Of a DNA stretch of 64,000 nucleotides, positions 1-64,000 are shown piece by piece. Position 1 is the first letter of the stretch, and every line of letters starts with the position of its first letter. The notes under the pieces were generated by a model that was not told where the DNA came from, did not search any database, and saw only the letters and a program-made list of their open reading frames with translations. Both the position numbers and the translations under genes were made by a program. Origin of the DNA: Candidatus Rokuibacteriota bacterium (GTDB taxonomy: Bacteria; Methylomirabilota; Methylomirabilia; Rokubacteriales; CSP1-6); NCBI GenBank assembly GCA_016866775.1, contig VGLJ01000006.1:50315-114314 (forward strand), given 5' to 3'.

Positions 1-134
1 GCAGCGCCGCCTCGATCCCGCTGAGCCCGTCCGCCGCCTCGACCAGCGTATAGCCGCGGGCGTCAGCACCGAACGCACGAGCATCCGGTTACCCGGGTTG
101 TCTTCGATGGAGAGGATCTTCGGCCGCGGCGCCG

Positions 135-138
<4 letters not shown>
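1..138 (-). CDS. Response regulator receiver (REC) domain, N-terminal fragment running off the window edge. Its ATG overlaps the upstream kinase TGA (ATGA). There is an apparent 1-nt indel near pos 60-70.
   Basis: Minus-strand translation from ATG at 138-136 gives MTAPRPKILSIEDNPGNRMLVRSVL. It then shifts frame into DARGYTLVEAADGLSGIEAAL, a classic REC N-terminus. The ORF is under 60 aa so it is absent from the ORF track. Confidence 0.5.
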
Positions 139-2275
<2,137 letters not shown>

Positions 2276-2279
<4 letters not shown>

Positions 2280-2859
2280 GCGACCTCCGGCACCGTGTGG
2301 TAGATGGGGGCCCAGTCGTCGTCGGCTTTGTTCGCCGCGATCTCGTGCGCGAGGATCCCGAACACCAGCAGGTCGCGGTACTCACCATCGTGGAAGACGG
2401 CCTCGCGGAGGACGCCTTCGAGCTTCCAGCCGCGCCGCTTCATGGTGTTGACGTTCAGCTTGTTCCACGGATAGACCTTCGCTTCGAGCCGCCGCAGCTT
2501 CAGCACGTCGATCGCCCAGTACGCGATGAGCTTCGAGCCCTCGATGCCGTAGCCGAGCCGGAGCGCGCGGGGTCCGCGATGATCGTCTCGAGGAACGCGT
2601 AGCCCTCGCGCCGGTGGATGTTGAACAGGCGCACGAGCCCGAGGGGCCGATCGTTGTCGCGCGCGCAGATGACCATGTTGACCTGCGTGCGGTCGGCCGC
2701 GAGCGCGTCGAGGAACGACGGCGAGCGGCGGTAGACCTCGACGAACTGCGTGAACAGCTCACTGCCCACCATCTCGTCGAGCAGCGGATCCGCCGCCCAC
2801 GCCGAGACGTGTGGCAGGTCGCTGACGCGGAGGGCCCGCGCGTACACGCGCTTGCCCAC
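2276..2859 (-). CDS. GNAT family N-acetyltransferase (RimJ/RimL-like), read across an apparent frameshift near 2575-2590
   Basis: ORFs 2500..2859 and 2276..2506 together give RVYARALRVSDLPHVSAWAADP...NIHRREGYAFLETIIADP, a frame switch, then RALRLGYGIEGSKLIAYWAIDVLKLRRLEAKVYPWN...FHDGEYRDLLVFGILAHE. GTG start. The stop overlaps the kinase ATG. Confidence 0.7.
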
Positions 2860-2958
2860 CGCGAAGATGTCGTCACCGACCGGGTGCGGTCACCGTGCTG
2901 CTTGGAACCGTTCGAGCACTGTACTCACGCAAGCCTCCTGGGGCCCAGGCTCAATGCG

Positions 2959-3642
2959 TTATTGGACGAACCAGAGGTCGAAGCGAACGGCGGGGAAGCC
3001 GATCGCGTACTCGTTCGCATTCACCGCAACAGGGTTCAGCAGATCGAGCGTGCCGTTCGCGAGGCCGAGGTAACAGGCCGTGGTGGCCGAGCACCCGAAC
3101 GGCAGCCGGAAGACGCCGACGAAGCGCGGCGGATTCTCCTCGTCCTCACCCGGCGTGCGCACGCGGCCGGTGATCGTCCCATAGGGGATCTGATGGAAGA
3201 TCGCGGGCACGAAGTCCATCCGTCCGCTCGCCCGGCGCCTGCCGATCACGGCCTCGGGTGAATCGACGGCCCCCCCGGGCTCCTGGACGACGATCGTCAG
3301 CTTCGCGTCGAACGTCCCCAGGCCGGTCACGAGGCTGATGTCGTCCTCGCCCAGCGCGTTGAGCGTGCACGGTTTCGCGCTTCCGACCGCGGCGGTGACT
3401 TCGGCCGCGGGACAGAACGCGTTGCCGGGGTTCGCGAAGCCGATGAGCGCGGACTGCGCGACCCGGCGCGGCCGGCCCTTGCCGATCACGCGCATGTTCT
3501 CGGGGGTCTCGTAGAACGTGGCGTCCGGCGGCCCGTTCGGAAACGTCGGCAGCGGCGGAATGGTCTGGGCGAACACGGGAGCGGCGCTGGCGACAATGCC
3601 AAGTAGCGCCGCCGTCAATGCGAGCGTGCGAATCGGCGTCAT
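2959..3642 (-). CDS. Small secreted protein of unknown function (signal peptide, 6 Cys), last gene of the methyltransferase operon
   Basis: MTPIRTLALTAALLGIVASAAPVFAQ signal peptide. 227 aa. It is the C-terminal segment of composite ORF 2959..4995. Its ATG overlaps the MT2 TGA (tcATGAcg). Confidence 0.6.
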   Translation of the reverse strand: MTPIRTLALTAALLGIVASAAPVFAQTIPPLPTFPNGPPDATFYETPENMRVIGKGRPRRVAQSALIGFANPGNAFCPAAEVTAAVGSAKPCTLNALGEDDISLVTGLGTFDAKLTIVVQEPGGAVDSPEAVIGRRRASGRMDFVPAIFHQIPYGTITGRVRTPGEDEENPPRFVGVFRLPFGCSATTACYLGLANGTLDLLNPVAVNANEYAIGFPAVRFDLWFVQ

Positions 3643-4424
3643 GAACCGTTCCTCCTGGAGTGGTTCGGAGAGCTGGCTTGCCGCGCCCACACGAGCCGGC
3701 TCACGCCGGCCAGGAAGACGGGGCGGGACTCGAGGATCTCGAAGCCGGCGGCGCCGACCTCGTGATGCAGCGTGGACACGTCGGGGTACCGCGACTCGTA
3801 GTGGCGGCACGCTTCGAAGACGGCCGTGGGAACGAGCCAGCGGAGCGCCGCGGTCGCCGCGCCGAGGCCTTCTTCGGCGCGTAGCGTCGCGAACGTGGCG
3901 CAGAGCGCTGCGGGGCGCGTGTAGCTGAGAATCACCGCGTGACCGCCCGGTCGCAGCAGGCGGCGGCACTCGGCGAGGAGCGCGACTGGCCGCGGGTGCC
4001 AGTTGAGCGTGTGCAGGCTGACGCACGCGTCGAAGTTGCCGTCGGGGAAGCTCGTGCCTTCCGCGACATCCGCGTGCGCGAACTGCGCGCCGTCGGTCGG
4101 CTCGCGGCGCGCGCGATCGACGAGATGCGAGATCACGTCGAGGCCGGTCACGAGATGCCCCGCCTGCGCAAGGCGACGCACGACGGTGCCGGTGCCGCAC
4201 GCGACGTCGAGCACGCGCATCGGCCGGCCCTGGCCGGCGCGCGCGAGGAGGTCGACGATGTCGTCGAGCAGCGCCTCGTAGGGCGCGAAGCCGCGCACGA
4301 CCGCGTCGTACGTCGCGCCGCAGGCGAGCGCGATCGCGCGCTCGAGCCCCCGCTCGATCGGGCCGCGCGCGGTGCTCCCGTTCCAGGCCAAGACCGCGCT
4401 CGTGCCGACGTCGCCGCGGCTCAT
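3639..4424 (-). CDS. Class I SAM-dependent methyltransferase (MT2)
   Basis: The true start is MSRGDVG inside ORF 3639..4670. Motif I is VLDVACGTGTVVRRL. The start is an ATGA overlap with the upstream paralogue's stop. Confidence 0.8.
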   Translation of the reverse strand: MSRGDVGTSAVLAWNGSTARGPIERGLERAIALACGATYDAVVRGFAPYEALLDDIVDLLARAGQGRPMRVLDVACGTGTVVRRLAQAGHLVTGLDVISHLVDRARREPTDGAQFAHADVAEGTSFPDGNFDACVSLHTLNWHPRPVALLAECRRLLRPGGHAVILSYTRPAALCATFATLRAEEGLGAATAALRWLVPTAVFEACRHYESRYPDVSTLHHEVGAAGFEILESRPVFLAGVSRLVWARQASSPNHSRRNGS

Positions 4425-4995
4425 TTGCGGGCCCACACGAGCGCGCTGCCGCCGTCGAGGAACGTGCGGCGGATGTCGAGGACCGTGAATCCCGCCTCGG
4501 CGAAGCGCGCGGCGAGCTGCGCTTCGTCCCAGTAGTGCGGACCCACGGGGCGGCGCGCGACCTCGAAGAGACGATTCGGGACGAGCCAGCGCAGCGTGCC
4601 GAGCGCGTAGAGCCATCCGCGCCGGTGGACGGCGGTCCGGAAGGTCCGGCGGAGCTCGAACCGAACGCATCCAGGTCGAGGCGGGAGAAGGAGACGTTCG
4701 TCAGGCCGCGCGAGCGGCGCGTCTCGCGCGCGACGTCGAGCAGCGGGGTATAGCGGTCGATCCCGATCGCCGAGAAGCCCGCGGCGCCGAGCATGGCGGT
4801 GAACGTGCCCGGCCCGCAGCCGATATCGAGGATTCGCATGGACCGCCGGGGCACGTTGCGGGGGACGGCGAGCTCGACCAGATCGAGCACCTCGTGCTCC
4901 AGCGCCCGGTAGGGCTTGAAGCGCTCGATGATGAGGTCGTGGACGGGGCCGTACGCGACGGCAAGGCAGCGGTCGAGGGCCGAGCGAACCACCAT
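4421..4995 (-). pseudogene. Class I SAM-dependent methyltransferase paralogue (MT1). It has a frameshift near 4665 (ggtt homopolymer) and appears to lack the post-II/III segment relative to MT2.
   Basis: The N-terminus is MVVRSAL...MRILDIGCGPGTFTAML...SFSRLDLDAFG. It continues in another frame as FELRRTFRTAVHRRGWLYALGTLRWLVPNRLFEV...LVWARK, which aligns to the MT2 C-terminus. Confidence 0.55.
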
Positions 4996-5010
4996 GGGCG
5001 GTCCTCGTCC

Positions 5011-5025
5011 GCAAGGAGAGTGCCA
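5011..5025 (-). promoter_or_regulatory. Near-consensus sigma54 (-24/-12) promoter TGGCAC-N5-TTGC upstream of the MT1-MT2-secreted protein operon
   Basis: Minus strand reads aaaagTGGCACtctccTTGCggacGAGGAccgcccATG. GG/GC spacing is canonical. A GAGGA RBS lies 7 nt before the ATG at 4995. Confidence 0.45.
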
Positions 5026-5188
5026 CTTTTGAGAACGGCAAGATTTTCCCGGGGTTGCGGCAAGAAGTGCCTGGTTGGCGCCGCAGGGGTGGCCAGAAAT
5101 CGTCCACCGGCTCCCGGGAGCGGCTGAATACTTACCGGAGCCGCCGCCATAGAGAACCTCCCTGGCCGCTGCTAGAATCTCAAGGCCG

Positions 5189-5566
5189 ATGCCGATTTAC
5201 GAGTACGAATGCGGCGACTGCCGACGAAGGGTGAGTCTGCTCGTGATGCGCCCGTCCGTAGCACCCGCGCCCACCTGTCCCCGATGTGGCAGCACCTCGT
5301 TGAGCCGCCTGATGTCGCGCTTCGCCACGGTGAAGTCGGAGGAGGCGCGTCTCGACGCGCTCGCCGACTCGTCGAGCGTCGGCGATCTCGACGAGAACGA
5401 TCCGGGGAGCGTCGCGCGTTTCATGAAGAAGATGGGCCGCGAGTTCGGCGACGACCTGGGCGGAGATTTCGACGCCGCCGTCGACGAAGCGATGGCCGAG
5501 GCGGACGGCGACGAGAGCGAGGGCGCCGCGCCCGCGGCCGACGCCAGCGATCCCGGCGACCTGTGA
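5189..5566 (+). CDS. FmdB family zinc-ribbon protein
   Basis: MPIYEYECGDCRRRVSLLV...CPRCGS with an acidic C-terminal tail. 125 aa. Confidence 0.8.
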   Translation: MPIYEYECGDCRRRVSLLVMRPSVAPAPTCPRCGSTSLSRLMSRFATVKSEEARLDALADSSSVGDLDENDPGSVARFMKKMGREFGDDLGGDFDAAVDEAMAEADGDESEGAAPAADASDPGDL

Positions 5567-6561
5567 AGGTCGTCGTCCATCACCGCCTCGAGGCCGTGGG
5601 CCGCGCGGCCTGGGAAGACCTGCGCTCCAGCGCTCGGCTGCGCGCACCGTTCCTGTCGTGGGCGTGGCAGACGGAATGGTTGCACGCGTTCGCGAGCGAC
5701 CGTCGTCTCGACATCCGCACCGTGCAGGATGGCGACGGCGCGCTGATCGGCGTGCTGCCGCTCTACGAGGCCGGGCCGGGCCTCCATCGGATCGTCGGCG
5801 GCGCCGACGTCTCCGACTACCTCGACGTGCTCGCGGTGGCGGGGCGCGAGGAAGACGTGTGGACGGCCCTGGTGCAGGCGCGATCCGCGGAGGGCGAGAC
5901 GTGGCAGCTCCACGCGGTGCCCGCGGCCTCGCCGACCGTCAGCGCGCTCCCCGCCATCGCGGCCGCGTGCGGGCTGGAGGCCGCGGCGACGCTGGAAGAG
6001 CGCTGTCCCGTCCTCGATCTGCCCGCGACCTGGGACGACTACCTCGCCTCGCTACCCGCCAAGCACCGTCACGAGCTCCAGCGCAAGACCCGCCGCCTCC
6101 GCCGCGAAGCGGGCGACGCCCGCGTGTCGGTGGTGCGGCGTCGTGACGAGATCGAGACGCGCTTCGGCGACTTCTTCGACCTCCACCGGCGCTCGCGGGT
6201 CGGCAAGGAGCGCTTCATGGACGCGCGCATGGAGAAGTTCTTCCGCCGCGCCGTCGGTGAGCTGGCGCTCGTGGGCGGTGCCGCGCTGTGGTTCCTCGAT
6301 CTGCCGAGCGGGCCCGCGGCGGGATTCGTGGTGCTGGAGTGGGACGGCTCGGTCGGCCTCTACAACTCGGGGTTCCATCCCGATCGCGCGGCGCTCGCGC
6401 CCGGCCTCGTGCTGCTCCTGCACGTGATCGAGGATGCGATTGTTCGGGGCAAGCAGCAGTTCGACTTCCTGCGGGGCGAGGAGCGCTACAAGTACGAGTT
6501 CGGTCCCTCGCCGGAGGAAGTCTTCGGCGTGCGGATCGCGCCGCGGGACGGTCCTCCGTGA
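5565..6561 (+). CDS. FemAB-like / BioF2-like acyltransferase (GNAT fold, PF13480-type). It resembles the PEP-CTERM-associated FemAB-related family.
   Basis: GTG start overlaps the FmdB TGA (GTGA). It includes ...RAPFLSWAWQTEWLHAF... over about 332 aa. The N-terminal 118 codons of ORF 5209..6561 are alternative-frame artefact. Confidence 0.7.
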
Positions 6562-7817
6562 GCCTGCGCGTCGCGATGCTGAGCGTCCACACGTGCCCGC
6601 TGGCGGCGCTCGGCGGCAAGGAGACGGGCGGGATGAACGTCTACGTCCGCGAGCTCTCACGCGAGCTCGGGCGGATGGGTCTCGCCGTCGACGTCTTCAC
6701 GCGCTCGCAGGATCCGACGATCCCGCGCGTGGTCCCGCTCGGTGACGGCGCTCGGGTCGTGCATCTGCCCGCGGGGCCGCAGATGCCGATGGCCCGTGAG
6801 CGGATCCACGACCATCTCGACGAGTTCGTGGACGGCGTCGACGCCTGGCGCATCGCGGGCGGCATCGAGTACGACCTCGTCCACGCGCACTACTGGCTCT
6901 CCGGGGTCGTCGGGCTCGCGCTGCGCGAGCGATGGGGCGTTCCCGTCCTGCAGATGTTCCACACGCTCGGCCGCTTCAAGAACGGCGCCGCCCGCCGGAT
7001 CGCCGACCTCGAGCCGTCGGTGCGCCTCGAGGAGGAGCAGCGGATCGTCCGCAACGTCGACGGCATCGTCGCGGCGAGCGTCGTCGAGCGGCGCGCGCTC
7101 CTCGCGGAGTACGGCGCGGACGCGGCGCACACCACCGTCATTCCGTGCGGCGTCGACACCGAGCTTTTCCGCCCCGGCGACCGTGCGCTCGCGCGCGCGC
7201 GCGTGGGCGCGGAGGAGGCGCCGCTCGTGCTCTACGTCGGGCGCATCGCGCCGATCAAGGGGCTCGAGACGCTGCTCGATACGGTGGCGCAGCTCCGCGC
7301 GCGAGGCTCGTCGCTGCGGCTCCTCATCGTCGGCGGCGAAGCCGACGAGCCGGCGGACGGGCACGAGGCGGAGATCCGCCAGCGCGTCGACCGCCTCGGG
7401 CTGCGCGAGACCGTCCGGTTCGTCGGCGCGCAGCCGCAAGAGGCTCTGCGTGACTACTACGTCGCGGCCGACGTCACCGTGCTGCCGTCCTACTACGAGT
7501 CGTTCGGGATGGTGGCGCTGGAGGCGATGGCCTGCGGCAGCCCCGTGATCGGCTCGCGCGTCGGCGGCCTCGCCACGACCGTGCGCGACGGCGTGACCGG
7601 CTTTCTCGTGCCCGACGGCGACGCGGCCGCGCTCGCCGACCGCCTCGAGGCCGTCGCCGGCGACGCCGATCTACGATTCCGCCTCGGGCGTGAGGGGGTC
7701 CAGTGGGCGGCGCGCCATCGCTGGCCCTGCGTCGGCGAAGCGATCTGCCGCGAGTACGCCCGGCTCGAAGCCCGGGCCACGCCCCACCTCGCCGCCGCGC
7801 GCTGTCACGAGGCGTAA
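6558..7817 (+). CDS. GT4 family glycosyltransferase, MshA/BshA-like (retaining, GT-B)
   Basis: [34 protein letters not shown] matches the MshA N-terminal signature. The C-terminal GT1 motifs are [21 protein letters not shown] overlaps the upstream TGA. Confidence 0.85.
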
Positions 7818-7928
7818 GCGCCGGCGAAGCCGGCGCTCGAAGACGGCGCGTCCCGGCTAAGTCCGCGTCGCGGCGACCATTGGCCCTGGTTAGACCACCG
7901 ACCCCGGCGGTGATACACTCCCGCAACC

Positions 7929-8935
7929 ATGGCCGACGCGCTCCTCGACGTCCGTCATCTCAGCACGCGGTTCACGACGCGCGAAGGCGTCGTGCGCGCG
8001 GTGGACGACGTCTCGTGGGACGTGAAGGAAGGCGAGACGGTCGCGCTCGTCGGCGAGTCCGGCTGCGGCAAGAGCGTCAGCGCGCTGTCGATCATGCGGC
8101 TCGTCGCGCAGCCCGCGGGACAGATCGTCGGCGGGCAGGCGGTCTTCAAGGGCCGCGATCTCCTCACGCTGGACGAAGAGGCGATGCGGCGCGTGCGCGG
8201 CCGCGAGATCGCGATGATCTTCCAGGAGCCGATGACCTCGCTGAACCCCGTGCTCTCGATCGGCCGCCAGCTCACGGAGGGCCTCGAGATTCACCTCGGC
8301 AAGACGCCGCAGCAGGCCCGCGGGCGCGCGGCCGAGCTCTTGGGGATGGTCGGGATTCCCGATCCCGAGCGCCGCCTGCCGCAGTACCCGCACCAGTTCA
8401 GCGGTGGCATGCGGCAGCGCATGATGATCGCGATGGCGCTCTCCTGCGAGCCCTCGCTCATCCTCGCCGACGAGCCGACCACGGCGCTCGACGTGACGAT
8501 CCAGGCGCAGATCCTCGAGCTGATGAAGGACCTCTCGCGGCGTCTCGGCGTCGCGATGCTGATGATCACGCACAACCTCGGCGTCGTCGCGCGCTACGCC
8601 GACCGCGTCAACGTGATGTACGCGGGGCGCATCATCGAGCAAGGGACCGCGCGCGAGCTCTACGGCAACCCGCGCCATCCGTACACGCTCGGGCTCCTCC
8701 GCTCGGTCCCGCGCCTGGACGAGCCGCGGCGCAGCCGGCTCGCGCCGATCGACGGTCAGCCGCCGGATCTCACGCGCCTGCCCGCCGGCTGCGCGTTCCT
8801 TCCGCGCTGCGCGTTCCGCGTGGACCGCTGCAGCGTGGAGCGTCCGCCCCTGGTGCCGGTCGCGCACACCGGCCCCGAGCCCCACGTGAGCGCGTGCTGG
8901 GAAGCCGAGCGAGTGATCGCGCGCCAGGAGACGCG

Positions 8936-8939
<4 letters not shown>
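7929..8939 (+). CDS. Oligopeptide/dipeptide ABC transporter ATP-binding protein (DppD/OppD type)
   Basis: Walker A GESGCGKS. Signature is FSGGMRQR. C-terminal oligopeptide domain NPRHPYT...CAFLPRC. Confidence 0.9.
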
Positions 8940-9891
<952 letters not shown>

Positions 9892-9895
<4 letters not shown>

Positions 9896-10845
9896 CGAAA
9901 TACATCATCAAACGGCTGCTCCTGATGATCCCCACGCTGCTGGGCGTGGCGGTGCTCATCTTCTTCCTGATGCGGGTGGTGCCCGGCGACATCGTCGAGC
10001 TCAGGTTCTCGGGCGAGACGTCGGGCGTGTCCAAGGAGACGCTCGCGATCGAGCGCGCACGGCTCGGGCTCGACAAGCCGCTCTGGCACCAGTTCGTCAC
10101 GTACATGACCGGGCTCGCCCGCTTCGACCTCGGGACCTCGATGTGGACCGGCGCGCCCATCCACGAGGAGATCAAGCTGCGGTTCGCGCTCACCCTGCAG
10201 GTGGCGATCATGTCGACGATCATCGCGGTGCTCCTCGCGATCCCGCTCGGGGTGCTCGCCGCGCTCAAGCAGGACACGTGGGTGGACTACTCCGTCCGGA
10301 TCTTCTCGATCGCGGGGCTCGCGACCCCGTCGTTCTGGCTCGGCATCCTCTTCATCCTGGTGCTGCTCGTCTTCTTCAAGTGGCTGCCGCCGATGGTCTA
10401 CACGCCGTTCTGGGTCAACCCGTGGCAGAACATGCTGCAGCTCATCTGGCCGGCGCTCGCGGTCGGCTACCGCTACTCGGCGGTGGCGACCCGGATGACG
10501 CGCTCGGCGATGCTCGAGGTGCTGCGCGAGGACTACATCCGCACGGCGCGCGCGAAAGGCCTCTGGCAGAAGCTCATCCTCACGCGCCACGCGCTCAAGA
10601 ACGCGATGCTGCCGGTCCTCACGGTGATCGCGCTCGAGTTCGCGTTCCTGATGGGCGGGCTCGTGGTCACCGAGCAGGTCTTCAACCTGAACGGCCTCGG
10701 GCTCCTCTTCGTCGAGTCCGTCGCGCACCGCGACTACACGCTCACGCAGGCGCTCGTGCTCCTCGTGGCGGCGTCGTTCATCGTCGTCAACTTCCTGGTC
10801 GACCTCGCGTACGCGTGGATCGATCCACGGATCAGGTTCCGCTGA
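9892..10845 (+). CDS. ABC transporter permease (DppB/OppB type)
   Basis: [19 protein letters not shown]. It has the BPD_transp_1 EAA-like region. ATGA overlap with the upstream stop. Confidence 0.9.
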
Positions 10846-11738
10846 TGGCCACCGTCGAGACCTTCGCCGACGTTCCGGAAGCGAGCGCGGCCGCCCGCTG
10901 GCGGACGTTCGTCGTGGACTTCTGCCGGCAGCGGCCGCTGGGCGCGATCGGCGCCGCCGTCGTGCTGCTCAACCTCGTCGTCGCCGCGCTCGCGAACGTC
11001 ATCTCGCCCTACGACCCGCTCGCGACCGACTACGGCGCGATGCTCGCGGCGCCGAGCCGCGCCCACTGGCTCGGGACCGACGCGTTCGGCCGCGACGTGC
11101 TGACCCGCATCCTCTACGGCTCGCGCACGGCGATGCTCGTCGGGTTCTCGTGCGCGTTCATCGGCGCCACGCTCGGCGCCGTCATCGGCGTCACCAGCGC
11201 GTACTTCGGGGGCAAGGTCGACCTGCTGATCCAGCGCGTGATGGACATCTTCCTCTCGTTCCCGCTCATCATCCTCGCCCTCGCGGTGGTGGCGATGCTC
11301 GGGACGGGGCTGGAGAACGTCATCGCCGCGATCACGGTGCCGATGATCCCGCGCGCCGCGCTCGTCGCCCGGTCGAGCGCGCTCGCGATCCGCGAGATGC
11401 CGTACGTCGACGCCGCGCGCGCGGCCGGCTTCCGGCACGGGCGCATCATCCTCCGGCACATGTCGCCGAACGTGATGGCGCCGTATCTGATCATGCTCAC
11501 GGCGTTCCTCGGCCAGGCGATCCTGCTCGAGGCGTCGCTGTCGTTCCTCGGTCTCGGCGTGTCGGAGCCGACGCCGGCGTGGGGGCTCATGCTGCGCGGC
11601 GCCGCCGTGCAGTTCGCGGAGTCGGCGCCCTGGATGGCGATCTTCCCCGGGCTGGCGATCAGCCTCGCGGTGTTCGCCTTCAACCTGTTCGGCGACTCGC
11701 TGCGGGACGCGCTGGACCCGCGATTGCGGACCCAGTGA
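10846..11738 (+). CDS. ABC transporter permease (DppC/OppC type)
   Basis: [10 protein letters not shown]...LGTDAFGRDVLTRILYGSR. The TGATG junction joins it to the previous gene. Confidence 0.9.
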
Positions 11739-11782
11739 TTGACACGCTTCGTCAGAACGCGGTAGAAATCCGTGGTTAGACC
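11739..11782 (+). promoter_or_regulatory. Possible sigma70-like promoter (TTGACA, 18-nt spacer, TAGAAA) plus the 10-mer tggttagacc upstream of the ferredoxin gene
   Basis: ttgacacgcttcgtcagaacgcggtagaaatccgtggttagacc. The same 10-mer also occurs at 7887-7896 upstream of the ABC operon. Confidence 0.3.
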
Positions 11783-11822
11783 GGACGGTTAGCTCAAGGT
11801 TTTTTCGAGGCGGGAGGCCCTC

Positions 11823-12089
<267 letters not shown>

Positions 12090-12112
12090 GGGCGACGCCT
12101 CTCCGTCCGGAC

Positions 12113-12141
12113 CGAGGGCCCCGCATGGGGCCCTCTTTTTT
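12113..12141 (+). terminator. Rho-independent terminator (9-bp GC stem gagggcccc/ggggccctc, loop gcat, T7 tract)
   Basis: accGAGGGCCCCgcatGGGGCCCTCttttttt lies immediately after the ferredoxin stop. Confidence 0.85.
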
Positions 12142-12234
12142 TGTGCCCGGCGCTCGCGGCACAACGCCACGGTGTGAAGGCAGCGCATGCGCGTCGATCA
12201 CGCGCGAGCCGCGACATTCTGCGAATCTCGCGCG

Positions 12235-12249
12235 TGGCACACGCGTTGC
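12235..12249 (+). promoter_or_regulatory. Near-consensus sigma54 promoter TGGCAC-ACGCG-TTGC
   Basis: cgcgTGGCACacgcgTTGCCacacccgcgcgccATG. It is embedded in a short inverted repeat (gtggca...tgccac) and sits about 15 nt upstream of the Fis-like ORF start. Confidence 0.45.
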
Positions 12250-12263
12250 CACACCCGCGCGCC

Positions 12264-12491
12264 ATGGCGATCTTTCCCGAACCGAACGCCGGGTTCGACG
12301 TGCCCTTCGGCTACCACTGTGCCGTGTCCGCGTTCAAGCGCCGTCTCATCGAATCCGCGCTGCGCGACGCGGCGGGCAATCGCACGCACGCCGCGCGCGT
12401 GCTCGGGCTGCAGCGGACGTACCTGCTGCGCTTGATCCGCGAGCTGCGCGTGGCCGCGCCGCCGCCACCGGAGCGCCGCCGCCGCGAGTGA
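12264..12491 (+). CDS. Small Fis-family HTH protein, or a C-terminal DNA-binding remnant of a sigma54 activator (uncertain)
   Basis: MAIFPEPNAGFDVPFGYHCAVSAFKRRLIESALRDAAGNRTHAARVLGLQRTYLLRLIRELRV is a Fis/NtrC-type HTH_8. 75 aa from the first ATG of ORF 12141..12491. Confidence 0.35.
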   Translation: MAIFPEPNAGFDVPFGYHCAVSAFKRRLIESALRDAAGNRTHAARVLGLQRTYLLRLIRELRVAAPPPPERRRRE

Positions 12492-12606
12492 GCGGCGGTT
12501 CGAGCGCCGACTTTGCCGGCGCACTCCGAGGGGGAGGCAGGGAGGCGCGTGCCGCAAGGCGCGCGACGACCGTCGGAAGGGGGACGGAGCCCCCCTCCGA
12601 GTAGAA

Positions 12607-13737
12607 TTGCTCGCGATGCCAGTCTTCATCGCGGGCGCGGGGATGACCCGCATCGGGCGGCGCAGCGAGGCGCTGCCCGACCTCATGGCCGAGGCGGCGC
12701 ACGCCGCGCTCGCGGCGGCCGCGGTCGACGTGCCCGACGCGATCGTCGTCGCCACGATGAACCCGGAAGAGTTTCTCGGCGACGGCAACTTCGCCTCGCG
12801 CGTGGCGACGCACATGGGCTTCGCGGAGGTGCCGACGCTGCGCGTCGAGACCGCGACGTCGTCGGGCGCCGCCGCCTTCTACACGGGCTTCGCGCAGGTC
12901 GCGGCCGGCCTGCGCCAGCGCGTGCTCGTCGTCGGCGGCGAGAAGATGACGCATCTCTCGACGCCGCGCGTGTCCGAGCTCATCGGCCGGTCCATCGATC
13001 CGTACGAGCGGTCGTACGGCGCGACGATGCCGGCGCTCGCGGGACTGATCACGCGGGCGCTCACGCAGCAGGGCGTCGGCCTGCGCGAGTTCTCCCAGGT
13101 GGCGGTGAAGAACCACGGGCACGCCGCGCGCAATCCCTACGCCCACTACACGGCGCTCGTGACACTCGCGCACGTGATGGAGTCGCGCATGGTTGCGGAC
13201 CCGCTGCGCCTCCTCCACTGTTGCCCGATCTCCGACGGCGCCGCGGCGGTCGTCCTGACGTCGGCGCCGACGCCCGTGCGCGTCGCGGGCGTCGGGCAGG
13301 GGACCGACACGCTCGCCGTGCGTCACCGGCACTCGCTCACGGCGTTCCGCGCCACGCAGGAAGCGGCGAAGGCCGCGTACGCGATGGCGGGCTTCGGCCC
13401 GGAGCGCGTCGACTTCGCGGAGCTGCACGACGCGTTCACGCCGTTCGAGCTCATCGCGCTGGAGGACACGGGCCTGATACCGCCGGGCAAGGCAGGCCGC
13501 GCGACGCTCGACGGCGACACCGCGCTCGACGGCCGGCTGCCGATCAATCCCTCCGGCGGTCTCAAGGCGCGCGGGCATCCGCTCGCCGCGACGGGCATCG
13601 CGCAGATCGTGGAGTGCGTGTGGCAGCTCACCGGCGGCGCGGCGGGCCGTCAGGTCCAGGGGCGCGTGGCGCTCGCGCACTCGATCGGCGGCCTCGCGAC
13701 CAACAACTGGGTGACCCTCCTGGAGCGCACGCGGTGA
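12607..13737 (+). CDS. Thiolase-like protein (SCP-x / non-decarboxylating thiolase domain, DUF35-partner type)
   Basis: MPVFIAGAGMTRIGRR... active-site region HCCPISDGAAAVVL and C-terminal NPSGGLKARGHPLAATG. 376 aa. Confidence 0.85.
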   Translation: MLAMPVFIAGAGMTRIGRRSEALPDLMAEAAHAALAAAAVDVPDAIVVATMNPEEFLGDGNFASRVATHMGFAEVPTLRVETATSSGAAAFYTGFAQVAAGLRQRVLVVGGEKMTHLSTPRVSELIGRSIDPYERSYGATMPALAGLITRALTQQGVGLREFSQVAVKNHGHAARNPYAHYTALVTLAHVMESRMVADPLRLLHCCPISDGAAAVVLTSAPTPVRVAGVGQGTDTLAVRHRHSLTAFRATQEAAKAAYAMAGFGPERVDFAELHDAFTPFELIALEDTGLIPPGKAGRATLDGDTALDGRLPINPSGGLKARGHPLAATGIAQIVECVWQLTGGAAGRQVQGRVALAHSIGGLATNNWVTLLERTR

Positions 13738-14162
13738 TCGAGACCATCGCGGCCTCGAAGTGCCCGCGGTGCGAGGCCGTCGTGGCGCCCCCGGCGCCGT
13801 ATTGCCCGCGCCACCCGGTCGCCATGACGCCGGTCGCGCTGTCGGGGATCGGCGAGGTCGTCACCTACACCACGCTCCACGCGCCGCCCGAAGGCTTCCG
13901 CTCGCCGCTCCACATCGCGCTCGTCGAGCTCGAGGACGGCGCGCGCTTCGTCTGTCACGGCTCCGAGACGCGCGGCCTGAAGGTCGGCGCGACGGTCGCC
14001 ATCGAAGCCATCGACAACGTGTACTATTTCTCGCACCTCGGCACGCTCGACCGCGCCTTGATCTTCTGGCGCCGCGCGGGCCGGGCCGGCGACAAGGTGA
14101 ACGCGTTCGCGCGCAGCCTCGCCAAGCGCATGTGGAAAGGAAGAGTCCGTGCCGAAGACTAA
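13734..14162 (+). CDS. DUF35 OB-fold / Zn-ribbon protein (thiolase partner)
   Basis: GTGA overlap with the thiolase stop. Zn-ribbon is KCPRCEAVVAPPAPYCPRH followed by OB-fold-like sequence. It is the C-terminus of composite ORF 12513..14162. Confidence 0.8.
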   Translation: MIETIAASKCPRCEAVVAPPAPYCPRHPVAMTPVALSGIGEVVTYTTLHAPPEGFRSPLHIALVELEDGARFVCHGSETRGLKVGATVAIEAIDNVYYFSHLGTLDRALIFWRRAGRAGDKVNAFARSLAKRMWKGRVRAED

Positions 14163-15342
14163 GCCCCTCGCCGGCATCCGCGTGCTCGATCTCACCCGCG
14201 TGCTCGCGGGACCGTTCTGCTCGATGATCCTCGCCGACATGGGCGCCGAGGTCATCAAGATCGAGGAGCCGGGCAAGGGCGACGACACGCGGAGCTGGCC
14301 GCCGTTCGTCGGGGGCGAGGCCACCTACTTCATGTCGGTCAACCGCAACAAGAAGAGCGTCACGTTCAATCTGAAGTCGCCGTCCGCGCGCAAGCTCCTC
14401 GTCGCCCTCGTCAAGAAGAGCGACGTCGTCCTCGAGAACTTCCGGCCCGGCACGATGGAGAAGCTCGGACTCGGCTACGCGACGCTCTCGAAGGTGAACC
14501 CGAAGCTCATCTACTGCGCGGTGTCGGGCTTCGGCGAATCCGGGCCGGAGGGCGGCAAGGCGGGATACGACCTCATCATCCAGGGTGAGAGCGGCCTGAT
14601 GGACATCACGGGCTTCGCCGACGGACCGCCGCTCAAGATGGGGACGTCCATCGCGGACCTCGTTGCCGGCATGTCGGCCGCGCACGGCGTGACGCTGGCC
14701 TTGCTGGCGCGCGCGAAGACGAAGCGCGGACAGAAGGTGGAGCTCGGCATGCTGGACGCGATGGCCGCGCTGCTCACGTATCAGGCCGGTATCTACTGGG
14801 GCACGGGCCAGAAGCCGGGCCGCCGCGGCAACGCGCACCCGTCGATCGTGCCGTACGAAGTCTTCAAGGCGGCCGACGCGTACCTGACGCTCGGTGTCGC
14901 GAACAACTCGCTGTGGGAGCGGTCCTGCGCGGCGATGGAGCGGCCGGACCTCGTGAAGGACGAGCGCTTCGCGACCGAGGCCGCCCGCGTCGAGAACCGC
15001 GCCACGCTCGTGCCGCTGCTGAACGAGATCCTCGGCGAGCGCAGCGCGGACGAGTGGATGAAGCGCCTCGAAGCGCAGGGCGTGCCGGCGGGCCGCATCC
15101 GCACGGTGCCCGAGGTCTGCGAGAGTGAACATCTGAAGGCGCGCGGCATGATCCAGCGCCTCACGCATCCCAAGGCCGGCGCCATCACCGTGATGGGCGT
15201 GCCGATCAGGCTGCACGCGACGCCCGGCGAGGTGAAGACGGCGCCGCCCACACTCGGCCAGCACACGGACCAGGTGCTGCGCACGCTCCTCAAGCTGAAG
15301 CCGGCGGAGATCAAGGCGCTGCGCACCGAGGGCGCGCTCTAG
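14149..15342 (+). CDS. Family III CoA-transferase (CaiB/BaiF family)
   Basis: MPKTKPLAGIRVLDLTRVLAGPFCSMILADMGAEVIKIE is the hallmark N-terminus. 397 aa. Confidence 0.9.
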   Translation: MPKTKPLAGIRVLDLTRVLAGPFCSMILADMGAEVIKIEEPGKGDDTRSWPPFVGGEATYFMSVNRNKKSVTFNLKSPSARKLLVALVKKSDVVLENFRPGTMEKLGLGYATLSKVNPKLIYCAVSGFGESGPEGGKAGYDLIIQGESGLMDITGFADGPPLKMGTSIADLVAGMSAAHGVTLALLARAKTKRGQKVELGMLDAMAALLTYQAGIYWGTGQKPGRRGNAHPSIVPYEVFKAADAYLTLGVANNSLWERSCAAMERPDLVKDERFATEAARVENRATLVPLLNEILGERSADEWMKRLEAQGVPAGRIRTVPEVCESEHLKARGMIQRLTHPKAGAITVMGVPIRLHATPGEVKTAPPTLGQHTDQVLRTLLKLKPAEIKALRTEGAL

Positions 15343-15351
15343 GACATCCTA

Positions 15352-15379
15352 CAGAGAGGTTCAACTAGAGAGGTTCAAC
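15352..15379 (+). repeat. Perfect tandem direct repeat agagaggttcaac x2 (1-nt spacer) just upstream of the selenoprotein operon. Putative operator or regulator-binding site.
   Basis: acAGAGAGGTTCAACtAGAGAGGTTCAACgacGGGAGGacgagATG. It is a locally AT-rich island in a 70% GC genome. Confidence 0.6.
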
Positions 15380-15393
15380 GACGGGAGGACGAG

Positions 15394-15636
15394 ATGGCCG
15401 GACAGGTGACGGTCTACACGAACATCGGCTGAGGGCCCTGCCACCGCGCGGTAGAGTATCTATCGCAAAAAGGTGTGGCGTTCACCGAGAAGAACGTCGG
15501 GCGCGATCCGCAGGCGCGGCAGGAGCTGATGGAGCTCGGGCTGCTCTCGCTGCCGGTGCTGCTCATCGGCGACCAGAAGCTCACGGGCTTCAATCCCGCC
15601 AAGATCGACGAAGCGCTGGGGAGCCTCAATGGCTGA
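15394..15636 (+). CDS. Glutaredoxin-like thiol-disulfide oxidoreductase with in-frame UGA (putative selenocysteine) in a U-G-P-C redox motif. Not present in the ORF track.
   Basis: GGGAGGA RBS, ATG at 15394, TGA at 15430-15432. The readthrough product is MAGQVTVYTNIG-U-GPCHRAVEYLSQKGVAFTEKNVGRDPQARQELMELGLLSLPVLLIGDQKLTGFNPAKIDEALGSLNG. That is a Grx/NrdH-like fold with U replacing the first Cys of CxxC. The stop at 15634 overlaps the next gene's start. Confidence 0.7.
15448..15466 (+). promoter_or_regulatory. Candidate bacterial SECIS hairpin, 16 nt downstream of the UGA
   Basis: GCGGUA-GAGUAUC-UAUCGC is a 6-bp stem (one G-U pair) with a 7-nt loop containing GU. An alternative palindrome CCGCGCGG is adjacent. 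Confidence 0.35.
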
Positions 15637-16042
15637 AGGGGCACCGTTGCAGGCGAACATCGACAAGATGTGGAAGTACGCCGAGAAGTACGCGGAGAAG
15701 TCCGGCACGTCGCTCCATCCCGACCGCGGCGTCACGGAAGCGGTCGTGAACGGGCTCGCGCGCCACATCGAGCTGGTCGGCCGCCCGCTCTGTCCCTGCA
15801 ACTTCTACCCGGACCCCGCGGCGGAGGCGAAGAACCGCCGCTGGATCTGCGCCTGTGACGAGATGCAGAAGTGGAAGTACTGCCACTGCCTCCTGTTCGT
15901 GACGCCGGAAGGAGTTCCGATCACCGAGTACCTGCCCGAGGACCACGAGGGCCGGCAAGCCTACGGGGTCGTGAAGGACCCCCATCCCGACAAGGGCCGC
16001 GCCGTCGGCAAGATCCTCGAGAAGCGCGAGACGGAAGGCTGA
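15629..16042 (+). CDS. Ferredoxin:thioredoxin reductase catalytic subunit homologue (FtrC-like ferredoxin:disulfide reductase)
   Basis: The CPCNFYPD...CACDEMQKWKYCHCLLFVTPEG arrangement matches the FTR catalytic CPC...CHC 4Fe-4S/redox-disulfide signature. 137 aa. Confidence 0.8.
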   Translation: MAEGAPLQANIDKMWKYAEKYAEKSGTSLHPDRGVTEAVVNGLARHIELVGRPLCPCNFYPDPAAEAKNRRWICACDEMQKWKYCHCLLFVTPEGVPITEYLPEDHEGRQAYGVVKDPHPDKGRAVGKILEKRETEG

Positions 16043-17088
16043 GCGCCGCGGGCGACGAGGGGCGCGCGCACGCGCCCGATCCTGCAGCCCTGATCGAGAC
16101 GTACTTCGAGCGCGGCTGGACCGACGGCCTGCCCGTCGTTCCGCCGACCGAGACGTCCATCGCCGCCATGCTCGCCGGGGGCGGCCTGCGCGGCGACGAA
16201 GTCTTCGGCGAGATTCCCGGGCGCAACACCGTGGTGGTCGCCGACAAGGTGGCGATCAACGCCGTGCTCGCCGGCTGCCGGCCCGACTACTTTCCCGTCG
16301 TCGTCGCCGCGGTGAAAGCGCTCTGTCATCCCGACTTCGCGTATCACGGCCCCGCGTCCAGCACCGGCGGCTCCGCCATCGTCCTCGTCGTCAACGGTCC
16401 GATCCGCCACCGCGTCGGTCTCAACGCCGGCAACAACCTCTTCGGCCAGGGCACGCGCGCGAACGCCACCATCGGCCGTGCCGTGCGGCTGACGATGATG
16501 AACGTGATGCAGACGCGGCCCGGCTTCTTCGATCGCGCGACGCTCGGCAATCCCGGCAAGTACTCGTTCTGCTTCGCGGAGAACGAGGAGGAGTCGCCGT
16601 GGCCGCCCCTCCACGTCGAGCGTGGCTGTCGTCCCGAAGAGAGCGCGGTCACGGTCTACGCGTCGAACAGCCTCTACCAGGTCTACAACCAGCTCGCCGC
16701 GACGCCGGAGCCGCTGCTCCGGTGCTTCGCCGACGCGCTGTCGAACCTCGGGCTGCCGAACGTGAAGGGCTTCAACCAGGCCCTGCTCGTCTTCGCGGGC
16801 GAGCACAGCGAGGTGCTCGCGAAGAGCGGCTGGTCGCGGCGCGAGGTCGCCGCGTTCCTCATCGAGCACGCGCGCCGGCCGCTCGCCGACTTCAAGCGCG
16901 CCACGCGCCTGCCGGGCGAGCCGACCGCCTCCGACGAGACGACGGTGCGCGCGCTCTTCGAGCGCCCCGAGGATGTCCTGATCGTGTCGGCGGGAGGCCG
17001 CGCCGGGAGCTGGTCCGCGTGTCTTCCCGGCTGGGGCAACAAGTGGACGAAGGCCGTGACCGCGGTCATCGAGGAGGGCAGCGCATGA
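16039..17088 (+). CDS. Conserved hypothetical protein of about 350 aa in the selenoprotein operon. The start codon is unresolved.
   Basis: Conserved-looking sequence ETYFERGWTDGLPVVPPTETSIAAML...VVVADKVAINAVLAGCRPDYFPVVVAAVKAL. There is no in-frame ATG or GTG between the FtrC stop and that region. It ends in an ATGA overlap with the UGSC gene. It is part of ORF 15871..17088. Confidence 0.5.
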   Translation: MSAAGDEGRAHAPDPAALIETYFERGWTDGLPVVPPTETSIAAMLAGGGLRGDEVFGEIPGRNTVVVADKVAINAVLAGCRPDYFPVVVAAVKALCHPDFAYHGPASSTGGSAIVLVVNGPIRHRVGLNAGNNLFGQGTRANATIGRAVRLTMMNVMQTRPGFFDRATLGNPGKYSFCFAENEEESPWPPLHVERGCRPEESAVTVYASNSLYQVYNQLAATPEPLLRCFADALSNLGLPNVKGFNQALLVFAGEHSEVLAKSGWSRREVAAFLIEHARRPLADFKRATRLPGEPTASDETTVRALFERPEDVLIVSAGGRAGSWSACLPGWGNKWTKAVTAVIEEGSA

Positions 17089-17606
17089 CCAAGATCTTCG
17101 ACCCCACCGCCGCGCCCGTCGCGCGCGCCGTCGCGCTCGCCGCGCGCCCGGTCGAGCTCCGCGGCCTGCGCCTCGGCCTCGTCGAGAACACCAAGTTCAA
17201 CTCGGACACGCTGCTGCTGAAGCTCGCCGACCGACTCCGCGAGCGGCACGGCATCACGATGACGCACATGGCGCGCAAGCGCTCGCCGAGCCACGAAGTG
17301 GACGAGCGCGCGATCGCCGCGCTCAAGGAGCGGAGCGACGTCGTCGTCTCGGGCATCGGCGACTGAGGGTCCTGCTCGTCGAGCAGTGTGCTCGACGCGA
17401 TCCTGCTGGAGCAGCACGGCGTGCCCGCCGTGGCGATCGTGACCGACGTCTTTCGCGCGACCGGCGAGACGATGGCGATGAGCTGGGGCCTGGCGGGCTA
17501 CCCGTTCCTCGACACGCCGCATCCCATCGCCAACCTCCGCGACAAGGATCTCGACGCGCGCGCCGACCGGCTCGTCGAGCCGGTCGTGGCGTTGCTGACG
17601 CGTTAG
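17085..17606 (+). CDS. UGSC-family (seleno)protein: in-frame UGA giving the motif GIGD-U-GSC. Split into two ORFs in the track.
   Basis: ATG at 17085 (ATGA overlap). TGA at 17364-17366 is in frame with the downstream ORF 17388..17606. The joined product is ...ERSDVVVSGIGD-U-GSCSSSSVLDAILLEQHGVPAVAIVTDVFRATGETMAMSWGLAGYPFLDTPH...LLTR, about 173 aa. Confidence 0.7.
17372..17394 (+). promoter_or_regulatory. Candidate SECIS hairpins 6-17 nt after the second UGA
   Basis: CUGCU-CGUCG-AGCAG and the overlapping CGAGC-AGUGU-GCUCG both have GU in the loop. Confidence 0.35.
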
Positions 17607-17626
17607 CGGCCGCGCGCGCCGACGAT

Positions 17627-17700
17627 CAAGAGGACCACGCCCGCTGCCACGGCGACACCGCCGAGCCACGGTGGCAACGGGATGGCGTCCTCTTTTTTCG
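17627..17700 (+). terminator. Terminator-like structure after the UGSC gene (aagaggac...gtcctc stem followed by a T6 tract)
   Basis: caAGAGGACcacgcc...ggcGTCCTCTtttttcgtttcc. The loop is long and imperfect. Confidence 0.4.
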
Positions 17701-17733
17701 TTTCCACCTTTCATGAACTTCAGAGTACAGGGC

Positions 17734-17765
17734 GTGGCCAGGATCTTGTGTGGCCAGGATCTTGT
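17734..17765 (+). repeat. Perfect tandem direct repeat gtggccaggatcttgt x2
   Basis: ggcGTGGCCAGGATCTTGTGTGGCCAGGATCTTGTataga lies in a relatively AT-rich 560-bp intergenic region between the selenoprotein operon and cimA. Confidence 0.6.
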
Positions 17766-17878
17766 ATAGAAGGCAGCGAAGGCCCCGCGGTGCAGCCCGA
17801 ATGCGGGCCTCGATACCACGACAGGGAAAAAACTCTGCCTGGCCTGGGTCCGACGCTCCACACGGTGGTGCGCCCGTA

Positions 17879-18133
17879 GTGTCGCCGGCGCGACTCCTCT
17901 TCATCGTCGCGGCGGGACGCGACGACCTTGCCGATCTCTTGCGACGGCAATTCGCCGACGTCCCCGACTCCGTCGAGGTCGTCGCCGACCGCCGCATGGG
18001 CGACCGCCGCCGACACGATCTGCCCGTCAGCAGCGATCGGCGCCTGGGTTCGCGACGGCGGCTCGATGTCGAGGCCGATCTCTCCTCGATCGGCTGGGCG
18101 CTCGTCCGCCGACCGCACCTTGGGGTTTGTTGA
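17879..18133 (+). CDS. Possible small ORF (85 aa, GTG start), Arg-rich. Weak PilZ-like RRxxxR...DxSxxG spacing.
   Basis: [47 protein letters not shown]...DLSSIGWAL. It could equally be a leader or attenuator region for cimA. Confidence 0.25.
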
Positions 18134-18165
18134 CACTCGGCCGGGCGGCCGGGCACGATCGGCGG

Positions 18166-19746
18166 ATGCGACGGCTGATCCGGATCGACGACACCACGCT
18201 GCGCGACGGCACGCAGGGCGAGGGCGTGTCGTTCTCCAGCGAGGACAAGGTACGGCTCGCGAGCCGGATGGATGCGCTCGGCATCCACTACATCGAAGGC
18301 GGGTGGCCGGGCGCGAATCCGAACGACCTCCGCTTCTTCCGTCGCATGCAGGACGTGACGCTGAAGCACGCCAAGCTCGCGGCGTTCTCGATGACGCGCC
18401 GGGCGGGCGGCCGCGCCGAGGGCGACCAGAACATGCAGGCGCTCATCGACGCGGGCGGGCCCGTGGCGACGATCGTCGGCAAGTCGTGGGACTTCCACGT
18501 GACGGACGCGCTGGGCACGACGCTGCCCGAGAACCTCGCGATGATCGGCGACACCATCGCGTACCTGCGGCCGCGCATGGACGAGGTCCTCTTCGACGCC
18601 GAGCATTTCTTCGACGGGTTCCGCGCGAATCGCGACTACGCGCTCGCCACGCTGAAAGCGGCGGCCGACGCCGGCGCGCACTGGCTCGTCCTCTGCGACA
18701 CGAACGGCGGCACGCTGCCCGCGGACCTCGTCGAGATCATCCGCGCGGTGAAGCGCCACGTGAGCGCGCGGCTCGGCATCCACGTCCACAACGACGCGGA
18801 GTGCGCGGTGGCGAATTCGCTCGCGGCCGTCGCCGAGGGCTGCGAGCAGGTGCAGGGCACGCTCAACGGCTTCGGCGAGCGCTGCGGCAACGCGAACCTC
18901 GTCTCCGTCATCCCCGCGCTCGTGCTGAAGATGAAGCTCGAGTGCATCCCGGAGGCGAACCTGCGCGAGCTGCGCGACGTCTCGCGCTTCGTCTCCGAGC
19001 TCGCGAACCGGAAGCCATGGAGCTCGCAGCCGTACGTCGGCGACTCCGCGTTCGCGCACAAGGGCGGCATGCACGTGTCCGCGGCGCAGAAGCACCCCGA
19101 GACGTACGAGCACATCGATCCCGAGGCCGTCGGCAACCATCGCCGCGTGCTCGTCTCCGAGCTGTCCGGCACGTCGAACATCCTCTGGAAGGCGAAGGAG
19201 TTCGGCATCGACCTCGACCACGAGACGCCGGACTCGCGGCGCATCCTCGATCGGCTGAAGGAGCTCGAGGACCAGGGCTTCCTGTTCGAGGGCGCCGAGG
19301 CGTCGTTCGAGCTCCTGATGGAGCGCGCGCTCGGCCGCCACAAGGCGTGGTTCCAGCTCGAGGCGTATCGCGTGATCGTCGAGGAGCAGACCGGCGACGA
19401 CGCCGCGCCGGTCGCGGAAGCGACGGTGCGCGTGCGCGTGAAGGGGATGCTCGAGCACACCGCCGCGTCGGGCAACGGCCCCGTGAACGCGCTCGACCAC
19501 GCGCTCCGCAAGGCGCTCGAGGAGTTCTATCCGAGCCTCAAGACCATGAAGCTCCTCGACTACAAGGTGCGGATCCTCGACGAGACCGCGGGCACCGCGG
19601 CGAAGACGCGCGTGCTGATCACGTCGGGCGACGGCGAGGAGACGTGGGGCACCGTCGGCGTCGCCGAGAACATCATCGAGGCGTCCTGGCAGGCCCTGGT
19701 CGACTCCATCGAGTACAAGCTCCGACGCGACGAGCGCCAGCGGTAG
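18166..19746 (+). CDS. cimA: Citramalate synthase / 2-isopropylmalate synthase family (LeuA-type catalytic TIM barrel plus LeuA_dimer domain)
   Basis: [24 protein letters not shown]...[17 protein letters not shown]...[15 protein letters not shown]. 526 aa. CimA versus LeuA cannot be distinguished from sequence alone. Confidence 0.8.
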
Positions 19747-21053
19747 TGCGCCGCGGCGGCATCCTGATCGTCGCGACGCTCGTCGCGCTGGTCGCGCCCG
19801 CCCTGGCCCAACCCCCGACCGCCGAGAGGCCGACGTATCAGGCCGGAGACCGCTGGACCATCGGCGGTCTCGCGTACGAGCTCACGGGGGTCGATCGGCA
19901 CGGCTACGTGTTCACTGCGGCCGACGGCGACGCGCTCCACCTCAGCCGGGACCTCACGGTCACGAAAGTCGTTCAGCAGAGGGCGAGTCGATCGTCATCC
20001 TCGGGCTCGTCACGGACGATACGACCGTCGATCGCGTGCAGATCACCGTGAACGGCTTCGAGGTCGCGCGGCCCCGCGATCTGGCGGTCGTCGGCCGCGG
20101 CGTGCCCATCCGCGTGCCGGCGCCGCTGCAGCCGGGCGCCAACGTCATCGAGATCACGGCGTCCGACAAGGCGGGGAACCTCGCGCAGGTCGTGCGCACG
20201 GTGACGCGCGCGGTGCCCGTCGCGGCCACGCCCGCCGCGCCGCCCGAGCCGAAGATCTCGAATCGGTGGGCCGTCGTCGTGGGCGTGGGCGAGTACGAGA
20301 ACCGGGCGATTCCGCGCCTCCGCTTCGCCGCGAAAGACGCGGAGGCGATGCACCAGTTCCTCACGACGCGCGGGGGGGTATCCCAAGGACAACGTGCTGC
20401 TGCTGACGGATACGACCGCGCAGAAGCCGACGCTGCTCAACATCAAGCGCGCGCTCGGCGACTTCCTCGCCCGGCGTGCCGGCCGCGACGACATGGTGCT
20501 GATCTACTTCGCGGGCCACGGCGCGCCGGAGGTCGACGCGGCGGGCAACGAGGCCGACGGCCTGTCGAAGTACCTCATCCCGCGCGACGGCGATCCCGAG
20601 TCGCTCTACACCACCGCGCTGCCGATGGACGAGATCCAGCGGATCTTCGCGCGGGTGTCCGCGGAGCGGATCGTCATGCTGCTCGACACCTGCTACAGCG
20701 GCACCGCGGGCGGCCGCACGTTCTCGCGGGCGTCCACGCGCGCGAGCGGGCTGAACGACCAGTTTCTTGAGCGCCTCACGCGGAGCCGCGGGCGCGTGAT
20801 CATGACGGCGAGCGGCCCCAACGAGGTCGCGCTCGAGCTGCCGAACCTCGGCCACGGCATCTTCACCTACTACGTCCTCGAAGGGCTGAAGGGCAAAGCG
20901 GACCGCAACAACGACGGCATGGTCACGGTGTCCGAGCTCTACGAGTACGTCGAGGACCAGGTCGATCGCACCGCGCGCCGCGAGGGCGGCCGCCAGCGTC
21001 CGCTCATGAAGGGCGAGATCGAGGGGACGCTCCCGCTCGCGAAGACCCGCTAG
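19746..21053 (+). CDS. Secreted caspase-family (peptidase C14) protein with an N-terminal beta-rich domain. It is read through two apparent homopolymer indels.
   Basis: Signal peptide [22 protein letters not shown]. The caspase His-Gly dyad is YFAGHG and the catalytic Cys is in DTCYSGTAG. Frames switch 0 to 2 near 19975 and 2 to 0 at the G7 run at 20372-20378 (HQFLTTRGG|YPKDNVLLLTD). Confidence 0.75.
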
Positions 21054-21250
21054 AACAGTCGGAGGGGGGCGAAGCGGCTTCGCCACCTTTGCCCAACAGG
21101 AACGAAGCGAAGCGGTGTAAGCCACGACGCGGACTCAGTGTCGGCGACCGAGGGTGCCTGACCGCTTCACGTCTTGCGACTCCTCCGTCTCCACTTCCGT
21201 CGCAAACGTATGTTGTTGCCCCCAGAAGTGGGACGAGTTCCTTCTCCGAG

Positions 21251-21712
21251 TCAGATTCCCTTGTCGGAGCGCCAGGCGCGGATCTGGTCGCCGTGCTCCT
21301 TATAGTGGTGGGCGCTGTTGCCGTCGACGATCTTCCACGCGGTCTTGCCCTCGACGAAGCGGTCGTCGGGGACGCTCGCGGCCGCGTGCATGAACGTCTC
21401 GTGCGTCTTGTCGAGGTCGAGCAGCACGTCGGCGGCCGCGTCGTGGCGGCGCGCGGTCGCGAACGTGTCGTTCCACGCGTCCACGTCGTCGTAGCTCACG
21501 CCCGGCGGCACCGGGCGCTCGCCGCGCGCGAGCCGCTCGAGGGCCGGCGTCATCTCGCGGTGCCAGCCGCTGATGTGCGCCACGATGTCGCGCACCGACC
21601 ACGTGCCGAGCCAGACCTCCGTCATGTGCTCCTCGTTCAGGCCCTGGAGGGCTTCGTGGAACGCCTTGTACTCGCGCGCGGCTGCGTTCAGCAGGTCCTG
21701 CTTCGTGCTCAC
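21251..21712 (-). CDS. ClbS/DfsB family four-helix-bundle protein (DUF1706)
   Basis: ...EVWLGTWSVRDIVAHISGWHREM...WKIVDGNSAHHYKEHGDQIRAWR. GTG start overlaps the upstream GNAT stop. Confidence 0.7.
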   Translation of the reverse strand: MSTKQDLLNAAAREYKAFHEALQGLNEEHMTEVWLGTWSVRDIVAHISGWHREMTPALERLARGERPVPPGVSYDDVDAWNDTFATARRHDAAADVLLDLDKTHETFMHAAASVPDDRFVEGKTAWKIVDGNSAHHYKEHGDQIRAWRSDKGI

Positions 21713-22149
21713 GGCGCTCTCCTTCGCTGCGGCCGAAGTCGTTTGTAGAACACGAGCTCGCGGTAGCCCTGGGGCAGGTTGTCGATCTGCCCCGACGGCA
21801 CGAACCCGAGCGCGCTGTGCATCTGGATCGAGATCCCGTTCGTCTCTTCCGTGGACGAGAACAGCCGCGGGCTCGGCGAGATCTCCTCCACGCGCTGGTA
21901 GAGCGCCCGCGCGACGCCCTTGCGGCGCTCGTCCTTCGTCACCGAGACGAGCGACACGAACGTGCATTGAAACCAGTCCGTCCGATAGGCGAGGAGCCCC
22001 ACGACCGCGTCGTCCTTCTCCGCGACGAGCACGTGGTGGCGCTCGAGGTGCGAGCGGATGAACGGTCCCGCGCGCTCGGGCCCGATCACGTCGGCGGCGA
22101 GCTCCATCAACGCGCTGACGTCGCCGGACTCCGGCGCGCGGATGTCCAT
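21709..22149 (-). CDS. GNAT family N-acetyltransferase
   Basis: 146 aa: ...HVLVAEKDDAVVGLLAY...VSVTKDERRKGVARALYQRVEE... Confidence 0.75.
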   Translation of the reverse strand: MDIRAPESGDVSALMELAADVIGPERAGPFIRSHLERHHVLVAEKDDAVVGLLAYRTDWFQCTFVSLVSVTKDERRKGVARALYQRVEEISPSPRLFSSTEETNGISIQMHSALGFVPSGQIDNLPQGYRELVFYKRLRPQRRRAP

Positions 22150-22180
22150 GGGGTCCAGTCTACCGCCGGGCCACAGCCCG

Positions 22181-23013
22181 TCAGCCTTTGAGGTGCGCGC
22201 GGATCGCGTCGAGCGCGAGCGCGTTGTCGCCGAGCAGGACCGTGTAGTGATTCGTGCGCGGCACGACGACGAGGCGGCAGTCGGGGATCGCGTGCGCCAT
22301 CGCCTCGGCTTCGTCCTGGGTCATCAGGCAGTCGTCGTCGCGCAGGAGCCCGCCGGGCGCGCGCAGCAGGAGCGTCGGCACGCGGACGCGGTGATGCCAG
22401 ATCCAGAGACGCGTGCGCTGCAGGGCGGCCACGTCCTCCTCCACGGCGTGCTTCGCCACTTTCGAGCGTACGCCGCCACCCGGGCTCGGCTCGACGTCGT
22501 ACGTGAAGTAGCGCGTGAGGTGCTCGTTCCAGCGGCCGGTGAAGAACGGCAGGCCCTTCATCAGGCGAGAAACGCGTCGAGCGACGGAAACTCGACCCCC
22601 AGGCGCCCGATGCTCGGCCCGAGAGCGTCGAGGATCTCCGCCCGCACGTCGATGCCACCGTCGAAGAGGACGAGCCTCGAGACGCGCTCCGGATGGTGCG
22701 CGGCGAGGTGCACGGCGATGTGCGCGCCGAGCGAGTGGCCCATGATGACCGGCTGCTCGAGCCCGAAGCGGTCGAGAAGCCCGAGGAGATCGCGGGTGTG
22801 CGCGGCGAGGTTGTAGTCGACGGCGGGCTTGTCGCTCTCGCCGCGGCCGCGCAGGTCGTAGGCGATGAACCGGGACCCGGGCGCGAGCGCATCGGCCACC
22901 GGATACCAGCACGTGTGGTTCGCGGTGAGCCCGTGGACGCCGACGATCGTCGGCTCGCCGCCCGGCCAGACGCGGACGGCGAGCCCGACCTCCCCGGCGC
23001 TGATGCGGTCCAC
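22181..23013 (-). CDS. Alpha/beta hydrolase (one apparent 1-nt indel near 22565)
   Basis: N-terminus IVGVHGLTANHTCW...IMGHSLGAHIAVHLAAHHPERV (GHSLG nucleophile elbow) from ORF 22561..23013. The C-terminus continues in ORF 22181..22912 as MKGLPFFTGRWNEH... Confidence 0.75.
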
Positions 23014-23017
23014 GGGG

Positions 23018-23713
23018 CTAGTACGTCCCCGGACGGATCTTGGTGTAGAGGTCCTTCAGCTTCTGCGCCGTGAACCCGGCGGACCGGCAGACGCCGATGA
23101 TCTGCCGCTCGTCCGCCTCGATCTTCGCGACGGCCTCCGGGATCTTTTCCGCGATCTCGTGCGGGATCGTCGTGGCGCCGTGCTGGTCCGCGTGGACGAG
23201 GTCGCCCGGCTTGATCCAGAGGCCGCCGACCTTCACCGGGATCCCGAAGTCGACCATGTGGACCCACGCGTGCGAGACGGAGACGTGCGCGGCGGCGAAC
23301 TGGAAGCCGAGCCCCTTCACCTCGTCCAGGTCGCGCACCGAGCCGTCGGTGAGCACGCCGACGCAGCCGAGCGCCTTGTGGATGTTCGCCTGCACCTCGC
23401 CCCACTGGGCACCCTGGCCGCGCGGATCGTCGAGGTCGTGGACGACGATCACGCGCGGCGCGGGGATCGTCTGCACGTAGTCCCACCAGCCGTACGTCGA
23501 CGCGCGATGGTCCTTGATCGGCTCGTGCTCCGCGCGGATGAGGCACGGCACCGCGTAGCCGACCATCGGGCCGAGCTCGGGGAACAGGCAGCGGATGTCC
23601 GACGAGACGTTGCCGACCTGCCGCCCGCGGACCTTGAACGTCTCGATCGCGTTGGCGACGCTGGGACTGGTGATCTTCTTCAACGCTTCGATCACGAGAG
23701 CCTCCTTGGACAT
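23018..23713 (-). CDS. RraA family protein (RraA / 4-hydroxy-4-methyl-2-oxoglutarate aldolase-like)
   Basis: MSKEALVIEALKKITSPSVANAIETFKVRG...GDLVHADQHGATTIP. Alternative upstream ATG at 23758. Confidence 0.75.
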   Translation of the reverse strand: MSKEALVIEALKKITSPSVANAIETFKVRGRQVGNVSSDIRCLFPELGPMVGYAVPCLIRAEHEPIKDHRASTYGWWDYVQTIPAPRVIVVHDLDDPRGQGAQWGEVQANIHKALGCVGVLTDGSVRDLDEVKGLGFQFAAAHVSVSHAWVHMVDFGIPVKVGGLWIKPGDLVHADQHGATTIPHEIAEKIPEAVAKIEADERQIIGVCRSAGFTAQKLKDLYTKIRPGTY

Positions 23714-23789
23714 GGGGCCCGCCTTTGGACATGGGGCCGCGCAACTGGCGGACCCCAAACCCCTCTGGAAGACCCCAAGCCCCTCTGAC
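23706..23789 (+). repeat. Two different short tandem duplications (ttggacatggggcc x2, then gaccccaa(a/g)cccctctg x2) spanning the RraA-like start region
   Basis: ccTTGGACATGGGGCCcgcctTTGGACATGGGGCCgcgcaactggcgGACCCCAAACCCCTCTGgaaGACCCCAAGCCCCTCTGactc. The first repeat duplicates the ATG-TCC-AA(A/G) start context on the minus strand. Confidence 0.5.
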
Positions 23790-24427
23790 TCAGATGGCGT
23801 TCTTGCGTTGCCGGAGGAGCAGCTGCTTCAGGTTCTCGACCGTGCTGCGCACGCCCTCCATGTTCGGGTTCACGGCGAGCGCCCGCTCGAAGTAGTCGAG
23901 CGCGCGCGCCGGCTGGTCGAGCTGGATGTAGATCATGCCGTAGCCGCTGAGCGCGCCGTAGTGCAGGGGATTGCGCTTGATCACCTCGTCGCAATCCGCG
24001 AGCGACTTCCGGTACTCGCCCATCAGGTAATAGGCGGTCGCGCGCTTGTTCCAGCCCTCGGCGAAGTCCGGATCGCGCTCGATGATCTTCGTGAACGCGG
24101 CGACGGCGTCGGGCCACCGCCCTTCCGTCAGCGCGTGGGTGCCGGTCTCGAACAGGCGCGCGATGTCCTGGTTGCCCGAGCGGCTCCAGATCTCCCAGAG
24201 CGCGCGGTCGGCGAGCACGCGCACGCCGTAGTCGGGGTCGCGCAGCGCCGTCACGAGCCGCGGGACGTCCGCCATCGTCCCGGCGTCCGCGAGCATGCGA
24301 ACGGCGCGGCGGCGGCCTTCGGCATCGTCGCGATCTTCGAGCATCTGCAGCACGTCGTCGCGGGGCGCCGCGCCCGCGGCCGACACGAGCGCGAGCCACG
24401 CCAGGCACACGATCCATCCCCACCGCC

Positions 24428-24431
<4 letters not shown>
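23790..24431 (-). CDS. Secreted TPR/HEAT-repeat protein
   Basis: VRRWGWIVCLAWLALVSAAGAAP signal peptide. It has a PBS-lyase/HEAT-like DPDYGVRVLADRALWEI and TPR repeats (AYYLMGEYRKSLADCDEVIKRNP). GTGA overlap with the Kelch gene stop. Confidence 0.7.
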
Positions 24432-28670
<4,239 letters not shown>

Positions 28671-28674
28671 CGCG

Positions 28675-29259
28675 TCAGTCGATCACGCGGTCCGCGCGCA
28701 GCAGCACCGCATGCGGCATCGCGAGGCCGAGCGTCCTGGCGGTCTTGAGGTTGATCACCCGCTCGAACGTGCTGGGCTGCTCGATGGGCAGCTCGGCGGG
28801 TCTGGCGCCTTTCAGGATCTTGTCCACGTAGGCGGCGGCGCCGCGGAACATCCCCGGGAGACTCGGCCCGTACGTCGCGAGACCGCCCGCCTCCGCGAAC
28901 CCGCTCAGCTCGTACACCGCCGGCACGCGATGCTTGATCGCCGCGCTCGCGAGCGGCGCGCGATGGGCCGTGAGGACGGGATCACCGAACGCGAGCAGCG
29001 CGCCGGCACGCGCCCCGGCCGCCGCCTGCAGGACGCGGTCGAAGTCGTCGGGACCTCGAGCCTCGAGGGGCTGGAGCGCGACCCCGATCCGCCCCTGCCG
29101 AAACGCTTCGACCGTCGGCGCGGATTGCGCGGGCGATCCCGTCGACAGCACGGCGACGACGGGGAGCTTCTTCGCCGGCTGGGCCTCGGCCGACGACGTG
29201 ATGACGACGAGCAGGATCAGGCAGAGGCCGAAGCGCGTCGTCGTCTGCCTGCGCGTCAA
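28675..29259 (-). CDS. Short ABC_sub_bind (PF04392)-like periplasmic binding protein, apparently N-terminally truncated (about 194 aa)
   Basis: Probable TTG start in a TTGA overlap with the ccmI stop. Signal peptide RFGLCLILLVVITSSAEAQP. The C-terminus PAELPIEQPSTFERVINLKTARTLGLAMPHAVLLRADRVID is typical of this family. Confidence 0.55.
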   Translation of the reverse strand: MTRRQTTTRFGLCLILLVVITSSAEAQPAKKLPVVAVLSTGSPAQSAPTVEAFRQGRIGVALQPLEARGPDDFDRVLQAAAGARAGALLAFGDPVLTAHRAPLASAAIKHRVPAVYELSGFAEAGGLATYGPSLPGMFRGAAAYVDKILKGARPAELPIEQPSTFERVINLKTARTLGLAMPHAVLLRADRVID

Positions 29260-30224
29260 CGCGTCTGCGGAGGGACGCCCGACTTCGCCTGCGCGATCAG
29301 CTTCACGACGCGGTCGCGGTCCTCGCCCGGCGGGGCCACCGCGATGAACTTCTCCCACGACGCGATCGCGCCCTTGGCGTCCTTCTTCTCCTCGAAGAGG
29401 ACGTGGCCGCGGTAGAAGAGCGCCGGCGGATAGTTCGGGTCGAGCCCGAGCGCGCGATCGAAGAGCTGGATGCCGTGGTCGACGAGCCGCGTGCGTTCGG
29501 CGCCGTCCGCCGTCATCACGAGCAGCAGCCCGAGGTGCGTCAGCGCGTCCACGTTCTTCGGATCGCGCTTGAGGATGGCCTGGTACGCCATCGACGCTTC
29601 CTGCATGCGGCCCGCGAAGAGGCTCTGCCGCGCAGCGCTGAGCATCCCTTGCAGCATGCCGGGATCGAGTGGACCTCTCCCGCCTCCGGCGCCGGGGGGG
29701 CCCGGCGGCGCGCCCGGGCCCGCGGGCGCATCCAGCGACGCCAGCGGGCGTGAGCCGGGCATCGGCTGGTTCGCGGTCTGATCGGGCTCCGTGTAGCGCA
29801 CGATGCCGACGCCGATGCCGATGCCGAACACGAGCAGCGCGACCGCGCCGGCGCCGAGCGCGAGGGGATGGCGCCACGCCGCGGGACGCGCCGCGGTGAC
29901 GGCCTCGGGCGCGGGGCGACGGGGAGCGCGCGGTGCCGGCTCGACGCCGATGCGGTCGAGCTCGGTGAGCACGGCCGCCGTCTCCGCCTCGTAGCGCGCG
30001 CGCAGCTCGGCGTAGTCGTCGTCGGACACGTGACCGGCGTCGTGCTCGAAGTCGAGCTCGCGGAGCGCACGGAGCGCGGCACTGCGGCGCTCGAGCAGCG
30101 GCTCGCGCGGATCGGGAGGCAGCGGCAGCAGCACCGGCGCGCCGTGGCGGCGCAGGAGCGGCCACGCCACGAACAGCGCGAGCGGGATCGCGATCGCCGC
30201 GGCGGCGATCAGCACCCCGGTCAT
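29256..30224 (-). CDS. ccmI: Cytochrome c-type biogenesis protein CcmI/CycH-like (TM plus TPR)
   Basis: MTGVLIAAAAIAIPLALFVAWPLLRR...LRELDFEHDAGHVSDDDYAELRARYE... with C-terminal TPR repeats. Internal start of ORF 29256..30440. Confidence 0.7.
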   Translation of the reverse strand: MTGVLIAAAAIAIPLALFVAWPLLRRHGAPVLLPLPPDPREPLLERRSAALRALRELDFEHDAGHVSDDDYAELRARYEAETAAVLTELDRIGVEPAPRAPRRPAPEAVTAARPAAWRHPLALGAGAVALLVFGIGIGVGIVRYTEPDQTANQPMPGSRPLASLDAPAGPGAPPGPPGAGGGRGPLDPGMLQGMLSAARQSLFAGRMQEASMAYQAILKRDPKNVDALTHLGLLLVMTADGAERTRLVDHGIQLFDRALGLDPNYPPALFYRGHVLFEEKKDAKGAIASWEKFIAVAPPGEDRDRVVKLIAQAKSGVPPQTR

Positions 30225-30697
30225 CGCTCGCCCTCCAGCTCGAGCTCTTTGCGGATGCGCTCGCGCATCGCGGGGTCGATCGCCGGCCGGGTCGCGGCGG
30301 CCGCGACGCGCTCGCGACGGCGCGCCGTCCACCGGCGCACGACGATGGCGAAGATCACCAGCCCGAGCGCGACGGCAATGAGCGGGGCGCCCCAGACGAG
30401 CCAGTTGAATCCCTGCTTGCGCGGCGAGAGCAGGATCCACTCGCCGTACTTGTCGACGAAGAACTGGAGCACCTGCTCGGAACTGTCGCCCGCTCGGAGC
30501 CGCTCGCGCACCATCGCACGCATCTGCTGCGCCATCTCGGACGGCGAGTCGGCGACGGAGAGGTTCTGGCAGACGACGCAGCGGAGCTGCGACGCGACCT
30601 CGTAGAGCCGCGGGTCTTCCACGTTCGTGGCCGGCGGCTGCGCGAGCGCCGGCGTCGCCGCGAGGAGGACGGTGAGGAGGAACGCGAGGCGCGTCAT
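30221..30697 (-). CDS. ccmH: Cytochrome c-type biogenesis protein CcmH/CycL
   Basis: Signal peptide plus the LRCVVCQNLSVADS motif and a C-terminal TM. 158 aa. Confidence 0.8.
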   Translation of the reverse strand: MTRLAFLLTVLLAATPALAQPPATNVEDPRLYEVASQLRCVVCQNLSVADSPSEMAQQMRAMVRERLRAGDSSEQVLQFFVDKYGEWILLSPRKQGFNWLVWGAPLIAVALGLVIFAIVVRRWTARRRERVAAAATRPAIDPAMRERIRKELELEGER

Positions 30698-31227
30698 TTC
30701 GCTTCGGCCAGCAGGCGGTCGACTTCGCGCTGGAACACGGCGTCGGTCACCGCGCCCACGTGCTTGGCGCGAATGCGCCCGCGCGCGTCGATGAAGAAGG
30801 TCTCCGGCACGCCGTACACGCCGTAGTCGATCGACACCTTGCCCGTCGGGTCCAGCGCGTTGGGGAACGTCAGCGAGAACTGCTCGATGAACTTGCGTCC
30901 CGCGTCCGGCTTGTCCTGGATGTCGACCCCGAGCACCATCACGCCGCGGTCGCGGTACGCGCGCCAGTTGCGCTCGAGCACCGGCGCTTCTTCGTAGCAC
31001 GCGGGGATGCACCACGAGGCCCAGAAGTTCACCACGACGACACGGCCGCGATGGGCTTCGAGGCTCATCGGCTCGCCCGCGTAGCTCGTCAGCGTGAACG
31101 CGGTCGCGGGCCGACCCACGAGCGGCGAGGGGATGTCGCGGTGGTTGACGCGGAAGCCGTACGCGAGCAGCGCCAGGACAGGCAGCGCCGCCACGGGGAG
31201 GAGCCAGCGCAGGGACCGCCGCTTCAC
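30694..31227 (-). CDS. ccmG: Thiol:disulfide interchange protein CcmG/DsbE
   Basis: VVVNFWASWCIPACYEEAP thioredoxin-fold WCxxC. GTG start. Confidence 0.85.
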   Translation of the reverse strand: MKRRSLRWLLPVAALPVLALLAYGFRVNHRDIPSPLVGRPATAFTLTSYAGEPMSLEAHRGRVVVVNFWASWCIPACYEEAPVLERNWRAYRDRGVMVLGVDIQDKPDAGRKFIEQFSLTFPNALDPTGKVSIDYGVYGVPETFFIDARGRIRAKHVGAVTDAVFQREVDRLLAEAK

Positions 31228-33170
31228 GCGGGTTTCTTCCGGTCCGGGAGGATCGCGAGGAGCGTCCCGAGGGTCAGCACGACGCCGCCGATCCAGATCC
31301 ACGACACCATGCGGTTGACCTGCACCTTGACGGTCGCCTGCGATCCGTCGCGCTCGAAGTCGCCGAGGACGAGATAGAGGTCCTCGACCCAGCCGAGCCG
31401 ATAGTCGACGTGGGCGATGGGCGACTGCTCCTGCGGATAGAACTTCTTCGCCGGGCGCATCTCGCGCGGGGCGATGTTGCCGTTCGTGACCTTGAACGTG
31501 CTCTCCACGAGGAAGTGGTTGCCGGCATCGCGCGCCGCCAGCCCGGCGAACTGGAACGTGTAGCCGGCGAGCTCGACGGCTTCCCCCTTCTTCAGCGTCG
31601 CTTCGCGATGGAGCGACCACGCCTGCGAGCCCGTCACGCCCACGGCGATCACGAGGATGCCGAGGTGGATCGCGAAGCCGCCGTAGCGGCGGTTGTGACG
31701 CACGAGGAGGCCGCCCATCGCCGGCAGCAGACCTTCGCCCATCCGCAGGCGCGCGCGCGTCGCGCGCACGAAGTCGACCGCGACCGTGGCGGTCACGAAG
31801 ACCGTCAGCGCCAGCGTGAGCACGGCGAGCGTCGAGCGGACGCCGGCCGCGAAGATGATCGCGGCCGAGACGATCCCGATGGCGATCGGCCACAGGAAGT
31901 TCCGGCGCAGGTTGTCACGCGAGGCGCGGCGCCACGCGATCAGCGGGCCGACACCCATCAGGAAGAGCAGGCCCAGGAAGAGCGGCACGGTGACCTGGTT
32001 GAAGAACGGCGCGCCCACGCTCACCTTCACGCCGCGCACGGCCTCGGACAGGAGCGGGAAGACGGTGCCGAAGAACACCGTGAACGTGGCCGCGACGAGC
32101 AGCACGTTGTTCAGGAGGAACGCCGACTCGCGCGAGACGACCGAGTCGAGCTCGCCCTCGGCGGCCAGCGCCTCCCACCGCCACGCGAGCAGCGCGAGCG
32201 AGACGAGCACGACGAGCGACAGGAAGCTCAGGAAGAAGACGCCGATCGCGCCCTGCGTGAACGCGTGCACGGACGCGATGACGCCGGAGCGGGTGAGGAA
32301 CGTGCCGAACAGCGTGAGCGCGAACGTCATGATCACGAGACCGATGTTCCAGAGCTTCAGCATCCGCCGCCGCTCCTGGATCATCACCGAGTGCAGGAAC
32401 GCGGTGCCCGTGAGCCACGGCATGAACGCGGCGTTCTCGACGGGGTCCCACGCCCAGTAGCCGCCCCAGCCGAGCACGTGATAGCTCCACCAGCCGCCGA
32501 TCAGGAGGCCGAGCGAGAGGAAGTACCAGGCGACGATCGTCCAGCGGCGCGTGAGGGTGATCCAGCGGTCGCCGACGCGGCCCGTCGCCAGCGCGCCCAC
32601 CGCGAACGCGAACGGCACGGTGAAGCCCGTGAAGCCGAGGTAGAGCGCCACGGGATGCGTGATCATCCCGGTGTCCTCGAGCAGCGGGTTGAGCCCGCGG
32701 CCGTTGGCGGGAATCGGCGTCATGCGCTCGAACGGCGGCGCCGGCACCGCCATCACGATGAGGAAGAACGCGGCCACGCCGAGCATCGTCGTCAGCACCC
32801 AGGGATAGAGCTCGCGCGCGTTGTGGCGGTGGCGCAGGATCACGATGAGCGTGTAGAGCGCGACCATCCACGCCCAGAGGATCAGCGAGCCCTCGAGCGC
32901 GCCCCAGAGCGCCGTGATCCGGAAGTAGTACGGCGTCTGGAGGTTGGTGTTCATCGCCACGTAGCGGACGGAGAAGTCGAACGTCAGGAACGAGTAGATG
33001 AGGAGGAGCATCGCGAACGTGACGAGGCCGAACACGCCGAGGGCCGCGTGCTGTGCCGACTCCAGCAGCGCCGTGCGCCCCGTGCGCCCGCCGATCGCGG
33101 AGACGAGGGCGCCGTAGATCGCGAGCAGCCCCGCGACGATGATCGCGCCGTGGCCGAGCTCGGGCGTCAC
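31224..33170 (-). CDS. ccmF: Cytochrome c heme lyase subunit CcmF
   Basis: VTPELGHGAIIVAGLLAIYG... multi-TM with WGGYWAWDPVENAAFMPWL. 648 aa from the internal GTG of ORF 31224..33299. Confidence 0.9.
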   Translation of the reverse strand: MTPELGHGAIIVAGLLAIYGALVSAIGGRTGRTALLESAQHAALGVFGLVTFAMLLLIYSFLTFDFSVRYVAMNTNLQTPYYFRITALWGALEGSLILWAWMVALYTLIVILRHRHNARELYPWVLTTMLGVAAFFLIVMAVPAPPFERMTPIPANGRGLNPLLEDTGMITHPVALYLGFTGFTVPFAFAVGALATGRVGDRWITLTRRWTIVAWYFLSLGLLIGGWWSYHVLGWGGYWAWDPVENAAFMPWLTGTAFLHSVMIQERRRMLKLWNIGLVIMTFALTLFGTFLTRSGVIASVHAFTQGAIGVFFLSFLSLVVLVSLALLAWRWEALAAEGELDSVVSRESAFLLNNVLLVAATFTVFFGTVFPLLSEAVRGVKVSVGAPFFNQVTVPLFLGLLFLMGVGPLIAWRRASRDNLRRNFLWPIAIGIVSAAIIFAAGVRSTLAVLTLALTVFVTATVAVDFVRATRARLRMGEGLLPAMGGLLVRHNRRYGGFAIHLGILVIAVGVTGSQAWSLHREATLKKGEAVELAGYTFQFAGLAARDAGNHFLVESTFKVTNGNIAPREMRPAKKFYPQEQSPIAHVDYRLGWVEDLYLVLGDFERDGSQATVKVQVNRMVSWIWIGGVVLTLGTLLAILPDRKKPA

Positions 33171-33616
33171 TTCTGGTCGCTCCGCAGGGACTTCATGAGC
33201 TCCTGGTACCCCGGGCTCGCGGCGTCGTGCGGCGCCTTGTACTCCTCGGAATGCTTCGCCATGATGAGCGTCGCCTGGAAGTAGCCTTCGGACATCCACG
33301 TGCCCTCGACGACGGCGCCGCGGCCTTCACCGAAGAGATCCGGGGCGGTGCCGTGGTGACGAACGGGGACCTTCGCCTGGCCGTCGGACAGCGTGAACCT
33401 GAGATCGAGCGTGGCGGGCTTCCAGTTCACGCTGCCCTTCTCCACCATGCCGCCCAGGCGGTAGGCCTTGCCGGTCTTCGCGGCCGTGTGCAGCTCCGAC
33501 GGCGTGACGAAGTAGACCGCCGACTGCGTCACGCCGGCGTAGATCATGTACGCGAGGGCGAGGGCCAGCACGGCGATCCCCGCCACGAACTTCGGCTTGA
33601 GCGGGAGCCCTTTCAT
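33167..33616 (-). CDS. ccmE: Heme chaperone CcmE
   Basis: MKGLPLKPKFVAGIAVLALALAYM...FRLGGMVEKGSV...HDAASPGYQ. 149 aa. Confidence 0.9.
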   Translation of the reverse strand: MKGLPLKPKFVAGIAVLALALAYMIYAGVTQSAVYFVTPSELHTAAKTGKAYRLGGMVEKGSVNWKPATLDLRFTLSDGQAKVPVRHHGTAPDLFGEGRGAVVEGTWMSEGYFQATLIMAKHSEEYKAPHDAASPGYQELMKSLRSDQK

Positions 33617-33756
33617 CGTCCGGCGCTCCGTCTACGCCGCAGCGTCGGCGTCTTCAAGGTGCGTTCGAGATGCACGAGCCGGCGCCAGTACCCGCCGAGC
33701 GCGAGCACGGCGACGGCGTAGGCGGCGGCGACGAAACCCCAGTGGTCGGATGTCAC
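33613..33756 (-). CDS. ccmD: Heme exporter protein CcmD (small single-TM)
   Basis: VTSDHWGFVAAAYAVAVLALGGYWRRLVHLERTLK. 47 aa. GTGA and ATGA overlaps on both sides. Not in the ORF track as a separate ORF. Confidence 0.55.
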   Translation of the reverse strand: MTSDHWGFVAAAYAVAVLALGGYWRRLVHLERTLKTPTLRRRRSAGR

Positions 33757-34400
33757 GCGGTGGCCTCTTGCTGCGCGCGCAGCAGATCGTAGCGCTTGGC
33801 GATGAAGTAGGCGCAGAGCAGCAGCAGCCCGACGAAGTTCACGAGCAGCGCGGCGCCGATCGCCGACGAGGCGGCGGCCGGTCCGGGCTTGGCGAACGTG
33901 GGCGGCTGGTGGAGCGTGCGCCACCAGTAGACCGAGAAATGCACGAGCGGGATGTTCAACGCGCCGACGATGCCGACGACCGCGGCGAAGCGGGCGCCGC
34001 GCTCGGGATCGTCGGTCATTTGCCGGACGAGCAGGTAGCCGATGAAGATCACGAACACGACGGCGACGCTGGTGAGCCGTGCGTCCCACGTCCACCACGT
34101 CCCCCAGGTCGGCTTGCCCCAGATGGCGCCCGTTGCGATGTTGACGCCGAGGAAGACGACGCCGACTTCCGCCGCGGCGTGCGCCGTCCGGTCCGCGGCC
34201 GGCGCCCGCGACCAGAGATAGGCGACGGAGCCGAGCAGGACCACGAGGAACGCGAGGTAGGCGACCCACACGGCGGGGACGTGCACGTACATGATCCGCT
34301 GCACGTTGCCCTGGGTCATCTCGCGCGGCGCGACGAGGAACGCCATCACGAGCCCGGCGAGCACGCCGAGCATCGCCACCACGCCGAGCCACCGCGTCAT
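33753..34400 (-). CDS. ccmC: Heme exporter protein CcmC
   Basis: ...WGKPTWGTWWTWDARLTS... WWD-like domain. 215 aa. Confidence 0.9.
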   Translation of the reverse strand: MTRWLGVVAMLGVLAGLVMAFLVAPREMTQGNVQRIMYVHVPAVWVAYLAFLVVLLGSVAYLWSRAPAADRTAHAAAEVGVVFLGVNIATGAIWGKPTWGTWWTWDARLTSVAVVFVIFIGYLLVRQMTDDPERGARFAAVVGIVGALNIPLVHFSVYWWRTLHQPPTFAKPGPAAASSAIGAALLVNFVGLLLLCAYFIAKRYDLLRAQQEATA

Positions 34401-34407
34401 CGCGCGC

Positions 34408-35085
34408 TCATCCCTCGAGCAACACGTCGAACGTCAACAGCCCAACCACCACGTAGATGACGTCGGCGGCGACCAGCAGCTTCAGCCAGTGCGACACGAC
34501 GCCGAGCGGCTCTCCGGCGAGCAGCGCCTCGGTCGACTTCACGATCGCGAGGAGCACGGGGACGAGCACCGGCAGCAGCAGCACGGGAAACAGCAGCTCG
34601 CGCGCGCGCACGTGCGCCGTCATCGCGCCGAAGAGCGTGCCGACCGCGGCGATGCCGAGCGTGCCGAGCGCCAGCACGAGGAGCAGCCCGGGCAGCGCGC
34701 GTCCCACGTCGACGTTCATGAACAGCGTGAAGAGCGTGAGCACCACGGCTTCAACCAGCGCCATCAGGAGAAGGTTGCCGGCGAGCTTGCCGACGTAGAC
34801 GGCGCTCTTGTCGCCGGGCGTGAGGAGCAACGCCTCCCAACACTCGTTCTCGCGTTCGAGCACGAAGCTACGCCCGAGCCCGAGCAGCGCGGCGAGCAGC
34901 ACGCCGAGCCACAGCAGCCCCGGCAACACGGACGCGAGGCGGTCGCGATCCGCGCCGAGCGTGAACTCGAAGACGAACAGCAGCAGCACCGAGAAGAAGA
35001 GCACCGCGTTCACGGTCTCCTTCGAGCGCCGCTCCGCGAGCACGTCCTTCCACACCACCGCCCACGCGCGACGCACGAACGTCAC
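34408..35085 (-). CDS. ccmB: Heme exporter protein CcmB
   Basis: VTFVRRAWAVVWKDVLAERRSKETVNAVLFFSVL... GTG overlaps the ccmA TGA. Confidence 0.85.
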   Translation of the reverse strand: MTFVRRAWAVVWKDVLAERRSKETVNAVLFFSVLLLFVFEFTLGADRDRLASVLPGLLWLGVLLAALLGLGRSFVLERENECWEALLLTPGDKSAVYVGKLAGNLLLMALVEAVVLTLFTLFMNVDVGRALPGLLLVLALGTLGIAAVGTLFGAMTAHVRARELLFPVLLLPVLVPVLLAIVKSTEALLAGEPLGVVSHWLKLLVAADVIYVVVGLLTFDVLLEG

Positions 35086-35813
35086 GACGCGTCCTCCGTG
35101 TGCAGCGCGTAGAGGCGATGGATCTCCTCGGCGCCGAGCGTGCCGCGCGGGGTGTCGGCGATGATCCGGCCGTTCGCGAGGATCACGAGGCGCTCGGCGA
35201 CGTCGAGCTCGCGCCCGAACGCGTGCGTCGCCATGAGGATGGCGCCGCCGCCCGCGGTGAAGGCGTGCAGGTATTGCTCGAGCCACTTGCGCGCGCCCTG
35301 GTCGAGGCTCGAGAAGGGTTCGTCGAGCAGCAGCACGCGGGGGCGGGCGAGCAGCATGCGCGCGAGCGACAGCCGGCGCTTCATGCCGGCGGAGAACGTG
35401 CGCACCCGCACGTCGGCGCAGTCGTCGAGCTCGACCTGTGCGAGCGCGCCCTGCAGCGCCTCGGGATCGGGCCGCTCGCCGGCGAAGCGTCGCCAGAACT
35501 TCAAGTTCTCGAGCGCCGTGAGGTCGTCGTAGAGATGCGTGCCGTGCGCGACCAGGCCCACGAGGCCGCGGACGCGCTCCGCCTCGCGCGCGCAGTCGTG
35601 CCCCGCGATCCGCGCGGCGCCGCGCGTGGGCCGCGCGACGGTCGCGAGAATCTTCAGGAGCGTGGTCTTGCCGGCGCCGTTCGGACCGAGCAGCCCGACC
35701 GCCTCTCCGGCGCGAATGCTGAGGTCGACGCCGTCGAGCACGAGGGTGGTCCCAAAAGCTTTCCGGAGGCCGGTGACCTGAATCAGGGCATCAGACGTGG
35801 TCAAGCCGGCCAA
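35082..35813 (-). CDS. ccmA: Heme ABC exporter ATP-binding protein CcmA
   Basis: Walker A GPNGAGKTT. Signature is FSAGMKRRLSLAR. TTG start. Confidence 0.85.
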   Translation of the reverse strand: MAGLTTSDALIQVTGLRKAFGTTLVLDGVDLSIRAGEAVGLLGPNGAGKTTLLKILATVARPTRGAARIAGHDCAREAERVRGLVGLVAHGTHLYDDLTALENLKFWRRFAGERPDPEALQGALAQVELDDCADVRVRTFSAGMKRRLSLARMLLARPRVLLLDEPFSSLDQGARKWLEQYLHAFTAGGGAILMATHAFGRELDVAERLVILANGRIIADTPRGTLGAEEIHRLYALHTEDAS

Positions 35814-36625
35814 TTGTCCCTTAGCGCCACGGAACCGTCAAGAAACGCAGGCGATTTCAGTGCGCCCGCGAGCACGTACAGCACCGCGGCCATTTCGACG
35901 GCGGAGCCGACGCTCCACATCAAGATCCCGCCCCAGCGCTGGTCCTCGACGGGCGAAATGCCCCACGCCGGCGCCGTCGTCGCGTACGTCGCGTAGAGCG
36001 CCTCGGGGCGCGTCGACAGCACGAGCCCGAGCGCCGCGCTCTGCAGCGCGCCGAGCACGAGGTACGCGACGCGCGCGGCGGGATGCGGCAGAGGTGCGAG
36101 GCGCGGTCCGGGCGCGAGCACCGGCCACCAGAAGAGCACCGCTGTCGCAAAAAAAAGAACGTGCTCGGCATCGTGGAGCGCACCGGACCGCAGCGCGGCG
36201 TCGTACGGCCCAGGCAGGTGCCAGAGCCACAGGACGACCGCGTACAGCGGCCACGTCACGGTCATGTGCGTGACGCGCGCGAGCGCGCGACGGAACGGAT
36301 GCCCGCCGACGAAGAGACCGCCGACCGCGCGGCGCACGCGCTCAGGGAGTCCCCACAGCGCGACCGGGAACGGATCGGCGAGGAGCAAGGCCGGCGCCGC
36401 GATCGACACGAGCAGCAGGTGCTGCGCCATGTGCGCGGCGAAGAGCGCGTGACCGAGCTCGTGGACGGCATCCGAGAGCGCGAGGCCGAGCGCGGTGAAC
36501 CCGGCGGCGGCGGCGGTCAGTCTCCCGGCGCCGATCCCGGGCCGGCGGCGTCGCCGCAGGTGCCACGCGCCGCGCAGAAAGAGCGCGACCACGATCGCCA
36601 GCGGCAGCGCGACTTCAACGCGCAC
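35801..36625 (-). CDS. Cytochrome oxidase assembly factor CtaG-like (Caa3_CtaG family membrane protein)
   Basis: ...LSDAVHELGHALFAAHMAQHLLLVSIAAPALL... 8 TM. GTG start. Confidence 0.6.
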   Translation of the reverse strand: MRVEVALPLAIVVALFLRGAWHLRRRRRPGIGAGRLTAAAAGFTALGLALSDAVHELGHALFAAHMAQHLLLVSIAAPALLLADPFPVALWGLPERVRRAVGGLFVGGHPFRRALARVTHMTVTWPLYAVVLWLWHLPGPYDAALRSGALHDAEHVLFFATAVLFWWPVLAPGPRLAPLPHPAARVAYLVLGALQSAALGLVLSTRPEALYATYATTAPAWGISPVEDQRWGGILMWSVGSAVEMAAVLYVLAGALKSPAFLDGSVALRDNWPA

Positions 36626-36747
36626 GGCATCTCGCCGCCGTCGTCAGCGCCACGGCAGCCAGCTCCCCACGACGTTGTAGGCGAGCGTGCCGAGCAGCAC
36701 CGCGACGTTCAGCCAGGAGAGCGCGATGAGGCATCGCTCGGGCACGC

Positions 36748-36912
36748 TCAGTCTCCGAGGCCGGGGCCGAGCCCGCCCCAGTACAGGACGAGGTACGCCG
36801 CCGACCAGATCACGAGGACGACGTAGACGACGATCAGCCAGCGGTTGACGCGGCCGTGGCGCGAGCTGATCTCGCCCTGCGCGTACTCCTGGAGGTCGTC
36901 GTCCCTACTCAT
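36748..36912 (-). CDS. Small single-TM protein (54 aa), possible cbb3 oxidase small subunit (CcoQ/FixQ-like)
   Basis: MSRDDDLQEYAQGEISSRHGRVNRWLIVVYVVLVIWSAAYLVLYW. The ATG overlaps the preceding stop. Confidence 0.4.
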   Translation of the reverse strand: MSRDDDLQEYAQGEISSRHGRVNRWLIVVYVVLVIWSAAYLVLYWGGLGPGLGD

Positions 36913-37097
36913 GAAGATGGGGGCCCCACTTCCGAGGACCCCCAACCCCCCTCGCCTTCCACGCGCAGCACGTCGTGCTTGACGTCCTCGACATGCCGAA
37001 ACGCGCCGGTCGCCACGCCCCAGACGAACGCGCACAGCGCGGCGACGGCCATCAGCGACGCGACGACGAACTCGCCGAGCGTGAGGTACTCGAGCAT
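36909..37097 (-). CDS. CcoS/FixS-like cbb3 oxidase maturation protein (small)
   Basis: MLEYLTLGEFVVASLMAVAALCAFVWGVATGAFRHVEDVKHDVL follows the CcoS pattern AF.W....G.F.D.E.....IL. Confidence 0.45.
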   Translation of the reverse strand: MLEYLTLGEFVVASLMAVAALCAFVWGVATGAFRHVEDVKHDVLRVEGEGGWGSSEVGPPSS

Positions 37098-38725
37098 CAG
37101 TCGGCGATCCCCGGGTAGTACGGCCGCCGCGTGCCGGCGACGGCGGCGTCGCCGCTCGCGCTCCACGCGCGGCGCGGATGATCGGCGGCGACGGCGGCGG
37201 AGTTGAGCGCGTCGCGCGCCGCGCGCGGCAACGGGAGCTTTTCTCCGGTCAGCGGATCCGCCCAGGCGGAGAGCGACAGCACGAAGTAGGAGATCGCCCA
37301 GCGCTCGTCGTCGGTCATGGTGTCGGCGAACGACGGCATCGGCGTGCCGTCGAGACCGTTCGTCATCGTGCGGAACACGTCCACCACGTGCGCGCCGCCC
37401 TTGAGCTGGCCGCGCGTGAAGTCGGTCGGGCGGATCGGGCGGTCGAGGTCGTCCTTCAGCTGCGTGGCGGACGGGCCGTCACCGCGGCCGCGCTCGCCGT
37501 GGCACTCCCAGCACTTCGCGCTGACGTAGAGCTCTCGGCCGCGCGCGACGAGGTCGGGGCGGGCGGTCGGCGCGCTCGTCACCAGCGCGGGCTCGAGCTT
37601 CTCCTCTTTCCAGCGCTTCGAGAACGTCTTGATGAACGCGACGACCGCGAGCCGGTCTTTCTCGGGCAGCTCATGCCACGTGGGCATCGCGGTCCAGCGC
37701 ACGCCGCGCGTGACGGTGCGGTAGAGGTCGCCGTCGGTCGGCAGCGTGCCCGACGGCGTGCTGCGGAACTTGAAGACCGCGGCGGTGAAGTCGCGCGGCC
37801 GCGGCGAGAGGAACGTCGCCGCCGCGCCGTTGCCGTCGCCGGCAGCGCCGTGGCAGCCGATGCAGCGCTGCGTGTAGACGGCGCGGCCGCGGTCGACGAG
37901 GTCGCCGCGGTCGGGCACGGTCATCGCGCTGATTGCGACCGTCTGCGGTTCGAAGACGTCACGCCACGCGCCGCGGTTCGTGCCCAGCTTCTGCAGGTAG
38001 CGCACGAGGTCCACGAGGTCGGCGGTCGGCGTCACGAGACGCAGCGTCGCCGGCGGCGTCTTGAGATGGCTCGCGTCGATGGTCGGCGCGCCGTCGATGG
38101 GCAGCGCGCCCGTCGGCGCCGGCGGCACGAACGTGAGCCCCGACGCGTCCGGCACGAGCAGGATCGGACGGTCGGCGCGGAACGTGAACCAGCGCCGCAG
38201 CTCCGCGGTCGCCTCGACGCGCACGCCGTCGCCCTCGCGGCGCGCGTCCGCCGTCGTCTGGCGGAAGAGCCACTGGAAGCGCGGCATGATCGAGTCGGGG
38301 ACGACGAGGGTGGGATCCCAGTGATGCGCGTAGTGCCAGTCGTCCGAGAATTTCAGCCCGATGCGGGTGAGATCCGGGCCGATCCGCCGGGTCGAGAAGA
38401 GGTGCGGGAGATCGTAGGCGTACTCACCGGCTTCCGATACCGGTCCCCAGCGCAAGTCTTCCTTCGTCACCGGCCGCACGTACTGGCTGTGGCAATACCA
38501 GCAGCCTTCGCGGATGTACACGCGCCGGCCGCGCGCCTGCGCGCCCGTGTAGTCGACGGCGTCGGTGCGGACCCACTTCACGTCGCCGAGCTCCGTGCGG
38601 ACCGCGCGGGTCACGCGTGTGGAGCGCGACTCGGGGATCAGCGCCGGGAGCACGCCCTGCACGATCATGGCGAGCGTCACGCACGCGAACCCCGCGCCGA
38701 CGGCCAGCGACGCGATCGACCTCAC
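37097..38725 (-). CDS. cbb3-type cytochrome c oxidase fused subunit CcoO-CcoP (monoheme plus diheme c)
   Basis: GTG start overlapping the ccoN TGA. CcoO-like CWYCHSQYVRP, then CIGCHGAAGDG and CWECHGERGRG heme c motifs. 542 aa. Confidence 0.8.
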   Translation of the reverse strand: MRSIASLAVGAGFACVTLAMIVQGVLPALIPESRSTRVTRAVRTELGDVKWVRTDAVDYTGAQARGRRVYIREGCWYCHSQYVRPVTKEDLRWGPVSEAGEYAYDLPHLFSTRRIGPDLTRIGLKFSDDWHYAHHWDPTLVVPDSIMPRFQWLFRQTTADARREGDGVRVEATAELRRWFTFRADRPILLVPDASGLTFVPPAPTGALPIDGAPTIDASHLKTPPATLRLVTPTADLVDLVRYLQKLGTNRGAWRDVFEPQTVAISAMTVPDRGDLVDRGRAVYTQRCIGCHGAAGDGNGAAATFLSPRPRDFTAAVFKFRSTPSGTLPTDGDLYRTVTRGVRWTAMPTWHELPEKDRLAVVAFIKTFSKRWKEEKLEPALVTSAPTARPDLVARGRELYVSAKCWECHGERGRGDGPSATQLKDDLDRPIRPTDFTRGQLKGGAHVVDVFRTMTNGLDGTPMPSFADTMTDDERWAISYFVLSLSAWADPLTGEKLPLPRAARDALNSAAVAADHPRRAWSASGDAAVAGTRRPYYPGIAD

Positions 38726-40080
38726 GCCGGCCTCGCGAGCGAGCCGCGCACGAGTGTCAGGATCACCAGCGAGATCCCGAGGTCCATCACGATGCCCGTC
38801 ACCGTGCGCACCCACCAGAACGGGCGCATCGCGTTGACGGAATCCATCCAGTCCGCCTGCGCGATCAGCATGAAGCCCTGCTGCAGGCCCTGCGCCGTGA
38901 GGACGAGGACCATCGCGACGATGCCGGTGGTGATGAGCCAGAAGCCCGCGTTGGCGACGCGGAAGCTCGACGGCGACGAGCGCGTGACGCGCGGCCAGAC
39001 GTAGACGACGCCCGCGATCGCCCACATCACGAACGTGCCGAAGACGGTGATGTGCGCGTGGCCGACGACGAAGTCGGTGAAGTGCGTCGGCTGCTGGAGC
39101 GCGCGCAGCGCCTCGACCGAGCCCTGGAAGCAGCCGATCAGGTAGAGGACCGACCCGACGATGAGGAACTTCGCCGGCAGGTTGGTGCCGAGCTCGCGCC
39201 AGCGCCCGGTCATCGTGCCGAAGAAGTTCTGCAGCACGGTCCACACGGGGACGATCAGCATCATCGAGGAGACGATGGCGATCGTCTCCGCCCAGTCGGC
39301 GATCGGCGAGTACAGATAGTGGTGGATGCCGACGAACGGATAGAAGAACGCGAGCGACCAGAAGCCGATCAGCGACAGCCGGTGGCTGTAGATCGGCGCG
39401 CGGACGCTGGCGGGCAGGAAGAAGTAGATGAGCACGTAGCCGGCGGGCGTGATCCAGAGGCCGACGATGTAGTGGAGGAAGAGCCCGTGCCACGCGGCGT
39501 TGTTGATGCCGGCGAGGTGCGTCGGGCCGAGCATCAGCAGCAGCAGGTTCGCGTCGGTCCACACGAGCGCGGCGATCAGGTACCAGAGCGAGACGTAGAG
39601 CGGCGGCGTGACGCGCCGGTGGATGGTGACGAGGCACTGCGCGGTGAGCACGAGCAGCGCGAGGAACAGCACGATCACGTTCACCAGCGGCAGCTCGCCG
39701 ACTTCCCAGCCGCGGTTCCAGCCGAGGCCGATCAGCACGACGAACACGACGAGGTTCGCGTTCCAGACCCACAGGAGCGGGCGGCTCCACCTGGCGCCGG
39801 CGAGCGGCACGCCCGCGAGGCGCGGCACCACGTAGTGGACGAGCCCGATGAAGATGGTCGAGAACGCGCCCCAGATGACGCCGTTGACGTGGATCGGCCT
39901 GAGCCGTCCGAACGTGAGCCACGAAATGTCGCCGAGGAACCCGGGATGGTTGAACTTCGTCGAGACGAGCGCGCCGATGGTCGGGAAGACCAGCAGCCAC
40001 ACGAGCCCCGCGGCGAGCCAGGCGCGGACGGTGTCGGGGTCGATCAGCGCGTCGTTGCGGACAACCGGGTCGGAGGTCAC
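38722..40080 (-). CDS. ccoN: cbb3-type cytochrome c oxidase subunit I (CcoN)
   Basis: 452 aa. 12 TM heme-copper oxidase C-family with ...HYLYSPIADW...GHAHITVFG... Confidence 0.9.
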   Translation of the reverse strand: MTSDPVVRNDALIDPDTVRAWLAAGLVWLLVFPTIGALVSTKFNHPGFLGDISWLTFGRLRPIHVNGVIWGAFSTIFIGLVHYVVPRLAGVPLAGARWSRPLLWVWNANLVVFVVLIGLGWNRGWEVGELPLVNVIVLFLALLVLTAQCLVTIHRRVTPPLYVSLWYLIAALVWTDANLLLLMLGPTHLAGINNAAWHGLFLHYIVGLWITPAGYVLIYFFLPASVRAPIYSHRLSLIGFWSLAFFYPFVGIHHYLYSPIADWAETIAIVSSMMLIVPVWTVLQNFFGTMTGRWRELGTNLPAKFLIVGSVLYLIGCFQGSVEALRALQQPTHFTDFVVGHAHITVFGTFVMWAIAGVVYVWPRVTRSSPSSFRVANAGFWLITTGIVAMVLVLTAQGLQQGFMLIAQADWMDSVNAMRPFWWVRTVTGIVMDLGISLVILTLVRGSLARPA

Positions 40081-40131
40081 AGCCGTCCTATCGTGCGCCA
40101 GTGGTCAAGCCTCCGGCGCTAGACTCAGGGC

Positions 40132-40596
40132 ATGCGCACCCGTCACGTCGTGCTCCATCTGGCCGTCGTGCTCGCCCTGGCGATTCCGTCATTCGCCGTT
40201 GCCCAGGGGCCGTCGACGTGCGCGCCGACCGCGCCGGACATGCTCGGCCCGTTCTACAAGGCCGGCGCGCCCGAGCGCAGCAAGACCGGAGACGGACTCA
40301 CCGTGAAGGGCGCCGTCCGGTCGGCGCGCGGGTGCGCCGCCTTGCCGCGGGCGAAGCTCGAGTGGTGGGCGGCCAATCCCGGCGGCGAGTACGACGACGC
40401 GCACCGCGCGACGCAGGTCACGGACGGGCAGGGCGGCTTCGTCTACGTGACCGACGTGCCCGGCAGATACCCCGGCCGCCCCGTGCATCTGCACGTGAAG
40501 GTCACCGCGCCGGGCCATAAGTCACTTGTGACGCAGGTCTATCCAAAACCCGGCCAAAATTCGGTCCTGTTCGACTTCGTCCTCCAGCCCGAATAA
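40132..40596 (+). CDS. Secreted intradiol ring-cleavage dioxygenase-like domain protein
   Basis: Signal peptide, then MLGPFYKAGAPERSKTGDGLTVKGAVR...KLEWWAANPGGEYDD..., which matches the dioxygenase_C fold pattern (GPFY). Confidence 0.6.
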   Translation: MRTRHVVLHLAVVLALAIPSFAVAQGPSTCAPTAPDMLGPFYKAGAPERSKTGDGLTVKGAVRSARGCAALPRAKLEWWAANPGGEYDDAHRATQVTDGQGGFVYVTDVPGRYPGRPVHLHVKVTAPGHKSLVTQVYPKPGQNSVLFDFVLQPE

Positions 40597-40730
40597 CCCC
40601 GACCCACCGGATTGCACCGCCCACGATGAAGCCGCTTCGCGGGTGGTTTGGCCACCTCGATGGCTTTTGATCGTCGGATGAGCGGCCTCGGGTCGTGGGA
40701 CTTCACTGGGCGACTTCGGGCGGTGGGGGT

Positions 40731-40762
40731 ATCGGGGGGAGCGTCTTGACGCTCCCCCCGAT
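40731..40762. terminator. Perfect 15-bp inverted repeat (2-nt spacer) between convergent genes. No flanking U-tract.
   Basis: ATCGGGGGGAGCGTCttGACGCTCCCCCCGAT. Confidence 0.4.
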
Positions 40763-40781
40763 GTCAATCAATCGCGCGCGT

Positions 40782-41627
40782 CTAGATCCTCATCTCGCGC
40801 AGTCGCGCGATCCGATCCTCGAGCGGCGGGTGCGTGCTGAACAAGCTCGCGAAGCTCCGTCCGCTCAAGGGATTCACGATGAACAGGTGCGCCGTCGCCG
40901 GGTTCGCCTGCATCGGCACGACCTGCTGCGCCATGTGCAGCTTCTCGAGCGCCTTGGCGAGGCCCCACGTCTTGCCCGCGAGGCGTGCGCCCGTCGCGTC
41001 CGCCTGGTACTCGCGCGCGCGCGACACGGCCATCTGGACGAGCATCGCGGCGATCGGCGCGAGGATCGCCATGACGATGGCGGCGACCGGATTGGTGCCC
41101 TCCTCGTCGTCGTGGCCGCGGCCGCCGAACATCGCCGCCCATTGCGCCATGTGCGCGAGGTAGGTGATGGCGCCGGCCAGCGTCGCGGCGATCGTCGAGA
41201 TCAGCACGTCGCGGTTCTTCACGTGGGCGAGCTCGTGCGCCAGCACGCCCTCGAGCTCCTCCTCGTCGAGGATCCGCATGATGCCTTCGGTGACGGCGAT
41301 GACCGCGTGCTCGGGGTTGCGCCCGGTCGCGAACGCGTTCGGCGTGTCGGTCGGGATCAGGTAGACGCGCGGCATCGGGATCTGGGCGCGCGTCACGAGG
41401 CGCCGGACCATGCTGTAGAGCTGCGGCGCCGATGCCTCGTCGACCGGCTGCGCCTGGTACATGGCCAGGACGATCCGGTCCGAGAACCAGTAGCTGAAGA
41501 AGTTCATCACGATCGCGAAGAAGAACGCGACGACCATGCCCTGCTGCCCGCCGATCGCGCCGCCGATGAGGACCAGCATGGCGGTGAGGACGGCGAGGAG
41601 CAGACCGGTCTTGAAGATGTTCGACAT
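40782..41627 (-). CDS. htpX: Zinc metalloprotease HtpX (M48)
   Basis: [14 protein letters not shown]... with [10 protein letters not shown] (HExxH) and 4 TM. Confidence 0.85.
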
Positions 41628-41706
41628 GAGTGGTGACCCCCTCATTGAGACGCGTGACGGCGGTCGAACGTCACACTAGCAGAGCGGTTTTCGGGGGTCA
41701 AATGCC

Positions 41707-41735
41707 TTGACTTGCCCGGACCCCGTCGATATACT
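41707..41735 (+). promoter_or_regulatory. Consensus-like sigma70 promoter (TTGACT, 17 nt, TATACT) for the yceD-rpmF-plsX-fab operon
   Basis: ccTTGACTtgcccggaccccgtcgaTATACTggcc lies 47 nt upstream of the YceD start. Confidence 0.55.
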
Positions 41736-41781
41736 GGCCCGGTTCAAAGCGGATTTTGCTTTTGTTTGTACGAAGTTACAC

Positions 41782-42288
41782 ATGATCATCCGAGTCTCCG
41801 AGCTTCCCGACGAGGGCCTTTCGATCGACGAGACCGCATACGCGGCATCGCCGTACGCCGACTCCGCCTGGCGCCTCGACCGGCTGCAGCTCCAGGTCAC
41901 CAGAGACGGCGACGAGGTCGACGTCATCGGCCAGATCCGGGGCACCGTTCCGCAGACGTGCGGGCGGTGCACGGAGAGCTTCACGAGCCCCGTGACGGCG
42001 GACGTTTCCCTCCGGTTCGCGCCGAAGCCGGCACGCGTGGACAACGCGGAGCTGGGGCGGGACGACCTCGACACCGACTTCTACGTCGACGATCAGATCG
42101 ATCTCGATCGCCTGATCGAGACCGAAACCACGCTCGCGCTGCCGATGAAGCCGCTCTGCGACCCCGGCTGTCGTGGTATTTGCCTGGTGTGCGGCGCGAA
42201 CCGGAACGTGACCGCGTGCCCCTGCCCCGAGCGCGCGCCGGACTCGCGCCTGGCCGTCTTGAAGACCCTCACCGAACGGAAATCGTAA
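41782..42288 (+). CDS. yceD: YceD/DUF177 family protein
   Basis: MIIRVSELPDEGLSIDE... with C-terminal CxxC...CxxC. It precedes rpmF. Confidence 0.8.
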   Translation: MIIRVSELPDEGLSIDETAYAASPYADSAWRLDRLQLQVTRDGDEVDVIGQIRGTVPQTCGRCTESFTSPVTADVSLRFAPKPARVDNAELGRDDLDTDFYVDDQIDLDRLIETETTLALPMKPLCDPGCRGICLVCGANRNVTACPCPERAPDSRLAVLKTLTERKS

Positions 42289-42297
42289 GGAGACTCC

Positions 42298-42480
42298 ATG
42301 CCGCTGCCGAAGAGACGCCATTCGAAGACGCGCGGGCGCAAGCGCCGCACGCATTACAAGCTGGCCGCTCCCACGCGGTCCGTGTGCCCGCAATGCCGCG
42401 AGGCGAAGCTGCCTCACCGGATCTGCCCGCACTGCGGGTACTACAAGGGCCGGGAGATCGTCGCGGTCGAAGGCGCGTAG
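42298..42480 (+). CDS. rpmF: 50S ribosomal protein L32
   Basis: MPLPKRRHSKTRGRKRRTHYKL...CPQCRE...CPHCGYY. Confidence 0.95.
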   Translation: MPLPKRRHSKTRGRKRRTHYKLAAPTRSVCPQCREAKLPHRICPHCGYYKGREIVAVEGA

Positions 42481-43503
42481 GTGAAGATCGCCGTTGATGC
42501 CATGGGAGGGGACCACGGTCCCGCCGTGGTCGTCGAAGGGGCGGCCGCCGCGGTCCGCGAGTTCGGCGCCTCCGTCGTGCTCGTGGGCGACAAGGCGGCG
42601 ATCGAGCACGAGCTGAGCCGCCTCGGCAACCCCGCCGGTGTCGAGGTCCGGCACGCCTCGCAGGTCGTCGGCATGGGCGAGAGCCCGTCCCAGGCGCTAC
42701 GCCGCAAGCGAGACTCCTCGCTGCGGATCGCCGCGGAGCTCGTGCGCGACGGCGAGGCCAGCGCGTTCATCTCGGCCGGCAACACCGGCGCCGCGATGGC
42801 CGTCGCGATGTTCGTCGTCGGCGTGCTGCGTGGCGTCGATCGGCCCGCCATCGCGGCGGTCCTGCCGAACCTCAAAGGCTTCTCCGTCCTGCTGGACGTC
42901 GGCGCCAACGTCGAGCCGAAGCCGTGGCACCTGTTCCAGTTCGCGGTCATGGGCCACGTCTACGCGCGCGACATCCTCGGCATCGACCGGCCGCGCGTGG
43001 GGCTCCTCTCCGTGGGCGAGGAAGAGGGCAAGGGCAACGAGCTCACGAAGGAAGCGTACGAGCAGCTCAAGGACTCGTCGCTGAACTTCCTCGGGAACGT
43101 CGAGGGCCGCGACCTCTACAACGGGCATTGCGACGTGATCGTCGCCGACGGCTTCACCGGCAACGTCGCGCTGAAGATCTCCGAGAGCCTCGCGGAGATG
43201 TTCGGCGCGATGATTCGCGAGGAGCTGATGCGGAACGTCCGCTCGAAGCTCGCCGCCGCGCTCGCGAAGCCCGCGTTCGATCGCGTCAAGAAGCGCCTCG
43301 ACTACACGGAGCTGGGCGGGGCGCCCCTGCTCGGCATCGACGGCGGGGCGATCATCTGCCACGGCGCGTCGCCGGTGAAGGCGATCAAGAACGCGGTCCG
43401 CCTGGCCGGAGAGTGGGCGAAGGCGGGGCTCAACGACCACATCAAGACGGCGCTCGAAAACGAGATCGCACGCGGGAACCTGGACGAAGGGAGCCGCGGA
43501 TGA
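42481..43503 (+). CDS. plsX: Phosphate acyltransferase PlsX
   Basis: VKIAVDAMGGDHGP... 340 aa. Confidence 0.95.
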   Translation: MKIAVDAMGGDHGPAVVVEGAAAAVREFGASVVLVGDKAAIEHELSRLGNPAGVEVRHASQVVGMGESPSQALRRKRDSSLRIAAELVRDGEASAFISAGNTGAAMAVAMFVVGVLRGVDRPAIAAVLPNLKGFSVLLDVGANVEPKPWHLFQFAVMGHVYARDILGIDRPRVGLLSVGEEEGKGNELTKEAYEQLKDSSLNFLGNVEGRDLYNGHCDVIVADGFTGNVALKISESLAEMFGAMIREELMRNVRSKLAAALAKPAFDRVKKRLDYTELGGAPLLGIDGGAIICHGASPVKAIKNAVRLAGEWAKAGLNDHIKTALENEIARGNLDEGSRG

Positions 43504-44480
43504 AGCGGGCGAAGATCATCGGCACCGGCGCCTACGCGCCGAAGCGGATCCTCACCAACGCCGACCTCGAGAAGATGGTCGAGACCAACGACGCGTGGAT
43601 CCAGCAGCGGAGCGGCATCCGCGAGCGTCACATCGTCGACGAGAGCGAGGCCACGTCCGACCTCGCGCTGAACGCCGCGCGCCAGGCGCTCGAGCGCGCG
43701 AACCTCGTGCCCGAGGACATCGACTTCATCGTGGTCGGCACCACGACGCCGGACATGTTCTTCCCGAGCGTCGGCAACATCGTCCAGCATCGGCTCGGCT
43801 GCCGCCGCGTGGGCTCCGTCGACCTCCTCGCCGCCTGCGCCGGATCGATCTACAGCCTGAACATCGGCGCTAAGTTCATCGAGACCGGCAAGTACAAACG
43901 GGTGCTCTGCATCGGCGCCGAGGCGCTGTCGCGCATCACCGACTTCACCGACCGCGGCACCTGCGTGCTGCTCGCCGACGCGGCCGGCGCCGCGGTGCTC
44001 GAGGCGTCGGAGGACGGCAGCGGCATCATCGACGCCGACCTCTACTCCGACGGACAGTACGCGGACCTGCTGATCATGCCGGGCGGCGGCGCGCGCCATC
44101 CCGCCACGCGCGAGACGGTCGACGCGCGCATGCACTACGCGAAGATGAAGGGCAGCGAGGTCTTCAAGGTCGCCGTGCGCATGTTCGTCGACTGTGTCGA
44201 GACCATCCTCGCGCGCCACGGGCTCGGTCCCGACGACATCGACCTCTTCATCCCGCACCAGGCGAACCTCCGCATCATCGAGGCCGCGGCCAAGCGTGTC
44301 GGCCTGCCGATGGCGAAGGTGTTCGTCAACGTCGACCGCTACGGCAACACCGGCGCGGCGTCGGTTTACGTCGCGCTGGAGGAAGCGCTCGCGGCGGGGC
44401 GCGTGAAGAAGGGCGACACGATTCTGATGGCGGCGTTCGGCGGCGGCTTCGCGTGGGGCGCCGCGCTGATGCAGTGGTGA
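43500..44480 (+). CDS. fabH: 3-oxoacyl-ACP synthase III (FabH)
   Basis: [34 protein letters not shown]... with AACAG and FGGGFAWGA. Confidence 0.95.
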   Translation: [326 protein letters not shown]

Positions 44481-45403
44481 GACCCGCGTTTCTCTTTCCC
44501 GGCCAGGGCTCGCAGGCGGTCGGGATGGGCAAGAGCTTCTACGAAGCCTCGGACGCCGCGAAGGCGGTCTTCGAGGAAGCGAACACCGCGCTCGGCTTCG
44601 ATCTGAGGAAGGTCGCGTTCGAAGGACCGGAGAGCGAGCTCGCGCTCACCGCGAACACCCAGCCCGCCGTGCTCACCGCCAGCGTCGCCGCCGCGCGTGC
44701 CTGCGCGGAGCGCGGTCTCACGCCGAGCTTCGCCGCCGGGCACAGCCTTGGCGAGTACGCCGCGCTCGTGGTCGCCGGCGCGCTCCGCTTCGCGGACGCC
44801 GTCCGCGTCGTGCGCAAGCGCGGAGAGTTCATGCAGCAGGCCGTGCCCGTCGGCACGGGCGCGATGGCCGCGATCATGGGCCTCGAGCTGGGCGCCGTCG
44901 AGACGATCTGCAAGGAGGCGGGGCAGGGCGAGGTCGTCGAGATCGCGAACATCAACTCCGCGGGGCAGATCGTGGTGGCCGGGCATCGCGGCGCCGTCGA
45001 GCGCGCGGTCGCGCTCGCGGGCAAGAAGAGCGTGATGCTTCCGGTGAGCGCGCCCTTCCATTCGTCGCTGATGGCGCCGGCCGCCGAGCGCCTCGCGGGC
45101 GAGCTCGCGGCCATCGCCGTCGGCGACCCCACGTTCCCCGTCGTGCGCAACGTCGACGCGGGCGTCACGCGCGCGGCCGACGAGGTGAAGCCGTTCCTGC
45201 TGCGCCAGGTCGCGAGCCCCGTGCGCTGGACCGACTGCGTGCAGCGCCTGCACGCCGAGGGCGCGACCGCGTTCGTGGAGGTGGGGCCGGGCCGCGTGCT
45301 CACCGGCCTGCTCCGCCGGATTCTCGACGGCGCGCGCGGCCACAGCATCGAGGACGTCGCGGGACTCGACAAGGCGCTCGCCGCGCTGGGAGCGAGCGCG
45401 TGA
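44477..45403 (+). CDS. fabD: Malonyl-CoA:ACP transacylase (FabD)
   Basis: FLFPGQGSQAVGM...AGHSLGEYAALV. Confidence 0.95.
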   Translation: MRPAFLFPGQGSQAVGMGKSFYEASDAAKAVFEEANTALGFDLRKVAFEGPESELALTANTQPAVLTASVAAARACAERGLTPSFAAGHSLGEYAALVVAGALRFADAVRVVRKRGEFMQQAVPVGTGAMAAIMGLELGAVETICKEAGQGEVVEIANINSAGQIVVAGHRGAVERAVALAGKKSVMLPVSAPFHSSLMAPAAERLAGELAAIAVGDPTFPVVRNVDAGVTRAADEVKPFLLRQVASPVRWTDCVQRLHAEGATAFVEVGPGRVLTGLLRRILDGARGHSIEDVAGLDKALAALGASA

Positions 45404-46191
45404 GCGCGAATTCTTTGGAGATGGGGGCCACACAACTCAGGACCCCCCACCCCCCGCTCGAAGGCAAGGTGGCCGTCGTCACGGGAGGCAGCCGCGGCAT
45501 CGGCGCCGCCATCGCGGCGCTGCTGGCCGAGCGCGGAGCCGCCGTGGTAGTGTCGGCACGCGACGGCGACCGTCTCGCCGCGACCGTCAGGGATCTCGAA
45601 GCGACGGGCGCCGCGGTCGCCGGTGTCGCCGGTGACGTCAGCCGGCGCGACGACGCCGAGCGCGTGGTCGAGACCGCGCGCGAGCGCTTCGGACGCGTCG
45701 ATCTCCTCGTCAACAACGCGGGCATCACAAAGGACGGTCTGCTGCTCCGCATGAAGGACGAGGACTGGGACCGCGTGCTCGAGGTGAATCTGCGCGGCGC
45801 GTTCGTCATGACGCGCGCGGCGGCGAAGGTCATGGTTCGACAGAAGAGCGGGCGGATCGTCAACATGGCGTCGGCCGCCGGCGCGATGGGCAACGCCGGG
45901 CAGGCGAATTACTCCGCGTCCAAGGCCGGCCTCATCGGATTCACCAAAGCGACGGCGCGCGAGCTCAGCCACTGGGGCATCCTCGTCAACGCGGTCGCGC
46001 CGGGGCTCATCGAGACGGACATGGCGGCAGCCATTCCCGCGCAGGCCCGCGAGGCGCTGCTCGCGCAGGTGCCGCTCGGCCGTGTCGGAACCCCGCGCGA
46101 GGTGGCCGAGGTGGTAGGATTCCTCGCCGGTGAGGGCGCGACCTACATCACCGGACAGGTCTTTCACGTCAACGGCGGCTTGTACATCTGA
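45400..46191 (+). CDS. fabG: 3-oxoacyl-ACP reductase (FabG)
   Basis: [20 protein letters not shown]...NAGITKDG...YSASKAG. Start is GTG at 45400 or ATG at 45421. Confidence 0.9.
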
Positions 46192-46201
46192 GGGAGCGTT
46201 C

Positions 46202-46438
46202 ATGGGGAAGTCAGTCGAGGAGAAGGTGAAGGAGATCATCGTCGAGCAGCTCGGCGTCGAGGAGGACGACGTGACGCCGTCGGCGAAGTTCATCGAGGAC
46301 CTGGGGGCCGACTCGCTCGACACGGTCGAGCTCGTCATGGCGCTCGAGGAGCACTTCGACATCCAGATCCCCGACGAGGACGCCGAGAAGATCGTCACGG
46401 TGGGTGACGCCGTGCAGTACATCAAGGACAACTCGTAG
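46202..46438 (+). CDS. acpP: Acyl carrier protein
   Basis: [19 protein letters not shown]...[17 protein letters not shown]. Confidence 0.95.
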
Positions 46439-46448
46439 AGGGACCACG

Positions 46449-47696
46449 GTGGTGGAGTCACGGCGCGTCGTCGTCACCGGGCTCGGCGCCATCACGCCGG
46501 TGGGCAACACGGCGGAAGAGCTCTGGTCGGCGCTGACGCACGCGCGCTCCGGCATCGGTCCCATCACGAAGTTCGACGCCGCCGCCTATCCGACGCGGAT
46601 CGCGGGCGAGATCCGCAACTTCGATCCGCTCGCCTACATCGACAAGAAGGACGCGCGCCGGCTCGATCCGTATCTCCAGTACGCCGTCGCGTCGTCGGTC
46701 CAGGCCGTCGCCGACGCCGGTCTCGATCCGAGCCGTATCGACGCCGAGCGGTTCGGCGTGCTCATCGGCTCGGGGATCGGCGGCATCACCACGCTCCTCG
46801 ACGGCGAGCACGTCCTGCTCCAGAAGGGCCCGGACCGCGTGTCCCCGTTCATCATCCCCATGCTCATCATCAACATGGCGTCGGGCCTCGTCTCGATGCG
46901 CTTCGGCGCCAAGGGCCCGAACTCCTCGGTCGTCACCGCGTGCGCCACCGGCAACCACGCCATCGGGGACGCGTTCAAGCTGATCCGCTACGGCGAGGCC
47001 GACGTGATGATCGCGGGGGGCGCCGAGGCGATGATCGTCCCGCTGACGATCGCCGGCTTCTGCGCGATGAAGGCGATGTCGACACGCAACGACGATCCGC
47101 GGAAGGCCTCGCGCCCGTTCGACGCCGGCCGCGACGGGTTCGTGTGCGGCGAAGGCGCGGGGATCGTCGTCATCGAGGCGCTCGAGCACGCGGTCCGGCG
47201 TGACGCGCGGATCTACGCGGAAGTCATCGGCTACGGAATGACCGGCGACGCGCATCACATGACGGCGCCCGATCCCGAGGGCGACGGCGCCGCGCGCGCG
47301 ATGAGCCTCGCGCTGAAGAGCGCCGGCCTCCAGGCGAGCGAGGTCGGCTACATCAACGCGCACGGCACGTCGACGCCCTACAACGACAAGTTCGAGACCC
47401 TCGCGATCAAGCGCGTGTTCGGCGACCACGCGCGCAAGCTCGCGATCTCGTCGACGAAGTCGATGACCGGCCACCTGCTCGGCGCCGCGGGCGGCGTCGA
47501 GGCCATCGCCACCGCGCTCGCGCTGCACCACGGTCTCCTGCCGCCGACCATCAACTACGAGACTCCGGATCCCGACTGCGACCTCGACTACGTGCCGAAC
47601 CAGGCGCGCAAGCAGGACGTCGAGGTCGCGCTCTCCAACGCGTTCGGCTTCGGCGGCACGAACGCGACGCTCGCGTTCCGCAAGTACCGCGGCTAG
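46449..47696 (+). CDS. fabF: 3-oxoacyl-ACP synthase II (FabF)
   Basis: [16 protein letters not shown]... active-site region [11 protein letters not shown] and HGTSTPYND. Confidence 0.95.
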
Positions 47697-47709
47697 CCCC
47701 GGCCATCCG

Positions 47710-48156
47710 ATGGCCGCGCTCGTCTCGCTCGAAGAGCGCCTCGGTCATTGCTTTCGCGACCGCGCACTGATCGAGCGCGCCCTCACGCACGCCTCGTGGG
47801 CCAACGAGCACGCGCCGGCGCTCGACCAGGAGCCGCTCGCGTTCATCGGCGACGCCGCGCTCGGGCTCGTCGTCGCCGAGCGCCTCTACACCGAGGGCGT
47901 CGAGCGCACGGTCGGCGTTCTGACGCCGGCGCGCGCGGAGATCGTCTCGGGCGTCAACCTCGCGCGGTGGGCGACGGACCTCGAGCTCGGCGCGCTGTTG
48001 CGTCTCGGCCGCGGTGAGGACCAGACGGGCGGGCGCACGCGCGAATCGATCCTCGCCACGACGCTCGAGGCGGTGCTCGGCGTGCTCTACCTCGAAGACG
48101 GGCTCGGCGCCGTGCGCACGGCGGTCGAACGGCTCCGTACGCGCGTGGTAGGCTGA
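47710..48156 (+). CDS. Mini-III-like ribonuclease III (catalytic domain only, no dsRBD) at the canonical rnc position
   Basis: 148 aa with the RNase III signature LAFIGDAALGLVVAERLY and catalytic E in TLEAVLGVLYLED. It terminates before any dsRBD. Confidence 0.7.
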   Translation: MAALVSLEERLGHCFRDRALIERALTHASWANEHAPALDQEPLAFIGDAALGLVVAERLYTEGVERTVGVLTPARAEIVSGVNLARWATDLELGALLRLGRGEDQTGGRTRESILATTLEAVLGVLYLEDGLGAVRTAVERLRTRVVG

Positions 48157-48160
48157 ACGC

Positions 48161-49303
48161 ATGCGCTTCTGGCCGAGGCGGCGGACGGCGCCCGCCCCTG
48201 CGCCTTCCGACGGCCTGATCCTCCTCGGCGACATCCTGCGCCGCAACGTCGACGACATCCTCGCGGTGTACGACAACGGCGAGAAGAACGGCGTCTTCCT
48301 CTTCCGCGGGCAGCTCGTGACCACGCCCGCGCGCGCGCTCGAGATCCTTCGCGATCGCTTCCGCCGCGTCGGCTACACGCCGTACCTGCGCGCCGATCGC
48401 GGCGGCGTGCTCGTGCAGGCCTGGCCGAGCGCGGGGGTCGAGGACCGCTCGCGCGTCACGCTCAACGTCGTCCTCTTCGTGCTGACGGTCGTCTCGACGC
48501 TGCTCGCCGGCACGCAATTCGTCGGCTCGCCGACGTTCGACGCGCTCCGGCGGGCCCCGTCGTGGTGGTGGCTCCTGAGCGGCGTGCCGTTCGCGGTCAC
48601 GCTGCTCTTGACGCTCGGCGTGCACGAGTTCGGGCACTACCTCACCGCGCGCCACTACGGCGTCTCGGTCAGCCTCCCGTACTTCATCCCGGTGCCGCCG
48701 CCGTTCCTCTTCGGCACGCTGGGCGCCGTCATCCGGATGCGCTCGCCCGCGCGCGATCGCAACGCGCTCTTCGACATCGCCGCGGCCGGCCCGATCGCGG
48801 GGCTCGTCATCGCCCTCCCGGCGTTGATCCTCGGCATCCACTGGTCGGCGGTGGCGCCGGTCGCGCCGGGCACGTGGGTCACGTTCGGCGACTCGGCGCT
48901 CACGCACGCGCTCGTCGCGCTGCGGTTCGGCGTGATCCCCGAAGGCATGAAGCTCTACACGCACCCGGTGTTCGATGCCGCGTGGGTCGGGCTCCTCGTC
49001 ACCGCGCTGAACCTGATGCCCGTCGGGCAGCTCGACGGCGGCCGCATCGCGTACGCGCTGTTCGGCACGCGGCACCGGATGGTCGGGATCGCGACGTTCC
49101 TGGCGCTGCTCGCCCTCGGCGCGCTCACGTGGTCCGTGAACTGGGTGGTGTGGGGCTTCTTCGTGCTGTTCTTCATCGGCTTCCATCACGGGCCGCCGCT
49201 CGACGATCTCACCCCGCTGACTCCGGGGCGTCGCGCGGTCGGCGTGGCCTGCCTGCTCCTCCTCGTGCTCCTCGTCCCGCCCATACCTATCGACGTCGGC
49301 TGA
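48161..49303 (+). CDS. Site-2 protease family (M50) membrane metalloprotease
   Basis: HEFGHYLTARHYGV (HExxH) and LDGG within a multi-TM core. 380 aa. Confidence 0.8.
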   Translation: MRFWPRRRTAPAPAPSDGLILLGDILRRNVDDILAVYDNGEKNGVFLFRGQLVTTPARALEILRDRFRRVGYTPYLRADRGGVLVQAWPSAGVEDRSRVTLNVVLFVLTVVSTLLAGTQFVGSPTFDALRRAPSWWWLLSGVPFAVTLLLTLGVHEFGHYLTARHYGVSVSLPYFIPVPPPFLFGTLGAVIRMRSPARDRNALFDIAAAGPIAGLVIALPALILGIHWSAVAPVAPGTWVTFGDSALTHALVALRFGVIPEGMKLYTHPVFDAAWVGLLVTALNLMPVGQLDGGRIAYALFGTRHRMVGIATFLALLALGALTWSVNWVVWGFFVLFFIGFHHGPPLDDLTPLTPGRRAVGVACLLLLVLLVPPIPIDVG

Positions 49304-49515
49304 GGCCGAAACGGCGGCCCGATCCCGCGTGACGCCATGTCACCGGGAGGCAGAATGTCATCGGCAACGCGGTTCGATTTTCCGGGTGTCTGGCGCCGGC
49401 TCCAGAGGCCGATGCGCTGGAAGTGATTGACCTCGAAGGGTTCCGCCCGTTTTTCCCGGCTCGGCACCGTCTGTGCACCCTTGGCGGGCCGCGAACGACC
49501 GGAAAGGGGGGCTTC

Positions 49516-50061
49516 ATGATCACGTGTCAGGCTTCGGTGGTGATCGTCTCACTGTTGATGGCGCTGGCGGTCGGCGGGTGCGCGACGCAGCAGTCCGCGA
49601 CGAACGATCCGTCGGCGACGGCGGGCTACCACAGCGGCGCGATGGGCTCGCGCCACGACGGGCCGGGCGGGACGTCGGGCATGGGCGCGAGCGCGCGGCC
49701 GCGGCTCAGCGACTTCATCGTCCATGACGACCTCCGCGACGTCCACTTCGCGTTCGACAGCTACGAGATCCGGGCCACGGACATGAGGATCCTCGAGAAG
49801 AGCACGCAGTGGCTCCGCGCGCACCCCGACGCCCTCGTGGTCATCGAGGGGCACGCCGACGAGCGCGGCACCAACGAGTACAACCTCACGCTCGGCGAGC
49901 GCCGCGCGAAGGCGTCGATGAACTACTTCGTCTCGCACGGCGTCGCCGCCTCGCGCATCACCGTGATGAGCTACGGCGAGGAGCGCGGGATGTGCCGCGA
50001 CAAGACCGAGAGCTGCTGGGCCAAGAACCGCCGCGCGCACTTCCGGGTGAAGGCAAACTAA
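49516..50061 (+). CDS. pal: Peptidoglycan-associated lipoprotein (Pal/OmpA-C family)
   Basis: Lipobox LAVGGC. OmpA-like region VHFAFDSYEIRATD...IEGHADERGTNEYNLTLGERRAKAS. Confidence 0.8.
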   Translation: MITCQASVVIVSLLMALAVGGCATQQSATNDPSATAGYHSGAMGSRHDGPGGTSGMGASARPRLSDFIVHDDLRDVHFAFDSYEIRATDMRILEKSTQWLRAHPDALVVIEGHADERGTNEYNLTLGERRAKASMNYFVSHGVAASRITVMSYGEERGMCRDKTESCWAKNRRAHFRVKAN

Positions 50062-50066
50062 GAACC

Positions 50067-50098
50067 GAGGGGGGGCTTCGACGGCCCCCCTCTTCAGT
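50067..50098 (+). terminator. GC-rich hairpin after pal (gagggggggc-ttcgac-ggcccccctc)
   Basis: The hairpin is seen directly in the sequence and is followed by cttcagtcc, a weak U-tract. Confidence 0.4.
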
Positions 50099-50110
50099 CC
50101 TCCGCGCGCA

Positions 50111-51593
50111 TCAACGTTCCGTGCAGCGGCACGGGACGCCGCGCGTTCGTCCCGAATTGCTCTCCGCCGCCGTGGGCGTGTATGTGACGTCGAGGGTCCG
50201 GGCGTCACGGCGCGTGACGGCCAGCACGGCGCGATTCGGCGGGACCGCCTTCACCTCGCCGCCCTCCACCGTGGCCGCGTAGACGCCACCGCCACGGTGC
50301 ACGCCGCTCGAGACGTGCGTGTAGAGAACGCCCGGCCTCGGCGCGCCGACGTCCACGGGCGCCCACGATACGATGCTCTCTCCGACCGTGCCGTACCAGA
50401 GACCGGCGAGGTCGTTTCCGCTCGTGACGAGCGTGACGTGCGCCGGCGGCTTCGGGACGAGGTCGCGCGCCACGGCGAGGCTGCCTTTCGTCGCGGGGCA
50501 CGAGAACGCGCCTGACGGCACCGTCGGCGCGGACAGGAAGGTCTCGAGACAGCGTCCGTAGCGCAGCGTGAAATTCCCGCCGGTGCCTCCGGCGTGGCCC
50601 TTCAGGCCCGCGGTCTCGTCGAGGAGGAGATACGGGCGCTCACGGTTCGCCAGCACCGGCGCGGCGGTGCGTCCCCGCTCGATGTTGCCGAAGAGCTCGT
50701 CCTGGGCGGGGAACACGACGACGAGCCGCTCGACCTTCGCGCGGCGCAGGCGCTCGTCGGTCGGTGCCTGCGTGCGGCTGTTGCCGACCGTCGTCTCCAT
50801 CCCAGGCGCCATCGCGATCGTCGCGAAGAGGTCGCTCGCGAGCGTGCCGACCTCGAGCGCCACGCGTCCGCCGAACGACTGGCCCGCGACGACGATCTTG
50901 CGATAGCCGCGCTCACGCTGCGCCTGGATCTCCTCCAGCACGCGGGCCTCGGCACGCCGGTACGAGTCCGCGCCTTCCGCGAGGTTGTGGCGGTTCAGCT
51001 TGATCACGTCCCACCCGCCCGACCGCAGCAGGCGGATGGCGAGCGCCGGCGGCGCCGTGTGCTGGACGAGCGTCCCGTGGATGCCGTGGTTCCAGATGAC
51101 GAGACCGCGCGCGTTCGACGGGGCCGTGCGGCTTCATGTCGCAGAAGCCGTGCTCGAGCCAGAACAGCCGCGAGCCGGGCTCCTGGCCGCAGCGGAGCGG
51201 GTCGGCCGTCATCCCGAGCTCCCACGCGTCCGCCCCCACGAGCTGGCGCGCCTGCGCGTAGGACTGCGCGATCACGTCGCCGTCGCGCACGAGCGGGAGA
51301 CACGGGACCCCGAGCTCGCGCTTCGCCGCCATGCGGCTGCAGGCCGTGTACGCCCCGTACGCGGACGACGCGCTCCAGCCGCACGCCGACCCCGACGGGC
51401 TCGAGGCGTAATAGAACTGCCCGATCGTGAAGAGCGCGTTCGGGGGCTCGCCGAGCGCGCGCTTGTTGAGGAGCTCACGGCATCCGGAGCTGACGCGGAT
51501 CTCGGCGTACGGGTCGGACGCTTCACTCGTGCCCGGCACGGCGAACAACACCAGCGCCGCGGCGGCGCCGCTCGCGAGAGGGATACGGGACAA
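50111..51593 (-). CDS. Secreted alpha/beta hydrolase (lipase/esterase, GQSFGG nucleophile) read across an indel at the GGGG run near 51120
   Basis: Possible TTG start giving signal peptide SRIPLASGAAAALVLFAVPGTSEA. N-terminal Cys-rich region, a frame switch, then VIWNHGIHG...VVAGQSFGGRVALEV. The N-terminal region is in frame with the upstream MFS gene with no intervening stop. Confidence 0.55.
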
Positions 51594-52793
51594 CAGGACG
51601 AGGCCGACGACGAAGAAGAGGCCGACCGCCAGGATCGCGGCGCGCTGATCGCCGCCCATCATCCACGACACGCCGCCGAAGACGAGCGGCCCCAGGACGG
51701 CGCCCGTCTTGCCGACGAGCGAGTAGAACCCGAAGAACTCGGCCTCACGGTCGCGAGGCACGAAGCGCGCCATCAGCGCGCGGCTCGCCGCCTGGATCGC
51801 GCCGAGGCCGCTCCCCGCGAGGATCGCCACCACCCAGAACTGCCACTTCGCGCGCACGAAGTACGCGATCACGACGACCGCGATCCACTGCACGAGCGTC
51901 ACCGTGATCACGAAGCGCGGCCCCTGCCGGTCGCTGGGCCGCGCCCACGCCGCCGAGCCCAGCAGCGCGGTGAGCTGCACGAGCATGAACAGCACGATGA
52001 TCTCCGGGAAGGTGAAGCCGAGCGTCTTCGACGCGAAGATGCCCGCGAAGAAGATCACGGTGTTGACGCCGTCCTCGTACACGAAATAGGCGAGCAGGAA
52101 CCGGCGCAGCGCGAGCCGGCGGGGCTCGGTGACGATCTCGCGCAGCGTGGCGAACGTGTCCAGGATGCCCCGCCGCACCGCCTGCGTGAGCGGCATCGGA
52201 TGGCGCGTGTCGGCGGGGAGCAGCACGAAGGCCGGCAGCGCGAAGAGCCCGAACTGCGCCGCCGTCACGAGGAAGCACGCGCCGTACCTCCCCATCGCCG
52301 CGAACGGGTACGCGGCGAGGAACGCCACCATCGATCCCCCATAGCCGACGGCGAAGCCCATCGCCGAGACGCTGCCGAAGCGCTCCGGCGGGACGAGCGC
52401 CGGCAGGTACGCGTTGTAGTAGACGATCGCCGCCTCGTACGTGACCAGCGTGAGCACCGCGAAGACGAAGCCGCGCACGACCATGCCCGGCTCGAGCGTC
52501 GAGAGCAGCGCGCTGCCCGCGACGGCGCTGAGCGTGAGCGCGACGAAGAACGGCTTGCGGACCCCCGCATGGTCGGCGATGCCGCCGAGGAGCGGCGACG
52601 TGAGCGCGACGATCACCATCGTCGACGAGCTGACGAGGCCCCACCACACGTCGCCCTGGCCCTGCGCGTTGCCGACGATGGCCTGCGCGTACCAGACGGG
52701 AAAGATGGTGGCGACGACGATGGCGGAGACGGAAGAGTTCGCGAAATCGTAGAGGCACCACGCGACGATCGCGCGATCGATCCGGCGGCGCAC
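51591..52793 (-). CDS. MFS transporter (UMF1-like). The 3' boundary is unresolved.
   Basis: ...RIDRAIVAWCLYDFANSSVSAIVVATIFPVWY... 12 TM. Probable GTG start at about 52793. The alternative ATG at 52841 would overlap the divergent start codon at 52840. Confidence 0.7.
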
Positions 52794-52839
52794 GGACGCA
52801 GGATGACACACGCCGCGGCCTTGCGCTACTATCGCCGCC

Positions 52840-54234
52840 ATGTCCGGCCGCGTCGACCTCCAGACGCTCGCGCAGCTCGTGCGCAAGGACGAGATCGACA
52901 CGGTGCTCGCGGTGTTTCCCGACGGGTACGGCCGGCTCATGGGCAAGCGCGTCGTCGGCCGCTACTTCCTCGATCACGTCGCCGAGGAAGGCTCGCACGC
53001 CTGCATCTACCTCTTCACCGTCGACATGGAGATGGAGCCGCTGCCCGGCTTCAAGCTCACGTCGTGGGAGCGCGGCTACGGGGACATGAAGGTCGTCCCG
53101 GATCTCGGGACGCTCCGGATCATCCCGTGGCTGACGAAGACCGCGCTCGTGCTGTGCGACGTCTACACGGAAGAGGGCGAGCCGATCGAGGAAGCGCCGC
53201 GCTGGGTGCTCAAGCGGCAGATCGCGCGCGCGGCGAAGCTCGGCTACACGGTGAAGACCGCGGCGGAGCTCGAGCTCTACGTGTTCCGCGAGAGCTTCGA
53301 GGAGGCGCGCGCGAAGCGTTACCAGCACTTGACGCCGGCGTCGGGCTATCTCGAGGACTATCACATCCTGCAGACGACGCGCGAAGAGCCGCTGATCCGT
53401 GCGATCCGCAACGGCATGGAAGCGGCGGACGTCCCGGTCGAGACGTCGAAGGGCGAGTGGGGCAGGGGACAGGAAGAGATCAACCTGCGCTACGCTGAGG
53501 CGCTGGAGATGGCGGACCGCACCGTGCTCTACAAGCACGGCGCGAAGGAGATCGCCTCGCTGCAGGGGTGCGCGATCACGTTCATGGCGAAGTACGACGC
53601 CGGCGCGGCGGGCTCGTCGTTCCACCTGCACTCGTCGCTGTGGGACAAGCGCGACAAGCCGCTGTTCGCGCCACGCGCACGCACCGGCGCGCCTGCGGCG
53701 CAACGACGCGACCCGAAGCAGTGGACGCCGCTCTTCGGCCAGTGGCTCGCCGGCCAGATGGCGATGGCGCGCGAGCTCGCGTACTTCTACGCGCCCGGCG
53801 TGAACGCCTACAAGCGCTACCAGTCCGGCTCGTTCGCGCCGACGCGCATCGCGTCCGGCTGGGACAACCGCACGTGCGGCTTCCGGCTGTGCGGGGAGGG
53901 CGGCGGCTTCCGCGTGGAGAATCGCATCCCGGGCGCCGACGCCAACCCGTATCTCGCGTTCGCCGCGACGATCGCCGCGGGGCTCCACGGCATCGAGGCC
54001 AAGCTGAAGGCGCCGAAGGCCTACGAGGGCAATGCCTACGAGGACGCGTCGCTCCCGCAGGTCCCGAAGACGCTGCGCGAGGCGATCGACGAGCTCCGGC
54101 GCTCGAAGGTCGCGCGTGCGGCATTCGGCGATCGCGTGGTCGAGCACTACCTCCACGCGGCGCGCCTCGAGCAGCAGGCCTTCGACCAGGCCGTCACCGA
54201 CTGGGAGCTCATCCGCTACTTCGAAAGGATCTAG
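52840..54234 (+). CDS. Glutamine synthetase family protein (GlnA-like catalytic domain, gamma-glutamyl-amine ligase type)
   Basis: 464 aa with a GS catalytic-domain pattern: ...NGMEAADVPVETSKGEWGRGQEEINLRY...RIASGWDNRTCGFRL... Confidence 0.85.
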   Translation: MSGRVDLQTLAQLVRKDEIDTVLAVFPDGYGRLMGKRVVGRYFLDHVAEEGSHACIYLFTVDMEMEPLPGFKLTSWERGYGDMKVVPDLGTLRIIPWLTKTALVLCDVYTEEGEPIEEAPRWVLKRQIARAAKLGYTVKTAAELELYVFRESFEEARAKRYQHLTPASGYLEDYHILQTTREEPLIRAIRNGMEAADVPVETSKGEWGRGQEEINLRYAEALEMADRTVLYKHGAKEIASLQGCAITFMAKYDAGAAGSSFHLHSSLWDKRDKPLFAPRARTGAPAAQRRDPKQWTPLFGQWLAGQMAMARELAYFYAPGVNAYKRYQSGSFAPTRIASGWDNRTCGFRLCGEGGGFRVENRIPGADANPYLAFAATIAAGLHGIEAKLKAPKAYEGNAYEDASLPQVPKTLREAIDELRRSKVARAAFGDRVVEHYLHAARLEQQAFDQAVTDWELIRYFERI

Positions 54235-54999
54235 ATGGCGCACCGGCTCAAAGACAAGGTCGCGCTGATCACCGGCGCGGGCATGGGCATGGGACGGGAG
54301 TGCGCGGTGCTCTTCGCGGAGGAGGGCGCGCGCGTGGTCGTCGCCGACATCGACGCCAAGGTCGCGGCGGAGACCGTCGCGGCGGTCGAGGCGAAGGGCG
54401 GGCAGGCCATCGCGGTCGCGGGCGACGTCGCGCTCGAGCCGGACGTCGAGCGCATGGTCGCGGAGGGGGTGAAGAAGTTCGGCGCCCTTCACATCCTCCA
54501 CAACAACGCCGGCGTGCTGTGGAAGGACCGCGATCGCTCGGTGCTGGAGACCGACGAGAAGTGGTGGGACCGCGTGATGGGGATCAACCTCAAGTCGGTC
54601 TTCTGGGTGACGAAGCACGGGATCCCGCATCTCAAGCGCGCCGGCGGCGGCTCCGTGATCCTCATGGGCTCGGTGTCGGCGCTCGCCGGCTTCACGCGCG
54701 CGCAGGACGCGTACACGGCCGCGAAGGGCGCCCTGATCTCGCTGACGAAGTCGCTCGCGATCCAGTTCGCGAGGGACAACATCCGCTGCAACGTGATCCA
54801 TCCCGGCATCGTGGACACGCCGCTGCAGGCGCCCTATCTGACGCCGGAGATCCGGACGGAATTCGAGAGGGGCATTCCGCTCGGCCGCATCGCGCGGCCG
54901 CGCGAGATCGCCAACGTCGCCTTGTTCCTCGCCAGCGACGAGTCGTCGTTCATGACCGGCGCCGAGCTGGTCGTCGACGGCGGGTTCACGGCGGGCTAA
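54235..54999 (+). CDS. SDR family oxidoreductase
   Basis: KDKVALITGAGMGMGRE...NNAGV...YTAAKGA. Confidence 0.9.
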   Translation: MAHRLKDKVALITGAGMGMGRECAVLFAEEGARVVVADIDAKVAAETVAAVEAKGGQAIAVAGDVALEPDVERMVAEGVKKFGALHILHNNAGVLWKDRDRSVLETDEKWWDRVMGINLKSVFWVTKHGIPHLKRAGGGSVILMGSVSALAGFTRAQDAYTAAKGALISLTKSLAIQFARDNIRCNVIHPGIVDTPLQAPYLTPEIRTEFERGIPLGRIARPREIANVALFLASDESSFMTGAELVVDGGFTAG

Positions 55000-55071
55000 C
55001 CCGAACCGGCAGCGCAGCCAAGGGGTTTGGGGTCCTGAGCTGTGGGGCCCCATGTCCAAGGAGAACCGAGC

Positions 55072-56067
55072 ATGCGACGACTGTGGAGCCTGGCGGTGGT
55101 GCTGGTGGTCCTCGGAGCGGCGCCCGCGTGGGCGAAGGACGTGGTGATCGTCTACACGGCGCTCGAGAACGAGCAGATCGCCGACTACAAGAAGGCGTAC
55201 GACAAGGCGCTGCCGAACCTCGACGTGAAGATCCTGCGGCTCTCCACCGGCGACATCGCGGCCCGGTTCATGGCCGAGAAGGACAACATGCAGGCCGACG
55301 TCATCTGGGGCGTGGCCGCGACGAACATCCTGATCTTCAAGAACGCCGGGCTGCTGGAGCCGTACGCGCCGAAGGGGCTCGACCGCGTGCAGCCGCTCTT
55401 CCGCGACAAGGCCAACCCGCCGAGCTGGGTCGGGATCGACATCTATATGTCGGCGTTCTGCTTCAACACCGAGGTCGCGAAGAAGCACACCCTGCCCGCG
55501 CCGGCGTCCTGGGCCGATCTCACCAAGCCGGTCTACAAGGGCCACGTGGTGATGCCGAACCCCGCGAGCTCGGGCACCGGGTATCTCTCGGTCGTCTCGA
55601 TCCTGCAGCGGCTCGGCGAGGCGAAGGGCTGGGAGTACCTCGACGCGCTCCACAAGAACATCGCGGAGTACACGAAGTCCGGCTCCAAGCCGTGCAAGGA
55701 CGCGGCGTCGGGCGAGCGCGGCATCGGCGTGTCGTTCGAGTACGTCGCGGCGAAAGCGAAGAAGGAAGGCGCGCCGATCCAGATGGTGCTGCCGAGCGAA
55801 GGCTCCGGCTACGACATGGAAGCCAACGCGCTCACCAGGAAGGGCAAGAGCAGCGCCGCCGCGAAGCAGTTCCTCGACTGGGCCATCACGAACGAGGCGA
55901 TGGCGCTCTACTCGAAGTACTTCGCGGCCGTCGCGGTGCCGGGGTTCCCCGTGCCGGAAGGCTTGCCGAAGGACATCAGCAAGGTGGTGTTCCCGAACGA
56001 CTTCGACTGGTCGGCGAAGAACCGCGATCGGGTCCTCGCCGAGTGGACGAAGCGGTACGCGAAGTAG
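55072..56067 (+). CDS. ABC transporter periplasmic substrate-binding protein (SBP family 1, PhnS/FbpA-like)
   Basis: Signal peptide MRRLWSLAVVLVVLGAAPAWA, then KDVVIVYTALENEQIADYKKAYDKALPNLDVKILRLSTGD. Confidence 0.85.
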   Translation: MRRLWSLAVVLVVLGAAPAWAKDVVIVYTALENEQIADYKKAYDKALPNLDVKILRLSTGDIAARFMAEKDNMQADVIWGVAATNILIFKNAGLLEPYAPKGLDRVQPLFRDKANPPSWVGIDIYMSAFCFNTEVAKKHTLPAPASWADLTKPVYKGHVVMPNPASSGTGYLSVVSILQRLGEAKGWEYLDALHKNIAEYTKSGSKPCKDAASGERGIGVSFEYVAAKAKKEGAPIQMVLPSEGSGYDMEANALTRKGKSSAAAKQFLDWAITNEAMALYSKYFAAVAVPGFPVPEGLPKDISKVVFPNDFDWSAKNRDRVLAEWTKRYAK

Positions 56068-56074
56068 CGGAGCG

Positions 56075-57147
<1,073 letters not shown>

Positions 57148-57151
<4 letters not shown>

Positions 57152-58842
57152 GCGCGCGCGCGATCCCCGATCGCCCTGTCCGGCAGGCGTGGCACGCCGA
57201 AGCGGTGCTGCGTCTCGCGCTGATCGCGTTCTACGCGGCGTTCCTCACGCTCTTCGTGCTCTACCCGATGCTGCAGGTGTTCACGCGCAGCCTGCAGGAC
57301 GGCCAGGGCCGGTTCGTCGGCGCGGCGAACTACGTCCGGTACTTCGCGACGCCGGCCATCGCCTCCTCGATCACGAACAGCCTCGCCGTCGCGACGGGCA
57401 CGACGCTGCTCACGGTGGTCCTCGCGTTCGTCTACGCCTACGCGCTCACGCGGTCGACGATGCCGCTGCCGGGCCTCTTCAGGCTCGTCATCATGCTGCC
57501 GATCTTCGCGCCGTCGCTGGTGCAGGGGATCGCGTTCATCTACGTCTTCGGCAACAACGGCCTGCTCACGCGGTGGACCGGGTTCAACGTGGGCATCTAC
57601 GGATTCAAGGGCATCGTCGCCGCCGAGACGTTCTACGCGCTGCCCCACGCGGTGCTGATCCTCGTCGCCGCGCTCACGGCCGCGGACGCGCGGCTCTACG
57701 ACGCGGCGTCCGCCCTCGGCGCCTCCCGCGTGAAGACGTTCGTCACGGTCACGCTGCCGGGCGTGAAGTACGGCGTGATGAGCGCATGCTTCGTCGTGTT
57801 CACGCTCGTGATCACGGACTTCGGGGTGCCGAAGGTGATCGGCGGCAAGTATTCGGTGATGGCGACCGAGATCTACAACCAGGTCATCGGCCAGCAGAAC
57901 TTCACGATGGGCGCCACGGTGTCGGTCGTGCTGCTCATCCCGGCCGCCCTCGCCGTCGTCATCGACCGGCTCGTGCAGCGGCGGCAGTACGCCCTGCTCA
58001 CGGCCTCGTCGGTGCCGCTCCGTCCCGCGCGCAACCGCGGGCGTGACCTCGGGCTGTTCGTCTATTGCACGCTGGTCGCCGGCGGCATCGCCGCGATCTA
58101 CCTCGTGATCCTCGCGAGCTCGCTCGTCACGCGCTGGCCGTACGACTTCACGCCGACGACGAAGCACTACCGGTTCGACACGGTGGGCGGCTACACGGCG
58201 GTCTGGAACAGCATCGAGGCCGCCGCGCTCGCCGCCGTGATCGGCACCGTGCTCGCGTTCGCGGGCGCGTACCTCGTGGAGAAGTGCCGGACGGCCGCGA
58301 GCGGACCGCTCTACGTGCTGTCCGTCCTGCCCGTGTCGGTGCCCGGGATGGTGCTGGGCCTGGCCTACATCTTCACGTTCAACGCGCCGGGCTCGCCGCT
58401 GAACGCGCTCTACGGCACGCTCGCGATCCTCGTGCTCTCGCACCTCGTCCACTACTTCACGGTGCCGTTCCTCACCGCGACGGCGGCGCTCAAGCAGATG
58501 GACGCCGAGTTCGAGAACGTCTCCGCGTCGCTCGGCGTCCCGTTCTACCGCACGTTCTGGCGCGTCACGGTGCCGCTGGCGCTGCCGCAGATCGTCGCGC
58601 TGAGCCTCTACTTCTTCCTCAACGCGATGGTGACGCTCTCGGCCGCGGTCTTCCTCGTGGCGCCGGGCACCGAGCTCGCCGCGGTGGCCGTGCTGCTGAT
58701 GGACGACGCCGGGGACACGGCGCAGGCCGCGGCCATGTCGGTGCTCATCATCGCCATCGGGTTCGCCGTCCGTCTGCTCTATGCTCTCCTCATGCGCGGA
58801 GTCACGCGGCGAACCCAGGCCTGGACGGTGGCGACCCGATGA
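57148..58842 (+). CDS. Fused two-domain ABC transporter permease (FbpB/PhnV-like)
   Basis: 564 aa with two BPD_transp_1 repeats. Confidence 0.85.
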
Positions 58843-59972
58843 AGGGCAAGCCCATGCGCCTCGAGACGCTCGCGGTGCACGCCGGCCGCCGTGTGGATCC
58901 GACGACCGGCGCCGTCGCGCCGCCCATTCACCTCTCGACCACGTTCGAGCGTGATCCGGACGGCAGCTACTCGCGCGGCCATCTCTACGCGCGCAACAGC
59001 AACCCGACGCGCGAGGCGCTCGAAGCGTGCCTCGCGGCGCTCGAGGGCGGGGCGGCCGCGGCGGCGTTCGCGTCCGGCTCCGCGGCGACGGCGGCGGTGT
59101 TCCAGGCGCTGAGCCCGGGCGATCACGTCGTCGCGCCGCACGACGCGTACCACGGCACGGGACGGCTGCTGCGCGAGACGTTCACCCGGTGGGGTCTCGC
59201 GACCACGTTCGCCGACATGACGAATCCGGCGGAGGTCCAGCGCGCGCTGCGTCCCACGACGCGCGTGGTCTGGGTCGAGACGCCCTCGAATCCCATGTGG
59301 AAGGTGAGCGACATTCGCGCACTCGCCGCGCTCGCGCACGACGCCGGCGCGCGGTGCGTCTGCGACAACACCGTCGCCACGCCCGTCGGCCAGTCGCCGC
59401 TCGAGCTGGGCGCGGACCTCATCGTGCACGCGACGACGAAGTACCTCGGCGGGCACGGCGACCTGATGGGCGGCGCGGTCATCGCGCGCGTGGCGGACGA
59501 CATGCTGGAGCGCGTGCGCGCGGTGCAGGCCTCGGGCGGCGGCATCCCGTCGCCGTTCGACTGCTGGCTCGTGCTGCGCGGGATCCAGACGTTGCCCTGG
59601 CGCGTGCGCGCGCATGGCGAGAACGCGCTGAAGCTCGCGCGCTTCCTCGCCGAGCATCGTCGCGTGGAGGCCGTGCACTACCCCGGGCTGCCGAGCCATC
59701 CCGCCCACGCGCTGGCGGCGCGGCAGATGCGCTGCTTCTCGGGGATGCTCTCGTTCCAGGTCCGCGGCAGCGCGGCCGAGGCGCTGGGCGTGGCCGCCAA
59801 GGTGCGCGTCTTCACGCGCGCGACGAGCTTCGGCGGCACGGACAGCCTCATCGAGCATCGCGCGTCGGTCGAAGGCCCGAACTCGCGCACGCCCGACAAT
59901 CTCCTGCGCGTGTCGGTCGGCCTGGAGCACGCGGACGATCTCATCGCCGACCTCGAGGAGGCGCTGTCGTGA
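58839..59972 (+). CDS. PLP-dependent Cys/Met-metabolism enzyme (cystathionine gamma-synthase/lyase family)
   Basis: MKGKPMRLETLAVHAG... with the PLP-lysine region TTKYLGGHGD. ATGA overlap with the permease stop. Confidence 0.85.
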   Translation: MKGKPMRLETLAVHAGRRVDPTTGAVAPPIHLSTTFERDPDGSYSRGHLYARNSNPTREALEACLAALEGGAAAAAFASGSAATAAVFQALSPGDHVVAPHDAYHGTGRLLRETFTRWGLATTFADMTNPAEVQRALRPTTRVVWVETPSNPMWKVSDIRALAALAHDAGARCVCDNTVATPVGQSPLELGADLIVHATTKYLGGHGDLMGGAVIARVADDMLERVRAVQASGGGIPSPFDCWLVLRGIQTLPWRVRAHGENALKLARFLAEHRRVEAVHYPGLPSHPAHALAARQMRCFSGMLSFQVRGSAAEALGVAAKVRVFTRATSFGGTDSLIEHRASVEGPNSRTPDNLLRVSVGLEHADDLIADLEEALS

Positions 59973-60706
59973 GTCTTCAAGATCGGACCGCGCTCGTCAC
60001 CGGCGGCGCGCGCGGCATCGGGCTCGCGATCACCGAGCGGCTCGTCGCGGAGGGGGCGCGCGTCCTCATCGCCGATCTCGACGGCACCGCGGCGAAGGAC
60101 GTCACGAACCGGCACGGAGACGCCGTGGCGGCGCTCGTCGCCGACGTCACGCGGACCGATCACGTGGAGCGCGTGGTGAAGGCGCCGATCGAGCGCTGGG
60201 GCCGCCTCGACATCGTCGTCAACAACGCGGGGATCACCGGCCGCTCGTTCCCGATCCAGGACCTGACCGACGAGGACTGGCAGAAGGTCATCGCCGCCGA
60301 TCTCACCAGCGTGTTCCTCGTCTGCCGCGCGGCGATCCGTCACATGCTCGGCGCCGGCGGCGGCCGCATCGTCAACATCGCGTCGATCGCGGGCAAGGAA
60401 GGCAACCCGACGCTGGTGCCGTACTCCGCGGCCAAGGCGGGCGTCATCGGCCTCACGAAGGCGCTCGCGAAAGAGGTCGCGACGCGGAACATCTTCGTGA
60501 ACGCAGTGGCGCCCGCGGTGATCGGCACCGACCTGCTCAAGCAGATGGAGCCGTCGACGGTCGACCTGCTCGTGTCGAAGATCCCGATGGGCCGCGTCGG
60601 CACGCCGCAGGAAGTCGCCGCGCTGGTCGCGTGGCTCGTGTCCGACGAGTGCTCCTTCTCGACGGGCGCGGTCTACGACCTCTCGGGTGGCCGCGCGAGC
60701 TATTGA
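59969..60706 (+). CDS. SDR family oxidoreductase
   Basis: ALVTGGARGIGLAI...NNAGI...YSAAKAG. GTGA overlap. Confidence 0.9.
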   Translation: MSLQDRTALVTGGARGIGLAITERLVAEGARVLIADLDGTAAKDVTNRHGDAVAALVADVTRTDHVERVVKAPIERWGRLDIVVNNAGITGRSFPIQDLTDEDWQKVIAADLTSVFLVCRAAIRHMLGAGGGRIVNIASIAGKEGNPTLVPYSAAKAGVIGLTKALAKEVATRNIFVNAVAPAVIGTDLLKQMEPSTVDLLVSKIPMGRVGTPQEVAALVAWLVSDECSFSTGAVYDLSGGRASY

Positions 60707-60709
60707 CAC

Positions 60710-60734
60710 GGGGGGCCGCCTCTAGCGGCCCCCC
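60710..60734 (+). terminator. Perfect 10-bp GC hairpin (ggggggccgc-ctcta-gcggcccccc) after the SDR gene. No U-tract.
   Basis: The hairpin is seen directly in the sequence, 4 nt after the stop. Confidence 0.4.
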
Positions 60735-60849
60735 AAGCCCCCACGCTCCGGACGATGGCAAAGCCACCGCCCTCCGCGAGTGCCGTTGCCTGTATCCGAT
60801 TGTGGACCGGCGCGCGCTCAGCCAGTACCGGCCGTAGGCCTCAGAGACG

Positions 60850-61622
60850 CTAGTCGCCCTTCCGGCGCAGCTCGAAGTTGTCGAAGTCGACCACGACGCT
60901 GCCGGCCTCATCCGGAATGCCGACCCCCAATCCGACCTTGCCGCCGGAGAAAGAGCGTTCCCGGTAGACGGCGACGACGGTGGAATTGATGAGAAGCTCG
61001 ATGATGCTTTTCTCGACCACGACACCGAAGCGATTCGTGTCGTCGAGCTTGATCGGGACCGGCGTCCAGGTGATGAGGTCGTGGAGCTTCGTTCCGTCGT
61101 AGCGCCTGAGGATATAGAACGTCCCCTTCGGGCCACGGCCGACGACGAACGAGTAGTCGCTGTTCGTGACCATGCCGAACAGCAGGGAGATCTGCTGGTC
61201 CTTCGCGCGGCTCGCCACCAGCCGCGCGTCCACCGCGGCGTAAAAGTCCACGACCGGCCCGTACGGCGCCTCGATCACGCGTGCGGCGTCGCCCTTCGTG
61301 ACGAGATCCCACCGATACTTGCCTTCGACCATCCTCATGTCGAGTGTCGATCGCTCGTCAGGAACGCTCCCGGTCCGCACGCCGACGCGAGCGACGTGAA
61401 CGTCTCGGAGGCGACGGACGGCCAGTCCGTGGGTGTCGCCGTCGTCGAGGAGGCGGTCGCCGCCGCGGGTCGGGTCGTCTCGGCGCGAGGCTTGTCGCTC
61501 TGCGTGATCCCGAGATACACTCCGCCGAGAGCCGCGACGAGGCCGGCGAGACCGGTCAGGATTCCCGGGGCCGACGTCCAGAAGGTCCGCGTCCTCCAGA
61601 ACGCCCGCTTGGCGTTGGGCAT
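60850..61622 (-). CDS. Membrane-anchored hypothetical protein (one apparent frameshift near 61335-61380)
   Basis: N-terminus MPNAKRAFWRTRTFWTSAPGILTGLAGLVAALGGVYLGI (TM) from ORF 61335..61622. It continues in ORF 60850..61380. Confidence 0.45.
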
Positions 61623-61635
61623 CGCGGCGTCCGCG

Positions 61636-62637
61636 TTACGACGCGTTCGGGGTGATCACCGTCTTCGCGCCGCGCCCGGCCGTCGCGTGGGCGAACGCGT
61701 CGGCGATCTTCTCCAGCGGGAACCGCGCGGTCACGAGCGGCTTCGCCCTGAGCTTCGGCATCAGCGCCAGCGCGCGGCGGAACGCGGTGCCGCGGCCGAA
61801 CGCGCCGCCGATCCGGATCTCGCGGAAGTGTACGTCGAACAGATCGAGCGGCAGCGCGCTGCCCTTCGGATTCACGCCGACGAGCTGGAAGTAGCCCGTC
61901 GGCCGCGTCAGCGCGAGCGTCTCCTTCACGAGCTCCGGCTTGCCGACGGCCTCGCAGACGACGTCGGCACCGCGTCCCTTCGTCAGCTCCATCACGCGGT
62001 CGCGCAGATTCTCGCGTATCGGATCGATCACGACCGTCGCGCCGAGCTTCTTCGCGGCGTTGCGCCGGTCCTCGATCGGGTCCGACAGCACGAGACGCTT
62101 CGCGCCGCGCACGCGCGCGATCGCCATGGTGAGCAGGCCCATGATCCCGCCGCCGACCACGACCACCGTGGCGTTCTTCGGCATCCGGAATTGCTCGAGC
62201 CCCGAGAGGCAGCACGCCGCCGGCTCGGTGAGCGCCGCGGTCACCGGGTCGAAGCCGCGCGGCAGCGGATGCACGCACGCGGCGGGCAGCGCCACGCGCT
62301 CGGCGAAGCCGCCCACGCGCGTGCACCGCGCGCACTGACTGATCCGGCCCTCGGCGCAGTCGGCGCATGCGCCGCAGCCGTACGACGGCTCGCACGCGAC
62401 GGCCTTGCCGACGAGGCTCTTGCTGACGCCGCGCCCGACCTCGCGCACCCTGCCGGTGTACTCGTGCCCCATGACGAGCGGCGGCGTCCACGGAAAGAGA
62501 CCCTGCGTCGCGTGGATGTCGGTGCCGCAGATGCCCGCGGCCTGGATGTCGACGACGACCCAGCCGGGCTTGACCGTGGGCTCGGGCGCTTCGTCGATCG
62601 TGAACCTGTCGCTGCCGCGCCACGTCGCGACTTTCAT
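61636..62637 (-). CDS. Zinc-dependent alcohol dehydrogenase (MDR family, threonine/sorbitol dehydrogenase-like)
   Basis: MKVATW...GICGTDIHA...GHEYTGRV...CGACADC...VVVVGGGIMGL. It is the C-terminal part of ORF 61636..63384. Confidence 0.85.
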   Translation of the reverse strand: MKVATWRGSDRFTIDEAPEPTVKPGWVVVDIQAAGICGTDIHATQGLFPWTPPLVMGHEYTGRVREVGRGVSKSLVGKAVACEPSYGCGACADCAEGRISQCARCTRVGGFAERVALPAACVHPLPRGFDPVTAALTEPAACCLSGLEQFRMPKNATVVVVGGGIMGLLTMAIARVRGAKRLVLSDPIEDRRNAAKKLGATVVIDPIRENLRDRVMELTKGRGADVVCEAVGKPELVKETLALTRPTGYFQLVGVNPKGSALPLDLFDVHFREIRIGGAFGRGTAFRRALALMPKLRAKPLVTARFPLEKIADAFAHATAGRGAKTVITPNAS

Positions 62638-63794
62638 GGGAAGAGCCTCCTCGTGGCCAGCGCCGCGCCCTCGCTGAGCGCGCGCAGCTTCGCCCACACC
62701 ACGCTCGGCGCCACGTTCTCCGAGCCCGCGAACGTCCCGAAGCCGCAATCCGTCGACGCGATGACCCGTGTCCGGTCGCCGACCGCGTCGACCGCCTGCG
62801 CGATCCGGTCGGCCACGACCTCGGGATGCTCGACGTAGTTCGTCGTCGAGTCGATCACGCCGGGGATCAGCAGCATCCCGTCCGGCAGCGGATGGCGCTT
62901 GAGCACCTTGTACTCGTGGGCGTGGCGCGGGTTCGCGAACGGAATCGACAGCGCGCCGCCGCGCGCGCGATAGAGCAGCGGCAGCACCGCCTCCATCGGG
63001 ACGTCGTGCGTGTGCGGGCCGTCGTAGTTGCCCCAGCAGACGTGGAGCCGGATGCGATCGGCCGGGATGCCCTCGGTGGCCTGGTTGATCGCGTCGACGT
63101 GGAGCTTCACCATCTCCTGGAACCGCTCCAGCGGGTCGTGCTGGAAGAAGCGCACGCGCTCCATGGCGAGGTCGGGACAGTCGACCTGCAGCACGAACCC
63201 GCGGCGGTGGATGAGCGCGTACTCCTGTTTGATCTCGCGCGCCAGCGCGGTCACGTAGCGCTCGTGCGACCGGTAGTGCGCGTCGAGCAGGATCGTCGCC
63301 ATCACGCCGGGGGACGCCGCGGTCATGAAGCGCTCGACGAACTTCTTCGGGTTCGCCTCGGTCGCGCGCTCGAAGAGGTCGCACTCGCGCGTCGCCGGGG
63401 CGAGATCCGTGTACTTCACCTCCGCGACCGCTTGCGGAGCGTTCGCGATGCGCGCGGCGGCGCTCCTGCGGCGCGCCAGCATCTCGGCGTAGTCGGGGAA
63501 GTCGACGAGGTCGCGCGCGAGCGGCCGCTTGCTCTCCCCGCCGAAGCCCTGCATGCGGTCGACGACGTAGGTGGAGAACCCCGGGCGCGGCTGCTCGCCG
63601 TCGTTGCCGACGTCGATGCCCGCGTCGAGCTGCCGCCCGACCACGTCGCGGATCGCGGCCTCGGTCGCGCGCTCGAGCGCCGCGCCGTCGACGGCCTCGC
63701 CGCGATCGGCGCGCACGAGCAGGTCGCGGAGCGCGGGCGGGCGGGGAATGCTGCCGACGTGCGTGGTCAGGATCCGATCGTCGCTGCGTCGCAT
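62634..63794 (-). CDS. Cobalamin-independent methionine synthase II-like (MetE C-terminal / URO-D-like) family protein
   Basis: MRRSDDRILTTHVGSIPRPPALRDLL... 386 aa. Its TGA overlaps the ADH ATG. Confidence 0.8.
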   Translation of the reverse strand: MRRSDDRILTTHVGSIPRPPALRDLLVRADRGEAVDGAALERATEAAIRDVVGRQLDAGIDVGNDGEQPRPGFSTYVVDRMQGFGGESKRPLARDLVDFPDYAEMLARRRSAAARIANAPQAVAEVKYTDLAPATRECDLFERATEANPKKFVERFMTAASPGVMATILLDAHYRSHERYVTALAREIKQEYALIHRRGFVLQVDCPDLAMERVRFFQHDPLERFQEMVKLHVDAINQATEGIPADRIRLHVCWGNYDGPHTHDVPMEAVLPLLYRARGGALSIPFANPRHAHEYKVLKRHPLPDGMLLIPGVIDSTTNYVEHPEVVADRIAQAVDAVGDRTRVIASTDCGFGTFAGSENVAPSVVWAKLRALSEGAALATRRLFP

Positions 63795-63808
63795 GATGGT
63801 CCCTCTCT

Positions 63809-64000
63809 CAGCTGACGCGATACTTCCGAACCAGCGCTTCGTCCAGGACGATGCCGAAGCCCGGGCCGTTCGGCACGTCCATCATCCCGTCCTTGATCGC
63901 GGGGCGGTTCGCCCACACCGTCTGCCACATCGGGTCGCGCTCGGGATCGGCGAAGCACTCCGCATACGTGCCGTGGGGCACGGCCGCGAGGAGGTGCGAC
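63809..64000 (-). CDS. Enolase-superfamily (mandelate racemase/muconate lactonizing enzyme-like) protein, C-terminal fragment at the window edge
   Basis: The minus-strand translation ends ...AVPHGTYAECFADPERDPMWQTVWANRPAIKDGMMDVPNGPGFGIVLDEALVRKYRVS*. Confidence 0.45.

Follow-up and report, generated by a model that had tools for sequence, protein, structure and literature searches.

Does the TGA at the thirteenth codon of a short frame in a Candidatus Rokuibacteriota contig end translation, or does it mark the entry of selenocysteine (Sec) into a glutaredoxin-like protein? The frame occupies positions 15394-15636, on the plus strand, of the window, by which we mean the whole stretch of 64,000 nucleotides that was analysed. 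An earlier note on this DNA had proposed a hidden selenoprotein gene there, and homology, a conserved TGA and a conserved hairpin of the SECIS type now support that proposal. The reading that we favour is that of a genuine Sec-containing glutaredoxin gene (Sec-Grx), where Sec would be inserted at residue 13 under the direction of SelB and of the hairpin, and where the product of the next gene, a homologue of the FTR catalytic subunit (FTRc), would probably be the reductase. Taken as a whole, this explanation has in our estimate a probability of about 0.88.

The frame is built as a gene. A Shine-Dalgarno site, GGGAGGA (15383-15389, plus strand), stands 4 nt before the ATG at 15394, which opens 80 codons. 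Codon 13 is TGA (15430-15432), 67 further sense codons follow, and the stop codon at 15634-15636 overlaps the start of FTRc, the ATG of which is at 15629 (ATGGCTGA), so that the two genes share 8 nt. Translated through the TGA, the product reads MAGQVTVYTNIG-U-GPC-HRAVEYL, with Sec at the catalytic position of a U-G-P-C motif and, at 15439-15441, the codon of the resolving cysteine, Cys16. This cysteine is invariant (73 of 73 distinct sequences), its codon being TGC in some of them and TGT in others. Ribosome-binding site, start, frame length, position of the TGA and overlap with the next gene are all as the earlier note had described them. It had also ascribed the absence of the gene from the track of open reading frames to the shortness of its two halves, each below 60 residues. 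The sole frame listed at the locus is indeed one of 53 residues starting with GTG (15475-15636), and the gene is therefore invisible at a cut-off of 60 residues.

Sequence comparison gives the family of the protein. With U written as C, the product matches the Pfam glutaredoxin family PF00462 over residues 5-61, a segment that spans the TGA (E = 4.6e-14; 52.8 bits against a gathering threshold of 22.9). Its closest solved relative is glutaredoxin 1 of Clostridium (Alkaliphilus) oremlandii OhILAs, cGrx1, with 45% identity over 76 residues aligned without a gap (PDB 7C10). In its native form cGrx1 has the site Sec13-x-x-Cys16, and the structures 7C10, 7C12 and 7C13 are those of the Sec-to-Cys form (PMC7642778). 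U13 and C16 of the window protein align with U13 and C16 of native cGrx1, which places it among glutaredoxins of the cGrx1 type. Both are small thioredoxin-fold glutaredoxins with a U-x-x-C site, 76 residues of the one aligning to the 80-residue window protein; they differ in the active-site dipeptide, G-P here and P-H in cGrx1, and they belong to different phyla. In Firmicutes homologues (L019, L020, L022), which have a CxxC motif, the leading Cys is aligned with residue 13 as well, and in one locus, L106, the Sec codon is TGC (Cys) while the hairpin discussed below is still intact. Cys counterparts of the Sec residue are thus found in L106, in the Firmicutes CxxC forms and at Cys13 (natively Sec13) of 7C10, and Sec does stand, as had been proposed, at the N-terminal Cys of a CxxC motif.

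The further proposal of a protein of the Grx/NrdH type holds with one refinement: the product is a glutaredoxin by PF00462, and its best curated match is the YruB family (TIGR02196), with 73.3 bits where the trusted cut-off is 88.55, while the NrdH models also stay below theirs (TIGR02194, 54.5 against 85.75; NF007657, 41.5 against 131). TIGR02196 and TIGR02194 both align with the product over its full length. The UXX-star models score lower than their cut-offs too (NF041212, 39.6 against 66; NF041114, 17.3 against 72; NF041211, 26.4 against 100; NF047338, 28.4 against 97), and for no curated glutaredoxin family of NCBIfam does the protein reach the trusted cut-off: the subfamily as such is captured by none of these models. 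Next to C. oremlandii Grx1, the best matches in PDB are NrdH structures, and the segment TGFNP of the window protein resembles SGFRP, which we take to be the NrdH signature. The active site of NrdH is CVQC; the window protein, with UGPC, differs from YruB and NrdH in having Sec in place of Cys. Judged by its sequence, the predicted protein, homologous to C. oremlandii Grx1, is a small redoxin with a thioredoxin fold and belongs to the glutaredoxin/YruB/NrdH type. Selenoproteins of the UxxC type, glutaredoxins or glutaredoxin-like proteins of PF00462, figure also in the accessible portions of the Sargasso Sea and GOS surveys of marine metagenomes and of the table in a 2026 review of the prokaryotic selenoproteome (PMC1088965, PMC2398784, PMC13188914). 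As these portions describe them, they have in common with the window gene that Sec replaces the leading Cys of CxxC and that a stem-loop comes after it, its small apical loop containing a G; the same portions, compared by description, mention neither a UGPC subfamily in Methylomirabilota nor a pairing with FTRc.

That pairing is the second distinctive trait of the locus. The FTRc gene (15629-16042, plus strand; 137 aa) matches PF02943 with 84.5 bits (cut-off 22) and plant and cyanobacterial FTRc structures with E of about 1e-24 (PDB 7BZK, 2PVG, 1DJ7). Cys55, Cys57, Cys74, Cys76, Cys85, Cys87 and His86 are all in place, the motifs CPC, CAC and CHC being in register with 7BZK and 2PVG. The protein shares with plant and cyanobacterial FTR the pattern CPC...CxC...CHC and the numbering of the cysteines and of His86; it differs from them by a C-terminal extension of 40 residues, by a second motif that is CAC rather than CPC, and by its presumed substrate, which would be a Sec-glutaredoxin, not a thioredoxin. 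No gene for an FTR variable subunit is annotated within 10 kb of it. Against the FtrB double-selenoprotein model NF041072 it reaches 42.6 bits where 160 are required, and the active-site positions are all Cys in 87 loci.

The FTRc product is probably the reductase of the Sec-glutaredoxin. Its gene, recognized by the FTRc Cys motif, lies directly downstream of Grx in 87 of 90 loci, and in L113 the two genes are still adjacent after a rearrangement that made them convergent. A precedent exists in Methanosarcina: reduction of a thioredoxin-type protein has been reported there for FDR, a relative of FTRc (PMC6262447). In both systems a stand-alone FTRc homologue, devoid of variable subunit, is paired with a small redoxin; the putative pair of the window differs in being bacterial, in having a selenoprotein as partner, which would present a selenenylsulfide rather than a disulfide, and in its surroundings, with no ribonucleotide reductase gene annotated near Sec-Grx (annotation of the identical contig L001). 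Wei et al. are said to have dealt in 2015 with FDR and class III ribonucleotide reductase. As for the source of electrons, a 4Fe-4S ferredoxin of 88 aa is encoded 3.3 kb upstream of Sec-Grx (11823-12089, plus strand; Fer4-type Pfam matches and annotation of L001), and is a candidate donor only.

The alternative that survives best accepts the selenoprotein redoxin and denies that its neighbour reduces it: both might serve a common third partner, electrons might flow in the reverse direction, or the redoxin might depend on a thioredoxin reductase or a low-molecular-weight thiol. Several facts speak in its favour. FTRc homologues more than 70% identical to that of the window stand alone in Chloroflexota, with no adjacent Grx. 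Sec-Grx loci without FTRc also exist (L016, L021 and L023), so that the pairing is not obligatory; such genes sit beside purE/purK in Rubrobacter and, in L016, beside the gene of the selenoprotein GrdA, which there adjoins a Sec-Grx paralogue. Moreover the published account of cGrx1 has glutathione as its reductant and the selenoprotein MsrA as the enzyme that it serves (PMC7642778), whereas the window protein is operon-linked to an iron-sulfur reductase of the FTRc type. These facts have to be weighed against the 8-nt overlap of the two genes, an adjacency maintained over deep divergence and even in convergent orientation, the intact active site of FTRc and the activity of FDR enzymes on thioredoxin-type proteins, and we consider this alternative unlikely, if by no means negligible.

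Sec-Grx and FTRc are the first two genes of a four-gene operon that contains two selenoprotein genes. The third, encoding protein X (16039-17088, plus strand; about 349 aa), probably starts at a CTG that shares nucleotides with the FTRc stop (CTGA). In public gene calls it is shortened to 306 aa from an ATG at 16168; its homologues, of 336-351 aa, start upstream of that position, and L018 has a GTG overlapping the FTRc stop. Protein X has no sequence match in Pfam, NCBIfam or PDB, and when its AlphaFold model (pTM 0.83) is compared with PDB by Foldseek, nothing better emerges than a weak similarity to class I fumarate hydratase (TM about 0.3). The fourth gene (17085-17606, plus strand) is joined to X by an ATGA overlap and is split into two genes in public data. 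Read through its own TGA (17364-17366), it scores 136.8 bits with NF041046, above the cut-off of 125, and so belongs to the U-G-S-C (UGSC) family. It has its own hairpin of the SECIS type (17377-17397, plus strand), which is conserved in six loci and has a GUG loop at 17386-17388. In aquatic metagenomes few selenoprotein families are commoner than UGSC, to which, to our knowledge, no function has been assigned; we found no solved relative of the protein encoded here. Neither a sigma-70 promoter nor an intrinsic terminator was found in 15000-18200.

For Sec to be inserted, a signal would be expected behind the UGA, and one is there. A hairpin with an 8-bp stem and a GUA triloop begins at the 16th nucleotide after the UGA and occupies 15448-15466 on the plus strand (5' arm GCGGUAGA, 15448-15455; loop, 15456-15458; 3' arm UCUAUCGC, 15459-15466). 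The earlier note had drawn a candidate SECIS hairpin at this place: its existence and its starting point, 16 nt after the UGA, stand, and the stem of 6 bp with a loop of 7 nt has to be replaced by the one just described. The distance from UGA to loop is 23 nt, G and U are the first and second of the three loop nucleotides, and the hairpin by itself has a folding energy of -8.6 kcal/mol, an extended fold one of -23.6, the fold of 61 nt having z = -2.18 against shuffled sequences. The published bacterial consensus asks for a loop of 3-9 nt, an upper stem of 4-16 bp, a G as first or second loop nucleotide, 16-37 nt from UGA to loop and a minimum free energy of -7.5 kcal/mol or lower (PMC13188914). 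The hairpin of the window lies within these bounds of loop, stem, G, spacing and energy.

Evolution has also preserved this structure. Over 61 distinct sequences the hairpin is 99.8% paired, with a covariation score that none of 500 shuffles reached; pair 29-39 is compensatory (CG in 31, UA in 29 and AU in 1), the covariation of the upper stem resting mainly on one pair, among sequences that are mutually related. Third-position variation is 0.41 within the hairpin against about 1.0 in its flanks, and the codons that build it are otherwise very rare in this genome (GTA makes up 1.5% of the codons for Val, CTA 0.7% of those for Leu and TAT 12% of those for Tyr). All 70 sequences encode the Tyr of the loop by TAT, whereas for the Tyr five codons 5' of the UGA 69 of 72 use TAC. 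In the Firmicutes Cys forms the matching 19 nt are unfolded (0 to -0.3 kcal/mol). An extended lower stem, which in the minimum free energy fold pairs the UGA region with 15478-15484, is 87.6% paired and displays no convincing covariation; it is therefore not claimed. Rfam returned no SECIS family, either for the whole window at the gathering threshold or for 15350-15650 at E up to 10, its sole match being a chance match to ASpks.

Could the UGA nevertheless be decoded without Sec-tRNA, by a near-cognate tRNA inserting Trp or Cys or under a locally reassigned code, so that a full-length protein would be made without selenium? Some public gene calls seem to say so: P0003-P0005 and P0009 have Trp at the Sec site, and the DNA underlying P0003 is TGA. 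The Gly of P0006 is another matter, since it reflects a genuine GGA codon in the DNA, not translation with code 25. It is also the case that selA, selB, selD and tRNA-Sec were not found within the 64-kb window by annotation, Pfam scans and tRNA search; the window contains no tRNAs, and the annotation of the identical contig, with Pfam scans of 20 further ORFs, reveals ordinary housekeeping genes there (fatty-acid synthesis, cytochrome c maturation, cytochrome oxidase, ABC transporters, glutamine synthetase). Against this, TGA ends 35 of the 54 predicted genes of the window and is their commonest stop codon; the genetic code has therefore not been reassigned. The codon aligns with a catalytic Cys or Sec, where Trp would destroy function, and the conserved hairpin of the bacterial SECIS type follows it. 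Finally, a second UGA gene, of the established UGSC selenoprotein family, belongs to the same operon, and because it has both an in-frame TGA and a conserved hairpin we infer that this organism decodes Sec elsewhere. Methylomirabilota are reported to be rich in selenoproteins (PMC13188914), and one selenoprotein-rich MAG has been reported among them. Decoding without selenium is, in sum, highly improbable. Two scans of the window for in-frame TGA, based on GC3, recovered the Sec-Grx and UGSC genes only; two other candidates for hidden selenoproteins, 36646(-) and 34436(-), were rejected, since they resemble non-coding sequence or the boundaries of genes.

Even less credence is due to the view that the UGA is a true stop, leaving a peptide of 12 residues and perhaps a C-terminal fragment of 53-67 residues made from an internal start. 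Hundreds of database entries would agree with it, as they are fragments of 53-62 residues that begin 3' of the UGA; together with the entries that have Trp at the Sec site, they mean that the whole Sec-Grx subfamily is mis-annotated in public data. The internal starts, however, vary with lineage (GTG at 'VAFTEKN', ATG at 'MEYL'), neither being common to all homologues, and the resulting fragment would have neither the first beta strand nor the active site. In nearly all the distinct upstream regions inspected, a site of the GGAGG type followed by ATG or GTG lies 11-12 codons 5' of the TGA. The segment GPCHRAxEYLSQKG, between the UGA and the internal starts, is conserved as protein, and so are the 8 codons that precede the UGA, where column entropy by codon position is 0.42, 0.12 and 0.67. 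This pattern, typical of coding sequence, prevails both upstream and downstream of the codon; the earlier note had treated a lack of conservation downstream as fatal to its proposal, and conservation is found on both sides.

All of the 94 related loci recovered from genomes and metagenomes have TGA at this codon; they are mostly of Methylomirabilota/Rokubacteria, others being labelled Entotheonellaceae, Acidoferrum and Rubrobacter, and the TGA recurs in an Entotheonellaceae locus. The least probable account, a pseudogene or a TGC misread as TGA, to which L106 (TGC) and L114 (GGA), each one base from TGA, might lend some colour, is effectively refuted, because these 94 assemblies are independent and come from soils, lakes and groundwater, because an identical downstream segment of 53 residues recurs in six contigs of separate Lake Tanganyika samples, and because the sequence on either side of the codon is under purifying selection.

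Under the favoured reading of a genuine Sec-glutaredoxin, translation would start at the ATG at 15394, and an elongation factor of the SelB type, bound to the hairpin at 15448-15466, would bring Sec-tRNA to the UGA at 15430. Sec13 would attack the disulfides or sulfenates of its substrates, and Cys16 would resolve the intermediate, giving an intramolecular selenenylsulfide. This would probably be reduced again by FTRc, an enzyme of the [4Fe-4S] ferredoxin:disulfide reductase type, with electrons from ferredoxin. Electrons would then travel from ferredoxin to FTRc and on to the Sec-glutaredoxin, in a manner resembling the FDR-NrdH pair of Methanosarcina.

Glutaredoxins with Sec have been on record since 2005, and the structure of one of them has been studied, so that the gene changes no concept; it adds another member to a kind of selenoprotein already known. 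Its associations are what may matter more widely. The near-universal pairing of Grx with FTRc is a testable hypothesis, that of an iron-sulfur disulfide reductase servicing a selenoprotein redoxin in abundant uncultured bacteria of soils and lakes. We would go further only tentatively, with the odds somewhat against us, in seeing in this pair a dedicated selenium-dependent ferredoxin/thioredoxin branch, widespread in the Methylomirabilota of soil and freshwater and in Entotheonellaceae, and joined in the clade of the window to X and UGSC. If such a branch exists, the cognate substrate of an FTR-family [4Fe-4S] enzyme would be a selenoprotein, and the bond reduced by this enzyme a selenenylsulfide. 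The translational coupling of the Grx-FTRc pair to the X-UGSC cassette, as seen in the window, provides a lead on the UGSC family, and the branch, if real, would give that family its first functional context.

An in-frame TGA (15430-15432, +) interrupts an 80-codon gene (15394-15636, +) that we consider, with a probability of about 0.9, to be a genuine selenocysteine-encoding, glutaredoxin-like gene; its product is termed here the redoxin. As read from the sequence, a Shine-Dalgarno site, GGGAGGA (15383-15389, +), precedes an ATG (15394, +), with MAGQVTVYTNIG encoded before the TGA, the 13th codon. Another 67 sense codons (GPCHRAVEYLSQKGVAFTEKN...) follow before the stop (15634-15636, +), which overlaps the ATG (15629) of the following gene within ATGGCTGA. 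The gene was missed because the sole open reading frame given for this locus in a mechanical list is a GTG-started one of 53 aa (15475-15636). The earlier note had described precisely this frame, its ribosome-binding site, its overlap with the next start and its invisibility to such listing, and in all these respects it was right. G+C content in the window is 70%, and TGA terminates 35 of its 54 predicted genes; the genetic code is standard there.

Profile searches, in which U was written as C, place the product among glutaredoxins. The Pfam Glutaredoxin match spans the TGA (residues 5-61, 52.8 bits vs a cut-off of 22.9, E 4.6e-14), while the best NCBIfam models, YruB-family (73.3 bits) and NrdH (54.5 bits), remain below their trusted cut-offs, and scores for the curated 'UXX-star' glutaredoxin-like selenoprotein families of NCBIfam fall far below theirs. 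Among prokaryotic selenoproteins, the UxxC glutaredoxins are an established family (PMC1088965; PMC2398784; table in PMC13188914), with one structurally characterised member (PMC7642778). The nearest solved structure, 7C10 (E 5e-16, 45% identity over 76 residues with no gaps), is glutaredoxin-1 of Clostridium oremlandii (cGrx1), a native selenoprotein carrying the motif U(C)PXC, in the crystal of which the catalytic selenocysteine was swapped for Cys13 and Cys16 is the resolving residue (PMC7642778). The window redoxin resembles cGrx1 in having its UGA at residue 13 and its cysteine at residue 16, so that the two selenocysteines align, as expected from the earlier proposal of a glutaredoxin-type product with selenocysteine in the place of the first cysteine of CxxC. 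As a homologue with selenocysteine at the same residue, the redoxin belongs to an already known kind of selenoprotein.

Conservation of the codon rules out a sequencing error: among loci retrieved from species-representative genomes (19) and metagenomes (80), 94 carry the motif, and the codon is TGA in 94 of 94. These loci are labelled Methylomirabilota/Rokuibacteriota, together with one Candidatus Acidoferrum MAG, Rubrobacter marinus (U-G-S-C) and an unclassified MAG; the window also matches Lake Tanganyika metagenome contigs, six of which encode a segment downstream of the TGA identical to its own. A protein search returned 357 relatives, mostly fragments of 53-62 aa starting after the TGA, and a few full-length ones in which the selenocysteine site is C, W, S or G. 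The alignment of cysteine with selenocysteine sought in the earlier note is found in Firmicutes homologues, which have CxxC, and in a forest-soil contig from ENA (L106, 57-299; protein P0001), where TGC replaces TGA and the next 35 nt, including the whole hairpin discussed below, are those of the window. The locus has the look of a very recent change from selenocysteine to cysteine that left a fossil SECIS element; there, a LeuA-like gene lies directly 3' of the ferredoxin:thioredoxin reductase-type gene described below. JGI contig Ga0491454_0087776 (L114, 301-546; P0006) carries a true GGA (Gly) with the hairpin kept; this variant may be an inactive allele or a monothiol form, or may stem from an error of assembly. 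Tryptophan occupies the position in P0003, P0004, P0005 and P0009; for P0003, the one entry of these checked at the DNA level, the codon is TGA. Entries P0007-P0120 are C-terminal fragments of 53-62 aa, as most entries are, and the family is systematically mis-annotated in the protein database.

Relatives of the redoxin occur in other settings. In a Rokuibacteriota groundwater MAG (L016, 758-1344), a paralogous U-V-P-C selenocysteine redoxin lies directly 3' of a homologue of GrdA, the glycine reductase selenoprotein A, the reading frame of which lacks its N-terminus, as expected given its own selenocysteine codon; next come genes for an IclR regulator and for a TRAP-type binding protein, with no ferredoxin:thioredoxin reductase-type gene. 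This context suggests that the redoxin may serve a glycine-reductase-type system too. Selenocysteine-containing relatives also exist outside Methylomirabilota: Rubrobacter marinus (NZ_CP045121, L021, ~3001-3216) has a PG-U-GSC redoxin with purE/purK downstream, and an unclassified MAG (L023) has a PG-U-TGC redoxin preceded by an RNase T/WYL gene, both with compensated versions of the hairpin and no reductase-type neighbour.

Translation is predicted to start upstream of the TGA. The eight codons that precede it differ among 73 distinct sequences chiefly at third positions (column entropy 0.42, 0.12 and 0.67 for codon positions 1, 2 and 3) and encode a conserved peptide, (V/I)T(V/I)YTN(I/V)G. 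In nearly all distinct upstream regions inspected, a start codon (ATG or GTG) lies 11-12 codons 5' of the TGA behind a GGAGG-type site, and the internal start codons chosen by gene callers differ between lineages. Further upstream, 25-55 nt 5' of the start codon, many loci display a bipartite promoter-like motif, GAATC-N17-[GC][AG]TC[CT][CT]A, with constant boxes and variable spacers, which resembles ECF-sigma promoters. Of 65 distinct upstream regions, 11 contain the whole motif (shuffles predict 0.015) and 25 the second box, taken alone (3.6 expected), figures that overstate independence as the sequences are related; the window carries the second box only (CATCCTA, 15345-15351). Its 51-nt leader, from the CoA-transferase stop codon to the redoxin start, also contains a tandem direct repeat, AGAGAGGTTCAAC (15355-15367 and 15369-15381, +), the copies 1 nt apart, unusually A+T-rich for this genome and absent from the other loci inspected.

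The candidate SECIS hairpin reported in the earlier note was confirmed. The minimum free energy fold of 15430-15490 reaches -23.6 kcal/mol (z -2.18), and the core, GCGGUAGA-GUA-UCUAUCGC (15448-15466, +), -8.6 kcal/mol alone. Bacterial SECIS elements are modelled as a 3-9-nt apical loop on a 4-16-bp stem, with G in one of loop positions 1-2 and commonly G or U next, 16-37 nt between UGA and loop, and a free energy of at most -7.5 kcal/mol (PMC13188914); with its GUA loop, 8 bp, 23-nt spacing and -8.6 kcal/mol, the redoxin hairpin agrees with all four. Among 61 distinct sequences the stem is 99.8% paired, as compared with 19-51% in slid registers: one pair is CG (31), UA (29) or AU (1), a second goes from CG to AU once, and A-U alternates with G-U at two more. 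None of 500 column shuffles reached the covariation score. The main compensatory change combines a GUA Val to ACA Thr replacement on one arm with a synonymous CUA to CUG Leu change on the other. Third-position entropy drops to 0.41 within the hairpin vs about 1.0 on both flanks, and the stem uses codons that are rare in the genome (GTA, 1.5% of Val; CTA, 0.7% of Leu; TAT, 12% of Tyr). The loop tyrosine is TAT in 70 of 70 sequences; as an internal control, the tyrosine five codons 5' of the UGA is TAC in 69 of 72. In the Firmicutes cysteine forms the homologous 19 nt are unstructured (0 to -0.3 kcal/mol). No Rfam family matches the hairpin; given the diversity of SECIS elements in bacteria, this carries no information. 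An extended lower stem was unsupported (87.6% paired). Overall, the hairpin behaves as a SECIS element would.

The overlapping downstream gene (15629-16042, +) codes for FTRc, a homologue of the catalytic subunit of ferredoxin:thioredoxin reductase (PF02943, 84.5 bits; E ~1e-24 to plant and cyanobacterial structures). Its motifs CPC, CAC and CHC correspond to Cys55, 57, 74, 76, 85, 87 and His86 in cyanobacterial numbering: the catalytic residues are intact. No gene for a variable subunit is annotated nearby. Of the 90 loci with flanks of sufficient length, 87 have the FTRc cysteine motif directly 3' of the redoxin gene, and three redoxin loci are without it. In a Candidatus Entotheonellaceae contig (L113) the two are convergent neighbours (FTRc 52-477, +; redoxin 754-524, -), the redoxin having TGA, VG-U-GPCHQAMEYL and the same hairpin, and being annotated as a 43-aa fragment. 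Chloroflexota and Dehalococcoidia contigs, L111 and L112, have FTRc homologues 71-72% identical to that of the window, with no glutaredoxin-like gene detectable within 2 kb; these stand alone, so that pairing with this redoxin is not a constant trait of the FTRc family. In Methanosarcina, stand-alone relatives known as ferredoxin:disulfide reductases (FDR) reportedly reduce a protein of the thioredoxin type (PMC6262447). Gene pairing, intact catalytic residues and the FDR precedent make a relay from ferredoxin to FTRc to redoxin the best-supported mechanism. An FDR is also reported to deliver electrons to a class III ribonucleotide reductase. As we infer the electron flow, ferredoxin would be the donor to the [4Fe-4S]/disulfide centre of FTRc, FTRc would reduce the Sec13-Cys16 selenenylsulfide of the redoxin, and the latter would then reduce target proteins; that FTRc is the reductase of the redoxin we favour, if only by a little.

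Two more genes follow. Protein X (16039-17088, +) likely starts at a CTG (16039) overlapping the FTRc stop (CTGA); in one relative a GTG overlaps this stop, in another CTGA is found. The public start is ATG 16168 (306 aa), and homologues, of 336-351 aa, begin about 30 residues further upstream. An NCBI protein from a Candidatus Rokubacteria MAG has the same sequence as X, so that the lineage is taken to be Methylomirabilota/Rokubacteria. X has at least about 8000 homologues, with no match in Pfam, NCBIfam or PDB sequences; its AlphaFold model (pTM 0.83) gave weak Foldseek matches only, to class I fumarate hydratase. Its end overlaps, as ATGA, the start (17085) of a gene which public annotation, ~2 kb downstream of the redoxin, splits into two adjacent 'UGSC' fragments. 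Read as one (17085-17606, +) through an in-frame TGA (17364-17366, ...SGIGD-U-GSC...), it passes the model NF041046, UGSC family (seleno)protein, with 136.8 bits (cut-off 125), and a hairpin, CGUCGAGCA-GUG-UGCUCGACG (17377-17397, +), follows the TGA and is kept in six loci. UGSC is thus read as a second missed, predicted selenoprotein gene, and redoxin, FTRc, X and UGSC as four coupled genes of one predicted operon. Both hairpins, that of the redoxin and that of UGSC, end A-[GUR]-U and place the loop 23-27 nt away from the UGA, consistent with their being recognised by one SelB. No selenocysteine machinery lies within the 64-kb window; a Methylomirabilota MAG with 63 predicted selenoproteins is listed in a review (PMC13188914). 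The X-UGSC cassette recurs in other Methylomirabilota contigs (L107, 4001-5541; L108, 536-2076; L109 and L110, 4001-5574), with the 4-nt overlap kept and UGSC again split at TGA, away from the redoxin-FTRc pair and near molybdopterin (aldehyde/xanthine dehydrogenase-type) oxidoreductase genes. It is absent from most redoxin-FTRc loci, and from the cysteine-variant locus L106, and therefore looks like a module inserted behind the pair in the clade of the window. X is a possible functional partner of the function-unknown UGSC family.

Overall, both the observation and the interpretation of the earlier note were correct. In those parts of the literature that our search reached, we found no description of the UGPC subfamily, of the FTRc pairing that is nearly universal in it, or of the four-gene UGSC operon. 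Without calling for a new principle, the finding is a solid correction of annotation for a gene family that is widespread and systematically truncated, to which is attached a testable hypothesis, that of a selenium/iron-sulfur redox relay.
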